DNA from: a bacterium
Lineage (GTDB): Bacteria > UBA8248
Length of the DNA: 64,000 nt
Assembly (NCBI GenBank): GCA_965213685.1
Contig: CBDBZY010000031.1
Span: forward strand, 96,001 to 160,000
Reading direction: 5' to 3'
The position numbers were made by a program, and so were the translations under genes. This document shows positions 1 to 64,000 of this stretch, piece by piece (the stretch's first letter is position 1; every line of letters starts with the position of its first letter). Under the pieces are notes generated by a model that made no database searches, had not been told where the DNA came from, and saw only the letters and a list, made by a program, of their open reading frames with translations.

Positions 1-65
1 GTCATGGCGCCGAACCCGACAACCGTGACTTCCAGACCCGTGCGTCCGAGCGTTCTTCTCTCCAT
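1..65 (-). CDS. Aldo/keto reductase, N-terminus only (runs off the window edge)
   Basis: Reverse strand reads MERRTLGRTGLEVTVVGFGAM, a typical AKR N-terminus; GAG-containing RBS-like sequence upstream. Confidence 0.8.
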   Translation of the reverse strand, partial: MERRTLGRTGLEVTVVGFGAM

Positions 66-168
66 GTCTCATCTCCGGATATAAGTTTTCCCGCGTTTTC
101 CTGTGAGGCGGCTTGAATCGCTCCGTTTCCTCAAGGCTTTGGAGCCTCAAGCAGGGTGTCCATGGGGG

Positions 169-402
169 TCAGGAACCTTCCCCGACCCCGCGGAGCACAT
201 CCATCCAGAACCCCATACCTTGTGCGACCGCATACTTGAGAAGACCCAACACATATACGACGGGCTCTTTCCCGATCGTCCACTTGATGACCCAAGCCGC
301 CACGACCAAAAAGACCAAACAAAAAATACAGGATAAACAATCCGCCGCACACCCCATCCGCAGACTCTCGAGAAACCCCATCCGCTCCTTACCATCCTTC
401 AT
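169..402 (-). CDS. Small Cys-rich hypothetical membrane protein
   Basis: 77-aa ORF with hydrophobic segment CLSCIFCLVFLVVAAWVIKW; no recognised family. Confidence 0.4.
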   Translation of the reverse strand: MKDGKERMGFLESLRMGCAADCLSCIFCLVFLVVAAWVIKWTIGKEPVVYVLGLLKYAVAQGMGFWMDVLRGVGEGS

Positions 403-715
403 ACCCGCATACCCTTGAATGCGAATGCGCAACACCGGGCGCGGGCGAAAGATGGCCTCCCGAGAGTCGCTTTTGCGTCCAAGGCCACTACCCGCCAGAA
501 AAACGGCACAGAGCGCGTCGGCGGCACCTGGGGATGCCCGCGGAGGCGCTTCGGGAACCATCCGGAAAGCACAGCCCGGGCGGATGCGCGCGAAGATGGG
601 CGCATCATATCTTTCTTTCGCCTGCGTCCGCAATCCAACGCGCCCGTATACGAAAAGCCGCGCCCGGGCTATACTCCCCCCTCATCCGGCCACACCATCG
701 CCTGGAGGAAAATAC

Positions 716-2038
716 ATGGACGCTCTCAAGCAAAAAGCACTGGATTATCTCGACGCCCAGGCGGGCGAGGCGCGCGAAATCGCCCGGCAAATCTGGCGCT
801 TCGCGGAAATCGCCCTGGAGGAATTCCAGTCCTCGGAGTTGCTGGAGGACGTTCTGGAGCAAAACGGGTTCGAGGTGCAGCGCGGCGTGGGCGACCTCCC
901 CACCGCCTTCATCGCGAGATGGGGCGATTCGGGCCCCGCCGTGGGGATTCTCGGGGAATACGACGCGCTTCCCCACTGCGGAGACTCCCACGAAAAGCAG
1001 GGGCACGGCTGCGGGCACAACCTGTTCGGCACGGCGAGCGCCTACGCGGCGATTGCGGCGGCGCGCGCGCTGCGCGAGGCGGGCGCCGAGGGTCGGGTCG
1101 TCTGCTTCGGCTGCCCCGCGGAGGAGACCCTGGAGGGGAAGGTGTATATGGCGCGCGACGGCGCGTTCGACGGCGTCGACGCCGCCGTCACCTGGCATCC
1201 CGGGGAGAGGAACTTCACGCGGGGGGGCAGCACGAACGCCATGGATTCCATCGTCTTCGAGTTCCACGGCGAAACCGCCCACTCGGCCCGGGACCCGTGG
1301 AACGGCAGAAGCGCGCTCGACGGCGTGGAAATCATGAACTACGGCGTCAACATGATGCGCGAGCACGTCATCGAGCCGGCCAAGATTCACTACGTCATCA
1401 CCGACGGGGGGGTGGCGCCCAACGTGGTGCCCTCCTATGCGCGCGTCTGGTACTACGTGCGCGCCCCCAAGCGGGCGATGGTGGACGAGTTGACCGAGCG
1501 CGTCCGCAACTGCGCCAGGGCGGGCGCGCTGGCGTCCGGCACGAGAATGAAGGAAACCCTGCTCACCGCCGTCTACGAGAACCTCCCCAACGACGCCCTG
1601 GCCCGCTGCGTCCAGCGCAACCTGGAGTTCGTGGGCGCGCACGCGTATTCGGAGGAGGCGAAGGCGTTCGCCCGAAAACTCGGCTACGACGCGCCGCTCT
1701 CCGAGACGGTCTCCCCCCTCGACCCGGCGGACATCCGCCCGAGCAACGAGCGCGGCAACGTGAGCTGGCTCACCCCACTGGGCAACCTGATGACCGCCTG
1801 CCACGCACCGGGAACGCCCGGGCACTCCTGGCTCGCCACGCAGCAGTACGGCATGGAGATCGGGGAGAAGGGCATGATGACCGCCGCCAAGACGATGGCG
1901 GCCGCCGCACTCGAGCTCATCGGCGACGCGCGCCTGCTGCAGCAGGTGCGGGGCGAGTTTCGGGAGAAAACGGCGGGGTTTTCCTATGACCCCATCATCC
2001 CCGAGGGGCAGAAGCCGAATCCTTTGGGCATGCGGTAG
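716..2038 (+). CDS. M20 amidohydrolase, AbgB (p-aminobenzoyl-glutamate hydrolase subunit B)-like
   Basis: GEYDALP, GHGCGHNL, GCPAEE, PWNGRSALD and PNVVP motifs; GGAGG RBS before ATG 716. Confidence 0.88.
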   Translation: MDALKQKALDYLDAQAGEAREIARQIWRFAEIALEEFQSSELLEDVLEQNGFEVQRGVGDLPTAFIARWGDSGPAVGILGEYDALPHCGDSHEKQGHGCGHNLFGTASAYAAIAAARALREAGAEGRVVCFGCPAEETLEGKVYMARDGAFDGVDAAVTWHPGERNFTRGGSTNAMDSIVFEFHGETAHSARDPWNGRSALDGVEIMNYGVNMMREHVIEPAKIHYVITDGGVAPNVVPSYARVWYYVRAPKRAMVDELTERVRNCARAGALASGTRMKETLLTAVYENLPNDALARCVQRNLEFVGAHAYSEEAKAFARKLGYDAPLSETVSPLDPADIRPSNERGNVSWLTPLGNLMTACHAPGTPGHSWLATQQYGMEIGEKGMMTAAKTMAAAALELIGDARLLQQVRGEFREKTAGFSYDPIIPEGQKPNPLGMR

Positions 2039-2084
2039 CCGCCCGCCGCGAATCATTCGCCATCCCCAGCCAAGGGAGCACACC

Positions 2085-2924
2085 ATGAAATTCGGCGTTG
2101 CGATTTTCCCGACCGACTACTCCATCGCCCCGCACGAGGTCGCCCGAGAGGCGGAGGACAGGGGCTTCGAGTCCATCTTCTTTCCGGAGCACACCCACAT
2201 TCCGGCGAGCAGAAAGACCCCCTGGCCAGGGGGGGCCGAACTGCCGCTGGAATACTCCCACTCGCTCGACCTGTTCGTGGCACTCGGCGCGGCGGCGGCG
2301 GCGACGGAAAAAATCCTGCTGGGCACGGGGATATGCCTCGTCATCGAGCGCGACCCCATCACCCTGGCCAACGAGGTGGCCTCGCTCGATCACCTCTCGG
2401 GCGGCCGCGTGCTTTTCGGCGTGGGCGGCGGCTGGAACCGGGAGGAGATGGAAAACCACGGGACGAGATTCGAGGAGCGCTGGATTCTCCTGCGCGAGCG
2501 CATCGAGGCCATGAAGGCCATCTGGACGGAGGAGGAGGCGAGCTACCACGGGAGGTTCGTGGATTTCGAGCGCATCTGGTCGTGGCCCAAGCCGGCGCAG
2601 AAACCGCACCCGCCCGTGTTCGTGGGCGGCAACGGCGCCAGAACGCTCGAGCGCGTGGTTCGATACGGGGACGAGTGGATGCCGCTGCCCCGGGGGAGCA
2701 TGGACTGGACCGCCCGCATCGGGGAGTTGCAGGAGCTCGCCGCCCGGGCGGGGTGCGCGCCCATCCCCGTCACCATGTTCTTCGCACCCCCCGACGCGGC
2801 GCAGCTGCGCGAGCTCGAGAGCAGGGGGGTGGGGAGGAGCCTCTTCATCCTGCCGTCGGCACAGGCCGACGTCGTCCTGCCGAAACTCGACGCGCTCGCC
2901 CGCGTCGTGGCCGAATTCGGCTGA
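2085..2924 (+). CDS. LLM-class (probably F420-dependent) oxidoreductase
   Basis: FESIFFPEHTHIP, RDPITLANEVASLDHLSGGR, GWNREEMENHG and PKPAQKPHPP motifs. Confidence 0.88.
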   Translation: MKFGVAIFPTDYSIAPHEVAREAEDRGFESIFFPEHTHIPASRKTPWPGGAELPLEYSHSLDLFVALGAAAAATEKILLGTGICLVIERDPITLANEVASLDHLSGGRVLFGVGGGWNREEMENHGTRFEERWILLRERIEAMKAIWTEEEASYHGRFVDFERIWSWPKPAQKPHPPVFVGGNGARTLERVVRYGDEWMPLPRGSMDWTARIGELQELAARAGCAPIPVTMFFAPPDAAQLRELESRGVGRSLFILPSAQADVVLPKLDALARVVAEFG

Positions 2925-3079
2925 GGCGCGCGACCGGGGCAGGGAGGGAGGGGTTGAAGCATCCGGGGGGAAGCATGTAGGATTTTCCGCAACTTTTCAT
3001 AGCCGCAACTTATCGATAGCGGACAAGTGCGTTCCATGATTCCCGGCGCGTCCGGGAACGAACAGGGCTGGAAGGCGAA

Positions 3080-4522
3080 ATGCGCAACACGCTCCACTAC
3101 GGCGATTGCCTGAACGTCATGGCCGAAATGCCGGACGCCTTCGTTGACCTCATCTATCTCGACCCGCCGTTCAACAGCAAGAGCGATTACAACATCTTCT
3201 TCCCCAATCCCGAAATGAGCGGGGGGGGGGGGGGGGGTAGGGGGCACCTCGCCCAGATCATCGCCTTCCACGACACGTGGACATGGGATGGGCCGGCACG
3301 GGAGCGCGTGGATCGGATAAAACGCGCGGTCAAGCATCCGGCGCACGAGGCGATGACGGGGCTGGAAGTGACCCTCGGCAAGACTGGCGCGCTCGCCTAT
3401 CTCTCCTACATGGCGGAGCGGCTCGCCGAGATGAAGCGGCTGCTCAAACCCACCGGCTCCATATATCTGCACTGCGACCCCACCATGAGCCATTACCTCA
3501 AGATCGTGATGGACGGGATTTTCGGGCACAAGAATTTCCGGAACGAGATTGTGTGGTGCTATACGGGGCCAGGTTCTCCGGGGATGCGTCAATTCAATCG
3601 CAAGCATGACATCATTTTGTGGTATTCCATCGGTGAAAAATGGGTGTTCAACGCCAAGAGCGTACGCATTCCTCACAAGCGTTTGAACACCAATCGCAAG
3701 GGGGCGATGATCACCAAGCCATTGACGCCGCAGGAGCGAGAAGCGTATCTGAAAAAAGGGAAAATACCCGAAACGTGGTGGCCTGATTTTTCTCCGGTAG
3801 GCCGCCTCAAGCGCGAACGCCTTGGTTACCCGACACAAAAACCCCTCGCCCTTCTTGAGCGCATCGTCAAGGCGTCGAGCAATCCTGACGGCGTTGTCCT
3901 CGACCCGTTCTGCGGGTGCGGCACCACTATCGAGGCGGCACACAAACTGGGGCGGGCCTGGGTCGGCATCGACATATCGCCCTTCGCCATCGACCTGATT
4001 CAAAAACGCAGAATGAAAGGAATCCCGCTAGAGGTGCGCGGCATCCCGCAAGACATGCCCGGTGCGCGGAAACTCGCCCGGGACAAGCCTTTCGACTTCG
4101 AGAAGTGGGCTGTTTGCAGGATTCCGGGCCTGGCCCCCAACAAGAAGCAAGTGGGAGACGGCGGAATCGACGGGCGGGGCCTGCTATTGAGGCCGCCGGA
4201 CGATTGCGATTCCAGACTGGTGCTGGCGCAGACGAAAGGGGGGAAATTCCTTGCGAGCGGCTTGAGAGAGTTTCTCGGCGTCATGGAAAGAGACCGCGCG
4301 GCGATGGGCGTCTACATCACCCTGAATCCGGTGACGTCGCGGGATGCGCGCGCGGAGGCTCTCGCAAAAGGAAACGTCCGATACGGCGTCTCTCAATATC
4401 CGCGCGCCCAGCTGTGGTCGATCCATGATTATTTCAACGACACGCTTCCGAAGATGCCGCCGCTCGCCGACCCATACACGGGCATGGCGATGCAAGGGGA
4501 CTTGGAATTCCCGCGCGGCTAG
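3080..4522 (+). CDS. Amino-DNA methyltransferase (beta class, probably N6-adenine) with C-terminal Mrr-like/REase-fold domain
   Basis: IYLDPPF (motif IV), [23 protein letters not shown] (motif I); C-terminal DGGIDG...QTK. Confidence 0.9.
3221..3237 (+). repeat. G17 homopolymer tract in the 5' part of the methyltransferase CDS
   Basis: 17 consecutive G immediately followed by TAG; in frame as assembled (SGGGGGGRG). Confidence 0.9.
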
Positions 4523-4985
4523 CGGCGGGCGACCCCCTGTTTTTCGTGATACTGCTGGTGGTAGTCCTCGGCCATCCAGAACGCCGACGCCGGCGCAATT
4601 TCCGTCACTATCGGCCGGCGATGGCGGCCCGACGCCTCCTGCTCCTCCCTCGAGGCGCGCGCCGCCGCCTCCTGTGCCGGCGAGAAGAAATAAATGGCGG
4701 AGCGATACTGGGTGCCGACGTCGGGCCCCTGGCGGTTCAGCGTGCAGGGGTCGTGAATCCGCCAGAACAAATCCAGCAGCGCGCGGTAGGCGACCCTCTC
4801 CGGATCGAACTCCACGTGGACGACCTCCGCGTGTCCCGTGCGGCCCGAGCACACCTCCGCGTAGGTGGGCGCCTCCTTCGACCCCGCCCGAATACCCCAC
4901 CGCCGTGCGCGCCACGCCCCTCCACCCTGCGAAACGCATCCTCCACCCCCCAGAAGCAACCCGCACCGAACATGGCCTTTTCCAT
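4519..4985 (-). CDS. msrA: Peptide-methionine (S)-S-oxide reductase, two frameshifts as assembled
   Basis: [38 protein letters not shown] and AEDYHQQY spread over three frames; extra G near 4918 and 4884. Confidence 0.92.
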
Positions 4986-5018
4986 GCGCACCTCCCTAGA
5001 TCGACAACAACCAGAGAA

Positions 5019-6130
5019 TTACGGCGTTATCTCCACGCTCCCCGGCGGGCCCTCCACCACCTCGCCGAAGACGCCGGCGGCGGAGACGCCGCGCCTCGCG
5101 CAGCGCGCCCAGAAGCGCCTCCGCCCTCTCCGCGCCCACCGCGATGACGAGGCCGCCCGAGGTTTGCGCGTCGTTGAGCAGTGCGAGCATCTCCGCGTCA
5201 ACGCCCCGCTCCGGCTCGACGAACGGCCGCGTCCACAGGCGGTTTGCGCTCCCCCCCCCGCCCGCGGTGCCGGCGACCCGCGTGGGGAAGCAGTCCCTCG
5301 AACCGGGGGCACGGCGGAGAAGACCACGCGCGCCCCGCGTCCCGCTCGCCCTCCATCACGTTGTGCAGATGCCCGAGGAGGCCGAAGCCGGTCACGTCCG
5401 TGCAGGCGTTCGCGCCCACGCGCACCATGCATTCGCTCGCCCGCCTGTTCAGTGCCTTCATCGAGGCGACCGCCTCCTCGAACACCCCGTCGGGGAGTTT
5501 CCCGCCGTTTCTCCCCAGGGACGCCGCGCGCGGCGCGCAACAGGGGGTTCGCCCGCCTCGACAGGTTGGTGACGACGCCCGTGCCGAGTTTCTTCGTCAA
5601 AATCAGCTTGTCGCCCGGCTGTGCCCCCCCGGTTCGTCACCATCCTGCGGGGGTCCACCGTTCCGGTGACGGCGATGCCGTATTTCGGCTCGGCGTCCTC
5701 CACGCTGTGCCCGCCCACTATCACGCCGCCCGCCTCGCGCATCTTGTCCGCCCCGCCGGCCAGAATCCTGCCGAGGACGTCGAGCCCCAGGCGGCAGGGG
5801 AAGCCCACCAGGTTCAACCCGGTGAGGGGCTTCGCGCCCATGGTGAAGCAGTCGCTGAGCGCGTTGGCGGCGGCTATCTGGCCATAGTCGTACGGATCGT
5901 CCACGATGGGCGTGAAGAAATCCACCGTCTGCACGATGGCCAAATCCTCCCGGAGCCGATAGACGCCCGTATCGTCCCCCGGGGTTCGCGCCATACAGCA
6001 GGTCGGGGTCGGAAAACGGCTCCAGGCGGCCCAGCGCCTCTCTCAGGTCCTCCGGACCCAGCTTCGAGCCTCACCCCCCCGCCTTGACCATCCGGGTGAG
6101 CTGTATTTTTCTCTCCGACGCCGTGGCCAT
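5019..6130 (-). CDS. selD: Selenide, water dikinase (selenophosphate synthetase), Sec-containing form, several frameshifts as assembled
   Basis: LTRMVKAGG-TGA(6073-6071)-GSKLGP matches the GCGCK/GUGAK site; DDTGVY, QTVDFFTPIVDDPYDYGQIAAANALSD, TDVTGFGLLGHL and DAQTSGGL motifs. Confidence 0.93.
6043..6060 (-). promoter_or_regulatory. Putative bacterial SECIS hairpin of selD
   Basis: Minus strand TGGGTCC-GGA-GGACCTG stem-loop; loop starts about 17 nt after the in-frame TGA. Confidence 0.6.
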
Positions 6131-6271
6131 TCTCATCTCCGCAGGTACGGTGCGCGGCTTGGGGAAATCCCCCGCAGGGGGGATAATAGTCCATGTCCGA
6201 AGGATAGCAAACACCGCGCCTCCTTGCTCTCCTTCCCGCCAAAAACGCCCGTGACGCGAGGTCTCTCTCCC

Positions 6272-7241
6272 ATGAAAGTCGTCATTTCGGATGATTACCA
6301 AGACTGCGTCCGGCACCTGGAATGCTTCTCCAGGATGGCGGGACACGACGTCACCATCCACAACGACACGGTGGACGGCGCGGAGGCGCTCGCGGCGCGG
6401 TTTCAGGACGCGGAGGCCATCGTGCTCATCAGGGAGCGCACCCACATCACGGACGGGCTGCTGGACAGGCTCCCCCGCCTCCGGCTGGTGAGCCAAACCG
6501 GCGCGGGCTTCGCCGCGCACGTCGACCTCGACGCCTGCACCCGCCACGGGGTGGCGGTGGCCGCGGGAGGGAGCGGCACGCACTCCACCTGCGAGCTCAC
6601 ATGGGGCCTCATCCACTGCGCCACCCGCGCCCTGCCCCGGGAGATAGGGAACCTGGCCGGCGGCGGCTGGCAAACCACGCTGGGGGGAGGACTTGCGCGG
6701 AAAAACGCTCGGCGTATACGCCTACGGGAGCATCGGCCGCCAGGTGGCCGCCGTGGGAAAGGCCTTCGGCATGAACGTCATCGCCCACGGGCGGGCGGGC
6801 TCCGCGGAGCGCGCCCGGGCGGACGGCGTCCGGATGGCGGCGGACAAGGGGGCGCTGTTCGCCGAATCCGACATCGTCAGCCTCCACATCCGCCTCACTC
6901 CGCAGACGCGGGGGGTCGTGACGGCGAAGGAGCTGGCGCGCATGAAGCCGGACGCCCTGCTGGTGAACACCAGCCGCGCCGGTCTGATAGAGGAGGGCGC
7001 ACTCGAGGCGGGGCTGCGGGCGGGGAGGCCCGGCTTCGCCGCGGTGGACGTATTCGAGACGGAGCCCGTCCGGGCCGCCGCGCATCCGCTCCTGCGCATG
7101 GAGAACGCGATTTGCACGCCGCACCTGGGCTACGTCACGCGGGGCACGTTCGAGAGATATTTCGGCATCGCCTTCGACCAGATCAACGCCTTCGCCGAGG
7201 GGCGGCCCATCAACATTCACAATCCCGAGGTTCTGGGTTGA
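6272..7241 (+). CDS. D-2-hydroxyacid dehydrogenase family protein, frameshift near 6683-6690
   Basis: LIRERT, GKTLGVYAYGSIG, LVNTSRAGL, AVDVFETEP and TPHLGY motifs. Confidence 0.88.
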
Positions 7242-7348
7242 TCCGCCGCGGGGCGGCTCCCCGCCGCTCAGCTTGATCTTTCCCGCGATCCGGTGTGGAA
7301 TCCGCCCCCGGAGCCGGGAAGAAACTCCCTTCACGCTGGAGGTGCCGC

Positions 7349-8492
7349 TTGGACTTTGCCTTCGACGAGCGCCAGGAGCTCATGCGCCGCACGCTTCACG
7401 AGCTTCTCGGGCGCGTTTGCCCGCCCGAATACGCGATGGACTGCGACAAGAGGGGCGAGGCGCCCGTGGACGCCTACAAAGCCCTGGCCGACGACGGGTG
7501 GATAGGCGTATCCGCACCCGAGGAATACGGCGGGATGGGGGGCGACGCCCTCGACCTCGCCCTCGTCCTGGAAACGGCGGGCGCCCACTATCTCGACCTC
7601 GCCACCATGATCTTCCGAAACGTCTGCTACGGCGTGGACGCCCTCCTGCTCAGCGGAACGGAGGCGCAGAAAAGAAGGTTCATCCCCTCCACCATCCGGG
7701 GGGGAGACGTACTTCGCGTTCAGCCTCACCGAACCCGACGCCGGCTCGGACGCCGCTGCCATCATCGCCCGCGCGGTGCGGGAGGAGGACCGCTTCCGGC
7801 TCACGGGCACGAAGAACTTCACCTCCGGAATGCCGACGGCGACGCACATCCTCGTCGCCGCGCGCACCGACAACTCGGGCGAGAAGCACGAGGGCATCAC
7901 CAACTTCATCCTCCCCGCCGCCGCGGAGGGCGTCTCCTGGTCGAAACTCGAACTCCTCGGTCACCGGGCGATGGGCACCTGCGTGGTGCACTACGACGCC
8001 GTGGAGGCGGGCGCGGCCGACGTACTGGGAGCGGTGGGAGACGGCTGGAGGGGACTCATGGCATACATCACCACGGAGCGTCTGTGCCTGTCCGCGGCGC
8101 GCACGGGAGCGGCGGCGGCGGCGCTGGCGCTGGCGCTGGACCACGCGAAGGAGAGAAAGCAGTTCGGCCGCGCCATCGGCAAGTTTCAGGCCGTCAGCCA
8201 CATGCTCACCGAGATGCACGTGCTCGTCGACACGGCGCGGCTCCAGGTCTACCGCTTCGCCTGGCTCGTCTCCCAAGGGAAAGCGGGGCGCGTCGAGGCG
8301 GCGACGCTCAAGCTCTACGCAGGCGAGGCCTACAAGCGGGTGGCCGACCTGGGGGTTCAGGTGATGGGCGGATACGGCTACAGCGGCGAGTACGCCATGG
8401 AGCGCCACTACCGGGACGCGCGGCTGGCCACCATCGGCGCCGGCACGAGCGAGGTGCAAAGAAACATCATCGCCAAGGGGCTGGGGCTGTGA
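7349..8492 (+). CDS. Acyl-CoA dehydrogenase, frameshift in the G run near 7698-7705
   Basis: PEEYGGMG, FSLTEPDAGSDA, RKQFGRAIGKFQAVSH, GGYGYSGEY and TIGAGTSEVQR motifs. Confidence 0.9.
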
Positions 8493-8601
8493 CCTCCCTC
8501 CGGGGGTTGATGATTTCGCCAAAAAGCCCGAAACTGGCGCCATCGCCCGAAGACGGAAGAAGAAGACGGGAAAAACAGATGCGCAGGAGGACGACGCAGT
8601 C

Positions 8602-9069
8602 ATGCCGTTAGACGCAAGCGTGCTGGAGCGAACGTTTCCCGAGTTTGCCTTCGAGGTCGAGCGCGGGAAGATTCGCGAATACGCCCGCGCCCTGGGACTG
8701 ACCGACCCGGTGCACACCGACCCGGAGGCCGCCCGGGCGATGGGCTTTGACGACCTCCTCGCACCGCCCACGTTCGTGCGCCAGTTCTGGCACGAGAATC
8801 CCGAGAACGACCCCATGCCGCATCTGGGCTACGACCCGAGGCGCCGCCTCCACGGGGAGCAGGAATTTGAATACCACAAGCCGCTCGTCGCCGGCATGCG
8901 CCTCAAGGGACGCAACGCCATCGTCTCCACCCGCGAGAAACAGGGCCGACGGGGGGGAATGATGACCTTCGTCGTCATCGAAACCAGGCTGGTCGACGAG
9001 CAGGGCGAATTGGTTCAAGTGGCGCGGCGCACCCTCATCGAAACGGCGGCCCCTCCCAAAGAGGGCTGA
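8602..9069 (+). CDS. MaoC-like dehydratase, N-terminal-type (hot-dog fold) subunit
   Basis: VERGKIREYARALG, APPTF and LHGEQEFEY motifs. Confidence 0.85.
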   Translation: MPLDASVLERTFPEFAFEVERGKIREYARALGLTDPVHTDPEAARAMGFDDLLAPPTFVRQFWHENPENDPMPHLGYDPRRRLHGEQEFEYHKPLVAGMRLKGRNAIVSTREKQGRRGGMMTFVVIETRLVDEQGELVQVARRTLIETAAPPKEG

Positions 9070-9081
9070 CGGAGCTGACCG

Positions 9082-9513
9082 ATGGCGAAAACCATGACAT
9101 ACGCGAAATGGGAGCAACTCGCCGAGGGCGCCGAGCGCGCGCTCAGGGCGGGCCCCATCACCCGGACGGACCTCGTCCGCTACGCGGGCGCCAGCGGGGA
9201 TTTCAACCCGAACCACCACGACGAGATATACGCCATCCGGGCGGGGTTCGATAAACCCTTCGCCCACGGGATGCTCCAGGGCGGATACCTCGCCCGCCTG
9301 CTCGGCGAATGGCTTGGTCCCGACTCCTTGCGGAAGTTCAGGCTGCGCTTCAGCGCGCAGGCTTGGCCGGGAGACACGGTGATATGCCGCGCCCGCGTCG
9401 TGCGCCGATACGAGGAGGCGGGGAATCGCCTGGTGGACGTCGAGGCGAACGCCGAGAACCAGCGCGGCGACGCCCTCATCCAGGCCACGGCAACCGCCGC
9501 TCCGCAAGGCTAG
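9082..9513 (+). CDS. MaoC family dehydratase
   Basis: YAGASGDFNPNHHD...AHGM hydratase motif. Confidence 0.88.
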   Translation: MAKTMTYAKWEQLAEGAERALRAGPITRTDLVRYAGASGDFNPNHHDEIYAIRAGFDKPFAHGMLQGGYLARLLGEWLGPDSLRKFRLRFSAQAWPGDTVICRARVVRRYEEAGNRLVDVEANAENQRGDALIQATATAAPQG

Positions 9514-9532
9514 CGCTTCAGGATTCGCCGAC

Positions 9533-10747
9533 ATGCTGGAAGGCTACCGCATTCTCGACCTCGGACAAGTCATCGCCGGAACCATCGGCGGCATGATCAT
9601 GGCCGACATGGGCGCCGAGGTCATCAAGGTCGAATCCCCCCACGGCGACATCGGGCGCAACCCCGCCATCGCCGGCATCGGACCCGTCTCGAGCATCTTC
9701 CTCACGTTCAACCGGGGGAAGAGGAGCATCGTCATCGACCTCAAGAAGCCGGAGGGCAAGGAGATATTCCTGTCCCTGGTGGAAAAGTCGGACGCCGTGA
9801 TGGTGAACTTCCGGCCCGGCACGATGCGGAGGCTGGGGCTGGGGTTCGACGCGATGAGGGCGAGAAACCCCGAGGTCGTGTTCGTGGACTCCAGCGGATA
9901 CGGAGAGGAGGGCCCCTGGCGCGACAAGCCCGCCTTCGACCTCGTCGAGCAGGCCGTGAGCGGCCACATGTCCATCACGGGCGAGCCGAACCGCCCGCCC
10001 GCCAGAAACGGCTCTCCCACGGCGGACATCTCCACCGCCCTCTACACCGCCATCGCCTGCATGGCGGGCCTGCTCGGCAAGGCGAAAGGGAGGGGCGGGG
10101 CGCACCTCGAGGTGCCCATGTTCGACGTCCAGCTCGCCATGCTCGGCTACATCTCCACCATGTTTCTCAACAACGGCGACGTGCCCGAACCGCCCGGGAG
10201 TGCCCATGAGTACATGGTTCCCTACCAGGCGTTCCCCACGGCCACGATATACATCGTGATCTCCCCGCGCGAGGAGCGCTTCTGGAAGAAGATGTGCGAG
10301 GTCATGGGAATGGACGATCTGGCGGACGACCCGCGCTTCCGGACGAACGACCTGCGCTCTGCGAACAGGGACGTCCTCCTCCCCGTCATGGAGGAAATCC
10401 TGATGACGCGCCCGGGCGAGGAGTGGCTCGCGCTCTTCGAGGCGGCGGGCGTCCCGTCCGCCCCGGTGAATCCGCTCGACCGCGCACTCGACAACGAACA
10501 GGTCAAGGCGAGGCGCCTGATCCGCGAATACGACTATCCGGAGGTCGGCAGCGTCAAGGTCGTGGGCAACCCCATCCTGAACAGATCGGACGACGGAAAC
10601 CCGGACCCCGCCCCCGCCCCCCTCCTCGGGGGCGACACCGAGCGCATCCTCCGCGAGGTTCTCCTCTATCCGGAGGAGCGCATCCGGTCGCTCATCGCCT
10701 CCCGGGTCGTCGGCGCAGCCGCCGGACGCGGAGCGTCCGAGGGATAA
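9533..10747 (+). CDS. CaiB/BaiF family (class III) CoA-transferase
   Basis: LEGYRILDL, ADMGAEVIKVESP, NRGKRSIVIDLK and NFRPG motifs. Confidence 0.9.
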   Translation: MLEGYRILDLGQVIAGTIGGMIMADMGAEVIKVESPHGDIGRNPAIAGIGPVSSIFLTFNRGKRSIVIDLKKPEGKEIFLSLVEKSDAVMVNFRPGTMRRLGLGFDAMRARNPEVVFVDSSGYGEEGPWRDKPAFDLVEQAVSGHMSITGEPNRPPARNGSPTADISTALYTAIACMAGLLGKAKGRGGAHLEVPMFDVQLAMLGYISTMFLNNGDVPEPPGSAHEYMVPYQAFPTATIYIVISPREERFWKKMCEVMGMDDLADDPRFRTNDLRSANRDVLLPVMEEILMTRPGEEWLALFEAAGVPSAPVNPLDRALDNEQVKARRLIREYDYPEVGSVKVVGNPILNRSDDGNPDPAPAPLLGGDTERILREVLLYPEERIRSLIASRVVGAAAGRGASEG

Positions 10748-10911
10748 GCCGCGCGCACGGCGTGCGCGCCTCTCTCTCTCCATGGCGCATCGCCTCCGCG
10801 CCAGGCGCCACCACCTCCTCCCCCCCCTTCCAGAAAACGATAACGGGACGCGCGCGCGGCCGCCTTCTTCTTCTCTCCCTTCGGTGCGCCGTTTTTTTTT
10901 GCGGGACGGGC

Positions 10912-10955
10912 TTGATTTCGTTTTATATTCGTTATACATTTCGCATTATATTCGT
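10912..10955 (+). promoter_or_regulatory. Sigma70-like promoter overlapped by tandem operator-like direct repeats, upstream of the comM-like gene
   Basis: TTGATT-17 nt-TACATT; ATTTCGnnTTATATTCGT at 10915-10932 and 10938-10955. Confidence 0.55.
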
Positions 10956-10982
10956 ATTCCACCACTCAAAACGGAGATCATC

Positions 10983-12517
10983 ATGCTGGCCAAGACCCAA
11001 GCAGCAGCTGTCCTGGGGCGTGGACGCCTATCCCGTTGACGTGGAGGTCGACCTCGCATCGGGACTGCCATACTACTCGACCGTCCGGACTGCCGGACGC
11101 CGCCGTGAAGGAGAGCAAGGACAGAATACGGGCCGCCATCGTCAACACGGGATTCATCTATCCGATGGGGCGCATCACCGTGAGCCTATCGCCCGCCGAC
11201 GTCCGCAAGGAGGGGAGCGCCTTCGACCTGCCCATCGCACTCTCGTTGCTGCGCGCGAACGGCGTGTTCGCGGCGCGCTCCCAGATGGAGGACGCGCTGC
11301 TGTTCCTCGGCGAGCTCGCACTCGACGGGTCCTTGCGGCCCATTCGCGGTGCGCTCAACATCGCCGTTCTCGCCAAGAAGATGGGCAAGCGCGGAATCGT
11401 CCTGCCGGCCGAGAACGCGCCCGAGGCCGCCGTCGTCGAGAAGCTCGAGGTCTATCCCGTGCACACGCTTCCGCAGGTGGTGGGGTTCATCCGGGAGGAA
11501 ATCGGCATCGCCACGGCGCGCTGTCAAAAGAACCTCGCCGAGAGAAAACCGGGGGAGGCGATTGATTTTTCCGACATCCGGGGCCAGCACCAGGCCAAGC
11601 GCTCCGTGGAGGTCGCGGCGGCGGGGTCGCACAACCTCCTGATGATAGGCCCGCCCGGCAGCGGAAAGAGCATGCTGGCGAAAAGGTTTCCCTCCATCCT
11701 GCCGCCGCTGTCTCTGGACGAGGCCATCGAAACGAGCCAGGTGTGGAGCGTGCTCGGCAAGCTCACGCACAACGACTCCCTGATCCGGGAGAGGCCCTTC
11801 CGCTCCCCCCACCACACCATCAGCGACGCCGGCCTCGTGGGCGGAGGCGCGGTGCCGCTGCCCGGAGAGGCTTCGCTCGCCCACAACGGCGTGCTGTTTC
11901 TGGACGAGTTGCCCGAGTTTCGGAAAAACGTGCTGGAATCCCTGCGCGGCCCGCTCGAGGACGGGACAATCACCATCAGCCGGGCGCAGGCGAGCCTCTC
12001 GTTTCCGGCGCGCTTCATGCTCACCGCGGCGATGAACCCCTGCAACTGCGGCCTGCGGGGGGACAGGGCGTGCACCTGCACCCCGAAGCAGGTGAGCCGA
12101 TACCGCTCCCGCATCTCGGGACCAATTCTCGACCGCATCGACATCCACATTCCCGTGCCGAGGGTGCCCTGGAAGGAGCTCGCCGAAGACGCCGGCGCCG
12201 AGAGTTCGCAGACGATCCGGAGTCGCGTCCTCGCCGCGCAGAAAATCCAGAAAGAGCGCCTCCAGGACCACCCGGGCGTCTACGCCAACGCCCACATGGG
12301 CCCCTCCCTCATCAACGAGCACTGCAAGCTCGAGGCCGAGGGCAGGCGCCTGCTCAAGCTGGCGGTGGAAAAACTGGGGCTCTCGGCGCGCGCCTATCAT
12401 CGCGTGCTGAAGGTGGCGCGGACGATCAGCGACCTGGCCGGCGAGCGGGACATCGCCCCCCAGCACGTGGCGGAGGCGGTGCAGTACCGGCAGCTGGACC
12501 GACAGATGGCCGGCTGA
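10983..12517 (+). CDS. comM: YifB/ComM Mg-chelatase-like AAA+ ATPase, two 5' frameshifts as assembled
   Basis: MLAKTQAAAVLG|VDAYPVDVEVDL|GLPDAAVKESKDRIR; GPPGSGKS, PFRSPHHT, GEASLAHNGVLFLDELPEF and LSARAYHRVLKVARTI motifs. Confidence 0.9.
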
Positions 12518-12617
12518 AAGCCGCATCGCCTGGAAAAAACGGGCGAGCCCTGATGATTCGTTGACGGCCCGACCGCCCCGTGACATATTGGGGCCGGAGA
12601 TAATGGGAGAGCGGCGG

Positions 12618-13439
12618 ATGCAGAAATGGTTGTGCCAAATCCATCATGGCGATTGCCTGGACGTGATGAGGCGCATCCCGCCCGACAGCGTCGATCTCAT
12701 CATTACCTCGCCGCCTTACGCCGATGCGCGGTCGCACACCTACGGCGGGGTCAAGCCGGATGAATACGTCACATGGTTTTGCGAGCGCGCCGACCAGATG
12801 CTCCGGATACTCAAGCCGAGCGGATCGTTCGTCCTGAACATCAAGGAAAAGGCGGTGGACGGCGAAAGGCATACGTATGTGCTCGAACTCATCCTCGCCC
12901 TCAAGCGGGACGTCGGCTTTCGCTGGGTGGAGGAATACATTTGGCACAAGACGACTTCCGCCCCCGGCAAATGGAAATACCGCTTCCGCGACGCCTGGGA
13001 GCGCATCATCCATTTCAGCAAAACCAAAGAAATCAAGATGCGCCAGGATGCGGTGAAAGTGCCCATCGGCGACTGGACGGAAAAGCGCCTCCGCAACATG
13101 AGCAAGAACGATCGCCAAAGGCAGGAGTCCGCCACCCAATCGAAAATCGGCCGCAGGATAGAGGCGTGGGAGGGGAGGGACACCGTGTATCCGTCCAACG
13201 TGCTGTATCGCCCGCCCGTTTGCCACAACACCGGCCACAGCGCGGCGTTTCCCGAATGGCTGCCGGAGTTTTTCATCCACCTGTTCACGGATACAGGCGA
13301 CGTCGTCCTCGATCCGTTCTCCGGCGGCGGGACGACGTTCAGGGTGGCGGAAAAGATGGGCCGCGCGCCCGTCGGCATAGAGATACGCGAAGAATACGCC
13401 CGCCCGGAATCCGACGCCCAGGCTCCCCTGTTCGGTTAG
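12618..13439 (+). CDS. Site-specific amino-DNA methyltransferase (beta class, probably N4-cytosine)
   Basis: ITSPPY motif IV; HSAAFPEWL; VLDPFSGGGTT motif I. Confidence 0.88.
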   Translation: MQKWLCQIHHGDCLDVMRRIPPDSVDLIITSPPYADARSHTYGGVKPDEYVTWFCERADQMLRILKPSGSFVLNIKEKAVDGERHTYVLELILALKRDVGFRWVEEYIWHKTTSAPGKWKYRFRDAWERIIHFSKTKEIKMRQDAVKVPIGDWTEKRLRNMSKNDRQRQESATQSKIGRRIEAWEGRDTVYPSNVLYRPPVCHNTGHSAAFPEWLPEFFIHLFTDTGDVVLDPFSGGGTTFRVAEKMGRAPVGIEIREEYARPESDAQAPLFG

Positions 13440-13454
13440 TCGCCGACCCCCGAA

Positions 13455-14099
13455 TTGCCCTGGCTCTCCCGGGAAGTTTTAGACCGGTCGGTGCGGACCT
13501 TGCTCCATGCATCCAACCAGGCGTTCGCCAAATCGGAAGAGCGGCTGAGAAAGAACGTCATCGACCCTTTTTCATCCATCGTCATCGCTTCGGTCCTGGA
13601 AATCGACACCTCCAGCGACCTCCTGGGCGCGCAGGCCTTGCGAACCACCATGGGCGGCATCTCCAACGCGGTCGGCGCGTTTCATCAAACCATCCTGGGC
13701 GCCGTTCCGGGATGGGCGGATCATGACTTCGGGTATGACCTGGAAAATCGGGAGCGGAGAACCCTCGCCGAAGTGAAGAACAAGCACAACACCATGAACG
13801 CGGCCAATCGCAAGCAGGTCATTGACGATCTGGAGACGGCGATCCGGCAAAAGGAGCGTGGGTGGACGGCGTATCTGGTTCAGATAGTGCCCAAGAAACC
13901 AGAACGCTTCAAAGAAAAACTGGTTCTCAACAGGCCGGTATATGAAATCGACGGGGCCAGTTTCTATGCACTGGCGACAGGCTCGCCAACCGCCCTTCAG
14001 GATGTATACGACGCGCTCGTGGAGTGCATCGGAGAGAAGTTGTCTGCTGATGTCAAGGCAGAGTGCAGGAGACTGTTCCGCGCCAGCATCCCCGCATAA
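13455..14099 (+). CDS. Eco47II-family type II restriction endonuclease
   Basis: NVIDPFS, SNAVGAFHQTILG, YDL...AEVKNKHNTMN (PD-ExK) and IDGASFYALATG motifs; adjacent to the MTase. Confidence 0.78.
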   Translation: MPWLSREVLDRSVRTLLHASNQAFAKSEERLRKNVIDPFSSIVIASVLEIDTSSDLLGAQALRTTMGGISNAVGAFHQTILGAVPGWADHDFGYDLENRERRTLAEVKNKHNTMNAANRKQVIDDLETAIRQKERGWTAYLVQIVPKKPERFKEKLVLNRPVYEIDGASFYALATGSPTALQDVYDALVECIGEKLSADVKAECRRLFRASIPA

Positions 14100-14332
14100 G
14101 GCCAATATCCCGAAAGCCGGGCGAGGCGCCGCCCACACCCATCGGGCAAGGCCTCCACACGGCGGCGATTCGGGGACGGCGCGCCGCCCACAGACCCGCC
14201 TCTCCCGGTCCCCGCCCCTGAGATTGACGCGCAACTCCCCTTGTTTGTATTTTCAAAAGCGCGCGGGACGCATGCCGGCTCGCCGGTTTTGGATTATACT
14301 GCCGCCATCTCTCACCATGGAGGCTTGCGAAC

Positions 14333-15448
14333 ATGGGGACGGAATACGCCTGGTTTCTCCCGTCCGCCAGGGCGGGCGACGGGCGCAGAATCAACGCCAG
14401 GACGCCGGAGCGGAAGCCCACCATCGAATATCTCTCCCGGGTGGCGAACGCCGCCGAGCGGGCCGGCTTCGTGAACCTCCTCGTGCCCACGGGCACCCAC
14501 TGCATGGACGCCTGGCTCGTGGCCGCGGGCGTGGCCCAGCACACGGAGCGGATCAAGTTCTGCGTGGCGTTCCGGCCGGGTCTCACCAGCCCCGTATTCG
14601 CCGCCCAGACGGCGAGCACGCTCGACGCCCTCACCGGCGGGCGCCTGACGCTCAACGTGGTCACCGGCTCGAGCCACGTGGAGCAGATGCGCTACGGGGA
14701 TCATCTCGCGCACGATGAGCGCTACGACAGGACGGAGGAGTTTCTCGACGTCGTCACCCGCCTGTGGAGCGGCGACGGCCCCCTCACCTACAAGGGGAAG
14801 TATTTCGACATCCGAGAAGCCGCCTTTTTCCCGATTCACCTCTCCAGGCCCTGGCCGCCCATCTATCTCGGCGGAAGCTCGGAGCCCGGCCGCCGGGTGG
14901 GGGCGCAGTACTCCGACGTCCACATGATGTACGCCGTGGACGTCGAGACCATCGCCAAGGACGTGCGCGACATGCGGGAGCGCGCCGCGGCGTTCGGGCG
15001 GGAGGACGCGATAAAGTTCGGCGTCCGGATGCACGTCGTCTGCCGCGAGAGCAAGGCGGAGGCGAGAAAGGCGGCGGAGGCGCTCATCGAGGGGAGCGAC
15101 CTCTCGAACGTGCAGGCGTGGATCGACATGAAGACCCGAACGGAGAGCACCGGCCAGACGCGCGTCAACGAGCTGGCACAGGGCGAATCGCTCTGGATCA
15201 CCGACACCATGTGGATGGGCGTGAACACCGTGCGCGCGGGGGCGGGCGCCTCGCTGGTGGGCACGCCCGAGATGATCGCCAAGGCGCTCCGGGAGTATGT
15301 AGACGTGGGCGTCCATACGTTCATCCTCTCCGGATGGCCGCACGTCGAGGAGGTGGAGATATTCGGACGCGAGGTCATGCCGCTCCTCCAGGAGACCGGA
15401 CCCCTCACCCTCGCGCCGCCCCTGCCCGCGCTCGCCGCGTACGATTGA
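14333..15448 (+). CDS. LLM-class flavin-dependent monooxygenase (SsuD/MsuD-like)
   Basis: LLVPTGTHCMDAW, VAFRPG, GGRLTLNVVTG, HDERYDRTEEFL and TFILSGWPHVEE motifs. Confidence 0.85.
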   Translation: MGTEYAWFLPSARAGDGRRINARTPERKPTIEYLSRVANAAERAGFVNLLVPTGTHCMDAWLVAAGVAQHTERIKFCVAFRPGLTSPVFAAQTASTLDALTGGRLTLNVVTGSSHVEQMRYGDHLAHDERYDRTEEFLDVVTRLWSGDGPLTYKGKYFDIREAAFFPIHLSRPWPPIYLGGSSEPGRRVGAQYSDVHMMYAVDVETIAKDVRDMRERAAAFGREDAIKFGVRMHVVCRESKAEARKAAEALIEGSDLSNVQAWIDMKTRTESTGQTRVNELAQGESLWITDTMWMGVNTVRAGAGASLVGTPEMIAKALREYVDVGVHTFILSGWPHVEEVEIFGREVMPLLQETGPLTLAPPLPALAAYD

Positions 15449-15493
15449 CGGGAGCGGGCGCGCCGCCGCAACGAGAAAAGAGGAAAGTCCCGG

Positions 15494-16672
15494 ATGAACA
15501 GCCCCGCCGACGCCCTTTGCGCCGAATCCCGAAAATGGGTGGACCTCGCCGAATCCCTCGCCCGGGAGAAGTTCGCCCCGCGCGCCAAGACGATTGACGA
15601 GGAAGCGCGCTTCCCCGCCGAGAACTACGAGGACCTGGCCGACGCCGGCCTGCTCGCCCTCATGGTGCCCAGGGAATTCGGCGGCATCGGGGCGGACTCG
15701 CTCACCTACGTCACGGTGCTCTCCAGGATCGCGAAAGGGTGCGCCTCCACCGGCCTCACGTTCAACATGCACTGCGCCGTGGTGGACTTTCTGGGCCAAA
15801 TCGCCTCGGACGAGCAGATGGCGCGCTACTTCTCCGAGGTGGTGCGCGAGGGCGCCGTCTTCGCCTCCATCACGAGCGAGCCGGGCAGCTCTTTCCGGGA
15901 CAAGCTGGCGGTTCGCACCTCCATACGACGGGAGGACGGCGCCTATCGCATTCACGGCAAAAAGCATTTTTGCTCCCTCTCCACCGGCGCGACCTACTAC
16001 TTCACCTGGAGCTATCTCGACGGGGCGGAGAGCCTCCGGGACGGCCTCCTGAACGTGATGATCCCCTCGAAGCGGGAAAACATCGAGATCATCGACGACT
16101 GGCACGCCATCGGCATGCGGGGCACCGCGTCCAACTCCCTGATGTTTCACGACGTCGCCGTGCGGCCGGAGGAGATCATCGGGGCGCCGGGCAGCATCTT
16201 GGGCAAGGACATGAGCATGTGGTCCCTCGGCTACACGGCCGTCTACATCGGCATCGCGGAGGCGGCGTATCAATTCACGGTGGATTACGTGAAAAGAGCG
16301 AAGTCGGGGCTGGGGGTTCCGCTCGGGGAGCTGGACAGAACGCAGCGCCAGATTGGCGAGATGGCCATGCTCCTCGAGAACGCGCGGCGCGCGGCGGAGA
16401 AGCTGGGCGCGCTGCGGGGAAACCTCGGAAAAATGGAGTTGACGTTCATCCTCAACCAGGCGAAGTTCCTGGCGACCGAGGCCGCGAAAGAACTCGCCGA
16501 GCAGGGAATCCGCCTCTGCGGGGGGCGCGGGCTTCACCGCTCCCTGCCGCTCGAGCGGCACCTCAGAGACGCGGTGGCCGGCCTCGTCATGCCGCCCGCC
16601 AACGACAGGTGCCTCGAAACCATCGGACAAATCGCCCTCGGGGGCGAGGCGAAAACGCTGGACTTTCAATAG
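15494..16672 (+). CDS. Acyl-CoA dehydrogenase-fold flavoprotein (DszC/SfnB-like)
   Basis: VPREFGG, GKKHFCS, DDWHAIGMRGTASNS and PLERHLRDA motifs. Confidence 0.8.
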   Translation: MNSPADALCAESRKWVDLAESLAREKFAPRAKTIDEEARFPAENYEDLADAGLLALMVPREFGGIGADSLTYVTVLSRIAKGCASTGLTFNMHCAVVDFLGQIASDEQMARYFSEVVREGAVFASITSEPGSSFRDKLAVRTSIRREDGAYRIHGKKHFCSLSTGATYYFTWSYLDGAESLRDGLLNVMIPSKRENIEIIDDWHAIGMRGTASNSLMFHDVAVRPEEIIGAPGSILGKDMSMWSLGYTAVYIGIAEAAYQFTVDYVKRAKSGLGVPLGELDRTQRQIGEMAMLLENARRAAEKLGALRGNLGKMELTFILNQAKFLATEAAKELAEQGIRLCGGRGLHRSLPLERHLRDAVAGLVMPPANDRCLETIGQIALGGEAKTLDFQ

Positions 16673-16682
16673 GGGCGCGGCC

Positions 16683-18239
16683 CTACTCCCTGACCCGCGC
16701 CCGTCCGGTGCGGCGCGAATCCCCAAAGGCGGCGAGGCGCCCGCCGTCGCCCATCTCCACGGCGTGCACGCCGCCGAAGAAGTGGTGGGGATGCGCGCGC
16801 GGGGCCACCTCGAAGCCGGCCTCCCGCGCGCGTCGCAACACCGCACCCTCCATCCCCTCCTCCACGTGGAGGGGGCCGACGTCCAGGTGCATCCGGGGAG
16901 CTTCCACCGCTTCTTCCAGCGGCATTTTCCGGTAGAGCAGGTTCAGCATGACCTGGGCCACCGCGGTGGGGATGCGGTAGGAGCCGGGACTGCCGATCGC
17001 CAGGCGCAACCGCTCCCCCTCGAACACGAGGGTGGGGGCGTAGCCCGCCATGGGACGCTTGCCCGCACCCAGAGAGTTCGCGCGTCCCGGGCGGGGGTCC
17101 ATCCAGTTCGTGTGGTTGTTCAGAAGCACCCCCGTGCCCGGAGGCACGACGCCCGCACCCCACGCCATGCCCAGCGTCTGCGTGTGGCAAACCAGGTTGC
17201 CCGCGGCGTCGGCGACCGTGAAATGGGTGGTGGAGCCCGGCTCCGCGTCGTGGAGGTGCGCGTCAGGTGCGCGCGCGTCCGCCATCGCGGCGGCGGCGTA
17301 TTCCTTGCTCAGCAGACGCTCCACCGGCATGTCGCAGTAATGGGGGTCGCCATAGACAGAGAACCTGTCGCGAAACGCGGCGCGCATGGCGCGGGCGAAC
17401 GCCAGGCCGCGCGCGGGCTCATCCGCGTCGCTCCACCCGGGCAGCAGCGCTTCGAGAAAATTCAGTATCTGAATGAGCAGCAGGCCGGAGGAGGGGGGCG
17501 GTGCCGTGAGAAAACGATGCCTTTGATAGGTCGAGGCGAGCGGCGCCATCCACCGCACCCGGTAGCGCCTGAGGTCGGCTACGTCCAGATAGCCCCCGCC
17601 GCGCAACACCTCCTCCGCGATGGCCTCCGCGAGCGCGCCCTCATACAAGGCGGCGGCGCCTCTCTCGGCCACCGCGCGCAGCGTTCTCGCCAAATCCGGC
17701 TGACGGAGGCGCGCCCCCTCCCCGAGCGGGGCACCGCCTGCCGAGTGAATCTCCGCGAGGGCCGGGCAATGGTCGCAAAGGCTCCTGAAGCGCGGCCCCT
17801 CCTGCTGGAGGCGATGGAAGCGTCCGACGGCAAAGCCCTCCTCCGCCAGGCGAATCGCACTCTCGAACAAATCGCCCCAGGGCCTGCGTCCATATTCCCG
17901 ATGCATCGCCTCGAGTCCGCGCGCAAGCCCCGGAATCAGGATGGCGCGATGGCCGCGGCTGTGCGCCTCGCCCGCGTGCTTTCCGCTCTCGTCGCAAGCG
18001 AAAACGCCGGGCTCCATACCGACGGGGCACTGGTTGCCAAAATCGACGACCCGCGCCTTTTTCTCCTGCGCGCGCCAGATGAGCGAGACGCCGCCGCCGC
18101 CGAGGCCGGAGTAAAAAGGCTCCGCCACGCCGAGCGTCAGGGAGACGGCCACCGCCGCGTCGCAGGCGTCGCCCCCCTCTTCCATGACGCGCAAGCCCGC
18201 CTCCACCGCCTCCTCATGGGCGGCCGCCACCGCGAACAT
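16683..18239 (-). CDS. ggt: Gamma-glutamyltransferase family protein
   Basis: DAAVAVSLTLGVAEPFYSGLGGGG; autoproteolysis site STTHFTVAD; GVLLNN; GKRP. Confidence 0.9.
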   Translation of the reverse strand: MFAVAAAHEEAVEAGLRVMEEGGDACDAAVAVSLTLGVAEPFYSGLGGGGVSLIWRAQEKKARVVDFGNQCPVGMEPGVFACDESGKHAGEAHSRGHRAILIPGLARGLEAMHREYGRRPWGDLFESAIRLAEEGFAVGRFHRLQQEGPRFRSLCDHCPALAEIHSAGGAPLGEGARLRQPDLARTLRAVAERGAAALYEGALAEAIAEEVLRGGGYLDVADLRRYRVRWMAPLASTYQRHRFLTAPPPSSGLLLIQILNFLEALLPGWSDADEPARGLAFARAMRAAFRDRFSVYGDPHYCDMPVERLLSKEYAAAAMADARAPDAHLHDAEPGSTTHFTVADAAGNLVCHTQTLGMAWGAGVVPPGTGVLLNNHTNWMDPRPGRANSLGAGKRPMAGYAPTLVFEGERLRLAIGSPGSYRIPTAVAQVMLNLLYRKMPLEEAVEAPRMHLDVGPLHVEEGMEGAVLRRAREAGFEVAPRAHPHHFFGGVHAVEMGDGGRLAAFGDSRRTGRARVRE

Positions 18240-18427
18240 GGGAACTCCTCTCGCATTTTCGGGGCACGCCGTTTGGGGGAGGATTATACGCGCACGCCTA
18301 TCGCCCGCTTCGCCGGGAAGCTCCCTCCCTTCCCGTGGCCCGGTCCGCTCGCGTTTGCCAGCACCGAGGGGGGGAGAGAGGGGGGAACGTTTCCGGTGGC
18401 GCGCCCAGACGAGGGGGGGATTTTATT

Positions 18428-18526
18428 TCATTTCTTGGGATAAATGCCGAAGGGGTCCTTCAGCACCACCCTCCACACGAAGACGAGGACGGCCAGCCCC
18501 AATATGACGAGTCCCAGCGTTTCCAT
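18428..18526 (-). CDS. 32-aa single-pass membrane microprotein
   Basis: METLGLVILGLAVLVFVWRVVLKDPFGIYPKK; GGGGAG RBS about 10 nt upstream; below the ORF-track size cutoff. Confidence 0.55.
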   Translation of the reverse strand: METLGLVILGLAVLVFVWRVVLKDPFGIYPKK

Positions 18527-18558
18527 TCGGAATCGACTCCCCATGCGCAGGAGGAAAC

Positions 18559-18635
18559 TGGTGGGCCGCCGGGGAATCGAACCCCGAACCCACGGATTAA
18601 GAGTCCGTTGCTCTGCCTAGTTGAGCTAGCGACCC
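18559..18635 (-). tRNA. tRNA-Lys(CTT)
   Basis: GGGTCGCTAGCTCAA...ACGGA-CT-CTT-AA-TCCGT...GGTTCGATTCC...CCA. Confidence 0.96.
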
Positions 18636-18646
18636 GCCCAGTGCAA

Positions 18647-18723
18647 TGGCACGCCCGGTAGGACTCGAACCTACAACCTTCGGATCCGAAGTCCGACGCT
18701 CTGTCCAGTTGAGCTACGGGCGC
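18647..18723 (-). tRNA. tRNA-Arg(TCG)
   Basis: GCGCCCGTAGCTCAA...TCGGA-CT-TCG-GA-TCCGA...GGTTCGAGTCC...CCA. Confidence 0.95.
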
Positions 18724-18781
18724 CCGCTATGCGCCGGCCTTTGCCGGAAACCGCGCTTCCTTCGGAAAAACATCAGCAATC

Positions 18782-18858
18782 TGGGGTGAGTGAGGGGATT
18801 TGAACCCCCGACCTCCGGGGCCACAACCCGGCGCTCTAACCGCTGAGCTACACCCACC
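18782..18858 (-). tRNA. tRNA-His(GTG) with G-1
   Basis: GGTGGGTGTAGCTCAG...CCGGG-TT-GTG-GC-CCCGG...GGTTCAAATCC...CCCCA. Confidence 0.96.
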
Positions 18859-18911
18859 GCGTCCCCTGGCGCCCCTCGCGCGCGCGTGGCTCCGCACTCG
18901 GGGAGAAGACG

Positions 18912-19702
<791 letters not shown>

Positions 19703-19812
19703 GAACCAGCTCCTCCATATTCACGTTCGCGCGCTTTTTTCTCATATCGCTCGGTTCATGGCAAATCCCACTCCCGGGACGTTCCCCGTATCCATCGCGC
19801 CGCTCCGGAGGC

Positions 19813-20704
19813 CTACTCCCCCTCGAAGGGCTTTCTGCGCACCCTGCCCTCGCCCACCAGGGCCGCCTTCATGAGCAGAACCAGGACGTTGGTTCTGGGG
19901 ATGAGGTGGATGAAGCGGTCGAGCTTCTGATCGATCCGGTCGATCTCGCCCTCGGAGAGGCCGAGCCCCGCCGCCCGCTGCCTGCTCAAATCCACCGCGA
20001 ACGGAAACTCCTGGGCCGCGGCCGCGGCGGCGCCCTGGGCCTGGGTGACGGTGATGCGAAAGCCCGGCTTCGCCATCTCCTCTTTCAGGAAGGGCCAGAC
20101 CCGCTCCAGGAAGGGGGGATGATGGGCAAGGGCGCGCCAGACGCTGCCCAGCCCCCCGGTCGCCGCGCCGATCTCCCGGTACAGGGCGGCGAGGGCGTCC
20201 TCGGCGGCGGCCGGGTCCGCCAGGGTTTCGGTGCGCATCGAAACCGGCGGCCCCCTTGGGCAACTCGTCCAGGTCCGCATCCGCGCCCGGGCGGACGCCG
20301 CCTACCCGCACGCCGTTCAGCGCCCCCTTCAAGGCGGCCACGAGGATGAGGTTCTTGGGGTTCGCGTCGTTATACACGTCCAGAACGCCATCTATCGCGT
20401 CGATATCCTCCGGCGCGTAGCCACAATCGTCCTCGAGCTCCTCTCCCACGCTCGGGACGTCCGGCGGCATGGGCGGGGCCATCCGCATCCGCAGATTGTC
20501 GGCGCAACGCTCGAAATACGCGATGGAGGCGTTGGGCCGCAGCGCCTCCCAGGCCGCGCGAAAGTAGGGCGCATGCACGGCGAGGGCGCGATAGACGAGG
20601 TTCACCTGGGTGCTGCGGAGCACCTGCCGCACCTCCGCGTATATCGCCGCGATTTCCCCCGCGGCGCGATCCTCCGCGATTTCCTCCAAGGCGATGGGTT
20701 CCAT
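19813..20704 (-). CDS. DehI-family (group I halocarboxylic acid dehalogenase-like) protein, frameshift near 20251-20255
   Basis: Two similar halves (AGEIAAIYAEVRQ..VNLVYRALAVHAPYFRAAW / LAALYREI..SVWRALAHHPPFLERVW); YNDANPKNL. Confidence 0.65.
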
Positions 20705-20870
20705 GGCACTCCCCCCCGGCCGGGCGCGTGCGAGACGAAGGCGCAGACGGCGCGCCGCCGCCCGCATCGCCCGGAGTATAGGGGCGGGCGGAGGACGGGA
20801 CAAGGCGGCTGCGCCCCAAAAATCCGGCGGTTTTCTCGCCGAAGGCCTTGCGCTTCGGAGCGAGGCGCCA

Positions 20871-20913
20871 TATACTTGATTTGCTCAAATGTTGATGGTT
20901 GACACATTTGAGC
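20871..20913. promoter_or_regulatory. Palindromic operator upstream of the MarR-permease operon
   Basis: GCTCAAATGT-N11-ACATTTGAGC (20883-20913), overlapped by ATACTTGA-N5-TCAAATGT. Confidence 0.65.
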
Positions 20914-20996
20914 TGCCGGACAAAAAAGCGCGGGCATTCTTGACGACGCCCCCCGCCGCGAAGCGAATCGACAGCCGCCCGGAGGATTCCGTGAGG

Positions 20997-21482
20997 ATGC
21001 GCCCGACGACGCGAACCGATGGCGAGTGCGCCGCGCCCAGCGTCCGCAGCCTCGGCGCGCGCCTGCACGTGGCGCTCGACAATCTTTTCTCCCAGAAAAA
21101 ACCGGGCGCACGGCAGGCGGTGTGCTGCCACCACATCACCAACACCCAGTGGACGCTCCTCCACCTGCTCGCCGACGCGGGGGCAGCGCCCCTCTCCATG
21201 GGGGAGATCGCCAAAAGCACGCGCCTCACGCCGAGCGGGGTCACGCGCTGTGCGGACCCGCTGGTCGGGCGCGGGCTGGTCGAGCGCGTCATGCAGGAGG
21301 GCGACCGCCGCGTGTGCTGCCTGCGCCTGAGCGCGGAGGGCGCCGCGCTTCACGAGACCATCCTGAAAGGCTGCGCGGTCGAGGACGGCGCCCTTCTGTC
21401 CGCGTTCTCCCCCGATGAGCGGGAGGAGATCGTCCGCGCGGTAGAAAAACTCGCGCGCGCCGCCAGGGAGACGCCCCCATGA
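20997..21482 (+). CDS. MarR-family transcriptional regulator, Cys-rich
   Basis: ITNTQWTLL, SMGEIAK...LTPSGVTRCADPLVGRGLVER, GDRRV wing; vicinal CC pairs. Confidence 0.82.
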   Translation: MRPTTRTDGECAAPSVRSLGARLHVALDNLFSQKKPGARQAVCCHHITNTQWTLLHLLADAGAAPLSMGEIAKSTRLTPSGVTRCADPLVGRGLVERVMQEGDRRVCCLRLSAEGAALHETILKGCAVEDGALLSAFSPDEREEIVRAVEKLARAARETPP

Positions 21483-22594
21483 CCACGGAAGCGACCACGG
21501 AAGCGAAAATGGGCGCGGCGCCCGAACTCCCGGCGTCGCCCGCCGATGGCGCAGCCCCATGCTGCGCGCCCGGGCCCCCAAAGCGCGGACGAGCCGCCGT
21601 CCTCCTCTGGTGCCTCGTTCCGGCGGTCGCGCTCCTGGTGCTCGTCCTTTGGGCGGGCGCCGGGATTCCGGCGGGCCGCATCGCCGCCGAACTCCGGCGA
21701 AACGCGCTGTTCATCCTGGGCGGCTTCTGGAGCATCGCGCCCTTTTTCCTCCTGAGCGTGGCGGTCTCGGCCTGGGTCACCACCGCCGGATACGCCGAGA
21801 AGATACGGGGCGTGTTCCACAAACGCCAGGGCGTCGCCATCGCCGGCGCGGCGACGGTGGGCGCCGTGGTGCCGTTTTGCTCCTGCGGCGTCATTCCCCT
21901 CATCGCCGCCATGCTCTCGAGCGGCGTGCCCCTGGGGGCCGTGATGGCGTTCTGGATCAGCTCGCCCCTGATGAGTCCGGAGAAATTCGTGCTGACCGCC
22001 GGCGTTCTGGGGACGGATTACGCGGTCGCGCGCCTCATCGCCGCCGTCCTCCTCGGAGCGGCGGCGGGCTGTGCCGCCTGCCTCATCGGGCGGGGCGGGA
22101 GGCTGGCGGATCAGATCAGACCCGTCATCGCACCCGAAGCGCGCGAGGCGGGGGAGGGAGGCCGGCGGACGCGCCGGGGAGCGTCCTGGGGCGCGTTCAC
22201 CCAACAGGCGAGGAGCGTGGGCTGGTATCTGTGCAAGTGGCTGGCGGTCGCGTTTTTTCTCGAAGCGCTGATCGTCCACTACGTCGACCCCGGCTGGATA
22301 GGCGCGGCGCTCGGCGCGGAGAACCCCTGGTCGATTCCGCTGGCGAGCGCGGTGGGAATCCCGCTCTACACCTCGGGCGTCGCCGCCATCCCCATCACGA
22401 AGGGGCTCCTCGCCGCCGGCATGGGCGCGGGCCCCGCCATGGCCTTCTTGATCGCGGGCCCCGTCACGTGCGTCCCGGCCATGGCCGGCGTGTGGGCGCT
22501 GGTGAAGCGGAAGGTCCTCGCCATCTATCTGGCCACCGGCATCCTGGGTTCGCTCGCCGCGGGGTATGCCTTCCAGGTTTGGACGCAACCATAA
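21479..22594 (+). CDS. ArsP/DUF318-family permease
   Basis: PFCSCGVIP, MAFWISSPLMSP, GIPLYTSG and GPAMAFLIAGPVT motifs; many TM segments; ATGA overlap with marR. Confidence 0.85.
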   Translation: MTTEATTEAKMGAAPELPASPADGAAPCCAPGPPKRGRAAVLLWCLVPAVALLVLVLWAGAGIPAGRIAAELRRNALFILGGFWSIAPFFLLSVAVSAWVTTAGYAEKIRGVFHKRQGVAIAGAATVGAVVPFCSCGVIPLIAAMLSSGVPLGAVMAFWISSPLMSPEKFVLTAGVLGTDYAVARLIAAVLLGAAAGCAACLIGRGGRLADQIRPVIAPEAREAGEGGRRTRRGASWGAFTQQARSVGWYLCKWLAVAFFLEALIVHYVDPGWIGAALGAENPWSIPLASAVGIPLYTSGVAAIPITKGLLAAGMGAGPAMAFLIAGPVTCVPAMAGVWALVKRKVLAIYLATGILGSLAAGYAFQVWTQP

Positions 22595-22755
22595 CGGGCG
22601 GCGCACCCGCGCGCCGTCGCGCGGCCGCCCGCCTCCCCGGCTCGGGCAGGATCGCGCGCCGCTCCCGGGAGGCGCGCTCCCTCGACAAGGGCCCCCCGCC
22701 GCCGTAATCTCCGGAAAAGCCCCGCAAGACACTTTCTCTCTGGAGGCGCAGAAAA

Positions 22756-23613
22756 ATGCCCATATCCCCTTACGCCGCCGAATACTCCGAGCCCAGCCGA
22801 ATGCGCGTGGGCTACGTCATCACCACGCCCGAGGTGCGCTCGCCCCTGATGCCGGGCGTGCGCGGGAATTTTGGCGAGAACCTGGCCGTACTCGCGGATT
22901 TGGGCTACCAGACGCTCGAAGTGGCCATGCGCGACCCCAACGACCCCGACGCCCGGGGGGTGGAGGCGGATGTCGCCCGCTCGGGGCTTTCGGTGGCGAT
23001 GATAGGATCGGCGCCCAGCGAGCTGCAGGACGGGGTGATGCTGTGCCACCCCGACGCGCGCGTCCGGGAGGCGGGCGCGGCGCGGCTGCGCGCCCTGATC
23101 GAGGCGGGCGAGACGCTGGGCGCCATGGGCGTGAACATCGGCCGGTTTCGCGGCACGCGCATCCCCGGCGAGATGTGGGAGACGTCGAACGGCTGGATGC
23201 GCGACGCGCTGCGGGCGGGTGCGGACTACGCCGCCCGGCGGGGCATGAAAATCTACATCGAGCCCTACAACCGCTACGAGACGAACTTCGTCAACACCGT
23301 GCGCCAGGGGATGGAATACGTGCGGAGCGAGAACCACCCGGGCCTCGCCCTGATGATAGACAGCTGCTGGATGAACTCCGAGGACGCCTCGATACCGGGG
23401 GCCATCTTCGCCGCGCGCGAGTGGATAGAATACGCGCACGTGGCCGATTCCACGCGCGGCTATCCCGGCTCCGGGCACATTCACTTCGGCGATTTCATCC
23501 GCGCCCTCCGGGAGATCGGCTACGAGGGGGTGCTCTCGGTGCAAATCGACCAGAAGCCCGCCTTCCGGATAGCGGCCGAGCGCAGCATCCGGCTCCTCGG
23601 CTGCTATCTGTAG
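22756..23613 (+). CDS. Sugar phosphate isomerase/epimerase (xylose-isomerase-like TIM barrel)
   Basis: IEPYNRYETNFVNT and HVADSTRGYPGSGHIHF motifs. Confidence 0.85.
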   Translation: MPISPYAAEYSEPSRMRVGYVITTPEVRSPLMPGVRGNFGENLAVLADLGYQTLEVAMRDPNDPDARGVEADVARSGLSVAMIGSAPSELQDGVMLCHPDARVREAGAARLRALIEAGETLGAMGVNIGRFRGTRIPGEMWETSNGWMRDALRAGADYAARRGMKIYIEPYNRYETNFVNTVRQGMEYVRSENHPGLALMIDSCWMNSEDASIPGAIFAAREWIEYAHVADSTRGYPGSGHIHFGDFIRALREIGYEGVLSVQIDQKPAFRIAAERSIRLLGCYL

Positions 23614-23678
23614 AGGCGCCATCGGAGCGACGACGCGCCACCGGCCACCGGAGGCCTGCGCGCGGGCGGGACGCGCCC

Positions 23679-24161
23679 CTATCCCTCGCACTCCCCGCGC
23701 GCGAGCTTGGTGGCGATGTGGCCCGGAAACGCGGGAAATATCTCGATGGCGCGCTTCCCGTCCGCCTCGCGCACGACGACGGCGTGGGCGTGCCTCCCGG
23801 AGAGGAAAAAACCGGTGAGGCGAAGGCGGCCGAAGGGCCGCCAGGTGAGGACGAACGGATATGTGGCGGACTTCTCCCGATTGAACGGCCGCGTGATGCG
23901 CAGCTCCCCCTCCCCGCCGATGGGGTAGGCCAGCTTCTTGAAGGCGCCCTTCTTCCTCTCCACCAGCCAGACGGCCAGGTCGCGCTTGCGGGCGGGCAGC
24001 GATATTCGCACGTCCTGCCGCACCACGAAGCCGTTGAGGATGGTGTAGGTCACCCGGCAACGCAGCGTCGCCGCCTTGTTCGCCGGCGCCGCTTCCTTCG
24101 TCTCCGCCCGCGCACCACAGCACAGGGCGAGCACCATGAAAACGCAGACGACGCCCTTCAT
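23679..24161 (-). CDS. Hypothetical exported protein
   Basis: Signal-peptide-like MKGVVCVFMVLALCCGARA; GAGG RBS. Confidence 0.5.
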   Translation of the reverse strand: MKGVVCVFMVLALCCGARAETKEAAPANKAATLRCRVTYTILNGFVVRQDVRISLPARKRDLAVWLVERKKGAFKKLAYPIGGEGELRITRPFNREKSATYPFVLTWRPFGRLRLTGFFLSGRHAHAVVVREADGKRAIEIFPAFPGHIATKLARGECEG

Positions 24162-24345
24162 CCGGACACCTCGAAAGATGAGACACCGCACGGGACGGCG
24201 AACGCAGTATGGATGATTCGGGAGGATGATTTCCACCGCGGGCGGCGAGGGGACCGGCCCGGCGAAACGCGGGGGGCCGGCGACGACCGCCGGCGCGGGG
24301 CGAAGCCGGCGCCTCCCCGGAATCCGGCGGGTGCGGCGGAAGAGT

Positions 24346-25023
24346 TCATCCGCTCCTGCCGGGATCCTCGCCGTCGGGTTCAGGGTATTCGCTCGGCCAG
24401 TGGGCCACCATCGTCTCGTAGTAGGTCTTCACCTTCTCCCCGTCGAGGTGGAGGGATTTGCGAATCTTGTCGACCTCGCTTTGCTCCTCCAGCGGAATGC
24501 CGAGAGAGTCCATGTAGCGGTTGAAGAGGTTGAACAGCCCGCTCACCATGGTGAGTTCGACGATTTCCGCCTCCGAGAAGTGCTTCTTCACCTCCTCGAA
24601 CACGTCGTCTCTCGAACGCGCGGTGTTGCGCGTCACGTGTTCGGCCCACAGGATGGCCGCCTTCTCCCGGGGGGTGAAGAGGTCGGAGTCCATATACCCG
24701 TCCGCCCCGATCGCCTCCACCTGCTCCGGGGTGATGCCCGCCGCTTGACCAAGCGACGTGTTGTGCGCGTATCAGTAATCACACCCGTTGAGATGGCTCG
24801 TCTTGATGACCACCATCTCCTTGATCTTCGACTTCAGCACGCTGCCCCCGCCCTCGCGCTGGAGCGTCGCCACGAAGGGCAGCATCGCCTTGGCGACGTG
24901 GGGGCTCTTCGCCAGCACCCGCATCGAATGCGGCACGCGGCCGAGCATGGCGGTGGTCGCCTCGTAGAAGCGGGCGACGTCGGCGTCCGCCTCCTCCGGC
25001 TGAATCATCCCTATCCTGGACAT
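24346..25023 (-). CDS. AhpD/carboxymuconolactone-decarboxylase-family selenoprotein (CxxU)
   Basis: ORFs 24772-25032 and 24346-24720 are one frame joined through a single TGA (24774-24772): KEMVVIKTSHLNG-C-D-Y-U-YAHN; SECIS-like hairpin follows. Confidence 0.85.
24739..24758 (-). promoter_or_regulatory. Putative SECIS hairpin
   Basis: Minus strand CGTCGCTT-GGTC-AAGCGGCG; loop starts 21 nt after TGA; GGUC loop resembles the E. coli fdhF SECIS apex. Confidence 0.7.
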
Positions 25024-25114
25024 ATCGGACATCTCCCCTGGCGCGCATCCCGCTTCGGGACGGGCGCGATTCTCCCGGTCGGCCGGGCGCGGCCGAATCC
25101 TCCTGCAATCCCCT

Positions 25115-25720
25115 TCATTCCGGCCCGCCCGCCGCCTCGTTCGCCAGCCACCGTCTGAACGCGGCGAGCGCCTGGCCCCGGTGGCTGATCCGGTTCTTCA
25201 CCGCGAGCGACAGCTCCGAGACGGCGCAGCGGCGCCCGGGCAGATACATGAGCGGGTCGTAGCCGAAGCCGCCCGCCCCGCGCGGTGCGGACAATATCCT
25301 CCCATGAAGCGCGCCCTCGAAAAAGCCGAACCAGCCGTCCGGCTTCGCGTAGGCCAGCACGCACGCATACCGCGCGCCGCGCCGCGCGTCGGGCAACCCG
25401 CGCATCCTCTCGAGCAGGAGCGCGTTGCGCCCCGCATCGTCCAGGCGCGCGCCGCCGAAGCGCGCGGAGCGCACCCCCAACTCGCCGGGGAGCGCGTCCA
25501 CCTCCACGCCCGAATCATCGGCGAGGGCGGGCAGGCCGCTCGCCCGACACGCGGCGCGCGCCTTGAGGAGCGCATTCTCCGCATAGGTGGCGCCCGTCTC
25601 CTCCACCGCGGCATCCAGGCCCGCCTCGTCCAGCCCCAGGAGTTCGACGTCCATCCCCTCCAGGGCGGCGCGCACCTCGCGCGCCTTTCCGCGGTTTCCG
25701 CTCGCCAGGATGATTCTCAT
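25115..25720 (-). CDS. rdgB: Non-canonical purine NTP pyrophosphatase
   Basis: ASGNRGK, EETGATYAENALLKA, LADDSG, GFGYDP and SHRG motifs. Confidence 0.95.
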   Translation of the reverse strand: MRIILASGNRGKAREVRAALEGMDVELLGLDEAGLDAAVEETGATYAENALLKARAACRASGLPALADDSGVEVDALPGELGVRSARFGGARLDDAGRNALLLERMRGLPDARRGARYACVLAYAKPDGWFGFFEGALHGRILSAPRGAGGFGYDPLMYLPGRRCAVSELSLAVKNRISHRGQALAAFRRWLANEAAGGPE

Positions 25721-26454
25721 TTCGCGCCCGCGTGGGTCGCCTGAACCTCCAGAAGCTCCCCGATTCCCTTCTCCGCCAGGGCGAGGAGGTCGTCGAGCGC
25801 GCTCCTGCGAAAAGGCGCCCGCTCGGCCGTTCCCTGCACCTCCACGAAGCGGCCGCCGCCGGTCATCACGACGTTCATGTCCACTTCGGCCTGCGCATCC
25901 TCGCCGTAGTCGAGGTCGAGGAGGGGCGCGCCCCCGACCACCCCCACGCTCACGGCGGCCACCGGCGCGAGGATGGGGGTATCGGCGATCCGCCCGGCCT
26001 CCCGCATGGCGCGCACCGCGCGCGCCAGGGCCACGTAGCCTCCCGTGATGGCGGCGCAGCGCGTGCCGCCGTCCGCCTGAACGACGTCGCAGTCGATGTG
26101 CACCGTCAGGCCCTCGATTTTCGAGAGATCCACAATCGCCCGCATCGAGCGCCCGATCAGGCGCTGTATCTCCTGGCTGCGGCCGCCGCGCGCGCGCCTT
26201 CTGTCCACGCGGGCGGGCGAACTGCCCGGCAGCATGGCGTATTCCGCCGTCACCCAGCCCCCGCCCGAATCGCGCCGGTGGGGCGGCACTCGCTCCTCCA
26301 CCGAGGCGGTGCACAAAACCCGGGTGCCGCCCACGGCGATCAGGCAGCTGCCGGCGCACGTCTCCACGTAATCCGTCTCGATGCGCACCGGGCGGTTCTC
26401 GTCGGGAAGCCGCCCGTCCACGCGCACCCTCTCGCCCACCTCTCTCCGGGACAT
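25717..26454 (-). CDS. rph: Ribonuclease PH
   Basis: GWVTAEYAMLP, RSQEIQRLIGRS, DCDVVQADGGTRCAAITG and EVQGTAE motifs. Confidence 0.97.
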   Translation of the reverse strand: MSRREVGERVRVDGRLPDENRPVRIETDYVETCAGSCLIAVGGTRVLCTASVEERVPPHRRDSGGGWVTAEYAMLPGSSPARVDRRRARGGRSQEIQRLIGRSMRAIVDLSKIEGLTVHIDCDVVQADGGTRCAAITGGYVALARAVRAMREAGRIADTPILAPVAAVSVGVVGGAPLLDLDYGEDAQAEVDMNVVMTGGGRFVEVQGTAERAPFRRSALDDLLALAEKGIGELLEVQATHAGAK

Positions 26455-26561
26455 GCGCCCTCCCCCTGCCCAAGCATACCGGGAATACGTCGTTGCGGCC
26501 CGACCCGGAGAATACTACGGGGTTTTCCTCCGCGACGCCAGGGATCGGACGCCGGCGGCGG

Positions 26562-29500
26562 CTACGCGGCGGGGGCGGTGTATTTGGTCTCGCGCAGGCC
26601 GACGGCGCGCCGCAGTGCCCGCACCGCGTTCTGGGCCGCCAGATAGATGCAGGGCGCCAGGAAGAGCGTGAAAAAGGTGGAGAGCGAGAGTCCGCTCAGC
26701 ACGACGAGGCCCAGGGGGGTCAGCATCTCGGAGCCTCGCCCCCATCCGCTCGCCAGCGGCAACAGCGCGATGACGGTGGTGAGCGTGGTCATCAGAATCG
26801 GCCGCAGCCTCGTCGACGCTCCCTCGACGATGGCTTCCCGCAAGCCCAGCCCCCGCTCCCGGAGCCGTTCGATGTAGTCGATCATCACGATGGCGTTGTT
26901 CACCACGATCCCCACCAGAAGGATGACCCCGATGAGCACGGTGGAGCCGAACGGCGTGCCGCTCAGATACAGCCCGAGGATCGCGCCGGTGAGCGCGGGC
27001 GGCACGGCGAAGATGATGACGAGCGGGTTCACGAGCGAGTCATACTGGACGGCCAGCACCGTATAGACCAAGAAGATGGCGAGCAGCGCCAGCATGAGGA
27101 GCTCGCGGTTCGACTTCCTCAGGTTCTCCTCGTCGTCGCCCGGCAGGATGAAATAGCCGCGGGGCGTCTGGATGGTACGCAGACGCGCGCGGACGTCGGC
27201 GCTCACGTCCCCGAGGGAGCGTCCCTGGATGTCTCCGGTGATATGAACGATGCGGTTCTGATCCGTCCGCGTGATGACCGCGCTGCCCTGCCCGTAGCGA
27301 ACCCGCGCCACGTGATGGAGGCGCGTGGAGCGGCCGTTGGGGGGGAACAGGGGCAGATTCTCCAGATCCCGCTCGCTCCGGATGTTCGTGTCCGAGAACT
27401 TCACGCGCACCGGCACGCGCGCGTCCGCCCTGTTGATGAACGTGGCTATCGACCCGTCGACCGCCGTGGCCACGGTGTCGCCCACCTCCTCGACGGACAA
27501 CGCCAGCTCCGCCGCGCGCTCCCGGTTCACTTGGATGCGGAATTCGGGCCGGGGCCTGTCCTCGTTCATCTGCACGTTGTGCAGCCCCGCCACGCCCTGG
27601 AGTTTCTCGACGACCTCCTCCGCGATGCGGTGGATCGTGGGCAAATCCTCCCCCCGAACGCCTAGCGAGAAGGTCTTGTTGTGCCGGGTGTTGGAGGTTC
27701 TGAGTCCGCGCACCCGACTCTTGTAGGCGTAAATCCGCGCGTCGGGATAGGCCATGCGCGCGAGCCGGGGGCGCAGCTTTTTCAGGTAGGAGAACACGCT
27801 CACGCCCTCCCGGAGCGTCGCCTCGATTCTCCCCCGCGCGGCCGATGGCGAGAAATTCCGCCCGAAAAGGCGGCCGCCCGCCGTGGCGAACACCTTGTCG
27901 ACGTCGGGGTCGCGCACGAGCATGTCGTGAATCTCGCGCGTCACCCGCTTGGTGTGTTCGAGCGCACCCCCCGGCGAGAAGCGGATGTCCACCGAGACGC
28001 GCCCATCGTCCACCTGGGGCAGGAGCTCGTTGCCCAGCTGGCCCAGGAGCGCATAGCTGCTCGCGCACGCGCCGAAGGAGACGATGATGACGACCCACCT
28101 CAGGCGGAGCGCGGGGCCCAGGAGGCGGCGATACGCTCGGCCGGCCCGCTCCACGAGCCAGCCGAAGAGGCGGAAGAGCGGAAAGCGGCCGAAGCCGCTC
28201 GTCATCGGAATTTGCAAGAGCCGGGCGGAGAGCATGGCCACCACCGTCAGGCCGACGAGGAGGCTGCACACGAACGCCAGGGAGATGGTGAATATCAGCT
28301 CGCGGAACAGCAGCGCCACATAGCCAGACACCAGCAGAAACGGCAGCACGGCGGCCACGTTCGTGAGCGTGGAGGCCACCATGGCGCTCTCCACCTCGCC
28401 CGCGCCCGCCTCCGCCGCGCGCACCGGGTCGCCTCCGCGCGCCTGGTGGCGCGAGATGTTCTCCAGCATGACGACCGCGTTGTCCACCAGCATCCCGACG
28501 CCGAGCGCCACCCCGCCGAGGCTGAATATGTTGAAGGTGAAGCCCATCGCCCACATCAGGAAGAACGTGAAGACCGAGGCGACCGGAATGGCCAGGCCGA
28601 TGATCAGCGTGCGCCGGAGGCTGCCCAGGAACGCGAGCACCACCAGCACCGCGAGGGCGCCCCCCGCCAGGGCGGAGGAGACGACGTTCCGGATCGAGGC
28701 GCGGATGAAGAAGCTCTGGTCGGAAATCGGAACGAGGCGGACGTCGGGCGGCACGATTCCGTAGCGCCTCAGGAAGTCGAGCCTGGCCCGCAGGCCGTCC
28801 ACGACGGAGACCGTGTTCGCGTCGGGCTGCTTGAGGGCGACCACCTTGACGCTCTCATCCCCGTTGAGCCACACGAATATGCGGCGCTCCTTGCCCGCGT
28901 CCTCGACCCGCGCGAAATCGCGCAGATACACCCGGCGGCCGTCCCTGGTGGGGAAAATCAGGCGCGAGAGCTCGCCCGCGCTCTTGAGCTTGCCCGCCGT
29001 CCGGCTCGCGTATTCGCGGTGGGCGGTCTTTATCCGGCCGGCGGCGAGGTCCATGTTCTCCGCGCGCATCCGCCGCAGCACGGCGGGCAGGTCGAGGCCC
29101 AGACCCTGCATCCTCGGCAGGTCGACGAGCACCCGCACCTCCTCGTCCTGGCCGCCGAACGCCTCCACGGAGGCGATGCCGGGGATGGTCATGAGCTGGG
29201 GGATGAGCACCTTCCGCGCCCAGGTCTGCAGCTGGGGCCCCTTCATGGTGCGGGAGGAGAGGGCGTATTCGATGATGGGCACCTGCGCCGGGTCGGACTT
29301 GAAGATGCGGGTGTTCTGGAGCTGATCCTGTATCTCCTGGGGCAGGTTTCTCCTGGCGACGTTGAACTTGGTGATGGCGTCCTGGAGTGCCAGGTCGATG
29401 TCGCGCTTGAAGTCGAAGAACATCCACAGACGCGCGGCGCCCTCGCGGCTGATGGAAAAAATGCGCACCAGCCCCTGCGTGGTCGCGAGCTCGCGCTCCA

Positions 29501-29696
29501 CCACCTTGGTGACCTGCTCCTCCACCACCTGGGGGTCGGCCCCCTCGAAATCGATGCCGATGAAGATGCGCGGATAGATGATGCGGGGGAGAAAATCGAC
29601 CGGCAGGTGCGCGAGCGCGAAAAAGCCCAGCACCAGCGCGCACACCACGCCCATGATCGTGCCCACCGGCCTTCGGATGCAGCTGCGGCTCAGCAC
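26562..29696 (-). CDS. RND efflux transporter permease (AcrB/CzcA superfamily)
   Basis: 1044 aa; GMLVDNAVVMLENI, GIVVNNAIV and RLRPILMTT motifs. Confidence 0.95.
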   Translation of the reverse strand: MLSRSCIRRPVGTIMGVVCALVLGFFALAHLPVDFLPRIIYPRIFIGIDFEGADPQVVEEQVTKVVERELATTQGLVRIFSISREGAARLWMFFDFKRDIDLALQDAITKFNVARRNLPQEIQDQLQNTRIFKSDPAQVPIIEYALSSRTMKGPQLQTWARKVLIPQLMTIPGIASVEAFGGQDEEVRVLVDLPRMQGLGLDLPAVLRRMRAENMDLAAGRIKTAHREYASRTAGKLKSAGELSRLIFPTRDGRRVYLRDFARVEDAGKERRIFVWLNGDESVKVVALKQPDANTVSVVDGLRARLDFLRRYGIVPPDVRLVPISDQSFFIRASIRNVVSSALAGGALAVLVVLAFLGSLRRTLIIGLAIPVASVFTFFLMWAMGFTFNIFSLGGVALGVGMLVDNAVVMLENISRHQARGGDPVRAAEAGAGEVESAMVASTLTNVAAVLPFLLVSGYVALLFRELIFTISLAFVCSLLVGLTVVAMLSARLLQIPMTSGFGRFPLFRLFGWLVERAGRAYRRLLGPALRLRWVVIIVSFGACASSYALLGQLGNELLPQVDDGRVSVDIRFSPGGALEHTKRVTREIHDMLVRDPDVDKVFATAGGRLFGRNFSPSAARGRIEATLREGVSVFSYLKKLRPRLARMAYPDARIYAYKSRVRGLRTSNTRHNKTFSLGVRGEDLPTIHRIAEEVVEKLQGVAGLHNVQMNEDRPRPEFRIQVNRERAAELALSVEEVGDTVATAVDGSIATFINRADARVPVRVKFSDTNIRSERDLENLPLFPPNGRSTRLHHVARVRYGQGSAVITRTDQNRIVHITGDIQGRSLGDVSADVRARLRTIQTPRGYFILPGDDEENLRKSNRELLMLALLAIFLVYTVLAVQYDSLVNPLVIIFAVPPALTGAILGLYLSGTPFGSTVLIGVILLVGIVVNNAIVMIDYIERLRERGLGLREAIVEGASTRLRPILMTTLTTVIALLPLASGWGRGSEMLTPLGLVVLSGLSLSTFFTLFLAPCIYLAAQNAVRALRRAVGLRETKYTAPAA

Positions 29697-29712
29697 GGGG
29701 CTCCTCTCCCCC

Positions 29713-31152
29713 TCAGGGCGCCACGATGCGGATGGGCCGCCCGTCGCGCAGCCGGTTCGTGGCGCTCACCACCACCCGCTCCCCCACCCGCAGCCCCTGG
29801 AGAATCTCGATTCGGCCGTCGATCATCTCGCCCAGGCGCACCTCGCGGCGCACCACCATGAAGCGCGGTGCGCGCCCGGCGCCTCGCGCGTTCGCCTCGG
29901 CCACTCCCGCCCGCGGGCCTCCCCCGGCGCCGCCCCGTCCGCCTCCGCCTCCCCTCTCCTCTCTCCGGATGCTCTCGACGACGAAGACGGAGCCCGCGCG
30001 GGTGCGCAAATCCCCGTCCCACGCCACGGCGTGCAGCGGCAGGTTGATCGCGCTCCTGCCCAGCAGCGGGTCGAACCGCACGCGGGCGAGGAGGCCCGGC
30101 CGCAGCAAGGCGTTCGGGTTCTCGAGGTCCACCTCCACTATCAGCTGCCGCGCGCTCGGGTCCACGTGCGGAAAAATGCGGCTCAGCCTTCCCGAGAAGA
30201 CGCGGCCGCGGTGGGCGTCGAGCTCGACCCGCGCCCCCTGGCCCTTCCGGATGAGCGGCAAGTCCAGCTCGCTCACCCGCACCCGGGCGCGCAGCGTGTC
30301 CGTCTGGGCGATGGTGAACAGGTGGGCGCGGTTCACCGCAAGGTCGCCGGGCTCTATTTTTCTCTCCGTGACGACGCCCGGTATGGGCGAGCGCACGTTG
30401 AAGTATTCCACCTCCACCTCCAGCCGACGCACCTGCTGGAGGCGCTTGCGCACCTCCGCCTCGGCCATCGCTATCTCCTCGGCCCGCGCGCCGATTTTCA
30501 CCAGCTGGAGCCTCTCCTCCGCTACGCGCACCCGGGCGGCGTCCTCGGCGCGCCTCGCCCGGCGCTCGGCCACGTCCGCGCGCGCGCGACTCAACTCGGT
30601 CGTCACCTTGCGCCACTCCTGGGCGCTGATGACGCCCTTTTGATGCAAGGCGTCCAAAGAGCGCGCGTTGGCGTCCGCCTCCTCGCGCCGGGCGATGGCG
30701 GAGGCGAGCTCCGCGTCGCCACGCGCCCGCGTCGCCCGCGCCTGCGCGACGGCCGCGGCCGCGGCGGCTATCTCCTGCGGCCGGCTTCCCGCCCGCAACT
30801 TTTTCAGGTTCGCCCGCGCGGCGGCGAGTTCGCTCTCGGCGAGGGCCAGGTCGATGCGCTTGATGGTGTCGTCCAGCCGCGCGAGGATTTGCCCCTTCCC
30901 CACGCGCGCCCCCTCGCGCACCAGCACTTCGCGCACCTGGCCCTCGGCGCGGGACATGAGCCTCGCCTCGCTGCGGGACAGCAGGGTGCCCGTGGCCGCC
31001 ACGCGCCTGCCGAGGCGGCCCACGGCGACTTTCTCCACCTTCACAGAGACGACGCGGTTTCGCCGCCCCCTGGCGCGGCCCGCCTCGGCGGGTGCGCACG
31101 CGCCCCAGGCGATGAGGAAGGCGAGAAACACAAGAGACGCTTTTGCGGCCAT
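29713..31152 (-). CDS. RND efflux periplasmic adaptor (membrane fusion protein)
   Basis: GQVREVLVREGARVGKGQILARLD, coiled coil, VRSPIPGVV and LRPG motifs. Confidence 0.9.
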   Translation of the reverse strand: MAAKASLVFLAFLIAWGACAPAEAGRARGRRNRVVSVKVEKVAVGRLGRRVAATGTLLSRSEARLMSRAEGQVREVLVREGARVGKGQILARLDDTIKRIDLALAESELAAARANLKKLRAGSRPQEIAAAAAAVAQARATRARGDAELASAIARREEADANARSLDALHQKGVISAQEWRKVTTELSRARADVAERRARRAEDAARVRVAEERLQLVKIGARAEEIAMAEAEVRKRLQQVRRLEVEVEYFNVRSPIPGVVTERKIEPGDLAVNRAHLFTIAQTDTLRARVRVSELDLPLIRKGQGARVELDAHRGRVFSGRLSRIFPHVDPSARQLIVEVDLENPNALLRPGLLARVRFDPLLGRSAINLPLHAVAWDGDLRTRAGSVFVVESIRREERGGGGGRGGAGGGPRAGVAEANARGAGRAPRFMVVRREVRLGEMIDGRIEILQGLRVGERVVVSATNRLRDGRPIRIVAP

Positions 31153-31628
31153 GTTCCCGGCAACTCCCGACGGACTCAGGGACGCCACCCATCCCGCGGA
31201 GAATGGGGCCCCCGCGGAGGATGGGCGACAACGCGAATCAGTCTATCACACGCGCAGGGTATCTCTTTGGACGCGGCCGGGTTCCCGGCCAGTATGGAGA
31301 GAGGAGGATATTCCCGCGCGCGGATAAGGCCGGCGGCGGAGCGCATTCGGTCACCGGGCAAAATCGCCGGGTTCGCTCCCGTCCCGGCCGGGCGGCTCTC
31401 GGCCCGGAAAGACGGCGCGACCTTCGCTCCAGGATTTCGCGGAGGCGGTGAAATCGCGGCCGGTGCGGCTGGTGATTCCCGGGAGCGGGGGGAGGAGGCG
31501 GGCCGGGCGGGCGGCGGCCAACTCCCTCGTCCGGGAGAGCCGGGAAAGGGCGAACACGCCGGGCTCCGTCCGGAACCCGCTCGCCCGCATCGCCCCCGCG
31601 CGCTCCGATGAACGGGCGCGCCCAACGC

Positions 31629-32612
31629 CTAGCCGCCGATGGCGCTCATGGTGCGCACAGGCTGGACGAACTCCTCCTGGCCGATGAGATGCCCCGGCGT
31701 CTTGGTGCGCACCACGCCGGCGAGCCAGGCCTCGATGTCCTCGTCCGACGCCCCGCCGCGCAGCATCTTCTTGATGTCGTGCTCCGTCGTGGAGAACAGG
31801 CAGGTGCGCACCATGCCGTCCGCCGTCAGGCGGATGCGGTTGCAGTCCCGGCAAAAGGGCCGCGTGACCGAGGCGATGACGCCCACCTCCCCGCGTCCGT
31901 CCTTGTAGCGGTAGCGCGTCGCGGGGTCCGAGGGGTGGCCGCTCACGAGCTCGAGTTCCCCCTCGACCGAGAGCCCCTCGAGTATCTCCTCCGCCGTCAG
32001 CACCTTCTCGTGTGCCCAGGTGCGATCCGCGTCGAGCGGCATGTATTCGATGAAGCGCACGACGTGGCCCGTCTCGCGCGCCCACCGCGCGAAGCGCGGC
32101 AGCTCCTCCTCGCTCAACCCCTTGACGGCCACCGCGTTGACCTTGATCGGGGCAAAGCCGGCGGCGGCGGCGGCCTCGATGCCGTCCATCACCTGGCGGA
32201 AGGCGTCGCGGCGCGTCATGAGCAGGAATTTGCCCGCATCCATCGAGTCGAGGCTGATGTTCACGCGCCGCAGGCCCGCCGCATACAAATCCTTCGCCAT
32301 CCGGGGGAGGAGAACGCCGTTGGTCGTGAGGGCCAGGTCCATGCCGGGCTGGACCGCGAGCATCTGCTCGATGAGGAGATGGAGGTCCCTGCGCAGGAGC
32401 GGCTCGCCGCCCGTCAGGTGATAGCCCGAAAACCCCAGCGCGGTGGTGATGCGCACCACGCGGGCGATCTCCTCGTAGCCGAGAATCTCCTCGTGCGGCA
32501 GCCATGTCATGCCCTCCTCGGGCATGCAGTAGAAGCAGCGGAAGTTGCACCTGTCGGTCACCGAGATTCTCAGGTCGTCGTGCATGCGTCCGTAGCGATC
32601 AAGCAGTCCCAT
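31629..32612 (-). CDS. moaA: GTP 3',8-cyclase
   Basis: LRISVTDRCNFRCFYCM radical-SAM motif; FCRDCNRIRLTADG..C; C-terminal MSAIGG. Confidence 0.97.
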   Translation of the reverse strand: MGLLDRYGRMHDDLRISVTDRCNFRCFYCMPEEGMTWLPHEEILGYEEIARVVRITTALGFSGYHLTGGEPLLRRDLHLLIEQMLAVQPGMDLALTTNGVLLPRMAKDLYAAGLRRVNISLDSMDAGKFLLMTRRDAFRQVMDGIEAAAAAGFAPIKVNAVAVKGLSEEELPRFARWARETGHVVRFIEYMPLDADRTWAHEKVLTAEEILEGLSVEGELELVSGHPSDPATRYRYKDGRGEVGVIASVTRPFCRDCNRIRLTADGMVRTCLFSTTEHDIKKMLRGGASDEDIEAWLAGVVRTKTPGHLIGQEEFVQPVRTMSAIGG

Positions 32613-32617
32613 GTCCC

Positions 32618-34579
32618 CTAACCCTCTTGTCCGGACTCCGTCATCAACCGGCCCATCCACTGCGCATTATACCCGCCCAACGCCTCGACGCTATCCTGAA
32701 ACGCCCGGTCGCGCAAAATATCCACCATCTTCCGGATCGCGGGCATCTCCCAATGCTCCCTGGGCACGATGAAATCGAAGCGCTCCCGCTCCAGGGGGAT
32801 GAAATCCAGGCCCAGCAGCCGGGCGGCGGCGAAAATCCCCAAGCCGCAATCCGCGCGCCCCGCCGCCACCGCCATGGCCACCGCCATGTGCGTGGTCTCC
32901 ACCCGCTCATAGCCGCGGACGCGCCCGGGCGAGAGGCCTGCGCGCGCCATGAGATGATCGAGCAGCATCCGCGTGCCCGCCCCGCTCTGGCGGTTGACGA
33001 TGGCCACGTCGCCGCGGCCCAGGTCAGCTATCCCCGCGATGCCCTTGGGGTTTCCCGCGGGCACGAGGATGCCCTGCTCGCGCTGGACGAAATGCGCCAC
33101 CACGACCTCGCGCCCCCGCAGATAGCGCCGGATGTAGCGCCAGTTGTAATCCCCCGTGTCGGCGTCGAGCAGATGGCTGCCCGCGATGTGCGCCTCGCCG
33201 TCCCGCACGGCGATGAGTCCCGCCAAGGAACCCACCGCCGAGGCGGAGAGGCGAACGTCCTCGTGCCGCTTCCGGAGCGCGTCCGCCAGCAGGTCGAGCG
33301 CGTTGTCGTGGCTGCCCGCCAGGAGCAGGTTCCCCCGAATCTCCCCCAGGGGACGCAAGAGCTCCACGGCGACCTCCTCGCCCGTCTCTATCCCCTCCGA
33401 GGCGGCCGGCACGCGCACCACGCCGTCGGCCTCCACCAGCGAGCTGATGACGCTGGCCCCGCGCTTGGCGGGCAGGCAGATCATCCGCTCGCCGACCAGA
33501 CCCAGCTTGACGCGCAAAAACTCCTCCATGCCGGGCCGCGACGCGCTCTTCCGGCTCATGCGGGCGCGCACCCGCTCCTCCGCGCCGGGCGCCGCGCCCG
33601 CCATGTGGGCCATCAGGGGACGCACGAACTCCTGGAGGGCGACGACGGCGGAGACCGGATAGCCCGGAATGCCGAGGACGGGCTTGCGCGCACCCGACAC
33701 CGACCGGCAGACGCCCAGGATGGTGGGCTTGCCGGGGAAGATGGCCACGCCATGCACCAGAAGCTCCCCGAGCGCCTCCACGACGGCTGCGGTATGATCC
33801 TCCCGCCCGGCGGAGGAGCCCGCGTTCACCAGCACGATGTCCGCGCACTCGAGGGCGCCGCGAACCGCGCGCAGGATGGCGTCGAACCTGTCCGCGCGTA
33901 TCGGGCCGACCGTCGCCTCTCCCCCCCATTCGGCGATGAAGGCCGACAGGACGGCCGAGTTGAACTCCACCAGGTCGCCCGGCTTCAAATCGGCGCCCGC
34001 CTCGACAAGCTCGTCTCCCGTGGGGATGATGGCGACGCGCGGACGCCTGCGCACCCGCACCCGCGTGACGCCCGCGGCCAGAAGCCCGCCTAGGTCGTAG
34101 GGGCGCAGGGAGTGCCCCGAGGTCAGGAGGAGCTGGCCCTCGACGATGTCCTCCCCCGCCACGCGCACGTTCTGCCAGGGCGAGAGCGCCGCCTCGATCC
34201 GAATCGCGCCGGGGCGCGCCTCGTGCACGTTTTCGACCATGACGACGCAATCCGCCCCCTCGGGCAGCGGGTCGCCCGTGTCGATGGGCCGGGCCGCATC
34301 GGGAACGGCGAACTCCCTGGGCGCCGCGGGCGCAGCGCCTGCGGTGTCCGCCGAGGAGAGCGCGTAGCCGTCCATGGCGGCGGCGTGGAAGTGCGGGCTG
34401 GAGACCTGCGCATAGACCGCGCCCGCCGTCACGCGGCCGAGCGCCTCGGACGCGGCGACCTCCTCCTCCCCGAGCCGGGACGCGCCCAGGCTGCCCAGCA
34501 GACGCGAGAGCGCCTCCTCGCGCGGAATGTTCTCCAAATAGATTTTCCGGCCCCCGCGGGCCGGGGACGAACCGCTCAT
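32618..34579 (-). CDS. moeA: MoeA fused to a LysR-type substrate-binding (PBP) domain
   Basis: AAMDGYA, PTGDEL and PGKP motifs, then GSHD, VGSLAGL and VNRQSGAGTR of the PBP domain. Confidence 0.92.
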   Translation of the reverse strand: MSGSSPARGGRKIYLENIPREEALSRLLGSLGASRLGEEEVAASEALGRVTAGAVYAQVSSPHFHAAAMDGYALSSADTAGAAPAAPREFAVPDAARPIDTGDPLPEGADCVVMVENVHEARPGAIRIEAALSPWQNVRVAGEDIVEGQLLLTSGHSLRPYDLGGLLAAGVTRVRVRRRPRVAIIPTGDELVEAGADLKPGDLVEFNSAVLSAFIAEWGGEATVGPIRADRFDAILRAVRGALECADIVLVNAGSSAGREDHTAAVVEALGELLVHGVAIFPGKPTILGVCRSVSGARKPVLGIPGYPVSAVVALQEFVRPLMAHMAGAAPGAEERVRARMSRKSASRPGMEEFLRVKLGLVGERMICLPAKRGASVISSLVEADGVVRVPAASEGIETGEEVAVELLRPLGEIRGNLLLAGSHDNALDLLADALRKRHEDVRLSASAVGSLAGLIAVRDGEAHIAGSHLLDADTGDYNWRYIRRYLRGREVVVAHFVQREQGILVPAGNPKGIAGIADLGRGDVAIVNRQSGAGTRMLLDHLMARAGLSPGRVRGYERVETTHMAVAMAVAAGRADCGLGIFAAARLLGLDFIPLERERFDFIVPREHWEMPAIRKMVDILRDRAFQDSVEALGGYNAQWMGRLMTESGQEG

Positions 34580-34649
34580 TCGCCTGCTCCGAATCCGGCA
34601 GGGGAAAAACCGCCCGAGGCGCACGCGCCCCCCGCCGCCTCCCTGCCGC

Positions 34650-35891
34650 TCAATACAGATGCACGCGCACCGGCGCGCCCGCCGGCAGCCCCTCCGCCTC
34701 CAGCGGAACCACGATGTAGCCGTCGGCCCTCGTCATGGTCGATATCATGGCGGAGTTGCCCATCAGGGGATGGGCGAGCCGTCCGCCGTCCCCCCGCTCG
34801 ATCGAGACGCGAACCATGTCCTCGCGCCCGGGGGCGGAGGCCACGTTTCTCGAGAGCGTCGCCGGCAGCGCCTCGGGCGCAGCCTCCGCCCGCGTCGCCT
34901 CGCCGCTCAGCTGCCGGAGGATGGGGCGGACGAAGGCGTGAAATATCATCAGCGCGGAGACCGGATGCCCCGGAATTCCGATGACTGCCTTCTCCCCGCC
35001 GTCGCGGCGGACGCGCCCGATGATGGTCGGCTTGCCGGGCTTGACCGATATGCCGTGCACCAGGACGCCAGGCTCCCCCAGGGAGTCGATGGCCTCCACC
35101 GTGTAGTCCCGAAGTCCCATGGAGCTGCCGCCGGAGATGAGGACGACGTCCGCGCGGCGGACAGCTCGCTCCAGGCGCTCCCGGATGACGGCGAGATCGT
35201 CGGGGAGAATCGCCTCCGTCTCGGGCGTCCCGCCCGCCTCGATCACCCCCGCCGCCAGGGAGAAGCGGTTGATGTCGCGCACCTCGCCTGTGCGGGGCGT
35301 CTCGCGCGGGTCGATGAGCTCGTCGCCCGTGGGGAGTATCGCCACGAGCGGGCGGCGGCGGACCGCGACCGACGTGACCCCGACGCCCGCGAGGGCGCCG
35401 ATGTCCTGGCTCCTCAGGCGCGCGCCCGCCCGCAGAACCGGATCGCCGCGCCGGATGTCGTCCCCGACCCCCAGGACGTTCTCGCCCACGGCGACGGGGC
35501 GGCGAACCTCCAGCGTCTCCGGGTCGGGCGCCGAGGTGAACTCCTCCATCACCACCGCGTCCGCCCCCTCGGGGATCATGCCGCCGGTCAGGATGCGGGC
35601 CGCCTCGCCCCGGCGCACCGGAAACGCGGGCGCCGCCCCCATCGGCACGGCGCCGACGACGTCGAGATAGGCGGGTATCGCCTCCCCCGCGCCGAACGAA
35701 TCCGCCGCCCGAAGCGCGTAGCCGTCCATCGTGGCGCGCGGGAAATCCGGCAGGTGGACGGGGGAGCGAACCTCTTCGGCGAGGATGCGGCCCACCGCCT
35801 CGAACGAGGAGAGCCGCTCGGCGGCCAGCGCCGGAAAACCCCGAATCGCCTCCTTCGCCTTCTCGGGCGACACGACCTGGAAGAATTCCAT
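34650..35891 (-). CDS. moeA: Molybdopterin molybdotransferase
   Basis: RATMDGYA, TGGMIPEGADAVVM, SGGSSMG, KPGKPT and PGHPVS motifs. Confidence 0.94.
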   Translation of the reverse strand: MEFFQVVSPEKAKEAIRGFPALAAERLSSFEAVGRILAEEVRSPVHLPDFPRATMDGYALRAADSFGAGEAIPAYLDVVGAVPMGAAPAFPVRRGEAARILTGGMIPEGADAVVMEEFTSAPDPETLEVRRPVAVGENVLGVGDDIRRGDPVLRAGARLRSQDIGALAGVGVTSVAVRRRPLVAILPTGDELIDPRETPRTGEVRDINRFSLAAGVIEAGGTPETEAILPDDLAVIRERLERAVRRADVVLISGGSSMGLRDYTVEAIDSLGEPGVLVHGISVKPGKPTIIGRVRRDGGEKAVIGIPGHPVSALMIFHAFVRPILRQLSGEATRAEAAPEALPATLSRNVASAPGREDMVRVSIERGDGGRLAHPLMGNSAMISTMTRADGYIVVPLEAEGLPAGAPVRVHLY

Positions 35892-35982
35892 CGGGCGCCT
35901 CCGCGCATGAAAAAACCAACCGCTGCGCGCGCAGGGTCGGCCTGGGAATCGAGCGGGCGGGAGCGCCGCCCGGGGCGGCCCG

Positions 35983-36192
35983 CTAGGCCTTCTCTCCGTC
36001 CCCGGCGGAGGAGGAGGCGGGCGCCTCCTTTTTCTCGGGCAGCTCCGCGTCGTCGCTCATCCCCCTCTTGAAGCTCTTGATGCCGCGGGCGAGGCCCGAG
36101 CCGATCTCCGGCAGGCGCTTCGCGCCGAACACCAGCACGCATATCGCCAGGATGACCAGCAGCTCGGGAATACCCATATTCATCGGGAACAT
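35983..36192 (-). CDS. tatA: Twin-arginine translocase TatA/E
   Basis: MGIPELLVILAICVLVFGAKRLPEIGSGLARGIKSFK. Confidence 0.93.
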   Translation of the reverse strand: MFPMNMGIPELLVILAICVLVFGAKRLPEIGSGLARGIKSFKRGMSDDAELPEKKEAPASSSAGDGEKA

Positions 36193-36217
36193 CGGACAGA
36201 CTCCTTCGGATGAATGA

Positions 36218-37400
36218 TCAGGAAGCGGCGTCCGCGAACACCTGCGAGGCGGCGCCGACCCCCTCTCCCGCCTTCGCAATATACCCCAGTTTCGAGAAAA
36301 TGGCCTCCAGGGCGGAGAGGAGGTAGACCACGTTCGCGTGGGTGGCGCCGTGGCCCATCATGCCGACCCGCCATATCTTCCCGGCCACGGCGCCCAGTCC
36401 GCCGCCAATCTCGATCTGGAAGTCGTTCAGCAGCCGCCCCCGAACGGCGGCGTCGTCCATCCCCTCCCGGAGGGCGATGGTGTTGAGCGTCGGCGTCCGC
36501 GCGCCCGCCTGGGCGAACATGGACATTCCCAGCGCCTCGACGCCCGCCTGGAGCGCCCGGCTCGCGAGGGCGTGCCTGCGGAAGCGGGCCTCCAGACCCT
36601 CCTCGAAGATGATGCGCAGCGCCTCGCGAATCGCGTAGTTCATGGAGATGGGGCCGGTGTGATGATAGACGCGCTCGCTCCCCCAGTATTTCTCCACCAT
36701 GCCCACGTCGAAGTACCAGCTCGTGACCTTCGATTTTCGCTCGCGCACCTTGCCGAGTGCCCGCTCGCTGAAGGTGATGGGCGCCACGCCCGGCGGACAC
36801 GCCAGGCATTTCTGCGTCCCGCTGTAGGCGACCTCCACCCCCCACCTGTCCAGCTCCACGGGCACCCCGCCGAGGGAGGGTGACGCAGTCGAGCAGCAGG
36901 AGCGCCCCGTGTGCCCGGCACATCTCGCCAATCTCCTCCATCGGCTGGAGGACACCCGTGCTCGTCTCCGCATGGACGATGCCGACCATGACGGCGTCGG
37001 GATGCGCGTCGAGGGCGGCGCGCACGTCCTCCGGGGCGACCGGCCGCCCCCAGGGCGCCTCCACGCGCACCACCTCCGCCCCGTAGCGGGCGGCCACCTC
37101 GCTCATCCGCCCGCCGAACACGCCGTTCACGCAGACGATGGCCTTCTCCCCCGGCTCGACGATGTTGCAGACCGACGCCTCCATCGCCGCACTGCCCGTG
37201 CCCGAGACGGGGAACGTCACCTCGTTCCGCGTGCGGAACAGGTCGCGCAGCATCCGCTGGCAATCGTCCATCACCGCCAGGAAATCGGGGTCCAGGTGCC
37301 CCACCACGTGGGTGGACATGGCCTTGAGGATTCTCGGATGAACCGGGCTGGGCCCCGGCCCCAGCAGCAGGCGCAAATGCGGATTCAACTCTCCGGTCAA
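36218..37400 (-). CDS. Alanine-glyoxylate / class V aminotransferase, frameshift near 36875-36880
   Basis: LLGPGPS, HAETSTG, DCVT|SLGG, SGTQKCL (PLP Lys) and YHHT motifs. Confidence 0.9.
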
Positions 37401-37684
37401 GACGTTCCCCTCTAGCTTGCGTCAGAGTGATGTGGCGAACGAACGAGAGGCCTCCTGTGCCGCTTCCTCTCATCATCGTCCCGCCGTGCAACCGGGACAC
37501 CCTACCACATGGCCGCGCCATCGGGAAGCCGCCCGCATCCCCGGCGAAGCGCCCGTCGCCGCGCGACTTGCCCGCTCGTCTATTTTCGTGTTATTTTCAC
37601 TTTTATTGCCCAAAACATGGGCGATTCAGACTAAGAAGCGCACACATGCCGGTTCCCGGAACATATGCTGGAGGAAGAGCGCCA

Positions 37685-38347
37685 ATGAAGAAAGAAGAAT
37701 TGCTAGGAAAAGAATTGCTCAAGGAATTTGATACGCTGCGCAGAGAAGCGTGTTTCCTGATCGACACGTTCCGCACATTCGAAGATTTGTTCGCGGCCGG
37801 ACCTGAAGTCGACAAAATCCTGGGCAAATCGGCAAACGAGTTCTTTGTCGACATCAACAGAATCATGCTCGAATACATCTGCCTGGTCGTTTGCCGTATC
37901 ACCGACCCGCCGGGAACAGGCAAGAGGACCAATCTGACGATTCCCCGCATGAACAAACTACTGCGCGAGCGTGGTCTTCTTTCCCCGGAAATCAAAGCCC
38001 GAAGCGATCGCCTTATGTGTTACAGAGAGCTTGTGCAGGATGCGCGGAACAAAATTGTCGCCCACATGGACCTCAACACGTATATAAAGGACTTGAGTCT
38101 CGGCATCTACCCGAAAGAAGAAAAAGCAAAGAACTTTTTTGAGGTGAACCTTCCAAGATACCTCGACGCGGTCGCGAACGCCATTGGCGGTGACCCGGTG
38201 GGCGGCTTGGGGCGCATAGGTGGCGATGCCCAGTCCCTCCGCGGCACACTGAAAAGAGGACTGATCGCCGATAAGCTGCCCAAAGACCCCAGGGTTGGGC
38301 CCAAGCTTGCTTATGACCTTCTTGTCGCAAACCCGCCGGAGATTTAA
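37685..38347 (+). CDS. Orphan HEPN-like (AbiU2-like) protein
   Basis: RITDP and RNKIVAH (Rx5H) motifs; AT-richer and opposite in orientation to its neighbours. Confidence 0.6.
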   Translation: MKKEELLGKELLKEFDTLRREACFLIDTFRTFEDLFAAGPEVDKILGKSANEFFVDINRIMLEYICLVVCRITDPPGTGKRTNLTIPRMNKLLRERGLLSPEIKARSDRLMCYRELVQDARNKIVAHMDLNTYIKDLSLGIYPKEEKAKNFFEVNLPRYLDAVANAIGGDPVGGLGRIGGDAQSLRGTLKRGLIADKLPKDPRVGPKLAYDLLVANPPEI

Positions 38348-38398
38348 TCACGACAAGTTTAGTCCCGGCAAGAGAAGAGCGTGCGCGCGCAACCGTCC

Positions 38399-38902
38399 CT
38401 ACGCCCCGTCGAGTGCGATGTTCTCGTAGTCGGGTATGGCGCCCATCCCCTTTCTGGCGGCGAGGGACTTTCGCTCATACTCCATCACCAGCTCCCCGCG
38501 CTGGTTGTGCGCGCGCGTCTTGATCGTCACGATCCCGCGGTCGGGCTTGCTCCGCGATTCGCGCTTGTCGAGAATCTCCGATTCCGCATACAGCGTATCG
38601 CCCGCGAAGACGGGGGCGGGCATCTTGATGTAGGTCCACTCCAGGTTCGCCACCGAGCGGTAGGAGGTGTCGGTGACCGTCATGCCGGCCACGACGGCCA
38701 GGGTGAGCGCCGAGTTCACCAGAGGCTTGCCGAACTGGGTCTTGGACGCATAGTGGGCGTCGAAATGGATCGGGTGGGTGTTGTTCGTCAGCAGGGTGAA
38801 CCAGGTGTTGTCCGATTCGAGGATGGTGCGGCCCGGGCGGTGCCGGATGACCTCGCCCACGACGAAATCCTCATACCAGCGTCCCATCTGAAAGTTCGGC
38901 AT
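38399..38902 (-). CDS. MaoC-family dehydratase
   Basis: GRWYEDF, RTILESDNTWFT..THPIHFD and PVFAGDTL motifs. Confidence 0.9.
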   Translation of the reverse strand: MPNFQMGRWYEDFVVGEVIRHRPGRTILESDNTWFTLLTNNTHPIHFDAHYASKTQFGKPLVNSALTLAVVAGMTVTDTSYRSVANLEWTYIKMPAPVFAGDTLYAESEILDKRESRSKPDRGIVTIKTRAHNQRGELVMEYERKSLAARKGMGAIPDYENIALDGA

Positions 38903-38931
38903 CTCTCCCCTCCTCCGCATCCCGGCTCCGC

Positions 38932-40084
38932 CTACGCGGGGTATCGCTCCAGCAGCCTCTTGGCGATGATGAGGCGCTGAATCTCGTTGGAGCCCTCGCC
39001 CACCACCAGCAGTTTCGAGTCCCGGAAATAGCGCTCCACCGGCAGCTCCTGGATGTAGCCCATCCCGCCGTGCACCTGGATGGCCTCGCTCGCGCAGAAC
39101 TCGGCCGCCTCGGAGGCGAAGAACTTGGCCATCCCGGCCTCGAGGTCGCAGCGCTTGCCCTGTGCCTTCAGGTTCGCCGCATGGTAGGTCATCAGCTTCG
39201 CCGCGTGGATGCGCGTCCCCATCTCGGCGAGCTTCGCCTGTATCAGCTGGTGGCCGGCCAGCGGCTTGCCGAAGGTCTCGCGCTGCTGGGCGTAGCGCAT
39301 CGAATCCTCGAACGCCGCGCGCGCCAGGCCCACGCTGCGCGCCGCCACGTTGACGCGGCCCGCCCTCCAGGGCGCTCATGATCATCGGAAAGCCCTCGTT
39401 CTCGCGGCCCAGGAGGTTCTCGAGCGGCACGCGGGCGTCCTCGAATATCAGCTCGCTCGTGCGAATCCCCCGGTAGCCCATCTTCTTCAGGTGCCGGCTC
39501 ACCTGAAAGCCGGGGGTTCCCTTGTGCACCAGGATGCAGGAGATGCCCCGCGCCTTGGGCCGCTCCGGGTCCGTCCTTGCGAACACGCTGAACATCGTGC
39601 CGTGCTCGGCGTTCGAGATGTACATCTTCGTGCCGTTCATCACCCACTGGTCATCCTCGCGCGTCGCCCGCGTCTTGAGGGCGGCGGCGTCGGAGCCCGA
39701 GCCCGGCTCGGTCAGCGCCATGCCCGAGTGCCACTCGCCGGTGGCCATCCGGGGAAGATAGGTTCTCTTCTGCTCCTCCGTCCCGTAGTGGAGGAGCATC
39801 CAGGCGGTCATCATGTGCGTGCCGAGGATGCCCGCCACGCTCATCCAGCCGACGGAGAGCTCCTCCATGGCGATGGCGTAGCACACCTCGTCCATGCCGC
39901 TTCCGCCGTATTCCTCGGGTATCGTGAAGCCGAAGAAGCCGAGCTCCTGCATCTTCTCCACCACCGGCGTGGGGTATTTGTCGGCGAGCTCGTATTCCAT
40001 GGCGATGGGGATGACCTCGCGGTCGACGAAATCCTTCATCATCCGCCGCACGCTCGCCTGCAGCTCCGAGAACTCGAAATCCAA
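38932..40084 (-). CDS. Acyl-CoA dehydrogenase, frameshift near 39360-39366
   Basis: PEEYGGSG, LTEPGSGSD, KMGYRG, HGGMGY and GEGSNEIQR motifs. Confidence 0.9.
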
Positions 40085-40153
40085 TGGACGCTCCTTCCTC
40101 TTGGCTGGGGGGCCGGCCTCCACGCGCCGGACCGGAAACCATGCCGCCGGGCG

Positions 40154-41341
40154 TCAGATCACGCCGTCGCGGCGCAGCGCCGCCGTCTCCTCCGGGGAAT
40201 ATCCCAGGCGCTCCAACACCTCCTCCGTATGCGCGCCCAGTCTGGGCGGGTGCTCAAGCCTGGGCGTCATGCCGCTGAACTTCACCGGGAAGCGGCACAT
40301 TTTCAGGGCGCCGTATTCGCCTTCCACCTCGGGGAAAATCTCGCGGTGCGCCGTCTGGGGATGATCGCACACCTCGCCCAGGTCGTTCACCTCCCCGCAG
40401 GGAACGCCCGCCTCCATGAAGATGCGCCGCCACTCCCCGCACTCCCTCGTGGCGAGAATCGGCAGGATGCGCGCGAGTAGTGCCTCCTTGTTCGCGTATC
40501 TGTCCGCGTTGGTCGAGAAGCGCGGGTCGTCGGCCCATTCGGGGTGTCCGAGGACGCCGGCGAGAAGGCGCCAAGTGTTCTCGTTGCCGCACGCGATGCC
40601 GATGAGCTTCCCCCCCTTGGCGGGATAGGCGCCGTAGGGGGCGAGGAAGTGATGCCCCACCCCCACGCGGCGCGGCTTTTTGCCGTGGAGGTGGTAGAGA
40701 AAGTGAAAATAGCCCTGCATGCTCACCATGCAGTCGAACATCGAGACGTCCACCTCCTGGCCCCGGCCGGTGCGGTCGCGCTGGCGGAGCGCCATCATCG
40801 CCGCTAGGGCGACGAAAAGCCCCGTCACCCCGTCGCAGATGGAGTGGGCCATCTTCGCGGGAGACTCCGGGGTGCCCGTCATGTCCATGATTCCCGCCTC
40901 CGCCTGGATGAGGCCGTCGAACGCCTTCATGTCGCGGTAGGGGCCGTCCTGTCCGTATCCGGAGGCGTGGAGGTAGATGATGTCGGGCCGTATCCTCCGC
41001 ACCTCCTCGTAGGAGAAGCCGAGCCTCGCGACAGCCCCCGGGCTGAAATTCTCGAGGAAGACGTCCGCCCCCTCGAGCATCCGGCACAGAACCTCCCTGC
41101 CCCTCTCGTCCTTCAGGTCGAGCGTCACGCTCTTCTTGTTGGGGTTCACCCAGAAGTGCACCGCCCCCTCGCCCGAGACCGCGCTGTCCCAGTGGCGGAC
41201 CATGTCGCCCGACCCCGGCGTCTCGACCTTGAGCACCTCCGCGCCGAAATCGGCGAGATGGCGCAGACCCACCGGCCCGCTGATGGACACCCCCAGCGAA
41301 ACGACCCGAACGCCCTCGAGCGGAAGCGGCACTTTCCTCAA
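40154..41341 (-). CDS. CaiB/BaiF family CoA-transferase
   Basis: LEGVRVV, ADFGAEVLKVE, NPNKKSVTLDLK, ENFSPG and PPRLGAHT motifs. Confidence 0.9.
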   Translation of the reverse strand: MRKVPLPLEGVRVVSLGVSISGPVGLRHLADFGAEVLKVETPGSGDMVRHWDSAVSGEGAVHFWVNPNKKSVTLDLKDERGREVLCRMLEGADVFLENFSPGAVARLGFSYEEVRRIRPDIIYLHASGYGQDGPYRDMKAFDGLIQAEAGIMDMTGTPESPAKMAHSICDGVTGLFVALAAMMALRQRDRTGRGQEVDVSMFDCMVSMQGYFHFLYHLHGKKPRRVGVGHHFLAPYGAYPAKGGKLIGIACGNENTWRLLAGVLGHPEWADDPRFSTNADRYANKEALLARILPILATRECGEWRRIFMEAGVPCGEVNDLGEVCDHPQTAHREIFPEVEGEYGALKMCRFPVKFSGMTPRLEHPPRLGAHTEEVLERLGYSPEETAALRRDGVI

Positions 41342-41451
41342 CTCCCCGAAAAAACATGTTCCCGACGAAGGCGACCTCCCGAGAAGCGCGGGCCTCCATC
41401 AGAGAGACCTGACGATACACGATTGATTTCAGGGATGACAAGACGGGGGGC

Positions 41452-41799
41452 TCAGGCGGACTCCCCCGCCTCGTCCAGGTAGAACTGGAAATCGCCCAGG
41501 GTGCGGGAGATGAAGGACGCCGCGCGGTCGAGTGCGATGAACTCCATGTCCTCCGGGTCGTCCTCGACCTCGGCCCGCAGCGCGGCGAGGGCGTCGAGAT
41601 ACGCATGGGCCTCAGGCCCCGGGGGGGCGTCCCTCCTCTCCGCCGGCGCGGCGCCCGCCTCCACGAACGCCGCGAACGCGCCCACCTCGTAGGAGATGAA
41701 ACAGAACGCATGGTGGAGTGCCCTCTCCTCCACGCTCCCCTCCCCTTGCGCGTCTTTTCGCAGGGCGTTGAGCTTCGCCAAAACGGGTTCGTGCTTCAA
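41452..41799 (-). CDS. Hypothetical protein with internal duplication
   Basis: TTG start with AGGAG RBS; two similar halves (ALHHAFCFISYEVGAFAAFVE / ALDRAASFISRTLGDFQFYLD). Confidence 0.6.
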   Translation of the reverse strand: MKHEPVLAKLNALRKDAQGEGSVEERALHHAFCFISYEVGAFAAFVEAGAAPAERRDAPPGPEAHAYLDALAALRAEVEDDPEDMEFIALDRAASFISRTLGDFQFYLDEAGESA

Positions 41800-42726
41800 T
41801 GGCGTCTCCTGGCAAGTTTGTCGAGAACGCGGGCGCGCGCCTCGACGCCCGCCATGCGCTCCAGCACCCGGACGAGGGCGATGTGGTCGAGCTCCCCCTC
41901 TCCGTTCGCCACCAGGGGCGTTGAACATCTGGGCCACGAGCGCAGCGCCGGGGAGTGCGACCTCGCGCTCGCGCGCCTGCTCGAGTGCGTAGCGCAGGTC
42001 CTTCACGTGGCTGCGCACCTTGCCGCCGGGCGAGAAATCGCCGGAGAGAATCTTGGGCGCCTTCACCTCCAGCCCCCCGCAGCGCGCGAGGCCCGCCCCC
42101 ATGACGTCCACCAGCGCGGCGGGGTCGAGGCCGGCCTTGGCGCCGAACACGAGCGCCTCCCCCACGCCCAGGAAGGTGACGGCCACCAGAATCTGGTTCG
42201 CGAGCTTGGCGATGCACCCCGAACCCGCCGCAACCCCGACGTGCGCCACCTTGGCCCCCAGAACGTCGAGCAGGGGCTCGCAGCGCTCGAAGGTGGCCCT
42301 TGGCCCCCCCGCCATGATGGCGAGCGTCCCCTGCGCCGCGCCCTCGGGAGCACCCGAGACCGGCGCGTCGAGCATCTCCACCCCCCGCTCCGACAGGGCA
42401 CTCGCGGTGCGGGCGGAGGAGGCCGGGTCGTTGCTCGTGCAGTCCACCAGAACGCTTCCGGGCTGCATGGCGGAGGCGAGGCCGCCTTCGGCGAACACCA
42501 CGTCCTCGACGTGCGGCGCGTCGGGCAGCATGGTGAAGACGACCTCCGCGACGCGCGCCACCTCGGCGGGCGATGCGCAGGCGCGAGCGCCCTCGCGCGC
42601 GAGTTCATCCACCGGCGGGCGGCTGCGGTTCGACACCGCCAGGGGATGCCCCGCCGCCAGAAAGCGCCTGGCCATCGGCTTTCCCATCAAGCCCAGACCC
42701 ACGAAACCGATCGAGACCGAAGGCAT
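41796..42726 (-). CDS. NAD(P)-dependent beta-hydroxyacid dehydrogenase (2-hydroxy-3-oxopropionate reductase-like), frameshift near 41915
   Basis: GFVGLGLMGKPMA, LDAPVSG, AKLANQI and KDL motifs. Confidence 0.88.
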
Positions 42727-42929
42727 CCCTCCCCCCTCTCCCCTGGCGACCGACCGGCGGCCCCCCAGCGGGAGGAACGCCGCGTCCGCCGAAACCCGGA
42801 ATCTACCCTGCAAATACCGATGCGCCAAACCGCCCGGAGAAATTTTTCGGGAAATGGCCCCCGCCTCCCGCCGGCGTAACGCCCGCCGGCGCGTTCCGAA
42901 GGCGCTCCCCAAACGGCGGACCGCGCGAA

Positions 42930-42958
42930 TTGACAGGCTCCCCGCTCCCCCGTAATCT
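42930..42958 (+). promoter_or_regulatory. Sigma70-like promoter
   Basis: TTGACA-17 nt-TAATCT upstream of the Cache gene. Confidence 0.6.
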
Positions 42959-43028
42959 CCCCTCTCTCTCTGTTTTCCCCATTCTACCCGAACGCCAACG
43001 AGGCGACATTCGCGGAGGAGCCGATTTC

Positions 43029-43502
43029 ATGGAACGCGCCTTCACCCGAAAAGCCATCCTCACCGCTTGTCTGCTGCTGCTCGCAACGCCCGCTTTCGCC
43101 CATAAGGTCGCGCGCGGCACCGCCCCCCAGGCCCAGGCCATGGTGGCCCGCGCCATCGCCCTGTTCGATCAGGCGGGCGCGAAAGCGGCGCTGGATCGCT
43201 TCACCAACAAGCCAGGGGTCGAATTCAACCAGGCCGACCTCTACATTTTCGTGCTTCGGGAGAAGGACGGCGCCATCGTCGCCCACGCCGCAGACCGCTC
43301 GCTCATCGGCCGGGACGTCAGAAAAATCAAAGACGCCAGGGGCCGGGACATCGGCCGCTCCCTTCTGGACCGCGCCACTCCCGAGGGCGCATGGGCCGAC
43401 TACTGGTGGAAAGACCCCATCTCGGGCAAGGCGCTCGCCAAGTCTTCCTGGGTCGTCCGCCACAAGGGACACGTCTTCGGCTGCGGCATCTACAAGCCCT
43501 GA
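43029..43502 (+). CDS. Stand-alone exported single Cache-domain protein
   Basis: Signal peptide; AQAMVARAIA, DLYIFV, VAH, WADYWW..P..K.S and GCGIY motifs. Confidence 0.85.
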   Translation: MERAFTRKAILTACLLLLATPAFAHKVARGTAPQAQAMVARAIALFDQAGAKAALDRFTNKPGVEFNQADLYIFVLREKDGAIVAHAADRSLIGRDVRKIKDARGRDIGRSLLDRATPEGAWADYWWKDPISGKALAKSSWVVRHKGHVFGCGIYKP

Positions 43503-43551
43503 AGGTATGATAGGATGACCGCCAGCCGAAACCATCCAGGGAGGGGCGCGT

Positions 43552-44367
43552 ATGCACGCCTCCGCCACCGCCCGGCAAGACGCCAGACTTCATGACCGCC
43601 TGCGGCTCGCCTCGTTTCCGGTGGCGGTGAAGTTCCTGGAATCCTGGGAGGATTTGCCGCCCCGGACGAAGCGCCCCCTTGCGGACATGGGCAACCGGTT
43701 CACCACCTGCCAGGCGGTCGCCATGGCGCGGCACCACGGCCGGGTGCTGGCGCTCGGGCGCGAGGACAGCAGCTGCGTGCTCGGAGCGATGGCCCTGGGC
43801 ATCGAGAAGCGCCTGCCCCACTACACCGAGGGCAACCTGTGCATCGACCTCTACACGGAGAACCTCGAGGCGGGCCGCCTGAGCGAGGCGAGCGTGCCGA
43901 GGCTGCCCGAGGGAAAATACGCGGGCGTCCTCGTCGCGCCGCTGGGCCGGGCCGCCTTCACGCCCGACTCCGTCATCATCTACGGCAACGGCGCGCAAAT
44001 CATGCGCCTGGGCCAGGCTTGGCTCTGGAAGCGCGGCGGCACGCTCACCAGCGCGTTCCGGGGCAGAATCGACTGCGCCGACCTCGCCATCGCCCCGCAC
44101 ACGACGGGCGAGCCGCAGATGGTCGTCCCCTGCACGGGGGACAGGATTTTCGGCCAGGTGCAGGATCACGAAGTGGCCTTCTCCTTCCCCTACGCCCTGA
44201 TCGAGGAGATTCTAGAGGGACTCGAAGCCACCCACCGGGCGGGGACGCGCTACCCGGTGACGAACTGGCTCAACTATTCGGGCGGCTTCCCGCCCTCCTA
44301 CGAGCGCTACCGGGAGATGCTCGAGGGGGAGGAGGAGGAATCCGCCGAAGGCGAGCAGGCCGTATAG
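43552..44367 (+). CDS. DUF169-family protein
   Basis: PVAVKF, TCQAVAMAR, PDSVIIYGNGAQIMRL and PCTGDR motifs. Confidence 0.8.
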   Translation: MHASATARQDARLHDRLRLASFPVAVKFLESWEDLPPRTKRPLADMGNRFTTCQAVAMARHHGRVLALGREDSSCVLGAMALGIEKRLPHYTEGNLCIDLYTENLEAGRLSEASVPRLPEGKYAGVLVAPLGRAAFTPDSVIIYGNGAQIMRLGQAWLWKRGGTLTSAFRGRIDCADLAIAPHTTGEPQMVVPCTGDRIFGQVQDHEVAFSFPYALIEEILEGLEATHRAGTRYPVTNWLNYSGGFPPSYERYREMLEGEEEESAEGEQAV

Positions 44368-44407
44368 CGGCGCACCCTCGGGGGAGGCTCGAACAGGAGG
44401 GGGGAGA

Positions 44408-45310
44408 ATGGTGTCTCGTTTCAGGCTTTCGGCGGCGCTTCCGGTGGGAATCGCCCTCTGCCTCTCGGCGTGGACGCCAGCAGTCCCCGCGCGGGCGGAA
44501 CCACCCTGCGCGGACTGGAACACGCCCTCATTTTTCAAGCGCGCCGACGCGGCGGACGTCTCGCGTTGCCTGAAAGCGGGGGCCAGGATCAACGCGCGGA
44601 ACAAGCGCGGATGGACACCCCTGCACGCAGCGGCGGCAAAAAGCGAAACCCCGGCAATCATCACAGCCCTCCTGCAGGCGGGAGCCAGGATCAACGCGCG
44701 GAACAAGATCGGATGGACGCCCCTGCACGCAGCGGCGGCAGGCAGCAAAACCCCGGCAATCCTCTCAACACTCATCAAAGCCGGAGCCAGGATCAACGCC
44801 CGGAACAAGTTCGGATGGACGCCCCTGCACATGGCGGCGAGATACAGCGAAACCCCAGCAATCCTTACAACACTCATCAAGGCCGGAGCGGAAGTCAACG
44901 CGCGAGACAAGGGCGGAGTGATGCCCCTGCACGTGGCGGCGGAAAAAAGCAAAACCCCGGCAATCATCTCAACACTCATCAAGGCCGGAGCGGAGGTCAA
45001 CGCGCGGAACAAGGGCGGAGTGATGCCCCTGCACGTGGCGGCGGAAAAAAGCAAAACCCCGGCAATCATCTCAACACTCATCAAGGCCGGAGCGGAAATC
45101 AACGCGCGGGACAAGGGCGGATGGACGCCCCTGCACCGGGCGGCGGCAAAAAGCAAAACGCCGGCGGTCGTGGAGGCCTTGCTGGACGCCGGGGCGGACC
45201 CTGCGGCGCGAAACAGAGCGGGCAAAACGCCGTGGGACTTGGCGAAAAACAACGCCGCACTCAAGGGGACGGATGTATATTGGCGGCTGAACGATGGGCG
45301 GTTCAAGTAG
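44408..45310 (+). CDS. Secreted ankyrin-repeat protein (6 full repeats)
   Basis: Signal peptide, CADWNT..FF..DVSRCL N-cap, 34-aa GxTPLHxAA...LxKAGAxxNAR repeats. Confidence 0.95.
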   Translation: MVSRFRLSAALPVGIALCLSAWTPAVPARAEPPCADWNTPSFFKRADAADVSRCLKAGARINARNKRGWTPLHAAAAKSETPAIITALLQAGARINARNKIGWTPLHAAAAGSKTPAILSTLIKAGARINARNKFGWTPLHMAARYSETPAILTTLIKAGAEVNARDKGGVMPLHVAAEKSKTPAIISTLIKAGAEVNARNKGGVMPLHVAAEKSKTPAIISTLIKAGAEINARDKGGWTPLHRAAAKSKTPAVVEALLDAGADPAARNRAGKTPWDLAKNNAALKGTDVYWRLNDGRFK

Positions 45311-45568
45311 AAGCGGAGGGGGGAAGCCCACCCGAAAATCCTCCGGCGAACGATAGCAGGGACGCGCACCCGCCTGTGTGCCCGGCTTCTCCCGGAGCCG
45401 GTCGAGCATCCCGTGCGCGTACGGGGGAGGCGGTCATCTTCCGATGCGGGCGAGTTTCTGCCTGCGGGCAATTTTTGGTATAGGAAGATTGGTTGACGCT
45501 ATACCTGATGCGGGCGAGGTCCGACCGTTTTGCGAGCGGTTTTCGGGTGCGAAGAAGGAGGGGGAGGA

Positions 45569-46801
45569 ATGAGGCGGTGCCTGAAATTGTTCATCGCGGG
45601 GCTTTGTCTTTCTCTCTCTGTCTTGGTGGACACAGTCCCCGCACAGGCGGCGGCAAACAGCAAAACTCCGGCAATCCTCACAACACTCCTCAAGGCCGGA
45701 GCGGAGGTCAACGCACGAGACAAGTATGGACATACGCCCCTGCGCGAGGCGGCGGCACTCAGCGAAACCCCGGCAATCATCATAACCCTCCTCAAGGCCG
45801 GAGCGAAGGTCAACGCGCGAGACAAGGACGGAGGGACACCCCTGCACGCAGCGGCGGCCAGAGAAACCCAGGTAATCCTCACAACACTCCTCAAGGCCGG
45901 AGCGGAAGTCAACGCGCGGGACAAGGACGGATGGACGCCCCTCCACCGGGCGGCGAGGGCGGCGGCATTCAGCAAAACCCCGGCAACCCTCACAACACTC
46001 CTCAAGGCGGGAGCAGAAGTCAATGCGCGAGACAAGGACGGACGAACGCCCCTCCACTGGGCGGCGGGAGACAGCGAAATCCGGGCAATCCTCACAATAC
46101 TCCTGAAGGCGGGAGCGGAGGTCAACGCGCGGGACAAGGACGGATGGACGCCCCTGCACGCAGCGGCGGCATTCAGCGAAACCCCGGCAATCCTCACCAC
46201 CCTCCTCAAGGGAGGAGCGGAGATCAACGCGCAGGACAAGGACGGACGAACGCCCCTCCACTGGGCGGCGGGAGACAGCGAAATCCGGGCAATCCTCACA
46301 ATACTCCTGAAGGCGGGAGCGGAGGTCAACGCGCGGGACAAGGACGGATGGACGCCCCTGCACATGGCGGCGGCGAGATTCAGCAAAACCCCGGCAATCC
46401 TCTCAACACTCCTCAAAGCCGGAGCGGAGGTCAACGCGCGGGACAAGCGCGGAGGGACGCTCCTGCACTGGGCGGCGGCATACAGCAAAACCCCGGCAAT
46501 CCTCACCACCCTCCTCAAGGGAGGAGCGGAGATCAACGCGCGGGACAAGGGCGGATGGACGCCCCTGCACTCGGCGGCGATATTCAGCAAAACCCCGGCG
46601 GTCGTGGAGGCCTTGCTGGACGCCGGGGCGAATCCTGCGGCGCGAGACAGAGCGGGCAAAACGCCTTGGGACTTGGCGAAAAACAACGGCGCACTCAAGG
46701 GGACGAAGGTCTATTGGCGGCTGAACGATGGGAGGTTCCAGGCGCCAAAAACCCGGGAATACCGGGAAAGGCGCAAAAACAGAAACGTTTTTACCTTTTA
46801 G
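45569..46801 (+). CDS. Secreted ankyrin-repeat protein (9 full repeats), paralogue of the upstream gene
   Basis: Signal-like N-terminus, 33-37-aa ANK repeats, shared C-cap AGKTPWDLAKNN..LKGT.VYWRLNDGRF. Confidence 0.95.
   Translation: MRRCLKLFIAGLCLSLSVLVDTVPAQAAANSKTPAILTTLLKAGAEVNARDKYGHTPLREAAALSETPAIIITLLKAGAKVNARDKDGGTPLHAAAARETQVILTTLLKAGAEVNARDKDGWTPLHRAARAAAFSKTPATLTTLLKAGAEVNARDKDGRTPLHWAAGDSEIRAILTILLKAGAEVNARDKDGWTPLHAAAAFSETPAILTTLLKGGAEINAQDKDGRTPLHWAAGDSEIRAILTILLKAGAEVNARDKDGWTPLHMAAARFSKTPAILSTLLKAGAEVNARDKRGGTLLHWAAAYSKTPAILTTLLKGGAEINARDKGGWTPLHSAAIFSKTPAVVEALLDAGANPAARDRAGKTPWDLAKNNGALKGTKVYWRLNDGRFQAPKTREYRERRKNRNVFTF
46031..46363 (+). repeat. Exact 129-bp duplication inside ankyrin gene 2 (46031-46159 = 46235-46363)
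   Basis: Identical DNA at a 204-bp (two-repeat) offset. Confidence 0.85.
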
Positions 46802-46896
46802 GCGGACGCGCTCCCTCCCCCATCAGCCGCCCATCCGGGGACGGCGCGCGCCCGCGCGACGCAGCGCTTCTTGATTCGCCCAGGGAGACCGACTTT

Positions 46897-47616
46897 ATGC
46901 CCCGGATCATCGACCTCTCCATGCCCGTCCACATGTGGATGGAGCGCTACCCGGGCACCCCGCAGCCCGTCATCCAGATGATAGAGAGCACGTTCGAGTC
47001 TGCAAAGCGCATCGGGACGGACAAGATGGGCTTTCCCGAGTTGTTCGCGCACAGCGTGTGCATCTTCAGCGAGCATTGCGGCACCCACATCGACGCGAGG
47101 AGCCACGGCGGACGAAACGACTCGCGCTCCGAGCACATTCCGCTCGAGAAGTGCTACGGCCCCGGCCTGCGGCTGGACATGCGCCACAAGAAGCCGGGGG
47201 CGCCCATCGGCGTCGATGATTTGAAAGAGGCGCTCGCCAGGGAGGACTACGCCATTCGGGGGGGAGAGATCGTCTTTCTGTGGACGGGAGCGGCCGCCTA
47301 CAACGATGAGCCGCGATACCTGACCGACCATCCCGGCATGGTGGGGGAAAGCGCGGAATGGCTGATCGACCAGGGCGTCCAGGTGATGGGCATCGACGCG
47401 CCGGGGTTCGACCTGCCCATCCGGGAGATGCTCGAGCGAAAAGACCCCTGGCCCTGCCACCGCCTGTTCCAGACGCGCGAATACTGGCACATCGAGAACC
47501 TGTGCCGCCTCGACGCCATTCCCGCCGCCCACGGGTTCACCGCCAGCGTCCTGCCGCTGGCCTGGCGAGGGGCCACCGGAACCCACATTCGCGCCGTCGC
47601 CATCGTGGACGGATAG
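46897..47616 (+). CDS. Cyclase / kynurenine formamidase family metallohydrolase
   Basis: IIDLS, EHCGTHIDARSH, GIDAPGFD and IENL motifs. Confidence 0.9.
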   Translation: MPRIIDLSMPVHMWMERYPGTPQPVIQMIESTFESAKRIGTDKMGFPELFAHSVCIFSEHCGTHIDARSHGGRNDSRSEHIPLEKCYGPGLRLDMRHKKPGAPIGVDDLKEALAREDYAIRGGEIVFLWTGAAAYNDEPRYLTDHPGMVGESAEWLIDQGVQVMGIDAPGFDLPIREMLERKDPWPCHRLFQTREYWHIENLCRLDAIPAAHGFTASVLPLAWRGATGTHIRAVAIVDG

Positions 47617-47623
47617 GCCAGCC

Positions 47624-48660
47624 ATGCGCTTCTCTCTCGGCGGAACGGTAAAGCGGAAAAGTCGCCTCGCCCGCATCCTGCTCGTCCTCGCACTCTCGCC
47701 GCTCCCGGCGTCGCCATTTTTCGCGGCGGGCGCGGCGGAGCCTCCCCCGGGACGCGAGGGGCGCATCCGCGCCTACGCGCGCACCCTCCGCGCGCACCTG
47801 GCGTCCGACCCGTATCCGCTGATCGATCTGGAAGTCTCTCTGGCCCAGTGGCGGAGCGCGGCGCAGCTCGTAGAGGGCATGAACCGCGCGGGGGGTCGCA
47901 CTCGCCGCGATCACCGCCCCCGACGAAGACGCCATCCGGAAGGCGGCGAGGCGCCATCCCCATCGGCTGATCCCCCTCACCGCCTCGGCCGAACCGGAAA
48001 CATGGGCGCGGGGCGAAGGGCGCCATCTCTCCAGCGTCAGGCGGCAGCTCGCCCGGGGCGCGTTCGGAATCGGCCCCATCGCGTGGCGGCCGGCGCCCTC
48101 TCGTTCAGACAGAACAGAAACGGCGCGGGCGCGCAGGGCGCTGCGGGCGCTCATGCGCCTGGCGACGTCCATGCGCGTCCCCCTCTGGATTCGGATGGCG
48201 CCCCACGACGCGGGCCTGGGCCGGCTGGAGCGGCGGCTGAGGTCGGCGCCCGAAGCGCGGGTCATCTGGACGCAGGCGGGCAGGATACCGAACCCGGCCG
48301 CCCTGCCCGGCTATGGGCACGGCCTCTTCCGGGCGTTGAGCCTCCGGCACGCCAACCTGTCTTTCACGCTGACCCAGGACCCACCCCCCGCCACGTACTC
48401 TCCCGCCACGCGGAAAAAAAAACCACCTGTTCGACCCGAGCGGGGCACTCTCCGCCGAATGGCGGGCGCTGCTGGAAGCGCGGGTGCGGCACTTCGTGGT
48501 CGGAAGCGCCCTCTCCCGGGCGACGCCCTCCGCATACGCGAGGCGAACGCGCCTGTTTCGGGAAGGAGTCCTCGGGAAAATCCGTCCGCCAGCCAGAGAG
48601 CGCATCGCCTACCGGAACGCATGGCGTCTGCTGACGCGGCGGCGCTGGCCGCCCCCCTGA
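47624..48660 (+). CDS. Exported amidohydrolase-fold-like protein lacking canonical metal ligands, two frameshifts as assembled
   Basis: Joined frames give LIDLEVS..MNRAG|VALA..PHRLIP..GIGPI..|..WRALLE..HFVVGS..RERIAYRNAWRL. Confidence 0.5.
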
Positions 48661-48800
48661 GCCGCAAAAGGCTCCCGAATCCGTTGCGTCCGGCCGGGGG
48701 CGCGGGGATAATGGGGCCCCCTCCGGCGGCGGGTGCGCCGCGGCGGTTGATTCCGCGGAAACGGGACGGGACGTACGCGCGACGCGCAAGGAGTTTCGCC

Positions 48801-49949
48801 ATGCACAGCATACGGCATCCGAAACGAACGTGGTTTGGCCCCGGAACCGTCTCCAAAATCCGGGACGAGGCGGAGTTCCTGGGCGCCGGCAGCGCGCTTT
48901 TCCTCACCGACGAGGGGGTGCGGGGCGCGGGAGTCGCGGACATGGCACTGGCGCCCCTCCGGGAGGCGGGCGTGGAAATCGAGATATACGACGCGTGCCC
49001 GCCCGAGCCGGCCATCGGCGATCTGGAAGAGGCGTTTGCGCAATGCCGGGGCCGCTCTTTCGACCTGGTGGTCGGGGTCGGGGGCGGCAGTTCGATGGAC
49101 ATGGCGAAATCCATCGGCGCCCTGCTGGGGAACGACGGCGCGCCCAGGGACTACCTGGGGGTCGAACTCGTGCCAAAACCCGGCGTGCCGACCATCCTGG
49201 CGCCCACCACGAGCGGAACCGGCGCGGAGGCGACTCCCAACGCCATCTTCTCGGTGCCGGAGGAGCAGGTGAAGCTGGCCATCGTCAGCACCCACATCAT
49301 CCCGTTCGCCGCCATCGTCGACCCGAACCTCACGCTTTCCGCCCCGCCCCGGGTTACCTCCGCCGCCGGGGTGGACGCCCTGACGCATTGCCTGGAAACC
49401 TACGTGGCCCGAAACGCCACCCCCCTGAGCGAGATGTACAGCCTCGAGGGGATGCGGCGCATCGCCGGTGCCCTGCGGCGCGTATGCGCTGATGGAAGCG
49501 ACATCGAAGCCAGAACCGACATGAGCCTGGGCTCCTACTATGGCGGCGTCGCGCTCGCCGGCGCGGGGGCGGGCGCCATCCACGCCCTGGCGTATCCGCT
49601 CGGCTCCCGGTTCCACATCCCCCACGGGGTCAGCAACTCCTTGATGTTCTCCCACGTCATGCGGGAGAACCACGCGGCGGCGCCCGAGAAATTCGCCCGC
49701 ATCGCCCAAATCCTCGGCGAGCCCACCGAGGGCGTCCCGCAAGACGAGGCGGCCGCACTCTCCGTCGGCGCGGTGGAGAAGCTCTGCCGGGACTGCGGGG
49801 TGCCCACCCGGCTCGGCGAGGTGAACGTCCCCGCGCACGCCATCCCGGAGCTGGCCGAAGCCGCCTTCAGGCTCGAGCGCCTTTTGCGCTGCAACCCCAG
49901 GGAGCTCACCCTGGAGGACATCGAGAGGATATACCGCGCCGCGGCCTGA
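48801..49949 (+). CDS. Iron-containing alcohol dehydrogenase
   Basis: GGGSSMD, PTTSGTGAE, DALTHCLE, IHALAY and HIPHG motifs. Confidence 0.93.
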   Translation: MHSIRHPKRTWFGPGTVSKIRDEAEFLGAGSALFLTDEGVRGAGVADMALAPLREAGVEIEIYDACPPEPAIGDLEEAFAQCRGRSFDLVVGVGGGSSMDMAKSIGALLGNDGAPRDYLGVELVPKPGVPTILAPTTSGTGAEATPNAIFSVPEEQVKLAIVSTHIIPFAAIVDPNLTLSAPPRVTSAAGVDALTHCLETYVARNATPLSEMYSLEGMRRIAGALRRVCADGSDIEARTDMSLGSYYGGVALAGAGAGAIHALAYPLGSRFHIPHGVSNSLMFSHVMRENHAAAPEKFARIAQILGEPTEGVPQDEAAALSVGAVEKLCRDCGVPTRLGEVNVPAHAIPELAEAAFRLERLLRCNPRELTLEDIERIYRAAA

Positions 49950-49950
49950 C

Positions 49951-50736
49951 ATGCGCATCCAGCCGACTCCCGCGCACGCGCTGCGCCCGATGATGGGGAT
50001 CTCTCCCGGCGACATGGTCTGCGTCATGGGGGCGGGAGGCAAGGCCACGCTGATGAAGCGGCTCGTCCGCGAGATGCTGGACGCGCCATTTCCCGTCATC
50101 ATCACCAGCACGACGAACCTCCACGCCCTCGGCGACGAGGACGCCCCCGCCGTCCTTCTGAGCGAGGAGGGTCGGGCCGGGCTGCAATCCGTCGCCCGGA
50201 GCTGGTCTGAACGCGGCGCCGTCGTCTGGGTGGAGAAAAAATTGCCCCACAACATGTTTCGCGGCCTCGAGGCGAGTGCGGTGGAGGCGTTGTTCGCCTC
50301 GGGTTTTCATGGCGTGATGATAGTGAAAACGGACGGGGCGCGAAAACGACTCATCAAGGCACCGGGACCGCACGAGCCGGTCATCCCCCGGGGAGCGACG
50401 CATTGCGTCGTCGTGCTCGGGCTGGGTGCGGTGGGACGAAAGGCGGACGAGGAAATTGTCCACCGCATGGAGAAGGTGCGCGCCATGACGGGTTTGCGGG
50501 CCGGCGACGTCATCGAGCCGCGCCACCTGGCGAGGCTGGCGGGTCATCCGGACAGCTATCCGAGCCGGTTTCCCCCGAACGCGAAGAGGGTGCTGTATCT
50601 GAGCCATTGCGCCTCCCCCGAAGCCCTCCGGGACGCGCGAGCGATATTCGCGGCCGTGCCGGAGGGGGCCTACGACGCGCTCATCGCCGGGGATTCCGTG
50701 GCGGGAAATTTCTATCCTGGGAGAATCCGCACATGA
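49951..50736 (+). CDS. yqeC: Selenium cofactor biosynthesis accessory protein YqeC-like
   Basis: VMGAGGKATL (P-loop-like), IITSTT and KTDGARKRLIKAPGPHEPVIP, matching the YqeC xxADGxR...KAPxxHEP pattern. Confidence 0.75.
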   Translation: MRIQPTPAHALRPMMGISPGDMVCVMGAGGKATLMKRLVREMLDAPFPVIITSTTNLHALGDEDAPAVLLSEEGRAGLQSVARSWSERGAVVWVEKKLPHNMFRGLEASAVEALFASGFHGVMIVKTDGARKRLIKAPGPHEPVIPRGATHCVVVLGLGAVGRKADEEIVHRMEKVRAMTGLRAGDVIEPRHLARLAGHPDSYPSRFPPNAKRVLYLSHCASPEALRDARAIFAAVPEGAYDALIAGDSVAGNFYPGRIRT

Positions 50737-51915
50737 TCGGCGCGGCGGCCATCAGAACGTATCTCGAAGCCCGAAAAGGGGAGATCATCGACCAAATCGC
50801 CCACGTGGTGAACATCGACTCCCCGACGTTTCCGAGCGGGGGGAACGAACGCCGTCTCCTCTCATTTCGCGGAGAACTATCGCAAGATGGGAGCCGACGT
50901 AGAGATGATTCCGGGGACGCATGAGACGGGAGATCATCTTCTGGCGACGTTTCGCGGCGCCAGAGAAGACGGCGCCCGGATATTCCTGATCGGGCATTGC
51001 GACACCGTTTTTCCGGAGGGAACCGCCGCGCAAAGGCCGTTCGCCATCCGGGAGGGCGTCGCCTATGGCCCCGGGGTGGCCGACATGAAGGGGTGCCTGG
51101 TGGTCTGTCAATTCGTGATGGAGGCGCTGCTGGCCAACGGCTTTCGGGAGTTCGCGGAAATCCAGGTTTTATACGACACCGACGAGGAGCGCGGAAACCC
51201 CTCCTCCCGGAAAGTGATCGAGCGAATCGGGCGAAACGCCGCCGTCGCGCTGATCATCGAATCCGGCCGCGCGGACGGCTCCCTCGTATCATCGAGAAAA
51301 GGGAGCTGCTACGGAAGGCTGCGCGTCGGAGGTGTCTCGGCCCACGCGGGCGTCGACCCCGAAAGGGGCAGAAGCGCCGTCCATGAACTCGCCCACAAAA
51401 TGGTGGCCATCCAGAACCTGGAGCGCGAGGGCGGCACCATCAACATCACCGGCCTCGCCGGCGGGCACAGGCCGCACATCGTGGCGGATGCGGCCTCTTG
51501 CCATGTCGAAATGCGCGCGGACCGGCAGGCGACCCTGGATTCCATGACAAACGAGATGGCGCGGATCGTCGCCGCGCCCCACATTGCGGGAACGCGCCCG
51601 GAGTTTGAAAACATCAGCGAAAGGCCGGTCATGGAGTGCAACCGCGCAACGGAGAAACTCCTCGCCGCCGCAGCCAGAATCGCACCGGAGGCGGGCGTCC
51701 GCTTTCGGCACACCCCCACCGGCGGGGGTTCTGACGGCAATTATCTCTCGCCGCTCGGGGTGGCCGTCCTCGACGGCTTGGGCCCCGTGGGCGGGTGCCT
51801 GCATACGGACGCGGAATACCTGGAGCTCGACTCCATCGCCCCCAGAGGCGCGTTGCTGGGGGGATTGGTGGAGGAATTCTCATCCGGGCGAGGCGCGCGG
51901 CGGAGGGGCGGCTAG
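50733..51915 (+). CDS. M20 peptidase (glutamate carboxypeptidase-like), frameshift near 50830-50860
   Basis: VNIDSPT, GHCDTVF, GPGVADMKG, DEE, AHAG, GGGSDGN and HTDAE motifs. Confidence 0.88.
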
Positions 51916-53153
51916 TCCTCGCAGGGAACCCCCGCCTCCGTTCGGGGCCTGGGCTCCGCAACCACCCTCTCCTCCAGCAACTCCTCTATTCTCTCATCGC
52001 CCAGCCCGAGAAGACCCGACAATATCTCCCGGGTGTGCTCCCCGTGCAAAGGCGCCGGGCCCTGCACCTTGCCCGGGTGCTCGGAGAATTTGGGGGGAAC
52101 GCCGGTCGCGTTCACCTTGCCCAGAAGCGCATGCTCCGTCTCCACCACCATCTCTCTGTGATGCACCTGCTCATCCTCGAGCGCCTCCCGCACGTCATAG
52201 ACCGGACTGCACGGAATCCCCTTTTCCTCCAGCAACCTCAGCCATTCATCCCCGTTCCGCCTGGCCAGGTATCCCTCCAGTATGGGGATGAGTTCGCCCC
52301 TGTTTTCCGCGCGGCTGGGGATGTCCACAAACCTCGGGTCGCGCGCCAGCCGGGGGGCGCCGATGATGCGGCAAAAATCCCTCCAGAACCGATCGCTCGT
52401 CACGCCGATGATGATTTCCTTGTCCTTCGCCCGGAGCGCCTGGTAGGGGACAATCTGAAAGTGGGCCGAACCCCACCGCCCGCCGACGCTGCCATCCATG
52501 AAATAGCAGCCGCTCAGGTTCGTGAGCAACGACACGCTGCTGTCCAGCAGGGAAAGGTCGATATATTGCCCCCTGCCCGTCTTCTCCCTGGCGAACAGCG
52601 CGCTGGCCACGCCATAGGCCGCCCACATGCCCGCCGTGAGGTCGCTCAGCGGAACGCCGGCCTTGCAGGGCCCGCCGTCCGGCTCTCCCGTCGCGCTCAT
52701 GATGCCGCTCATCGCCTGGCCAACGATGTCAAAGCCCGAGCGCTCCCGATACGGGCCCGTCTGCCCGAAACCGGAAACGGAAACGTACACGAGCCGGGGG
52801 TTCAGGGCGCGGAGCGCCTCGTATCCCACGCCCAGGCGCGCGGCGACGCCCGGCCGAAAATTCTCCACGAAGACGTCCGCCCGCCTCGCGATGGCGCGGG
52901 CGAGCTCCAGCCCCGCGTCTGTCTTGAGATCGACCACGACGCTCTTCTTCCCCCGGTTCACGCTCAGGAAATAGGCGCTCTCCCCCTTCTCGAACGGAGG
53001 CCCCCAGGTGCGGGTCTCGTCTCCGCTTCCGGGGGGCTCCAGCTTGATGACGTCCGCGCCCAGGTCCGAGAGCATCATGGTGCAAAAAGGCCCGGCGAGG
53101 ATGCGGGACAAATCCAGCACGCGAATTCCCCGCAATGGTCCCTGTCCGCTCAT
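51912..53153 (-). CDS. CaiB/BaiF family CoA-transferase
   Basis: PLRGIRVLDLSRILAGPFCT, NRGKKS and ENFRPG motifs. Confidence 0.93.
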   Translation of the reverse strand: MSGQGPLRGIRVLDLSRILAGPFCTMMLSDLGADVIKLEPPGSGDETRTWGPPFEKGESAYFLSVNRGKKSVVVDLKTDAGLELARAIARRADVFVENFRPGVAARLGVGYEALRALNPRLVYVSVSGFGQTGPYRERSGFDIVGQAMSGIMSATGEPDGGPCKAGVPLSDLTAGMWAAYGVASALFAREKTGRGQYIDLSLLDSSVSLLTNLSGCYFMDGSVGGRWGSAHFQIVPYQALRAKDKEIIIGVTSDRFWRDFCRIIGAPRLARDPRFVDIPSRAENRGELIPILEGYLARRNGDEWLRLLEEKGIPCSPVYDVREALEDEQVHHREMVVETEHALLGKVNATGVPPKFSEHPGKVQGPAPLHGEHTREILSGLLGLGDERIEELLEERVVAEPRPRTEAGVPCED

Positions 53154-53234
53154 GATATGGCCCTTCCCGAAAAAATCGAAAAACGCTCCAGACACGTCGC
53201 CATGCGCAAGGCGGCGCGGCTGCTCCTTCCGGTT

Positions 53235-54269
53235 CTATTTCGGGGCGGGGAAATGATTCCAGGCGAGATTTTCCAGCGCCGCCACCCCGTCGGCGCGCTT
53301 CACGGAAACGCCTCTTGCGGACGGCACGATCTCTCCGACGGGCGTGAGCGGCCCCCCGCCCGCCCGCCGGACGACCTCCTGCAGCGCGCGAACGGACTCT
53401 GGCGGAGCGGTGAGGAGGAGCTCGTAATCCTCTCCGCCATGCAGCACCCACTCCAGGGGGGCGCGCGCCGCGGCGGACGCCGCCTCGGACAGCGCGGCGG
53501 AGACGGGCAACGCCTGCTCCCAGAGGACGGCGCCCACCCCGCTCGCCGCGCAGAGGTGATGGATGTCGCCCGCCAGACCGTCGCTGATGTCCATCATGGA
53601 CGTGGCCAACCCCGATTCCGCGATGGCCATCCCCTCCGCGACGCGAGGACGCGGCCGCAACTGCGCGGAGGTGAGCCGCGCGTATGACGCATCCGCGAGC
53701 CGGTTCCGCGGACGGGACAACAAATGCAGCCCGGCGGCGGCATCGCCCAAATGCCCCGTCACCAGAATCCGCTCCCCGGGGCGGGCGCCGCTGCGGCACA
53801 GGACGTTTTCCCGCATCATCTCGCCAACGACGAACACGTCGATGAACAGGGGACCTTCCGTGCGCGTGACGTTCCCGCCCAAAACGAGGACGCCGTATCG
53901 CTCCGCCAGCGCGCGCACCCCCTCATACGCATCATCGAGAAACGAGACCGCCGTATCTTCGGGGACGCCCAGGGAGATGAGCGCGAAGCGCGGCCTCCCG
54001 CCCATGGCCGACACGTCGCTCAGGTTCACCGCCAGCGACTTGTGGCCCACGGAGAAGCCGGAGGCGTCCGCGGAGGATGGAAAATGCACGCCGCCCACCT
54101 GCGCGTCGCACGTCATCACCCAGCATTTTTCGCCACCCGCCCCGATGACGGCCGCATCGTCCCCGTTGCCGACGAGGACGTCCGCGCCCGCGCGCGCCGG
54201 GCCGAGTTTGCCTCTCAGGCGCTCTATCAGGGCGAACTCGCCGACCCCCCCCGCCGATTCGACGCTCAC
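53235..54269 (-). CDS. thiL: Thiamine-monophosphate kinase
   Basis: GEFALIERL, GDDAA, VNLSDVSAMG, MDISDGL and GGEDYELL motifs. Confidence 0.95.
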   Translation of the reverse strand: MSVESAGGVGEFALIERLRGKLGPARAGADVLVGNGDDAAVIGAGGEKCWVMTCDAQVGGVHFPSSADASGFSVGHKSLAVNLSDVSAMGGRPRFALISLGVPEDTAVSFLDDAYEGVRALAERYGVLVLGGNVTRTEGPLFIDVFVVGEMMRENVLCRSGARPGERILVTGHLGDAAAGLHLLSRPRNRLADASYARLTSAQLRPRPRVAEGMAIAESGLATSMMDISDGLAGDIHHLCAASGVGAVLWEQALPVSAALSEAASAAARAPLEWVLHGGEDYELLLTAPPESVRALQEVVRRAGGGPLTPVGEIVPSARGVSVKRADGVAALENLAWNHFPAPK

Positions 54270-54910
54270 CCCCTCGCCCTCTCCACGCGGTCCCGCAATT
54301 CCCTGGCCGCGGCTTCCGGGTCGGGCGCCCCCATCACCGCCCCGATCACGGCGACGCCGGATGCGCCGGCCGCCATCAGGGACTCCACGTTCTCGACCCC
54401 GATCCCCCCGATGGCGACGGCGGGCAATCCGGGAGCCCGCTCGATGATTTTCCGGAATCCCTCCGGCCCGATCGGCGCCCGCGCGTCCGCCTTGCTCCCC
54501 GTCGCGTAGACTGGACCCACGCCGATATAGTCCGCACCCTCGCCGGCGGCCCGCGCCGCCCATTCCGATTTTCCGGCCGTCACGCCGTAGAACAGCGCTT
54601 CGCCGGCCATCGCCCTGGCCCTCAGAAGCGGAAAATCCTCTTGCCCCAGGTGCACGCCGTCCGCACCGGAGGCCATCGCCACATCCACCCGGTCGTTCAC
54701 TGTAAAGGCGCAATCCGCTCCCTCCAGCGCCTCGCGCAGCTCATCCGCCAGACGAAGCGTCTCCATTCCGCTCATATGTTTCTCGCGGAGCTGAATCATG
54801 CTCGCCCCGCCCATCGCGGCGGCGCGCACCGCGTCCCTGAGCGCCCACCCGGAAGCCCGGGACAACATCCTCCGGTCGGTGATGACGATCAACGATGGGT
54901 CGAATCTCAT
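54266..54910 (-). CDS. thiE: Thiamine-phosphate synthase
   Basis: QLREK, NDRVDVA, GVHLGQED, GPVYATGSK and AIGGI motifs. Confidence 0.95.
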   Translation of the reverse strand: MRFDPSLIVITDRRMLSRASGWALRDAVRAAAMGGASMIQLREKHMSGMETLRLADELREALEGADCAFTVNDRVDVAMASGADGVHLGQEDFPLLRARAMAGEALFYGVTAGKSEWAARAAGEGADYIGVGPVYATGSKADARAPIGPEGFRKIIERAPGLPAVAIGGIGVENVESLMAAGASGVAVIGAVMGAPDPEAAARELRDRVERARG

Positions 54911-55003
54911 GACGTCCCCGAACGGGCGAGACGAAAAGGCACCCCCGCCGCCATGACGGGCAAGGGCGACGTCGACGCGCGTCGGGCGGCCTCCTCCGGC
55001 ATC

Positions 55004-55612
55004 TTACGGAGACAAACCGGCCGCTTTCCCATCGGCGGCGGCGGGTTCGCGGGCGGCCGTTTTCCCCTGAAGCAGACGGCGTATCATCCCGCTCGCCCGG
55101 GCGCCGCTCCAGTCCGCGGTCCCCACGGCCCAGGCGGCCAGCCGCTGCTCGCGGTCGATGAGATAGACCGTCGGCACGAAGCGCACGTTGTGCGTCTGGC
55201 GAGACGTCCAGTCCCGGTCGTGCAGAACCGGATAGTTCAGACCTTTCCCCCTGGCCCACCTTTCCACAAGGCCTGCGCCCGCCCCGTCCACGGAAACGGC
55301 CAGAACCGTGAAATCCTCGCCCCCGTATTTCTTTTGCAGGGCGGAGAACTTGGGCATCTCCTTGTCGCACATCGGGCACCACGTGGCGAAGAAGGCGAGC
55401 AACACCACCTTCCCCCGAAAATCCCCGAGGTTGCGGGGATTTCCGGCGAGGTCCGGATATTGAAAATCCGGCGGCGGCACAGCGTTCTCCGGCGCCGCCC
55501 GCAGAACGTGGAAACGGCTTCTCTGCGCGTCGGCGGGAGAAGCCAGCATCCCCAGAAAAAGCAAGGCGGCCAGGGCGAAGACGTGAGGTCGGGAGAGCGG
55601 AATTGGTCGCAT
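55004..55612 (-). CDS. TlpA-family thiol-disulfide oxidoreductase (exported)
   Basis: GKVVLLAFFATWCPMCDKEMP and VPTVYLID motifs; signal/TM N-terminus. Confidence 0.9.
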   Translation of the reverse strand: MRPIPLSRPHVFALAALLFLGMLASPADAQRSRFHVLRAAPENAVPPPDFQYPDLAGNPRNLGDFRGKVVLLAFFATWCPMCDKEMPKFSALQKKYGGEDFTVLAVSVDGAGAGLVERWARGKGLNYPVLHDRDWTSRQTHNVRFVPTVYLIDREQRLAAWAVGTADWSGARASGMIRRLLQGKTAAREPAAADGKAAGLSP

Positions 55613-55757
55613 GACGCTTCCTCGTGTACACTGGAAGATGCCGTTCGCAAGATACCACATTTCTGCCCGTGCGAACCACGGCCCGTGCGAACCACGCAAG
55701 CGGGCGTCGCGCGGAATCCGGGCGGAAAGGGGATACATAATAAGGGGAGCGCCGGTC

Positions 55758-56618
55758 ATGTGGTCCATCCTGGTCGCGTTCTCGCTCCTCGCACTCCCCC
55801 CTCCCGCAGAGGGGGCGGCCCGCCGTTGCGCGGAGGATGCGGGCGTCGTCAGAATCCCGCCGGGCGCCTTCTGGATGGGCAGCGACAGGGCCGAGCGGGA
55901 CTATGGCTATCGAATCGGGAGCCGCGCCGCGCGCGCGGGGGGCTGGTTCGACAACTGGGAGCGTCGGCGCAAGCGCGTCGCCCTGCCCGAATACTTCATC
56001 GACAAGAATCTGGCGACCCAGGCCGCATACCGCCGCTTCATCCGGGCGAGCGGCCATCGCGCGCCCTTCATCTCGGCGGGGGACTATCAGCGCCAGGGCT
56101 ACCTCGTCCACCCGTATGCGTCCGTTCGCCGCTACCTTTGGACTGAAGACGAAAACGGCAGGCCCACCTACCCGGAGGGCCTCCGGCATCACCCGGTCGT
56201 GCTCGTGAGCCAATCGGACGCGGAGGCCTATTGCGCCTGGCGGGGCGGAAAATCCGCGGGGCGATACCGCCTGCCCACAGAGGCGGAATGGGAAAAGGCG
56301 GCGCGCGGCGCCGACGCCCGGTATTTCCCCTGGGGGAGCGCATTCGACCCCCGGCGCCTGAACCACGCCTACGCGGTGGGCGCCACGACGCCCGCAGGCG
56401 CATATCCGCAGGGAAGAAGCCCGTATGGCGTCCTCGACATGGCGGGAAACGTTTTTGAATGGACGTCGACCCCGTTTTCCCCATCAACCGCCACGATGAA
56501 AGGCGGCGGCTCCTGGGACGACCAGCCAGGCATCACGCGGGCGGCCGCCCGCCATGGCCGCGACCCGAAGGCCAGGCACTTGCTTTTTGGCTTTCGGTGC
56601 GTTTGCGCGAACCGATGA
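55758..56618 (+). CDS. Exported formylglycine-generating enzyme (SUMF1/FGE-sulfatase) domain protein
   Basis: PGAFWMGS, HPVVLVS, RLPTEAEWEKAARG, DMAGNVFEW and GFRC motifs. Confidence 0.9.
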   Translation: MWSILVAFSLLALPPPAEGAARRCAEDAGVVRIPPGAFWMGSDRAERDYGYRIGSRAARAGGWFDNWERRRKRVALPEYFIDKNLATQAAYRRFIRASGHRAPFISAGDYQRQGYLVHPYASVRRYLWTEDENGRPTYPEGLRHHPVVLVSQSDAEAYCAWRGGKSAGRYRLPTEAEWEKAARGADARYFPWGSAFDPRRLNHAYAVGATTPAGAYPQGRSPYGVLDMAGNVFEWTSTPFSPSTATMKGGGSWDDQPGITRAAARHGRDPKARHLLFGFRCVCANR

Positions 56619-56801
56619 GGCCGCATTCTCCAAGAAGCGGCGCCGCGACCGGTCTGTCCGGAACACGGGGGAACGCTCCCGCATTCCACGCCGCCGCCCG
56701 ACGCGGAGCGTTCCCATGCGCCGACAAATGCGCCATATTCCCCCTTGGGCGTTGCGCCCCCGGCAGAGAATCTCCTTTCCCCGTTTGCGCAGGAGCGCGC
56801 C

Positions 56802-57401
56802 ATGACCTGGATAGAGCCCATCTCCCCGGACGCTGCGGAGGGGGCGACGAAAAAAATTCTCGAAGACCTGCGCGCGGCGAGAAAAGCGGTTCCCAGGCTC
56901 TTTCTCCAGATGGGCCGAAGGCCCGGCGTTCTGGCCGGACGCGAGACGCTCCGCCGCTCGGTCCACGGCGGCTCCAGCCTGGGCAGGAGGCGAGAGGAGC
57001 TGCTCGCCTTCTATCTGGCGGCCCACGGCGGGTGATACGGCTGAGCGATGAACCACGGGCAGTTGTTCCGTGACGCGTGCGATGACGTCTCCATCGCCGA
57101 AGTGGCCGAGATACTCGACGCGCCCGCCCGGGCGCGAGCGCTCGACTCGGCGGACCGCGCCATGCTCGCGTATGCGGCAAAAATGACCCGCGCGCCTCGT
57201 CAACTGAGCGAAAGCGACATCGCGCGCTTGCGGCGCGCCGGCTTCAGCGAGGACAATGTGGTCGACATCATCGCGGCCGCGGCCTACAGAAACTTCGCCA
57301 ACGCCATCAACCACGCCTACGGGTACGTAGAGCAAAATCCCGAAGGCCCCGCAGAGTTGCAGGCCGCCATCCAGAGGTTGAAAAGGAAAATCGGTGGATA
57401 A
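56802..57401 (+). CDS. AhpD-like peroxidase-related selenoprotein with UxxU (two Sec)
   Basis: ORFs ending 57035 and starting 57048 are one frame: REELLAFYLAAHGG-TGA-Y-G-TGA-AMNHG, the AhpD CxxCxxxH position; C-half DRAMLAYAAKMT..DIARLRRAGFSED..AAYRNFAN; AGGAG RBS. Confidence 0.8.
57054..57072 (+). promoter_or_regulatory. Putative SECIS hairpin
   Basis: CACGGG-CAGTTGT-TCCGTG; loop starts about 15 nt after the second TGA and about 24 nt after the first. Confidence 0.55.
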
Positions 57402-58143
57402 AAAATCCCGCGCCCTCTCCTCCGCCTCCTGGCTGGGCCTGTTCGTATCGCTCGCCTGCGCATTGGCCGCCCTGGCGTCGGGGATGGGCCATCGCTGGGG
57501 CTTGTGGGATTTCGGCGCGGGGTTCCAGATTCTGAAGGCCGCCTCCATCGTCGCGCTCCTCTCCGTGGCCGTCTCCATGACGGGGGGAGTGTTCGCCCTG
57601 CGCGACGCCGCCAGAGCTAGGACGCTGGCCGCCGCCGCCGGCGTCGCACTCGGCTTCGGCGTGGCGGGCTTTCTCCACGCGCAAATGCAGATCGCCAGAC
57701 GGGTGCCCAGAATTCACGACATCACGACGGACGCGAAAAACCCGCCCGCCTTCCGGGCCCTCCTCCCGCTGAGAGAGGGGGCGAAAAACCCGCCCGCCTA
57801 CGAGGGGGCGCGCGTCGGACGGCTCCAGCACAAGGCGTATCCCGACATCGCGCCGCTCCTCTCCCGGGAGTCCAGGAGAGAGGTTTTCGGGCGCGCTCTG
57901 GCGGCCGCGCGCGCCATGGGCTGGCGGGTGGTGGCTTCCGACCCGGAGGAAGGACGCATCGAGGCGTATGACGAGACGTTCTGGTATGGCTTCATCGATG
58001 ACGTCGTCATCCGGATAACGTCGGAGGATGGAGCGACGCGCCTCGACATCCGCTCGAAATCCCGCGTGGGCGTGGGCGACGTCGGAGCGAACGCCAGGCG
58101 GATTCGCGGCTTTTTCCAAAAAATGAAAACTGCGATACACTGA
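57394..58143 (+). CDS. DUF1499 domain membrane protein
   Basis: N-terminal TM segments; PRIHDITTD, YPDIAP, GFIDDVVIRI and DIRSKSRVGVGDVGANARRI motifs. Confidence 0.88.
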   Translation: MDKKSRALSSASWLGLFVSLACALAALASGMGHRWGLWDFGAGFQILKAASIVALLSVAVSMTGGVFALRDAARARTLAAAAGVALGFGVAGFLHAQMQIARRVPRIHDITTDAKNPPAFRALLPLREGAKNPPAYEGARVGRLQHKAYPDIAPLLSRESRREVFGRALAAARAMGWRVVASDPEEGRIEAYDETFWYGFIDDVVIRITSEDGATRLDIRSKSRVGVGDVGANARRIRGFFQKMKTAIH

Positions 58144-58214
58144 GGGCCTCTGCTTTTTCTGGCGAGGATGCGCCATGAGAGGATGGCGCCTCGAACATCC
58201 TGACGAGGAAGCGG

Positions 58215-60537
58215 ATGTCTGATTATCAGGTGCTGGGCAAACCCATCCCCAGGCTCGACTCGGCGGAGAAAGTCTCCGGATTCGCCGATTTTGGCGACGA
58301 TTTGCAAAGGCCCGGCCGCCTCGTCGCGAAATTGCTCCTCAGCCCGCACGCCCACGCCAAAATCCGGAAAATCGACGCCCGCGCGGCCCGGCAAGTCCCT
58401 GGCGTCCACGCCGTCGTCACGGCGGAGGATTTCTCCGGCATTCGCCACGGGAGGCTCGTGCGCGACGAGCCGCTGCTGGCCATCGACAAGGTGCTGTATA
58501 TCGGCGAGCGGGTGGCGGCCGTCGCCGCCGAGACCCCGGAGGCCGCGCAGGCGGCGATCGAGAAAATCCGTGTGGACTATCAAACCCTCCCCGCCGTGTT
58601 CACGACGGAGGACGCCCTCCAAGACGGGGCACCGCTCCTCCATGAGTCGCTGGATGATTTCATATCGTTTCCGGGCATCGTCCGCTATGGAAACGTGGCC
58701 GCGGAGATTCTCGTGCGCTCGGGCGATCCCGTCGAGGACGCGCTGGCGCGCGCCGATTTCGTCTTTGAGGACGCATACGAAACGCCCCGCGTTCACCAGA
58801 ATTATCTCGAACCGCGCGCCATGCTCGCCGAGCCCGGCCCCGAGGACAGCACGATCGTGCATTCCCCCACCCAGGCGGCCTTCGTGGTGCGCGCCATCTG
58901 CGCGGAAATCCTCGAACTGCCCATGAACAAGCTGCGCGTGGTGAGCACCCACGTGGGAGGGGCCTTTGGCGGCAAATCCCAGCACCTGCTGGAAGCCGTG
59001 GCCGTTCTGCTGAGCAGAAAGACGAACCGGCCCGTTCAGCTGACCCTCAGCCGCGAGGAGGAGACCATCACCGGAAACCCGAGACACGCCTACCACATGC
59101 GCTATCGGACGGGCGTGACCGGGGAGGGGAGGATCATCGCGCGCCATGTGGAAATCACATCGAACAACGGCGCCTATTGCATGACGGGGCCCATGGTGCT
59201 GGGAAAGTCCTGCTACACCAGCGGGGGGCCATACAAGATTCCCCACGTCCGGGTCGACGGCCTCCTCGTATATACGAACCTGCCCCCCAGCGGCTCCTAC
59301 CGGGGGCTGGGCGTGGCGCAGGTCGCCTTCGCCTGCGAGCGTCACACCGACCGCATCGCCTCCGAACTGCGAATGGACCCCCTCGCCTTTCGGCTCCGCA
59401 ACGCGATGGATGAAAACGACCGCGACCCCGCCGGCACGATCCTGCAAAGCGTGAGCATCAAGGAAACGCTGGAGTGCGCGGGCAGGCGGGCCGGCTGGAA
59501 GGAGCGGAGCGGCAAGCGCCGGGGCGGCGGCAGAATCCGGCGGGGGCGGGGCATCGGCTGCGCGCGCTACCCCACGGGGGGCGGCGCGTCGGGGGCTGTC
59601 GTGAAGGTGAACGAGGATGGCGGCCTCGCCGTGCTGGCCGGGTGCTCCGACCTGGGCACGGGAGCGGCCACCCTGATGGCGCAGGTGGCGGCGGAGGTCC
59701 TCCAGTCGGAGGTTGCGAAGGTGCGCGTTCACGTCGCCGACACCGAAACCACGCCCTTTGACGCCATCACCGCCGGCAGCCGAACCACGTTCAACATGGC
59801 ACACGCAGTGCGCATGGCGGCGGAGGACGCGCGGGAGCAGATGCTGCGCCAGGCGGCGCGCACCCTCGAATCCTCGCCGGAGGATTTGGACATCGGCGAG
59901 GGGAACATATTCGTGCGCTCGGCGCCCTCGCGCGCCATTCCGTTCGCCGAGGTGGCGCACGCGGCCGTCTGGAAGGGCGACGGCCCCGTGACGGGGCGCG
60001 GCGCCTACCGCGGAGAGAATCCGCCCCACCGGGCACACAACGTGCGGGGGCATCCGGAACCATCGAGGCCGGGGCCGGAATTCGCCACCCAGATCGCCGA
60101 GGTCGAAGTCGACGTCGAGACGGGAGAAACCTCGGTCGTGCGGATCACCAGCGCGCAAGACGTGGGCTTCGCCATGAACCCCCTCACCCTGAACGGCCAG
60201 ATAGAGGGGGGGCATCGCGCAGGGGCTGGGCTGGGCGCTGGCCGAGCGGATTCACCATGAGGGCGGCCTCATCACCCACCCGGACTTCGAGAGCCAGCTC
60301 AATCCCACGAGTCTGGACGTCTCGGACGTCGAGAGCGTGATCGTGGAATCGCCCGACGCGGAGGGCCCCTTTGGCGCGAAAGGAGCGGGGGAGATGCCGC
60401 TCATTCCGGCTGCGCCCGCCATCGCCAACGCGATTGCCGACGCCATCGGGGATCCGGCGAACCCGCACCTCAACAGGCTGCCCATCGCACCGGAAGACAT
60501 CGTCCGCGCGGTTCGGGAGAACAGCCCCGCCCCCTAG
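58215..60537 (+). CDS. Xanthine dehydrogenase-family molybdopterin-binding (large) subunit, frameshift in the G run near 60206-60212
   Basis: SPHAHAKI, GGAFGGK, YRGLGVAQ, DLGTG, AGSRT, NP...GQIEGG and FGAKGAGE (catalytic Glu) motifs. Confidence 0.93.
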
Positions 60538-60538
60538 T

Positions 60539-61822
60539 CTATTCGTTTTTCAACGCGAACGTTTCGTCGTAAATATCAAAGCTGGAAGACGCCGCCATAT
60601 CCCGCGCCCGCGCGATGAGCCGGCGCGACAACGCGGAGATATTCGGGTTTTTGAGGAAATTGACGTAGAAGCCGTGATAAAAGGCGTCGGGCCGCACATG
60701 CACGCGCACCCGGAGCCGCACGGCGCCCTTCGCGCGCCTCCTTCCATATCGGAACGTGATGGATTTTTGCGGGGGAATGCGCGTGTCATATATCTCGCGA
60801 CGAAAATCCGGCGATAGTTTCCGCTCCATCACGTCCACCTGCCTCGAACCCGGTATGGTCTCTCCCTTCTCGTCCTCCATCTCGGAGATGAGGTCCACGG
60901 CGGGCGTGATGTAGGTGGGAAAATAATGACCGGCCCCTGAATTCGTGATCGTGATCCGGGCGGCGACGCGCTCCCCCGGGACCTTCTCGTCGAGTGCGAC
61001 GTCTATCTGCACGGCACCCTGGGTCATCTCCTTGTCATGGATTCCCCGCCACAGATGCGCGCGCCCGGGCATGTGGCAACTCTGGCAGGCGACGCCCTCC
61101 GCACCCCAAAGCGAGTTTTTCCATTCATTGTATGTATTCTGAATCGGCTTTCCGTTCGGCCCGGCGAACGTGTGCTGGTGGCAGCCCATGCAAAACTCCG
61201 CGCGGCTGAAGAAAGGCGTGCGCTCCACTCCGGCGTGCGGGCCGCTGCTCGTCGCGTCGTTCACCCCCTCCGGGGTATCCTTCTTGGGCGGGCCATGCAC
61301 CCTCCACTGCCGCACATGACATGCGGCACAGGCCAGGCCATGCATCTCCAGCTGCGGGTCGTGCGTCGGGTTTTTCCCCCAACGCGCAAAGGGGCCCACG
61401 CCCAGCTTCGCCTTTTTCTGCTGCTCCGCCAGAGGCGCGTGGCATTCGTTGCAGTCCCGCGCCCCCTCGGGATCCGTCTCCCACATATCGACGAGTTGTC
61501 CATAGAAGCCCGGGCTCATCGCCTTGGCGTGAAGGGTGGTTCGCCACTGCTTGTACTGCTCGGGATGGCAGCCCCCGCAACTCTCGGGCCGAAGGGAGCG
61601 CTCGGCGCCCTCGTATGATTTGGGCGCCTCGCCCATGGGAGGCAGCGGATAGCGAAAATGCGCGTCCACAAAATCTCGCCAATCCTTCCATTTTCCGGGA
61701 CGCGCCTCCTTCCCCGCCGCCTCGACGGAGGGGTGGGCGGGCGCATCCGGCGCATCCTGCGAGACGCAGGGGATGAGGACGAAGAAAATACCGAGAACGG
61801 CTATCCTGAACGCAAAACGCAT
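60539..61822 (-). CDS. Exported pentaheme c-type cytochrome (c554-like N-terminal domain)
   Basis: CGGCH, CNECH, CAACH, CMGCH and CQSCH; signal peptide; GAGHYFPT. Confidence 0.88.
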   Translation of the reverse strand: MRFAFRIAVLGIFFVLIPCVSQDAPDAPAHPSVEAAGKEARPGKWKDWRDFVDAHFRYPLPPMGEAPKSYEGAERSLRPESCGGCHPEQYKQWRTTLHAKAMSPGFYGQLVDMWETDPEGARDCNECHAPLAEQQKKAKLGVGPFARWGKNPTHDPQLEMHGLACAACHVRQWRVHGPPKKDTPEGVNDATSSGPHAGVERTPFFSRAEFCMGCHQHTFAGPNGKPIQNTYNEWKNSLWGAEGVACQSCHMPGRAHLWRGIHDKEMTQGAVQIDVALDEKVPGERVAARITITNSGAGHYFPTYITPAVDLISEMEDEKGETIPGSRQVDVMERKLSPDFRREIYDTRIPPQKSITFRYGRRRAKGAVRLRVRVHVRPDAFYHGFYVNFLKNPNISALSRRLIARARDMAASSSFDIYDETFALKNE

Positions 61823-62144
61823 CGCACGCTTCCTGAGCCGGCGGCCGGCCTGCGCGTTCCATCTATTTTTGCGGCGCGACATTCGCGCGAAGACGCGCCG
61901 GAGCGGGAAAAACGCAAGGAATTGTAGCGTCCCCGTCCGTCTGTTTCCAGCGGGCATCCAGACCGCCCCCCTTTCCCGAGGGGGGTGCGCTCCGCCGCCA
62001 AAGGAGCCGGTGGTTCGTCGCCTGCGAAAAACGACGCCCTCCCGGTGCGGGCGCGGCGACTTTTACTTGCGGGATGGAATCCGATAGGGTCTGTGCGTCC
62101 AGACGACCGATTCCGACGCTTCCCGCCGAACCTGGAGTCCTGTG

Positions 62145-62639
62145 ATGAATCTCGCCATACGCCCGGCCACCCCTGCGGACTCGGAGAAAATCATCGCATT
62201 CAACATGGAGATGGCGTGGGAGAGCGAAAGCCTGCGCCTCGACCGCGCGACAGTCCGCCGGGGAGTGGAAAAATCCCTCTCCGACCCATCGCTGGGCCGA
62301 TACTATCTCGCGCATCTCGGAGGCGAAACGCTGGGCCAGATTCGGGTCACCCTGGAGTGGAGCGACTGGAACAACGCGCATTACTGGTGGATTCAGAACG
62401 TATACGTCATCCCCTCTGCGAGAAGGCAGGGGGTCTACAGCGCCCTGCACCATTACGTGAAAAATCTCGCCGGCGGGGCGGGCGCCTGCGGCCTGCAGCT
62501 ATACGTGGACGCGCAAAACGCGGACGCGCAGCGGGCCTACGAAAGGCTGCGCATGGAGCAAAGCCACTATCTGATTTTCGAGCAGGTCGCAGAGGGGAAG
62601 AACCGCCAGGAGAAGCGCCGCGCCCCCTCATCCGCATGA
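62145..62639 (+). CDS. GNAT-family N-acetyltransferase
   Basis: IRPAT, EWSDW, WIQNVYV, RRQGVY and NADAQRAYERL motifs. Confidence 0.9.
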   Translation: MNLAIRPATPADSEKIIAFNMEMAWESESLRLDRATVRRGVEKSLSDPSLGRYYLAHLGGETLGQIRVTLEWSDWNNAHYWWIQNVYVIPSARRQGVYSALHHYVKNLAGGAGACGLQLYVDAQNADAQRAYERLRMEQSHYLIFEQVAEGKNRQEKRRAPSSA

Positions 62640-62727
62640 TGGCCCGGCCTCTCGCATGCGGCGGAGGGCGTCGTCCGCCGCCGTCCCCGCCCCGAGCGAC
62701 GCGAATCCCGGGACGTTCGGGGGGAGG

Positions 62728-63222
62728 CTAGCGCCCTTCTTGATTTCTCTTGAGGGGGATGACGTCGGCAGGTTTCCGCGCGCCCTTGCGGCGGCTCGCC
62801 CGCCAGGAGGGAGGCCAGACATAACGCACCCGCCACGCGGCGCGCGCCGCGCCTCCCACCACCCACGTGGCGACGCTTCCCGCGGCGCGGGTTCTTTGTC
62901 CCAGCGAGCGGAACGCCTTTTTCCCGCCCTCCTCGCCGATGGAGACGAGGCGCGACGTCGCCTCCCGCGCCGCGCCAATCGGCCGAAGCGCCTGGGCGAT
63001 GGCCTGGCGCAAAACCCACCGAATCATCCAGCAGAACAAGACGGAAAGCGCCAGAAAGACGCCCAGCACCTTGAACCCCCGTTCGGGTTCATCCACTATC
63101 ATCACGCTCGTCTGGGCGATGCCGTAAAACGCCAGACCCACCATCGCCAGGCCAACGGCCACGGCACCGCCCGAGCGCGTTATCACCCGCAAGAGGCCAA
63201 ACATCCCCATCTCCCAGGACAT
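62728..63222 (-). CDS. Hypothetical two-TM membrane protein (start uncertain)
   Basis: Two hydrophobic segments followed by an amphipathic, HAMP-like stretch. Confidence 0.45.
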   Translation of the reverse strand: MSWEMGMFGLLRVITRSGGAVAVGLAMVGLAFYGIAQTSVMIVDEPERGFKVLGVFLALSVLFCWMIRWVLRQAIAQALRPIGAAREATSRLVSIGEEGGKKAFRSLGQRTRAAGSVATWVVGGAARAAWRVRYVWPPSWRASRRKGARKPADVIPLKRNQEGR

Positions 63223-63317
63223 GCCGATGCGAGAGAACCTCCTCGATGCGCCCACCATACCCCATTTCCCCAACCGAAATCCAGCGCGAGTGCCTCACGT
63301 CCTGCGAGGCGTTTCCG

Positions 63318-63346
63318 TTGACGCGCGAAAACTCTCGTTTTATGTT
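63318..63346 (+). promoter_or_regulatory. Sigma70-like promoter of serS
   Basis: TTGACG-17 nt-TATGTT. Confidence 0.6.
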
Positions 63347-63397
63347 CACTGTCCCGGGCGCGAACGCCGCGACGCCTCGCCGTGAAGGAGCCGGAAA

Positions 63398-64000
63398 TTG
63401 TTGGACATTCGCCTTATCAGAAACGATCCGGAAGGGGTGGCGCGCGCCCTCGCCCGCAGGGGCGGTGCCTGGGGCATCCCGGAGGTGCTGGAAATCGACG
63501 CCCGAAGACGGGACTTAACCCATCGGGTCGAGAGCCGGGTGGCCGAGGTGAGAAAACGCAGCAAGAAAATCGGGGAGCTCAAGCGCAACAAGGCGTCCGA
63601 TGAGGAGGTGGCGGCGTTTCTGAACGAGAGTCACCGATTGACGGCCGAGGCCAAATCCCTGGAGGGAGAGCTCGCGGGCCTCGCGCAAAAGCAGAACGAC
63701 CTCCTCCTCGGCCTGCCCAACGTGCCGCATGCAACCACGCCCGACGGACAAGGCCCGGCCGAGAATGCCCTCCTGAGAGTCTCGGGCGAGAGGCCGGCTT
63801 TCGACTTCCCCCCCAAGCCGCACGACGAGCTGGGCGACGCCCTCGGCATTCTGGACATGAAGCGCGCCGCAAAAATAGCCGGTGCGCGCTTTGCGCTATA
63901 CCGGGGGGCGGGCGCGCGCCTGGAGCGCGCCTTGATCAACTTCATGCTCGATCTGCATACGAGCGCGCACGGCTACACCGAGTGGCTTCCGCCGTTCATG
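63398..64000 (+). CDS. serS: Serine--tRNA ligase, 5' part (runs off the window edge)
   Basis: TTG start after AAGGAG: MLDIRLIRNDPE..., LPNVPH, PKPHDELG, AAKIAGARF and LERALINFMLDLH. Confidence 0.95.
   Translation, partial: MLDIRLIRNDPEGVARALARRGGAWGIPEVLEIDARRRDLTHRVESRVAEVRKRSKKIGELKRNKASDEEVAAFLNESHRLTAEAKSLEGELAGLAQKQNDLLLGLPNVPHATTPDGQGPAENALLRVSGERPAFDFPPKPHDELGDALGILDMKRAAKIAGARFALYRGAGARLERALINFMLDLHTSAHGYTEWLPPFM

What the first reader, a model, noticed from the sequence alone, without database searches (positions are those of the whole stretch)
56802..57401. AhpD-fold protein with a double-selenocysteine UxxU active site
Seen: GGC GGG TGA TAC GGC TGA GCG ATG AAC CAC GGG. Two in-frame TGAs (57033, 57042) occupy both Cys positions of the AhpD CxxCxxxH motif (U78-Y-G-U81-A-M-N-H), and both flanks are intact AhpD-like halves forming a 199-aa protein. 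One hairpin (57054-57072) lies at SECIS-compatible distance from both UGAs. Established: UxxU/diselenide sites are very rare, the classic case being thioredoxin-fold SelL, and AhpD-like selenoproteins are usually CxxU. Two independent nonsense mutations hitting exactly both catalytic Cys codons is unlikely, and Sec-SelD is in the same window. Inference: a diselenide-forming AhpD-type redox enzyme, possibly decoded by one SECIS serving two UGAs. I do not know of a characterised example, but could not search the literature.
Basis: partly seen in the sequence, partly recalled or inferred. Interest (0 to 1): 0.9.

Follow-up and report, generated by a model that had tools for sequence, protein, structure and literature searches.

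The report
AhpD-like selenoprotein with two selenocysteines
This is a real, conserved bacterial gene for an AhpD-type redox protein in which both active-site cysteines are encoded by UGA (selenocysteine) codons, a variant not listed for this family and a natural test case for how one RNA hairpin might recode two nearby stop codons.

Summary
Window 56802-57401(+) reads as one 199-aa AhpD-like protein (TIGR01926) with in-frame TGAs at 57033 and 57042, giving E66-x11-U78-Y-G-U81-x3-H85. Both sit on the CxxC of solved AhpD-like proteins.

It is neither an error nor a pseudogene:
- Contigs from 4 sequencing runs carry both TGAs.
- 24 of 42 genomes of the same bacterial family, and 7 metagenome contigs, keep TGA at both positions.
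- dN/dS is 0.13-0.2 on both sides of the TGAs.
- The UxxU genes form one clade (98/100) beside a CxxU paralogue that is also in this genome.

The hairpin at 57054-57072 meets the published bacterial SECIS geometry for both UGAs, with 16 and 25 nt to the apical loop. Its stem codons are frozen: Arg90 is CGT in 22/22 UxxU genes, against 11.5% CGT elsewhere. tRNA-Sec, SelA and SelB are present. SelD is present but frame-broken, apparently by homopolymer assembly errors.

Two reviews (2022, 2026) list this family only as CxxU with one Sec. Public gene calls give only the 117-aa C-terminal fragment.

Verdict: a new variant of a known selenoprotein family. Double Sec insertion, use of a single SECIS and diselenide chemistry are inferred, not shown.

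The parts
56802..57401 (+). Coding sequence of the AhpD-like (TIGR01926) UxxU selenoprotein: 199 aa plus a TAA stop.
   Evidence: Orthologues align end to end with no frameshift.
56997..56999 (+). Codon for E66, the proton-relay glutamate, 12 residues before U78.
   Evidence: At least 90% conserved in alignment A1. The spacing matches Glu118/Cys130 of M. tuberculosis AhpD and Glu36/Cys48 of PA0269.
57033..57035 (+). First in-frame TGA (U78), in the position of the first Cys of CxxC.
57042..57044 (+). Second in-frame TGA (U81), in the position of the second Cys of CxxC. This is the Sec position of the known CxxU AhpD-like selenoproteins.
57054..57072 (+). SECIS-like hairpin: 7 pairs, one bulged U, apical loop AGUU. 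Its 5' arm begins with the H85 codon and its 3' arm covers the F89-R90 codons. The apical loop lies 16 nt from UGA2 and 25 nt from UGA1.
   Evidence: Criteria.
57394..58143 (+). DUF1499 membrane protein gene. Its start overlaps the AhpD stop by 8 nt.
   Evidence: Pfam hit. Present downstream in 19 of 19 same-genus loci and in 1 other genus.
58215..60260 (+). Molybdopterin-binding subunit of the xanthine dehydrogenase / 4-hydroxybenzoyl-CoA reductase family (context gene). The frame breaks near the C-terminus.
55611..56618 (+). FGE-sulfatase domain protein upstream (context gene).
   Evidence: Found upstream in 5 of 19 same-genus loci, full-length in 1 locus of genus g2, and as short fragments in 2 more.
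4996..6110 (-). SelD (selenophosphate synthetase) gene with its own Sec codon (GGUGSK). In this assembly it is frame-broken by about 10 single-base insertions.
   Evidence: Five relatives have an intact SelD with 1 TGA.

Best explanation
The gene encodes a genuine AhpD-fold selenoprotein of the TIGR01926 / COG2128 'peroxidase-related' subfamily, with selenocysteine at both redox-active positions (E66-x11-U78-Y-G-U81-x3-H85).

Origin. It arose once within one bacterial family. A CxxU selenoprotein gene, itself related to CxxC forms, gave rise to it by a change of the first Cys codon (TGY) to TGA.

Decoding (inferred). Both UGAs are recoded by SelB·Sec-tRNA(Sec), guided by the one hairpin at 57054-57072. 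That hairpin is inherited from the CxxU form, where it serves the second position. In the UxxU lineage it is tightened to a 7-bp stem with a bulged U and an RGUY tetraloop. The ribosome meets UGA1 with the loop 25 nt ahead. Three codons later it meets UGA2 with the loop 16 nt ahead, so a second SelB ternary complex must load on the same hairpin.

Chemistry (inferred). The mature protein cycles between a diselenol and an intramolecular diselenide, or a selenenic acid intermediate. It would act as a low-potential peroxide or disulfide/selenosulfide reductase.

Context. In the window's genus it is co-transcribed with the DUF1499 membrane protein, whose start overlaps its stop.

Shown: the gene is intact and under selection; both TGAs are conserved; they occupy the CxxC columns; the hairpin has the right geometry and frozen codons; tRNA-Sec, SelA and SelB are present.

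Inferred: that Sec is the residue at both sites; that a single SECIS serves both; the diselenide; the substrate.
For: 1. Family and fold. TIGR01926 scores 83.5 bits (cut-off 81.8) and Pfam CMD 24.9 (cut-off 23), with U read as C. The AF2 model has mean pLDDT 79.9. The best Foldseek and PDB-profile match is D. radiodurans AhpD 6k40 (E 4.9e-6 and 8.2e-20), whose CvyC aligns with UygU.

2. Conservation of both TGAs. They are kept in 24 of 42 genomes of the family: genus g1 19 of 23 including this genome, g2 4 of 5, g3 1 of 1. None is found in the other 9 genomes of the phylum. All inspected loci read GGUYGUA[MVI]NHG. A further 7 of 81 pattern sites in metagenome contigs are true orthologues.

3. 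Selection. Median dN/dS is 0.13 before U78 and 0.18 after U81 over 171 same-genus pairs, with mean pS about 0.4.

4. Phylogeny. The 27 UxxU rows form one clade (98/100), next to the CxxU paralogues. The nearest full-length CxxC homologue is 42% identical.

5. Hairpin. 90.7% of cells pair, against 22-46% when the 3' partner is slid. R90 is CGT in 22 of 22 UxxU and 8 of 8 CxxU genes, although CGT is only 44 of 383 Arg codons elsewhere in these genes and nine other invariant Arg columns use 3-5 codons each. H85 is CAC and F89 is TTC in 23 of 23. G86 is only GGG or GGA, both of which pair with the opposite U.

6. SECIS model. The hairpin meets the published loop, stem, loop-G and 16-37 nt spacing criteria for both UGAs.

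7. Machinery and code. tRNA-Sec scores 78.6 bits with 8/5 arms, SelA 564 bits, SelB 370 bits, all on 65% GC contigs like the window's. TGA is also the true stop codon of this gene in 6 of the 23 UxxU genes, so TGA is not generally reassigned.

8. Reads. Contigs of 4 runs carry both TGAs.
Against: 1. There is no protein, selenium or RNA evidence. No RNA run was listed.

2. The hairpin shows no pair with changes on both sides (0 of 7). Four of its 7 pairs never vary, and the shuffle control does not distinguish it: 229 of 500 shuffles pair as well. Covariation is therefore absent. The stem is also built from codons of conserved residues (H85-G86, F89-R90).

3. The structure string was derived from these sequences, so the slid control is biased in its favour.

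4. The frozen codons may reflect the SECIS needed for UGA2 alone. They say nothing direct about how UGA1 is read.

5. RNAalifold prefers a different, mutually exclusive helix (columns 10-17 with 34-46). That helix has the only compensatory change in the set: UAU/CAU in G035.

6. The hairpin alone is -6.1 kcal/mol, weaker than the -7.5 criterion. Only the 48-nt context reaches -9.6.

7. As I recall, E. coli work found a strict UGA-to-SECIS spacing. That would disfavour two spacings 9 nt apart.

8. SelD is frame-broken in this assembly. A real pseudogene is not excluded for this one genome.

9. A 2026 paper warns that in UXXU proteins one UGA may be read as Cys by a tRNA-Sec-like tRNA(ReC). My screen for such a tRNA is not exhaustive.
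Confidence: 0.7

Rival explanations
1. Mixed decoding. Only U81, the ancestral Sec position, receives selenocysteine. UGA78 is read as cysteine (by a tRNA-Sec-like tRNA(ReC) with SelB) or by a near-cognate tRNA. The mature protein would then be CxxU-like, with UGA78 serving regulation or as an evolutionary intermediate.
For: The Discussion of PMC13582414 states that genomes with UXXU hydrogenases are enriched in tRNA(ReC), and that one or both UGAs may be read as Cys. UGA1 lies 25 nt from the loop, 9 nt further than the spacing this lineage uses in its CxxU paralogue.
Against: - In this genome ARAGORN finds one tRNA-Sec and no other UCA-anticodon tRNA.
- The single odd 98-nt 'tRNA-Cys(gca)' call has a mismatched acceptor stem and no Rfam match at E<=1.
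- Across 42 family genomes there is one strong RF01852 match per genome (72-79 bits) in 39. Only G015 and G035 have two, equal-scoring. All other matches are <=49 bits; in this genome the ~44-bit match is tRNA-Leu(CAA).
- If Cys were the product, TGY would encode it more cheaply. Yet TGA is kept in all 31 UxxU sequences seen, across three genera.
Confidence: 0.12
2. UGA78 mostly terminates. The gene would work as a selenium-gated switch that yields a 77-aa fragment when Sec-tRNA is scarce and only a little full-length protein. The double UGA would be regulatory rather than catalytic.
For: Two successive recoding events on one hairpin should be inefficient (inference). No expression data are available.
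Against: The region after U81 is under the same purifying selection as the region before U78 (dN/dS 0.18 vs 0.13). It also holds the H85 relay residue and most of the fold. A 77-aa fragment lacks the active-site helix. The DUF1499 gene is start/stop-overlapped with the end of the full-length frame in 19 of 19 same-genus loci, which fits ribosomes reaching the end.
Confidence: 0.08
3. Two SECIS elements. The hairpin at 57054-57072 serves UGA1, and a second hairpin at 57079-57097 (a 6-bp stem) serves UGA2.
For: The centroid fold of 57025-57110 contains both hairpins. One orthologue (G024) changes both arms of the second stem in a compensating way, GAUG/CAUC to GAAG/CUUC.
Against: The second loop starts 40 nt after UGA2, outside the 16-37 nt range, and has no G in its first two positions. 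The stem is broken in G014 and G017 and is absent at that place in the g2 sequences. The CxxU paralogues decode the same second position with the first hairpin's position only.
Confidence: 0.05
4. Not a functional gene: either a pseudogene with two nonsense mutations, two separately translated halves, or a sequencing artefact.
For: Public gene callers report only the 116-118-aa C-terminal ORF. This assembly does contain indel errors elsewhere.
Against: The TGAs are confirmed in contigs of 4 runs, including a variant strain, and in 23 other genomes plus 7 metagenome contigs. dN/dS is 0.13-0.2 on both halves. There are no frameshifts in 31 aligned genes. The ATG at 57048 is replaced by GTC, GTA, GTG, ATT or ATA in 5 orthologues.
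Confidence: 0.02

Closest known systems
AhpD-like selenoprotein family (TIGR01926 / COG2128 YciW-type; 'AhpD-like 1' of the ocean-sampling survey)
   Same: Same HMM family, above the cut-off. Same all-helical fold. Same Sec position at the second Cys. A SECIS-like hairpin at the same place as in this genome's own CxxU paralogue (49% identity).
   Different: The known family is listed as CxxU with one Sec in the review tables I saw as passages (PMC13188914; PMC9312934; PMC2398784). Here the first Cys is also UGA, and the hairpin has a tighter apical part: a tetraloop with a closing C-G and a bulged U, at -6.1 to -6.7 kcal/mol in most UxxU genes (outliers -10.0 and -3.1) against -2.3 to -5.7 in the CxxU paralogues.
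Mycobacterium tuberculosis AhpD and P. aeruginosa PA0269 (characterised CxxC alkylhydroperoxidase D proteins)
   Same: The proton-relay layout Glu-x11-Cys-x2-Cys-x3-His is kept as E66/U78/U81/H85. The helix-turn-helix active-site motif is also shared.
   Different: Both Cys are Sec. Similarity to M. tuberculosis AhpD is distant (Foldseek E about 0.1). No ahpC neighbour was seen in the window stretch I annotated. Activity is untested.
SelL (eukaryotic thioredoxin-fold UxxU selenoprotein that forms a diselenide; recalled, no paper read here)
   Same: A UxxU motif replaces a CxxC redox centre, and a diselenide is the expected product.
   Different: The fold is unrelated (thioredoxin fold versus all-alpha AhpD fold). 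SelL uses the eukaryotic 3'-UTR SECIS, whereas this gene has an in-frame bacterial hairpin. This is not a member of the SelL family.
Other bacterial UxxU selenoproteins: Prx-like thiol:disulfide oxidoreductase (PF00578), metal-binding protein NF041115, FmdB family TIGR02605, and group 4 [NiFeSe] hydrogenase large subunits
   Same: Two UGAs three codons apart within a CxxC-derived motif. The same open question applies: does one downstream SECIS serve both? PMC13582414 raises it for the hydrogenases.
   Different: Different protein families. In the hydrogenases and the metal-binding protein the motif binds metal rather than acting as a redox dithiol. Here a CxxU paralogue with the homologous hairpin coexists in the same genome, which gives an internal comparison.

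Membership tests
AhpD-like / TIGR01926 'peroxidase-related enzyme' (CMD superfamily) | Scores at or above the curated HMM cut-offs. | tested here: met
   TIGR01926 scores 83.5 bits against 81.8, over residues 3-177. Pfam CMD scores 24.9 against 23. U was read as C for both. The margin is narrow.
AhpD-like / TIGR01926 'peroxidase-related enzyme' (CMD superfamily) | All-helical AhpD fold, with the redox motif at the N-terminus of a helix. | tested here: met
   The AF2 model has pLDDT 79.9 and pTM 0.75, with U78 just before helix 79-92. Top Foldseek hits are 6k40, 2pfx, 3c1l, 2prr and 2oyo, at E 5e-6 to 3e-5 and TM 0.55-0.63. The N-terminal 60 residues are of low confidence.
AhpD-like / TIGR01926 'peroxidase-related enzyme' (CMD superfamily) | Proton-relay signature Glu-x11-Cys-x2-Cys-x3-His. 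| tested here: met
   E66 (at least 90% conserved), U78, U81 and H85 (invariant) have the same spacings as Glu118/Cys130/Cys133/His137 and Glu36/Cys48/Cys51/His55. Sec stands in place of both Cys.
AhpD-like / TIGR01926 'peroxidase-related enzyme' (CMD superfamily) | Hydroperoxide or AhpC-reducing activity. | not testable with these tools
   This needs an enzyme assay.
Bacterial SelB/SECIS-dependent selenoprotein | In-frame UGA aligned with Cys in homologues, inside a frame under purifying selection. | tested here: met
   True for both UGAs.
Bacterial SelB/SECIS-dependent selenoprotein | bSECIS model: 3-9 nt apical loop, 4-16 bp stem, G in the first two loop positions, 16-37 nt from UGA to the loop, MFE <= -7.5 kcal/mol (PMC13188914, Fig. 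2 legend). | tested here: inconclusive
   The loop is AGUU (GGUC in genus g2), with G second and U after it. The stem has 7 pairs and one bulge. Spacing is 16 nt for UGA2 and 25 nt for UGA1, so these criteria are met. The hairpin alone is -6.1 kcal/mol, and only the 48-nt context reaches -9.6. There is no compensatory covariation. bSECISearch itself was not available.
Bacterial SelB/SECIS-dependent selenoprotein | Sec machinery in the same genome (selC, selA, selB, selD). | tested here: inconclusive
   tRNA-Sec, SelA and SelB are intact. SelD is present with its own Sec codon but is frame-broken by about 10 one-base insertions, mostly in G/C runs. This is probably assembly error, because neighbouring MsrA and the XDH C-terminus are also broken and 5 of 5 relatives tested have an intact SelD.
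Bacterial SelB/SECIS-dependent selenoprotein | Selenium actually incorporated. | not testable with these tools
   This needs 75Se labelling or mass spectrometry.
SelL-type UxxU diselenide oxidoreductase | Thioredoxin fold. | tested here: not met
   The model is all-alpha and matches only AhpD/CMD structures. The gene may work like SelL, through a diselenide, but it is not a member of that family.

The most novel reading that the evidence does not exclude
A single 19-nt in-frame hairpin directs two successive SelB-dependent selenocysteine insertions only three codons apart, at loop distances of 25 and 16 nt. The product is a diselenide-forming AhpD enzyme. The same cells also make the one-Sec (CxxU) paralogue from a weaker version of the same hairpin. 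The pair would therefore be a natural experiment on how far SECIS spacing can flex and how fast SelB reloads, and a compact natural cassette for placing a diselenide in a protein.
Probability: 0.5. Interest if true: 0.7.

Novelty: new variant of a known kind. Interest (0 to 1): 0.62.

Why it matters
1. It adds the AhpD fold to the short list of natural proteins with a UxxU centre. Two reviews (2022, 2026) list this family only as CxxU with one Sec.

2. It gives a clean system for an open question raised in 2026 for UXXU hydrogenases: can one bacterial SECIS recode two UGAs 9 nt apart? Here the UxxU gene and its CxxU paralogue sit in the same genome with homologous hairpins, and 31 natural UxxU sequences are available for comparison.

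3. Diselenides have much lower redox potentials than disulfides (recalled). A diselenide AhpD therefore suggests low-potential redox chemistry in this little-studied lineage.

4. It is an annotation problem. All 25 public gene calls found are 116-118-aa C-terminal fragments, two of them labelled 'hypothetical protein', so the family is invisible in protein databases.

Tried and rejected
Searches that found nothing or could not run
- The search for related loci in genome contigs was tried with the single protein and with alignment A1. Both found nothing, because the chosen peptide patterns included the two Cys-for-Sec positions or were exact to this protein.
- No RNA holder was listed among the sequencing runs, so nothing can be said about expression.

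Leads checked and dropped
- Second hairpin at 57079-57097 as a second SECIS: rejected on spacing (40 nt), loop sequence and poor conservation.
- tRNA(ReC)-like gene: the only odd ARAGORN call, a 98-nt tRNA-Cys(gca) on contig C13, has a poor acceptor stem and no Rfam match. The family-wide RF01852 scan gave one strong tRNA-Sec per genome. Weak or atypical genes could still be missed.
- Distant '2 TGA' match in G025: it is a CFYU protein whose second TGA is its stop codon.
- Genome-wide scan of the 65% GC contigs for other U-x(1-4)-U frames: 304 candidates, nearly all out-of-frame noise. The one candidate I tested (window 20123-21415) has no Pfam family. The scan was abandoned.
- Sec codon in the XDH-family gene: the frame degenerates before the TGA at about 60258, so this is a frameshift, not Sec.
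- Promoter and terminator scans gave nothing above the shuffled expectation.

Limits of what was done
- Metagenome pattern scan: 88 stretches matched and 80 loci (81 sites) were returned. 15 had any BLASTP hit and 7 are true orthologues; the rest are chance or motif-only matches. The pattern required UYGUxxNHG, so UxxU AhpD-like genes with other middle residues would be missed.
- Tree: I left out L105 (partial), L112 and L073 (identical to L121) and G065 (not yet fetched).
- Literature: three searches found no paper describing an AhpD-like UxxU protein. They could list AhpD-like entries with two Sec and were not seen.

Script and call errors
- Scripts (index error; time limit) failed and were corrected.
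- One search was rejected for a search term containing '*' and was re-sent without it.
This call re-sends the same report with that field filled in.
Full report
OBSERVATION

With TGA read as U, 56802-57401 gives one 199-residue frame ending in TAA, with U78 (57033-57035) and U81 (57042-57044). Under table 11 the frame falls into a piece ending at 57035 and a 117-aa ORF from ATG 57048.

Logan contigs of four public runs from one study each cover 56600-58200 in one piece. Three are identical to the window and may be its source. The fourth is a variant with 40 substitutions. Six of these are inside the gene and none is in either TGA, and there are no indels.

WHAT THE PROTEIN IS

With U read as C, the protein reaches the curated cut-offs of NCBIfam TIGR01926 'peroxidase-related enzyme' (83.5 vs 81.8 bits) and Pfam CMD (24.9 vs 23).

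An AlphaFold2 model built on 22 orthologues is all-helical (mean pLDDT 79.9, pTM 0.75; the first ~60 residues are weak). U78 sits just before helix 79-92.

Foldseek and a profile search of PDB sequences both put D. radiodurans AhpD (6k40) first. The JCSG 'uncharacterized peroxidase-related proteins' 2pfx, 3c1l, 2prr and 2oyo follow. In the printed alignment the chain's C-v-y-C-a-v-s-H-G lies under G-G-c-y-G-c-a-l-n-h-G of the profile.

The relay residues described for M. tuberculosis AhpD (Glu118, Cys130, Cys133, His137) and PA0269 (Glu36, Cys48, Cys51, His55) correspond, at the same spacings, to E66, U78, U81 and H85. I saw those descriptions as passages of PMC3141380. U78, U81 and H85 are invariant and E66 is at least 90% conserved.

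IS IT REAL? RELATED SEQUENCES

A six-frame search of the window's own assembly found a paralogue on another 65% GC contig (C42:44216-44791, 49% identity). It reads GGCYGU, the known CxxU type.

The orthologue with two TGAs is present as follows:
- 18 of the 22 other genomes of the genus;
- 4 of 5 genomes of a second genus of the same family;
- 1 of 1 genome of a third genus;
- none of the remaining 13 genomes of the family, at E <= 1e-56;
- none of the 9 genomes of the other three families of the phylum, at E <= 1e-28.

The phylum as held here has only 51 genomes. In total 24 of 42 family genomes carry the gene, counting this one.

In every locus inspected the motif is GGUYGUA[M/V/I]NHG. The 31 aligned genes (23 UxxU, 8 CxxU) show no frameshift.

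A fixed DNA pattern for UYGUxxNHG, scanned over metagenome contigs, gave 81 sites in the 80 loci returned. Seven of these encode true orthologues (50-76% identity) and all fall in the same clade. The rest are chance.

Pairwise Nei-Gojobori estimates over the 19 same-genus genes give mean pS 0.42 and 0.38, and median dN/dS 0.13 and 0.18, for the parts before U78 and after U81. Both halves are therefore under purifying selection, and there has been ample opportunity to lose a TGA.

The ATG at 57048 is GTC, GTA, GTG, ATT or ATA in five orthologues, so separate translation of the second half is not conserved. TGA is also this gene's true stop codon in 6 of the 23 UxxU genes, so TGA is not generally reassigned.

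A maximum-likelihood tree of 41 rows places the 27 UxxU rows in one clade (98/100), next to the CxxU paralogues. The closest full-length CxxC protein (42% identity) and more distant CxxC proteins lie outside. The simplest history is CxxC, then CxxU, then a single change to UxxU in one lineage of this gene.

THE HAIRPIN

The 19 nt at 57054-57072 fold, as their minimum-energy structure, into 7 pairs with one bulged U and the loop AGUU. The loop is GGUC in the second genus. Energy is -6.1 to -6.7 kcal/mol in most UxxU genes.

On 34 aligned sequences (26 distinct), 90.7% of cells pair, against 22-46% when the 3' partner is slid. However, no pair changes on both sides. Four of the 7 pairs never vary, and the shuffle control does not separate the structure from chance. 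The structure string was also derived from these sequences. Covariation therefore does not prove it.

Codon usage is a better internal control:
- Arg90, whose codon forms three stem positions, is CGT in 22 of 22 UxxU genes that have Arg there, and in 8 of 8 CxxU genes.
- CGT is only 44 of 383 Arg codons elsewhere in these genes, and nine other invariant Arg columns each use 3 to 5 codons.
- H85 is always CAC and F89 always TTC.
- G86 is only GGG or GGA, both of which pair with the opposite U.
- Only 1 of 46 invariant-residue columns outside codons 79-91 has a single codon, against 2 of 7 inside (Fisher p = 0.04; the sequences are kin, so this is indicative only).

Against the published bacterial SECIS model (PMC13188914, Fig. 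2 legend, seen as a passage), the hairpin meets the loop size, the stem length, the G in the first two loop positions followed by U, and the 16-37 nt spacing. The apical loop starts 16 nt after UGA2 and 25 nt after UGA1. The energy criterion (<= -7.5) is met only with the flanking lower stem (-9.6 kcal/mol for 48 nt).

The CxxU paralogues have the same 5-bp lower stem at the same place, but with a 9-nt loop and only -2.3 to -5.7 kcal/mol. The apical part is therefore tighter in the UxxU lineage.

RNAalifold instead proposes an alternative helix, in which the Tyr79-Gly80 codons pair with the F89-R90 codons. That helix holds the only compensatory change in the set, UAU with CAU in G035. I cannot decide between the two folds. 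They may alternate.

A second hairpin at 57079-57097 fails the spacing and loop criteria and is poorly conserved.

MACHINERY

A canonical tRNA-Sec (78.6 bits, 8/5 acceptor/T arms), SelA (564 bits) and SelB (370 bits) lie on 65% GC contigs like the window's.

SelD lies in the window at about 4996-6110(-) with its own Sec codon. It is split over frames. Aligned with an intact same-genus SelD, it shows about 10 one-base insertions, mostly in G or C runs. MsrA next to it and the C-terminus of the XDH-family gene are also frame-broken, and 5 of 5 relatives tested have an intact Sec-SelD. I read this as assembly error, but did not test it on reads.

No tRNA(ReC)-like gene was found.

CONTEXT

The gene's stop overlaps by 8 nt the start of a DUF1499 membrane protein. 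A molybdopterin-binding subunit of the xanthine dehydrogenase / 4-hydroxybenzoyl-CoA reductase family follows. This order is kept in 19 of 19 same-genus loci, and DUF1499 is also present in the third genus.

An FGE-sulfatase domain protein lies upstream in 5 of the 19 same-genus loci and, full-length, in one locus of the second genus. Two more loci there show only short fragments. None of these neighbours accompanies the CxxU paralogue. The context gives no clear substrate.

COMPARISON WITH WHAT IS KNOWN

Two reviews list 'AhpD-like protein, TIGR01926 / COG2128' as CxxU with one Sec. [quoted passage not shown] These are passages of PMC13188914 and PMC9312934. The ocean-sampling survey reports UxxU only in a Prx-like family (PMC2398784).

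A 2026 paper describes UXXU in group 4 [NiFeSe] hydrogenases. It proposes a single downstream SECIS for both UGAs and cautions that tRNA(ReC) may insert Cys. I read the Discussion of PMC13582414 in full and other parts as passages.

Three full-text searches found no description of an AhpD-like UxxU protein. Supplements were closed.

In a collection of 5.8 billion protein clusters, all 25 relatives at E <= 1e-20 are 116-118-aa C-terminal fragments. Two are named 'hypothetical protein [Nitrospinae bacterium]'. No full-length call exists there.

VERDICT

This is a new variant (UxxU) of a known selenoprotein family (AhpD-like, CxxU), conserved in one bacterial family.

My confidence by claim:
- The gene is functional and both UGAs are read through: well supported.
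- Both insert Sec: likely, about 0.8 given read-through.
- One hairpin serves both: plausible, about 0.65.
- A diselenide forms: chemically expected but untested.

Interest is moderate to high for selenoprotein and recoding specialists. UxxU as such is not new in bacteria.

Noticed in passing
whole assembly G000 (window = C31:96001-160000): The assembly mixes two organisms. One set is 49 contigs at over 60% GC (3.07 Mb), with 53 tRNAs and 44 distinct anticodons. The other is 22 contigs at 43-54% GC (4.9 Mb) carrying 199 tRNA-like hits with very skewed anticodons (cta 42, agc 30, aga 27, ggt 23, agt 22). The 42 'CTA' copies are near-identical variants of one sequence, which looks like a tRNA-derived repeat family of a second, possibly eukaryotic, genome. 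Same-genus genomes are 2.9-4.6 Mb.
   Followed up: partly
window 4519-6110 (-) and about 60210-60260 (+): SelD, the adjacent MsrA and the C-terminus of the XDH-family gene are all frame-broken. In SelD the breaks are one-base insertions, mostly in G/C homopolymers. This pattern suggests local assembly indel errors rather than gene decay.
   Followed up: partly
G000:C42:44216-44791 (-), locus L002: A CxxU (GGCYGU) paralogue of the gene, 49% identical, ending in a TGA stop. Close copies occur in 22 of 23 genomes of the genus and in two further genera that lack the UxxU form.
   Followed up: yes
G010:C4:127136-127393 and G010:C5:835959-836216: One same-genus genome lacks the full UxxU gene but has two identical-scoring copies of its C-terminal part only (residues 114-199, 67% identity, no stops). 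They may be remnants or a duplicated fragment.
   Followed up: no
window 55611-56618 (+): A secreted-looking FGE-sulfatase domain protein, with weak similarity to SenA/EgtB-type sulfoxide or selenoneine synthases (80 bits against a cut-off of 420). It lies upstream of the UxxU gene in two genera. A functional link is not established.
   Followed up: partly
window 18908-18969 (-): Beside a Lys/Arg/His tRNA cluster there is a fourth, partial Rfam tRNA match (34.4 bits, model positions 7-64). ARAGORN does not call it. It may be a truncated tRNA.
   Followed up: no
public protein collections: All 25 public gene calls for this orthologue group are 116-118-aa fragments starting at the Met after the second UGA. 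This is a systematic mis-annotation of the family.
   Followed up: yes
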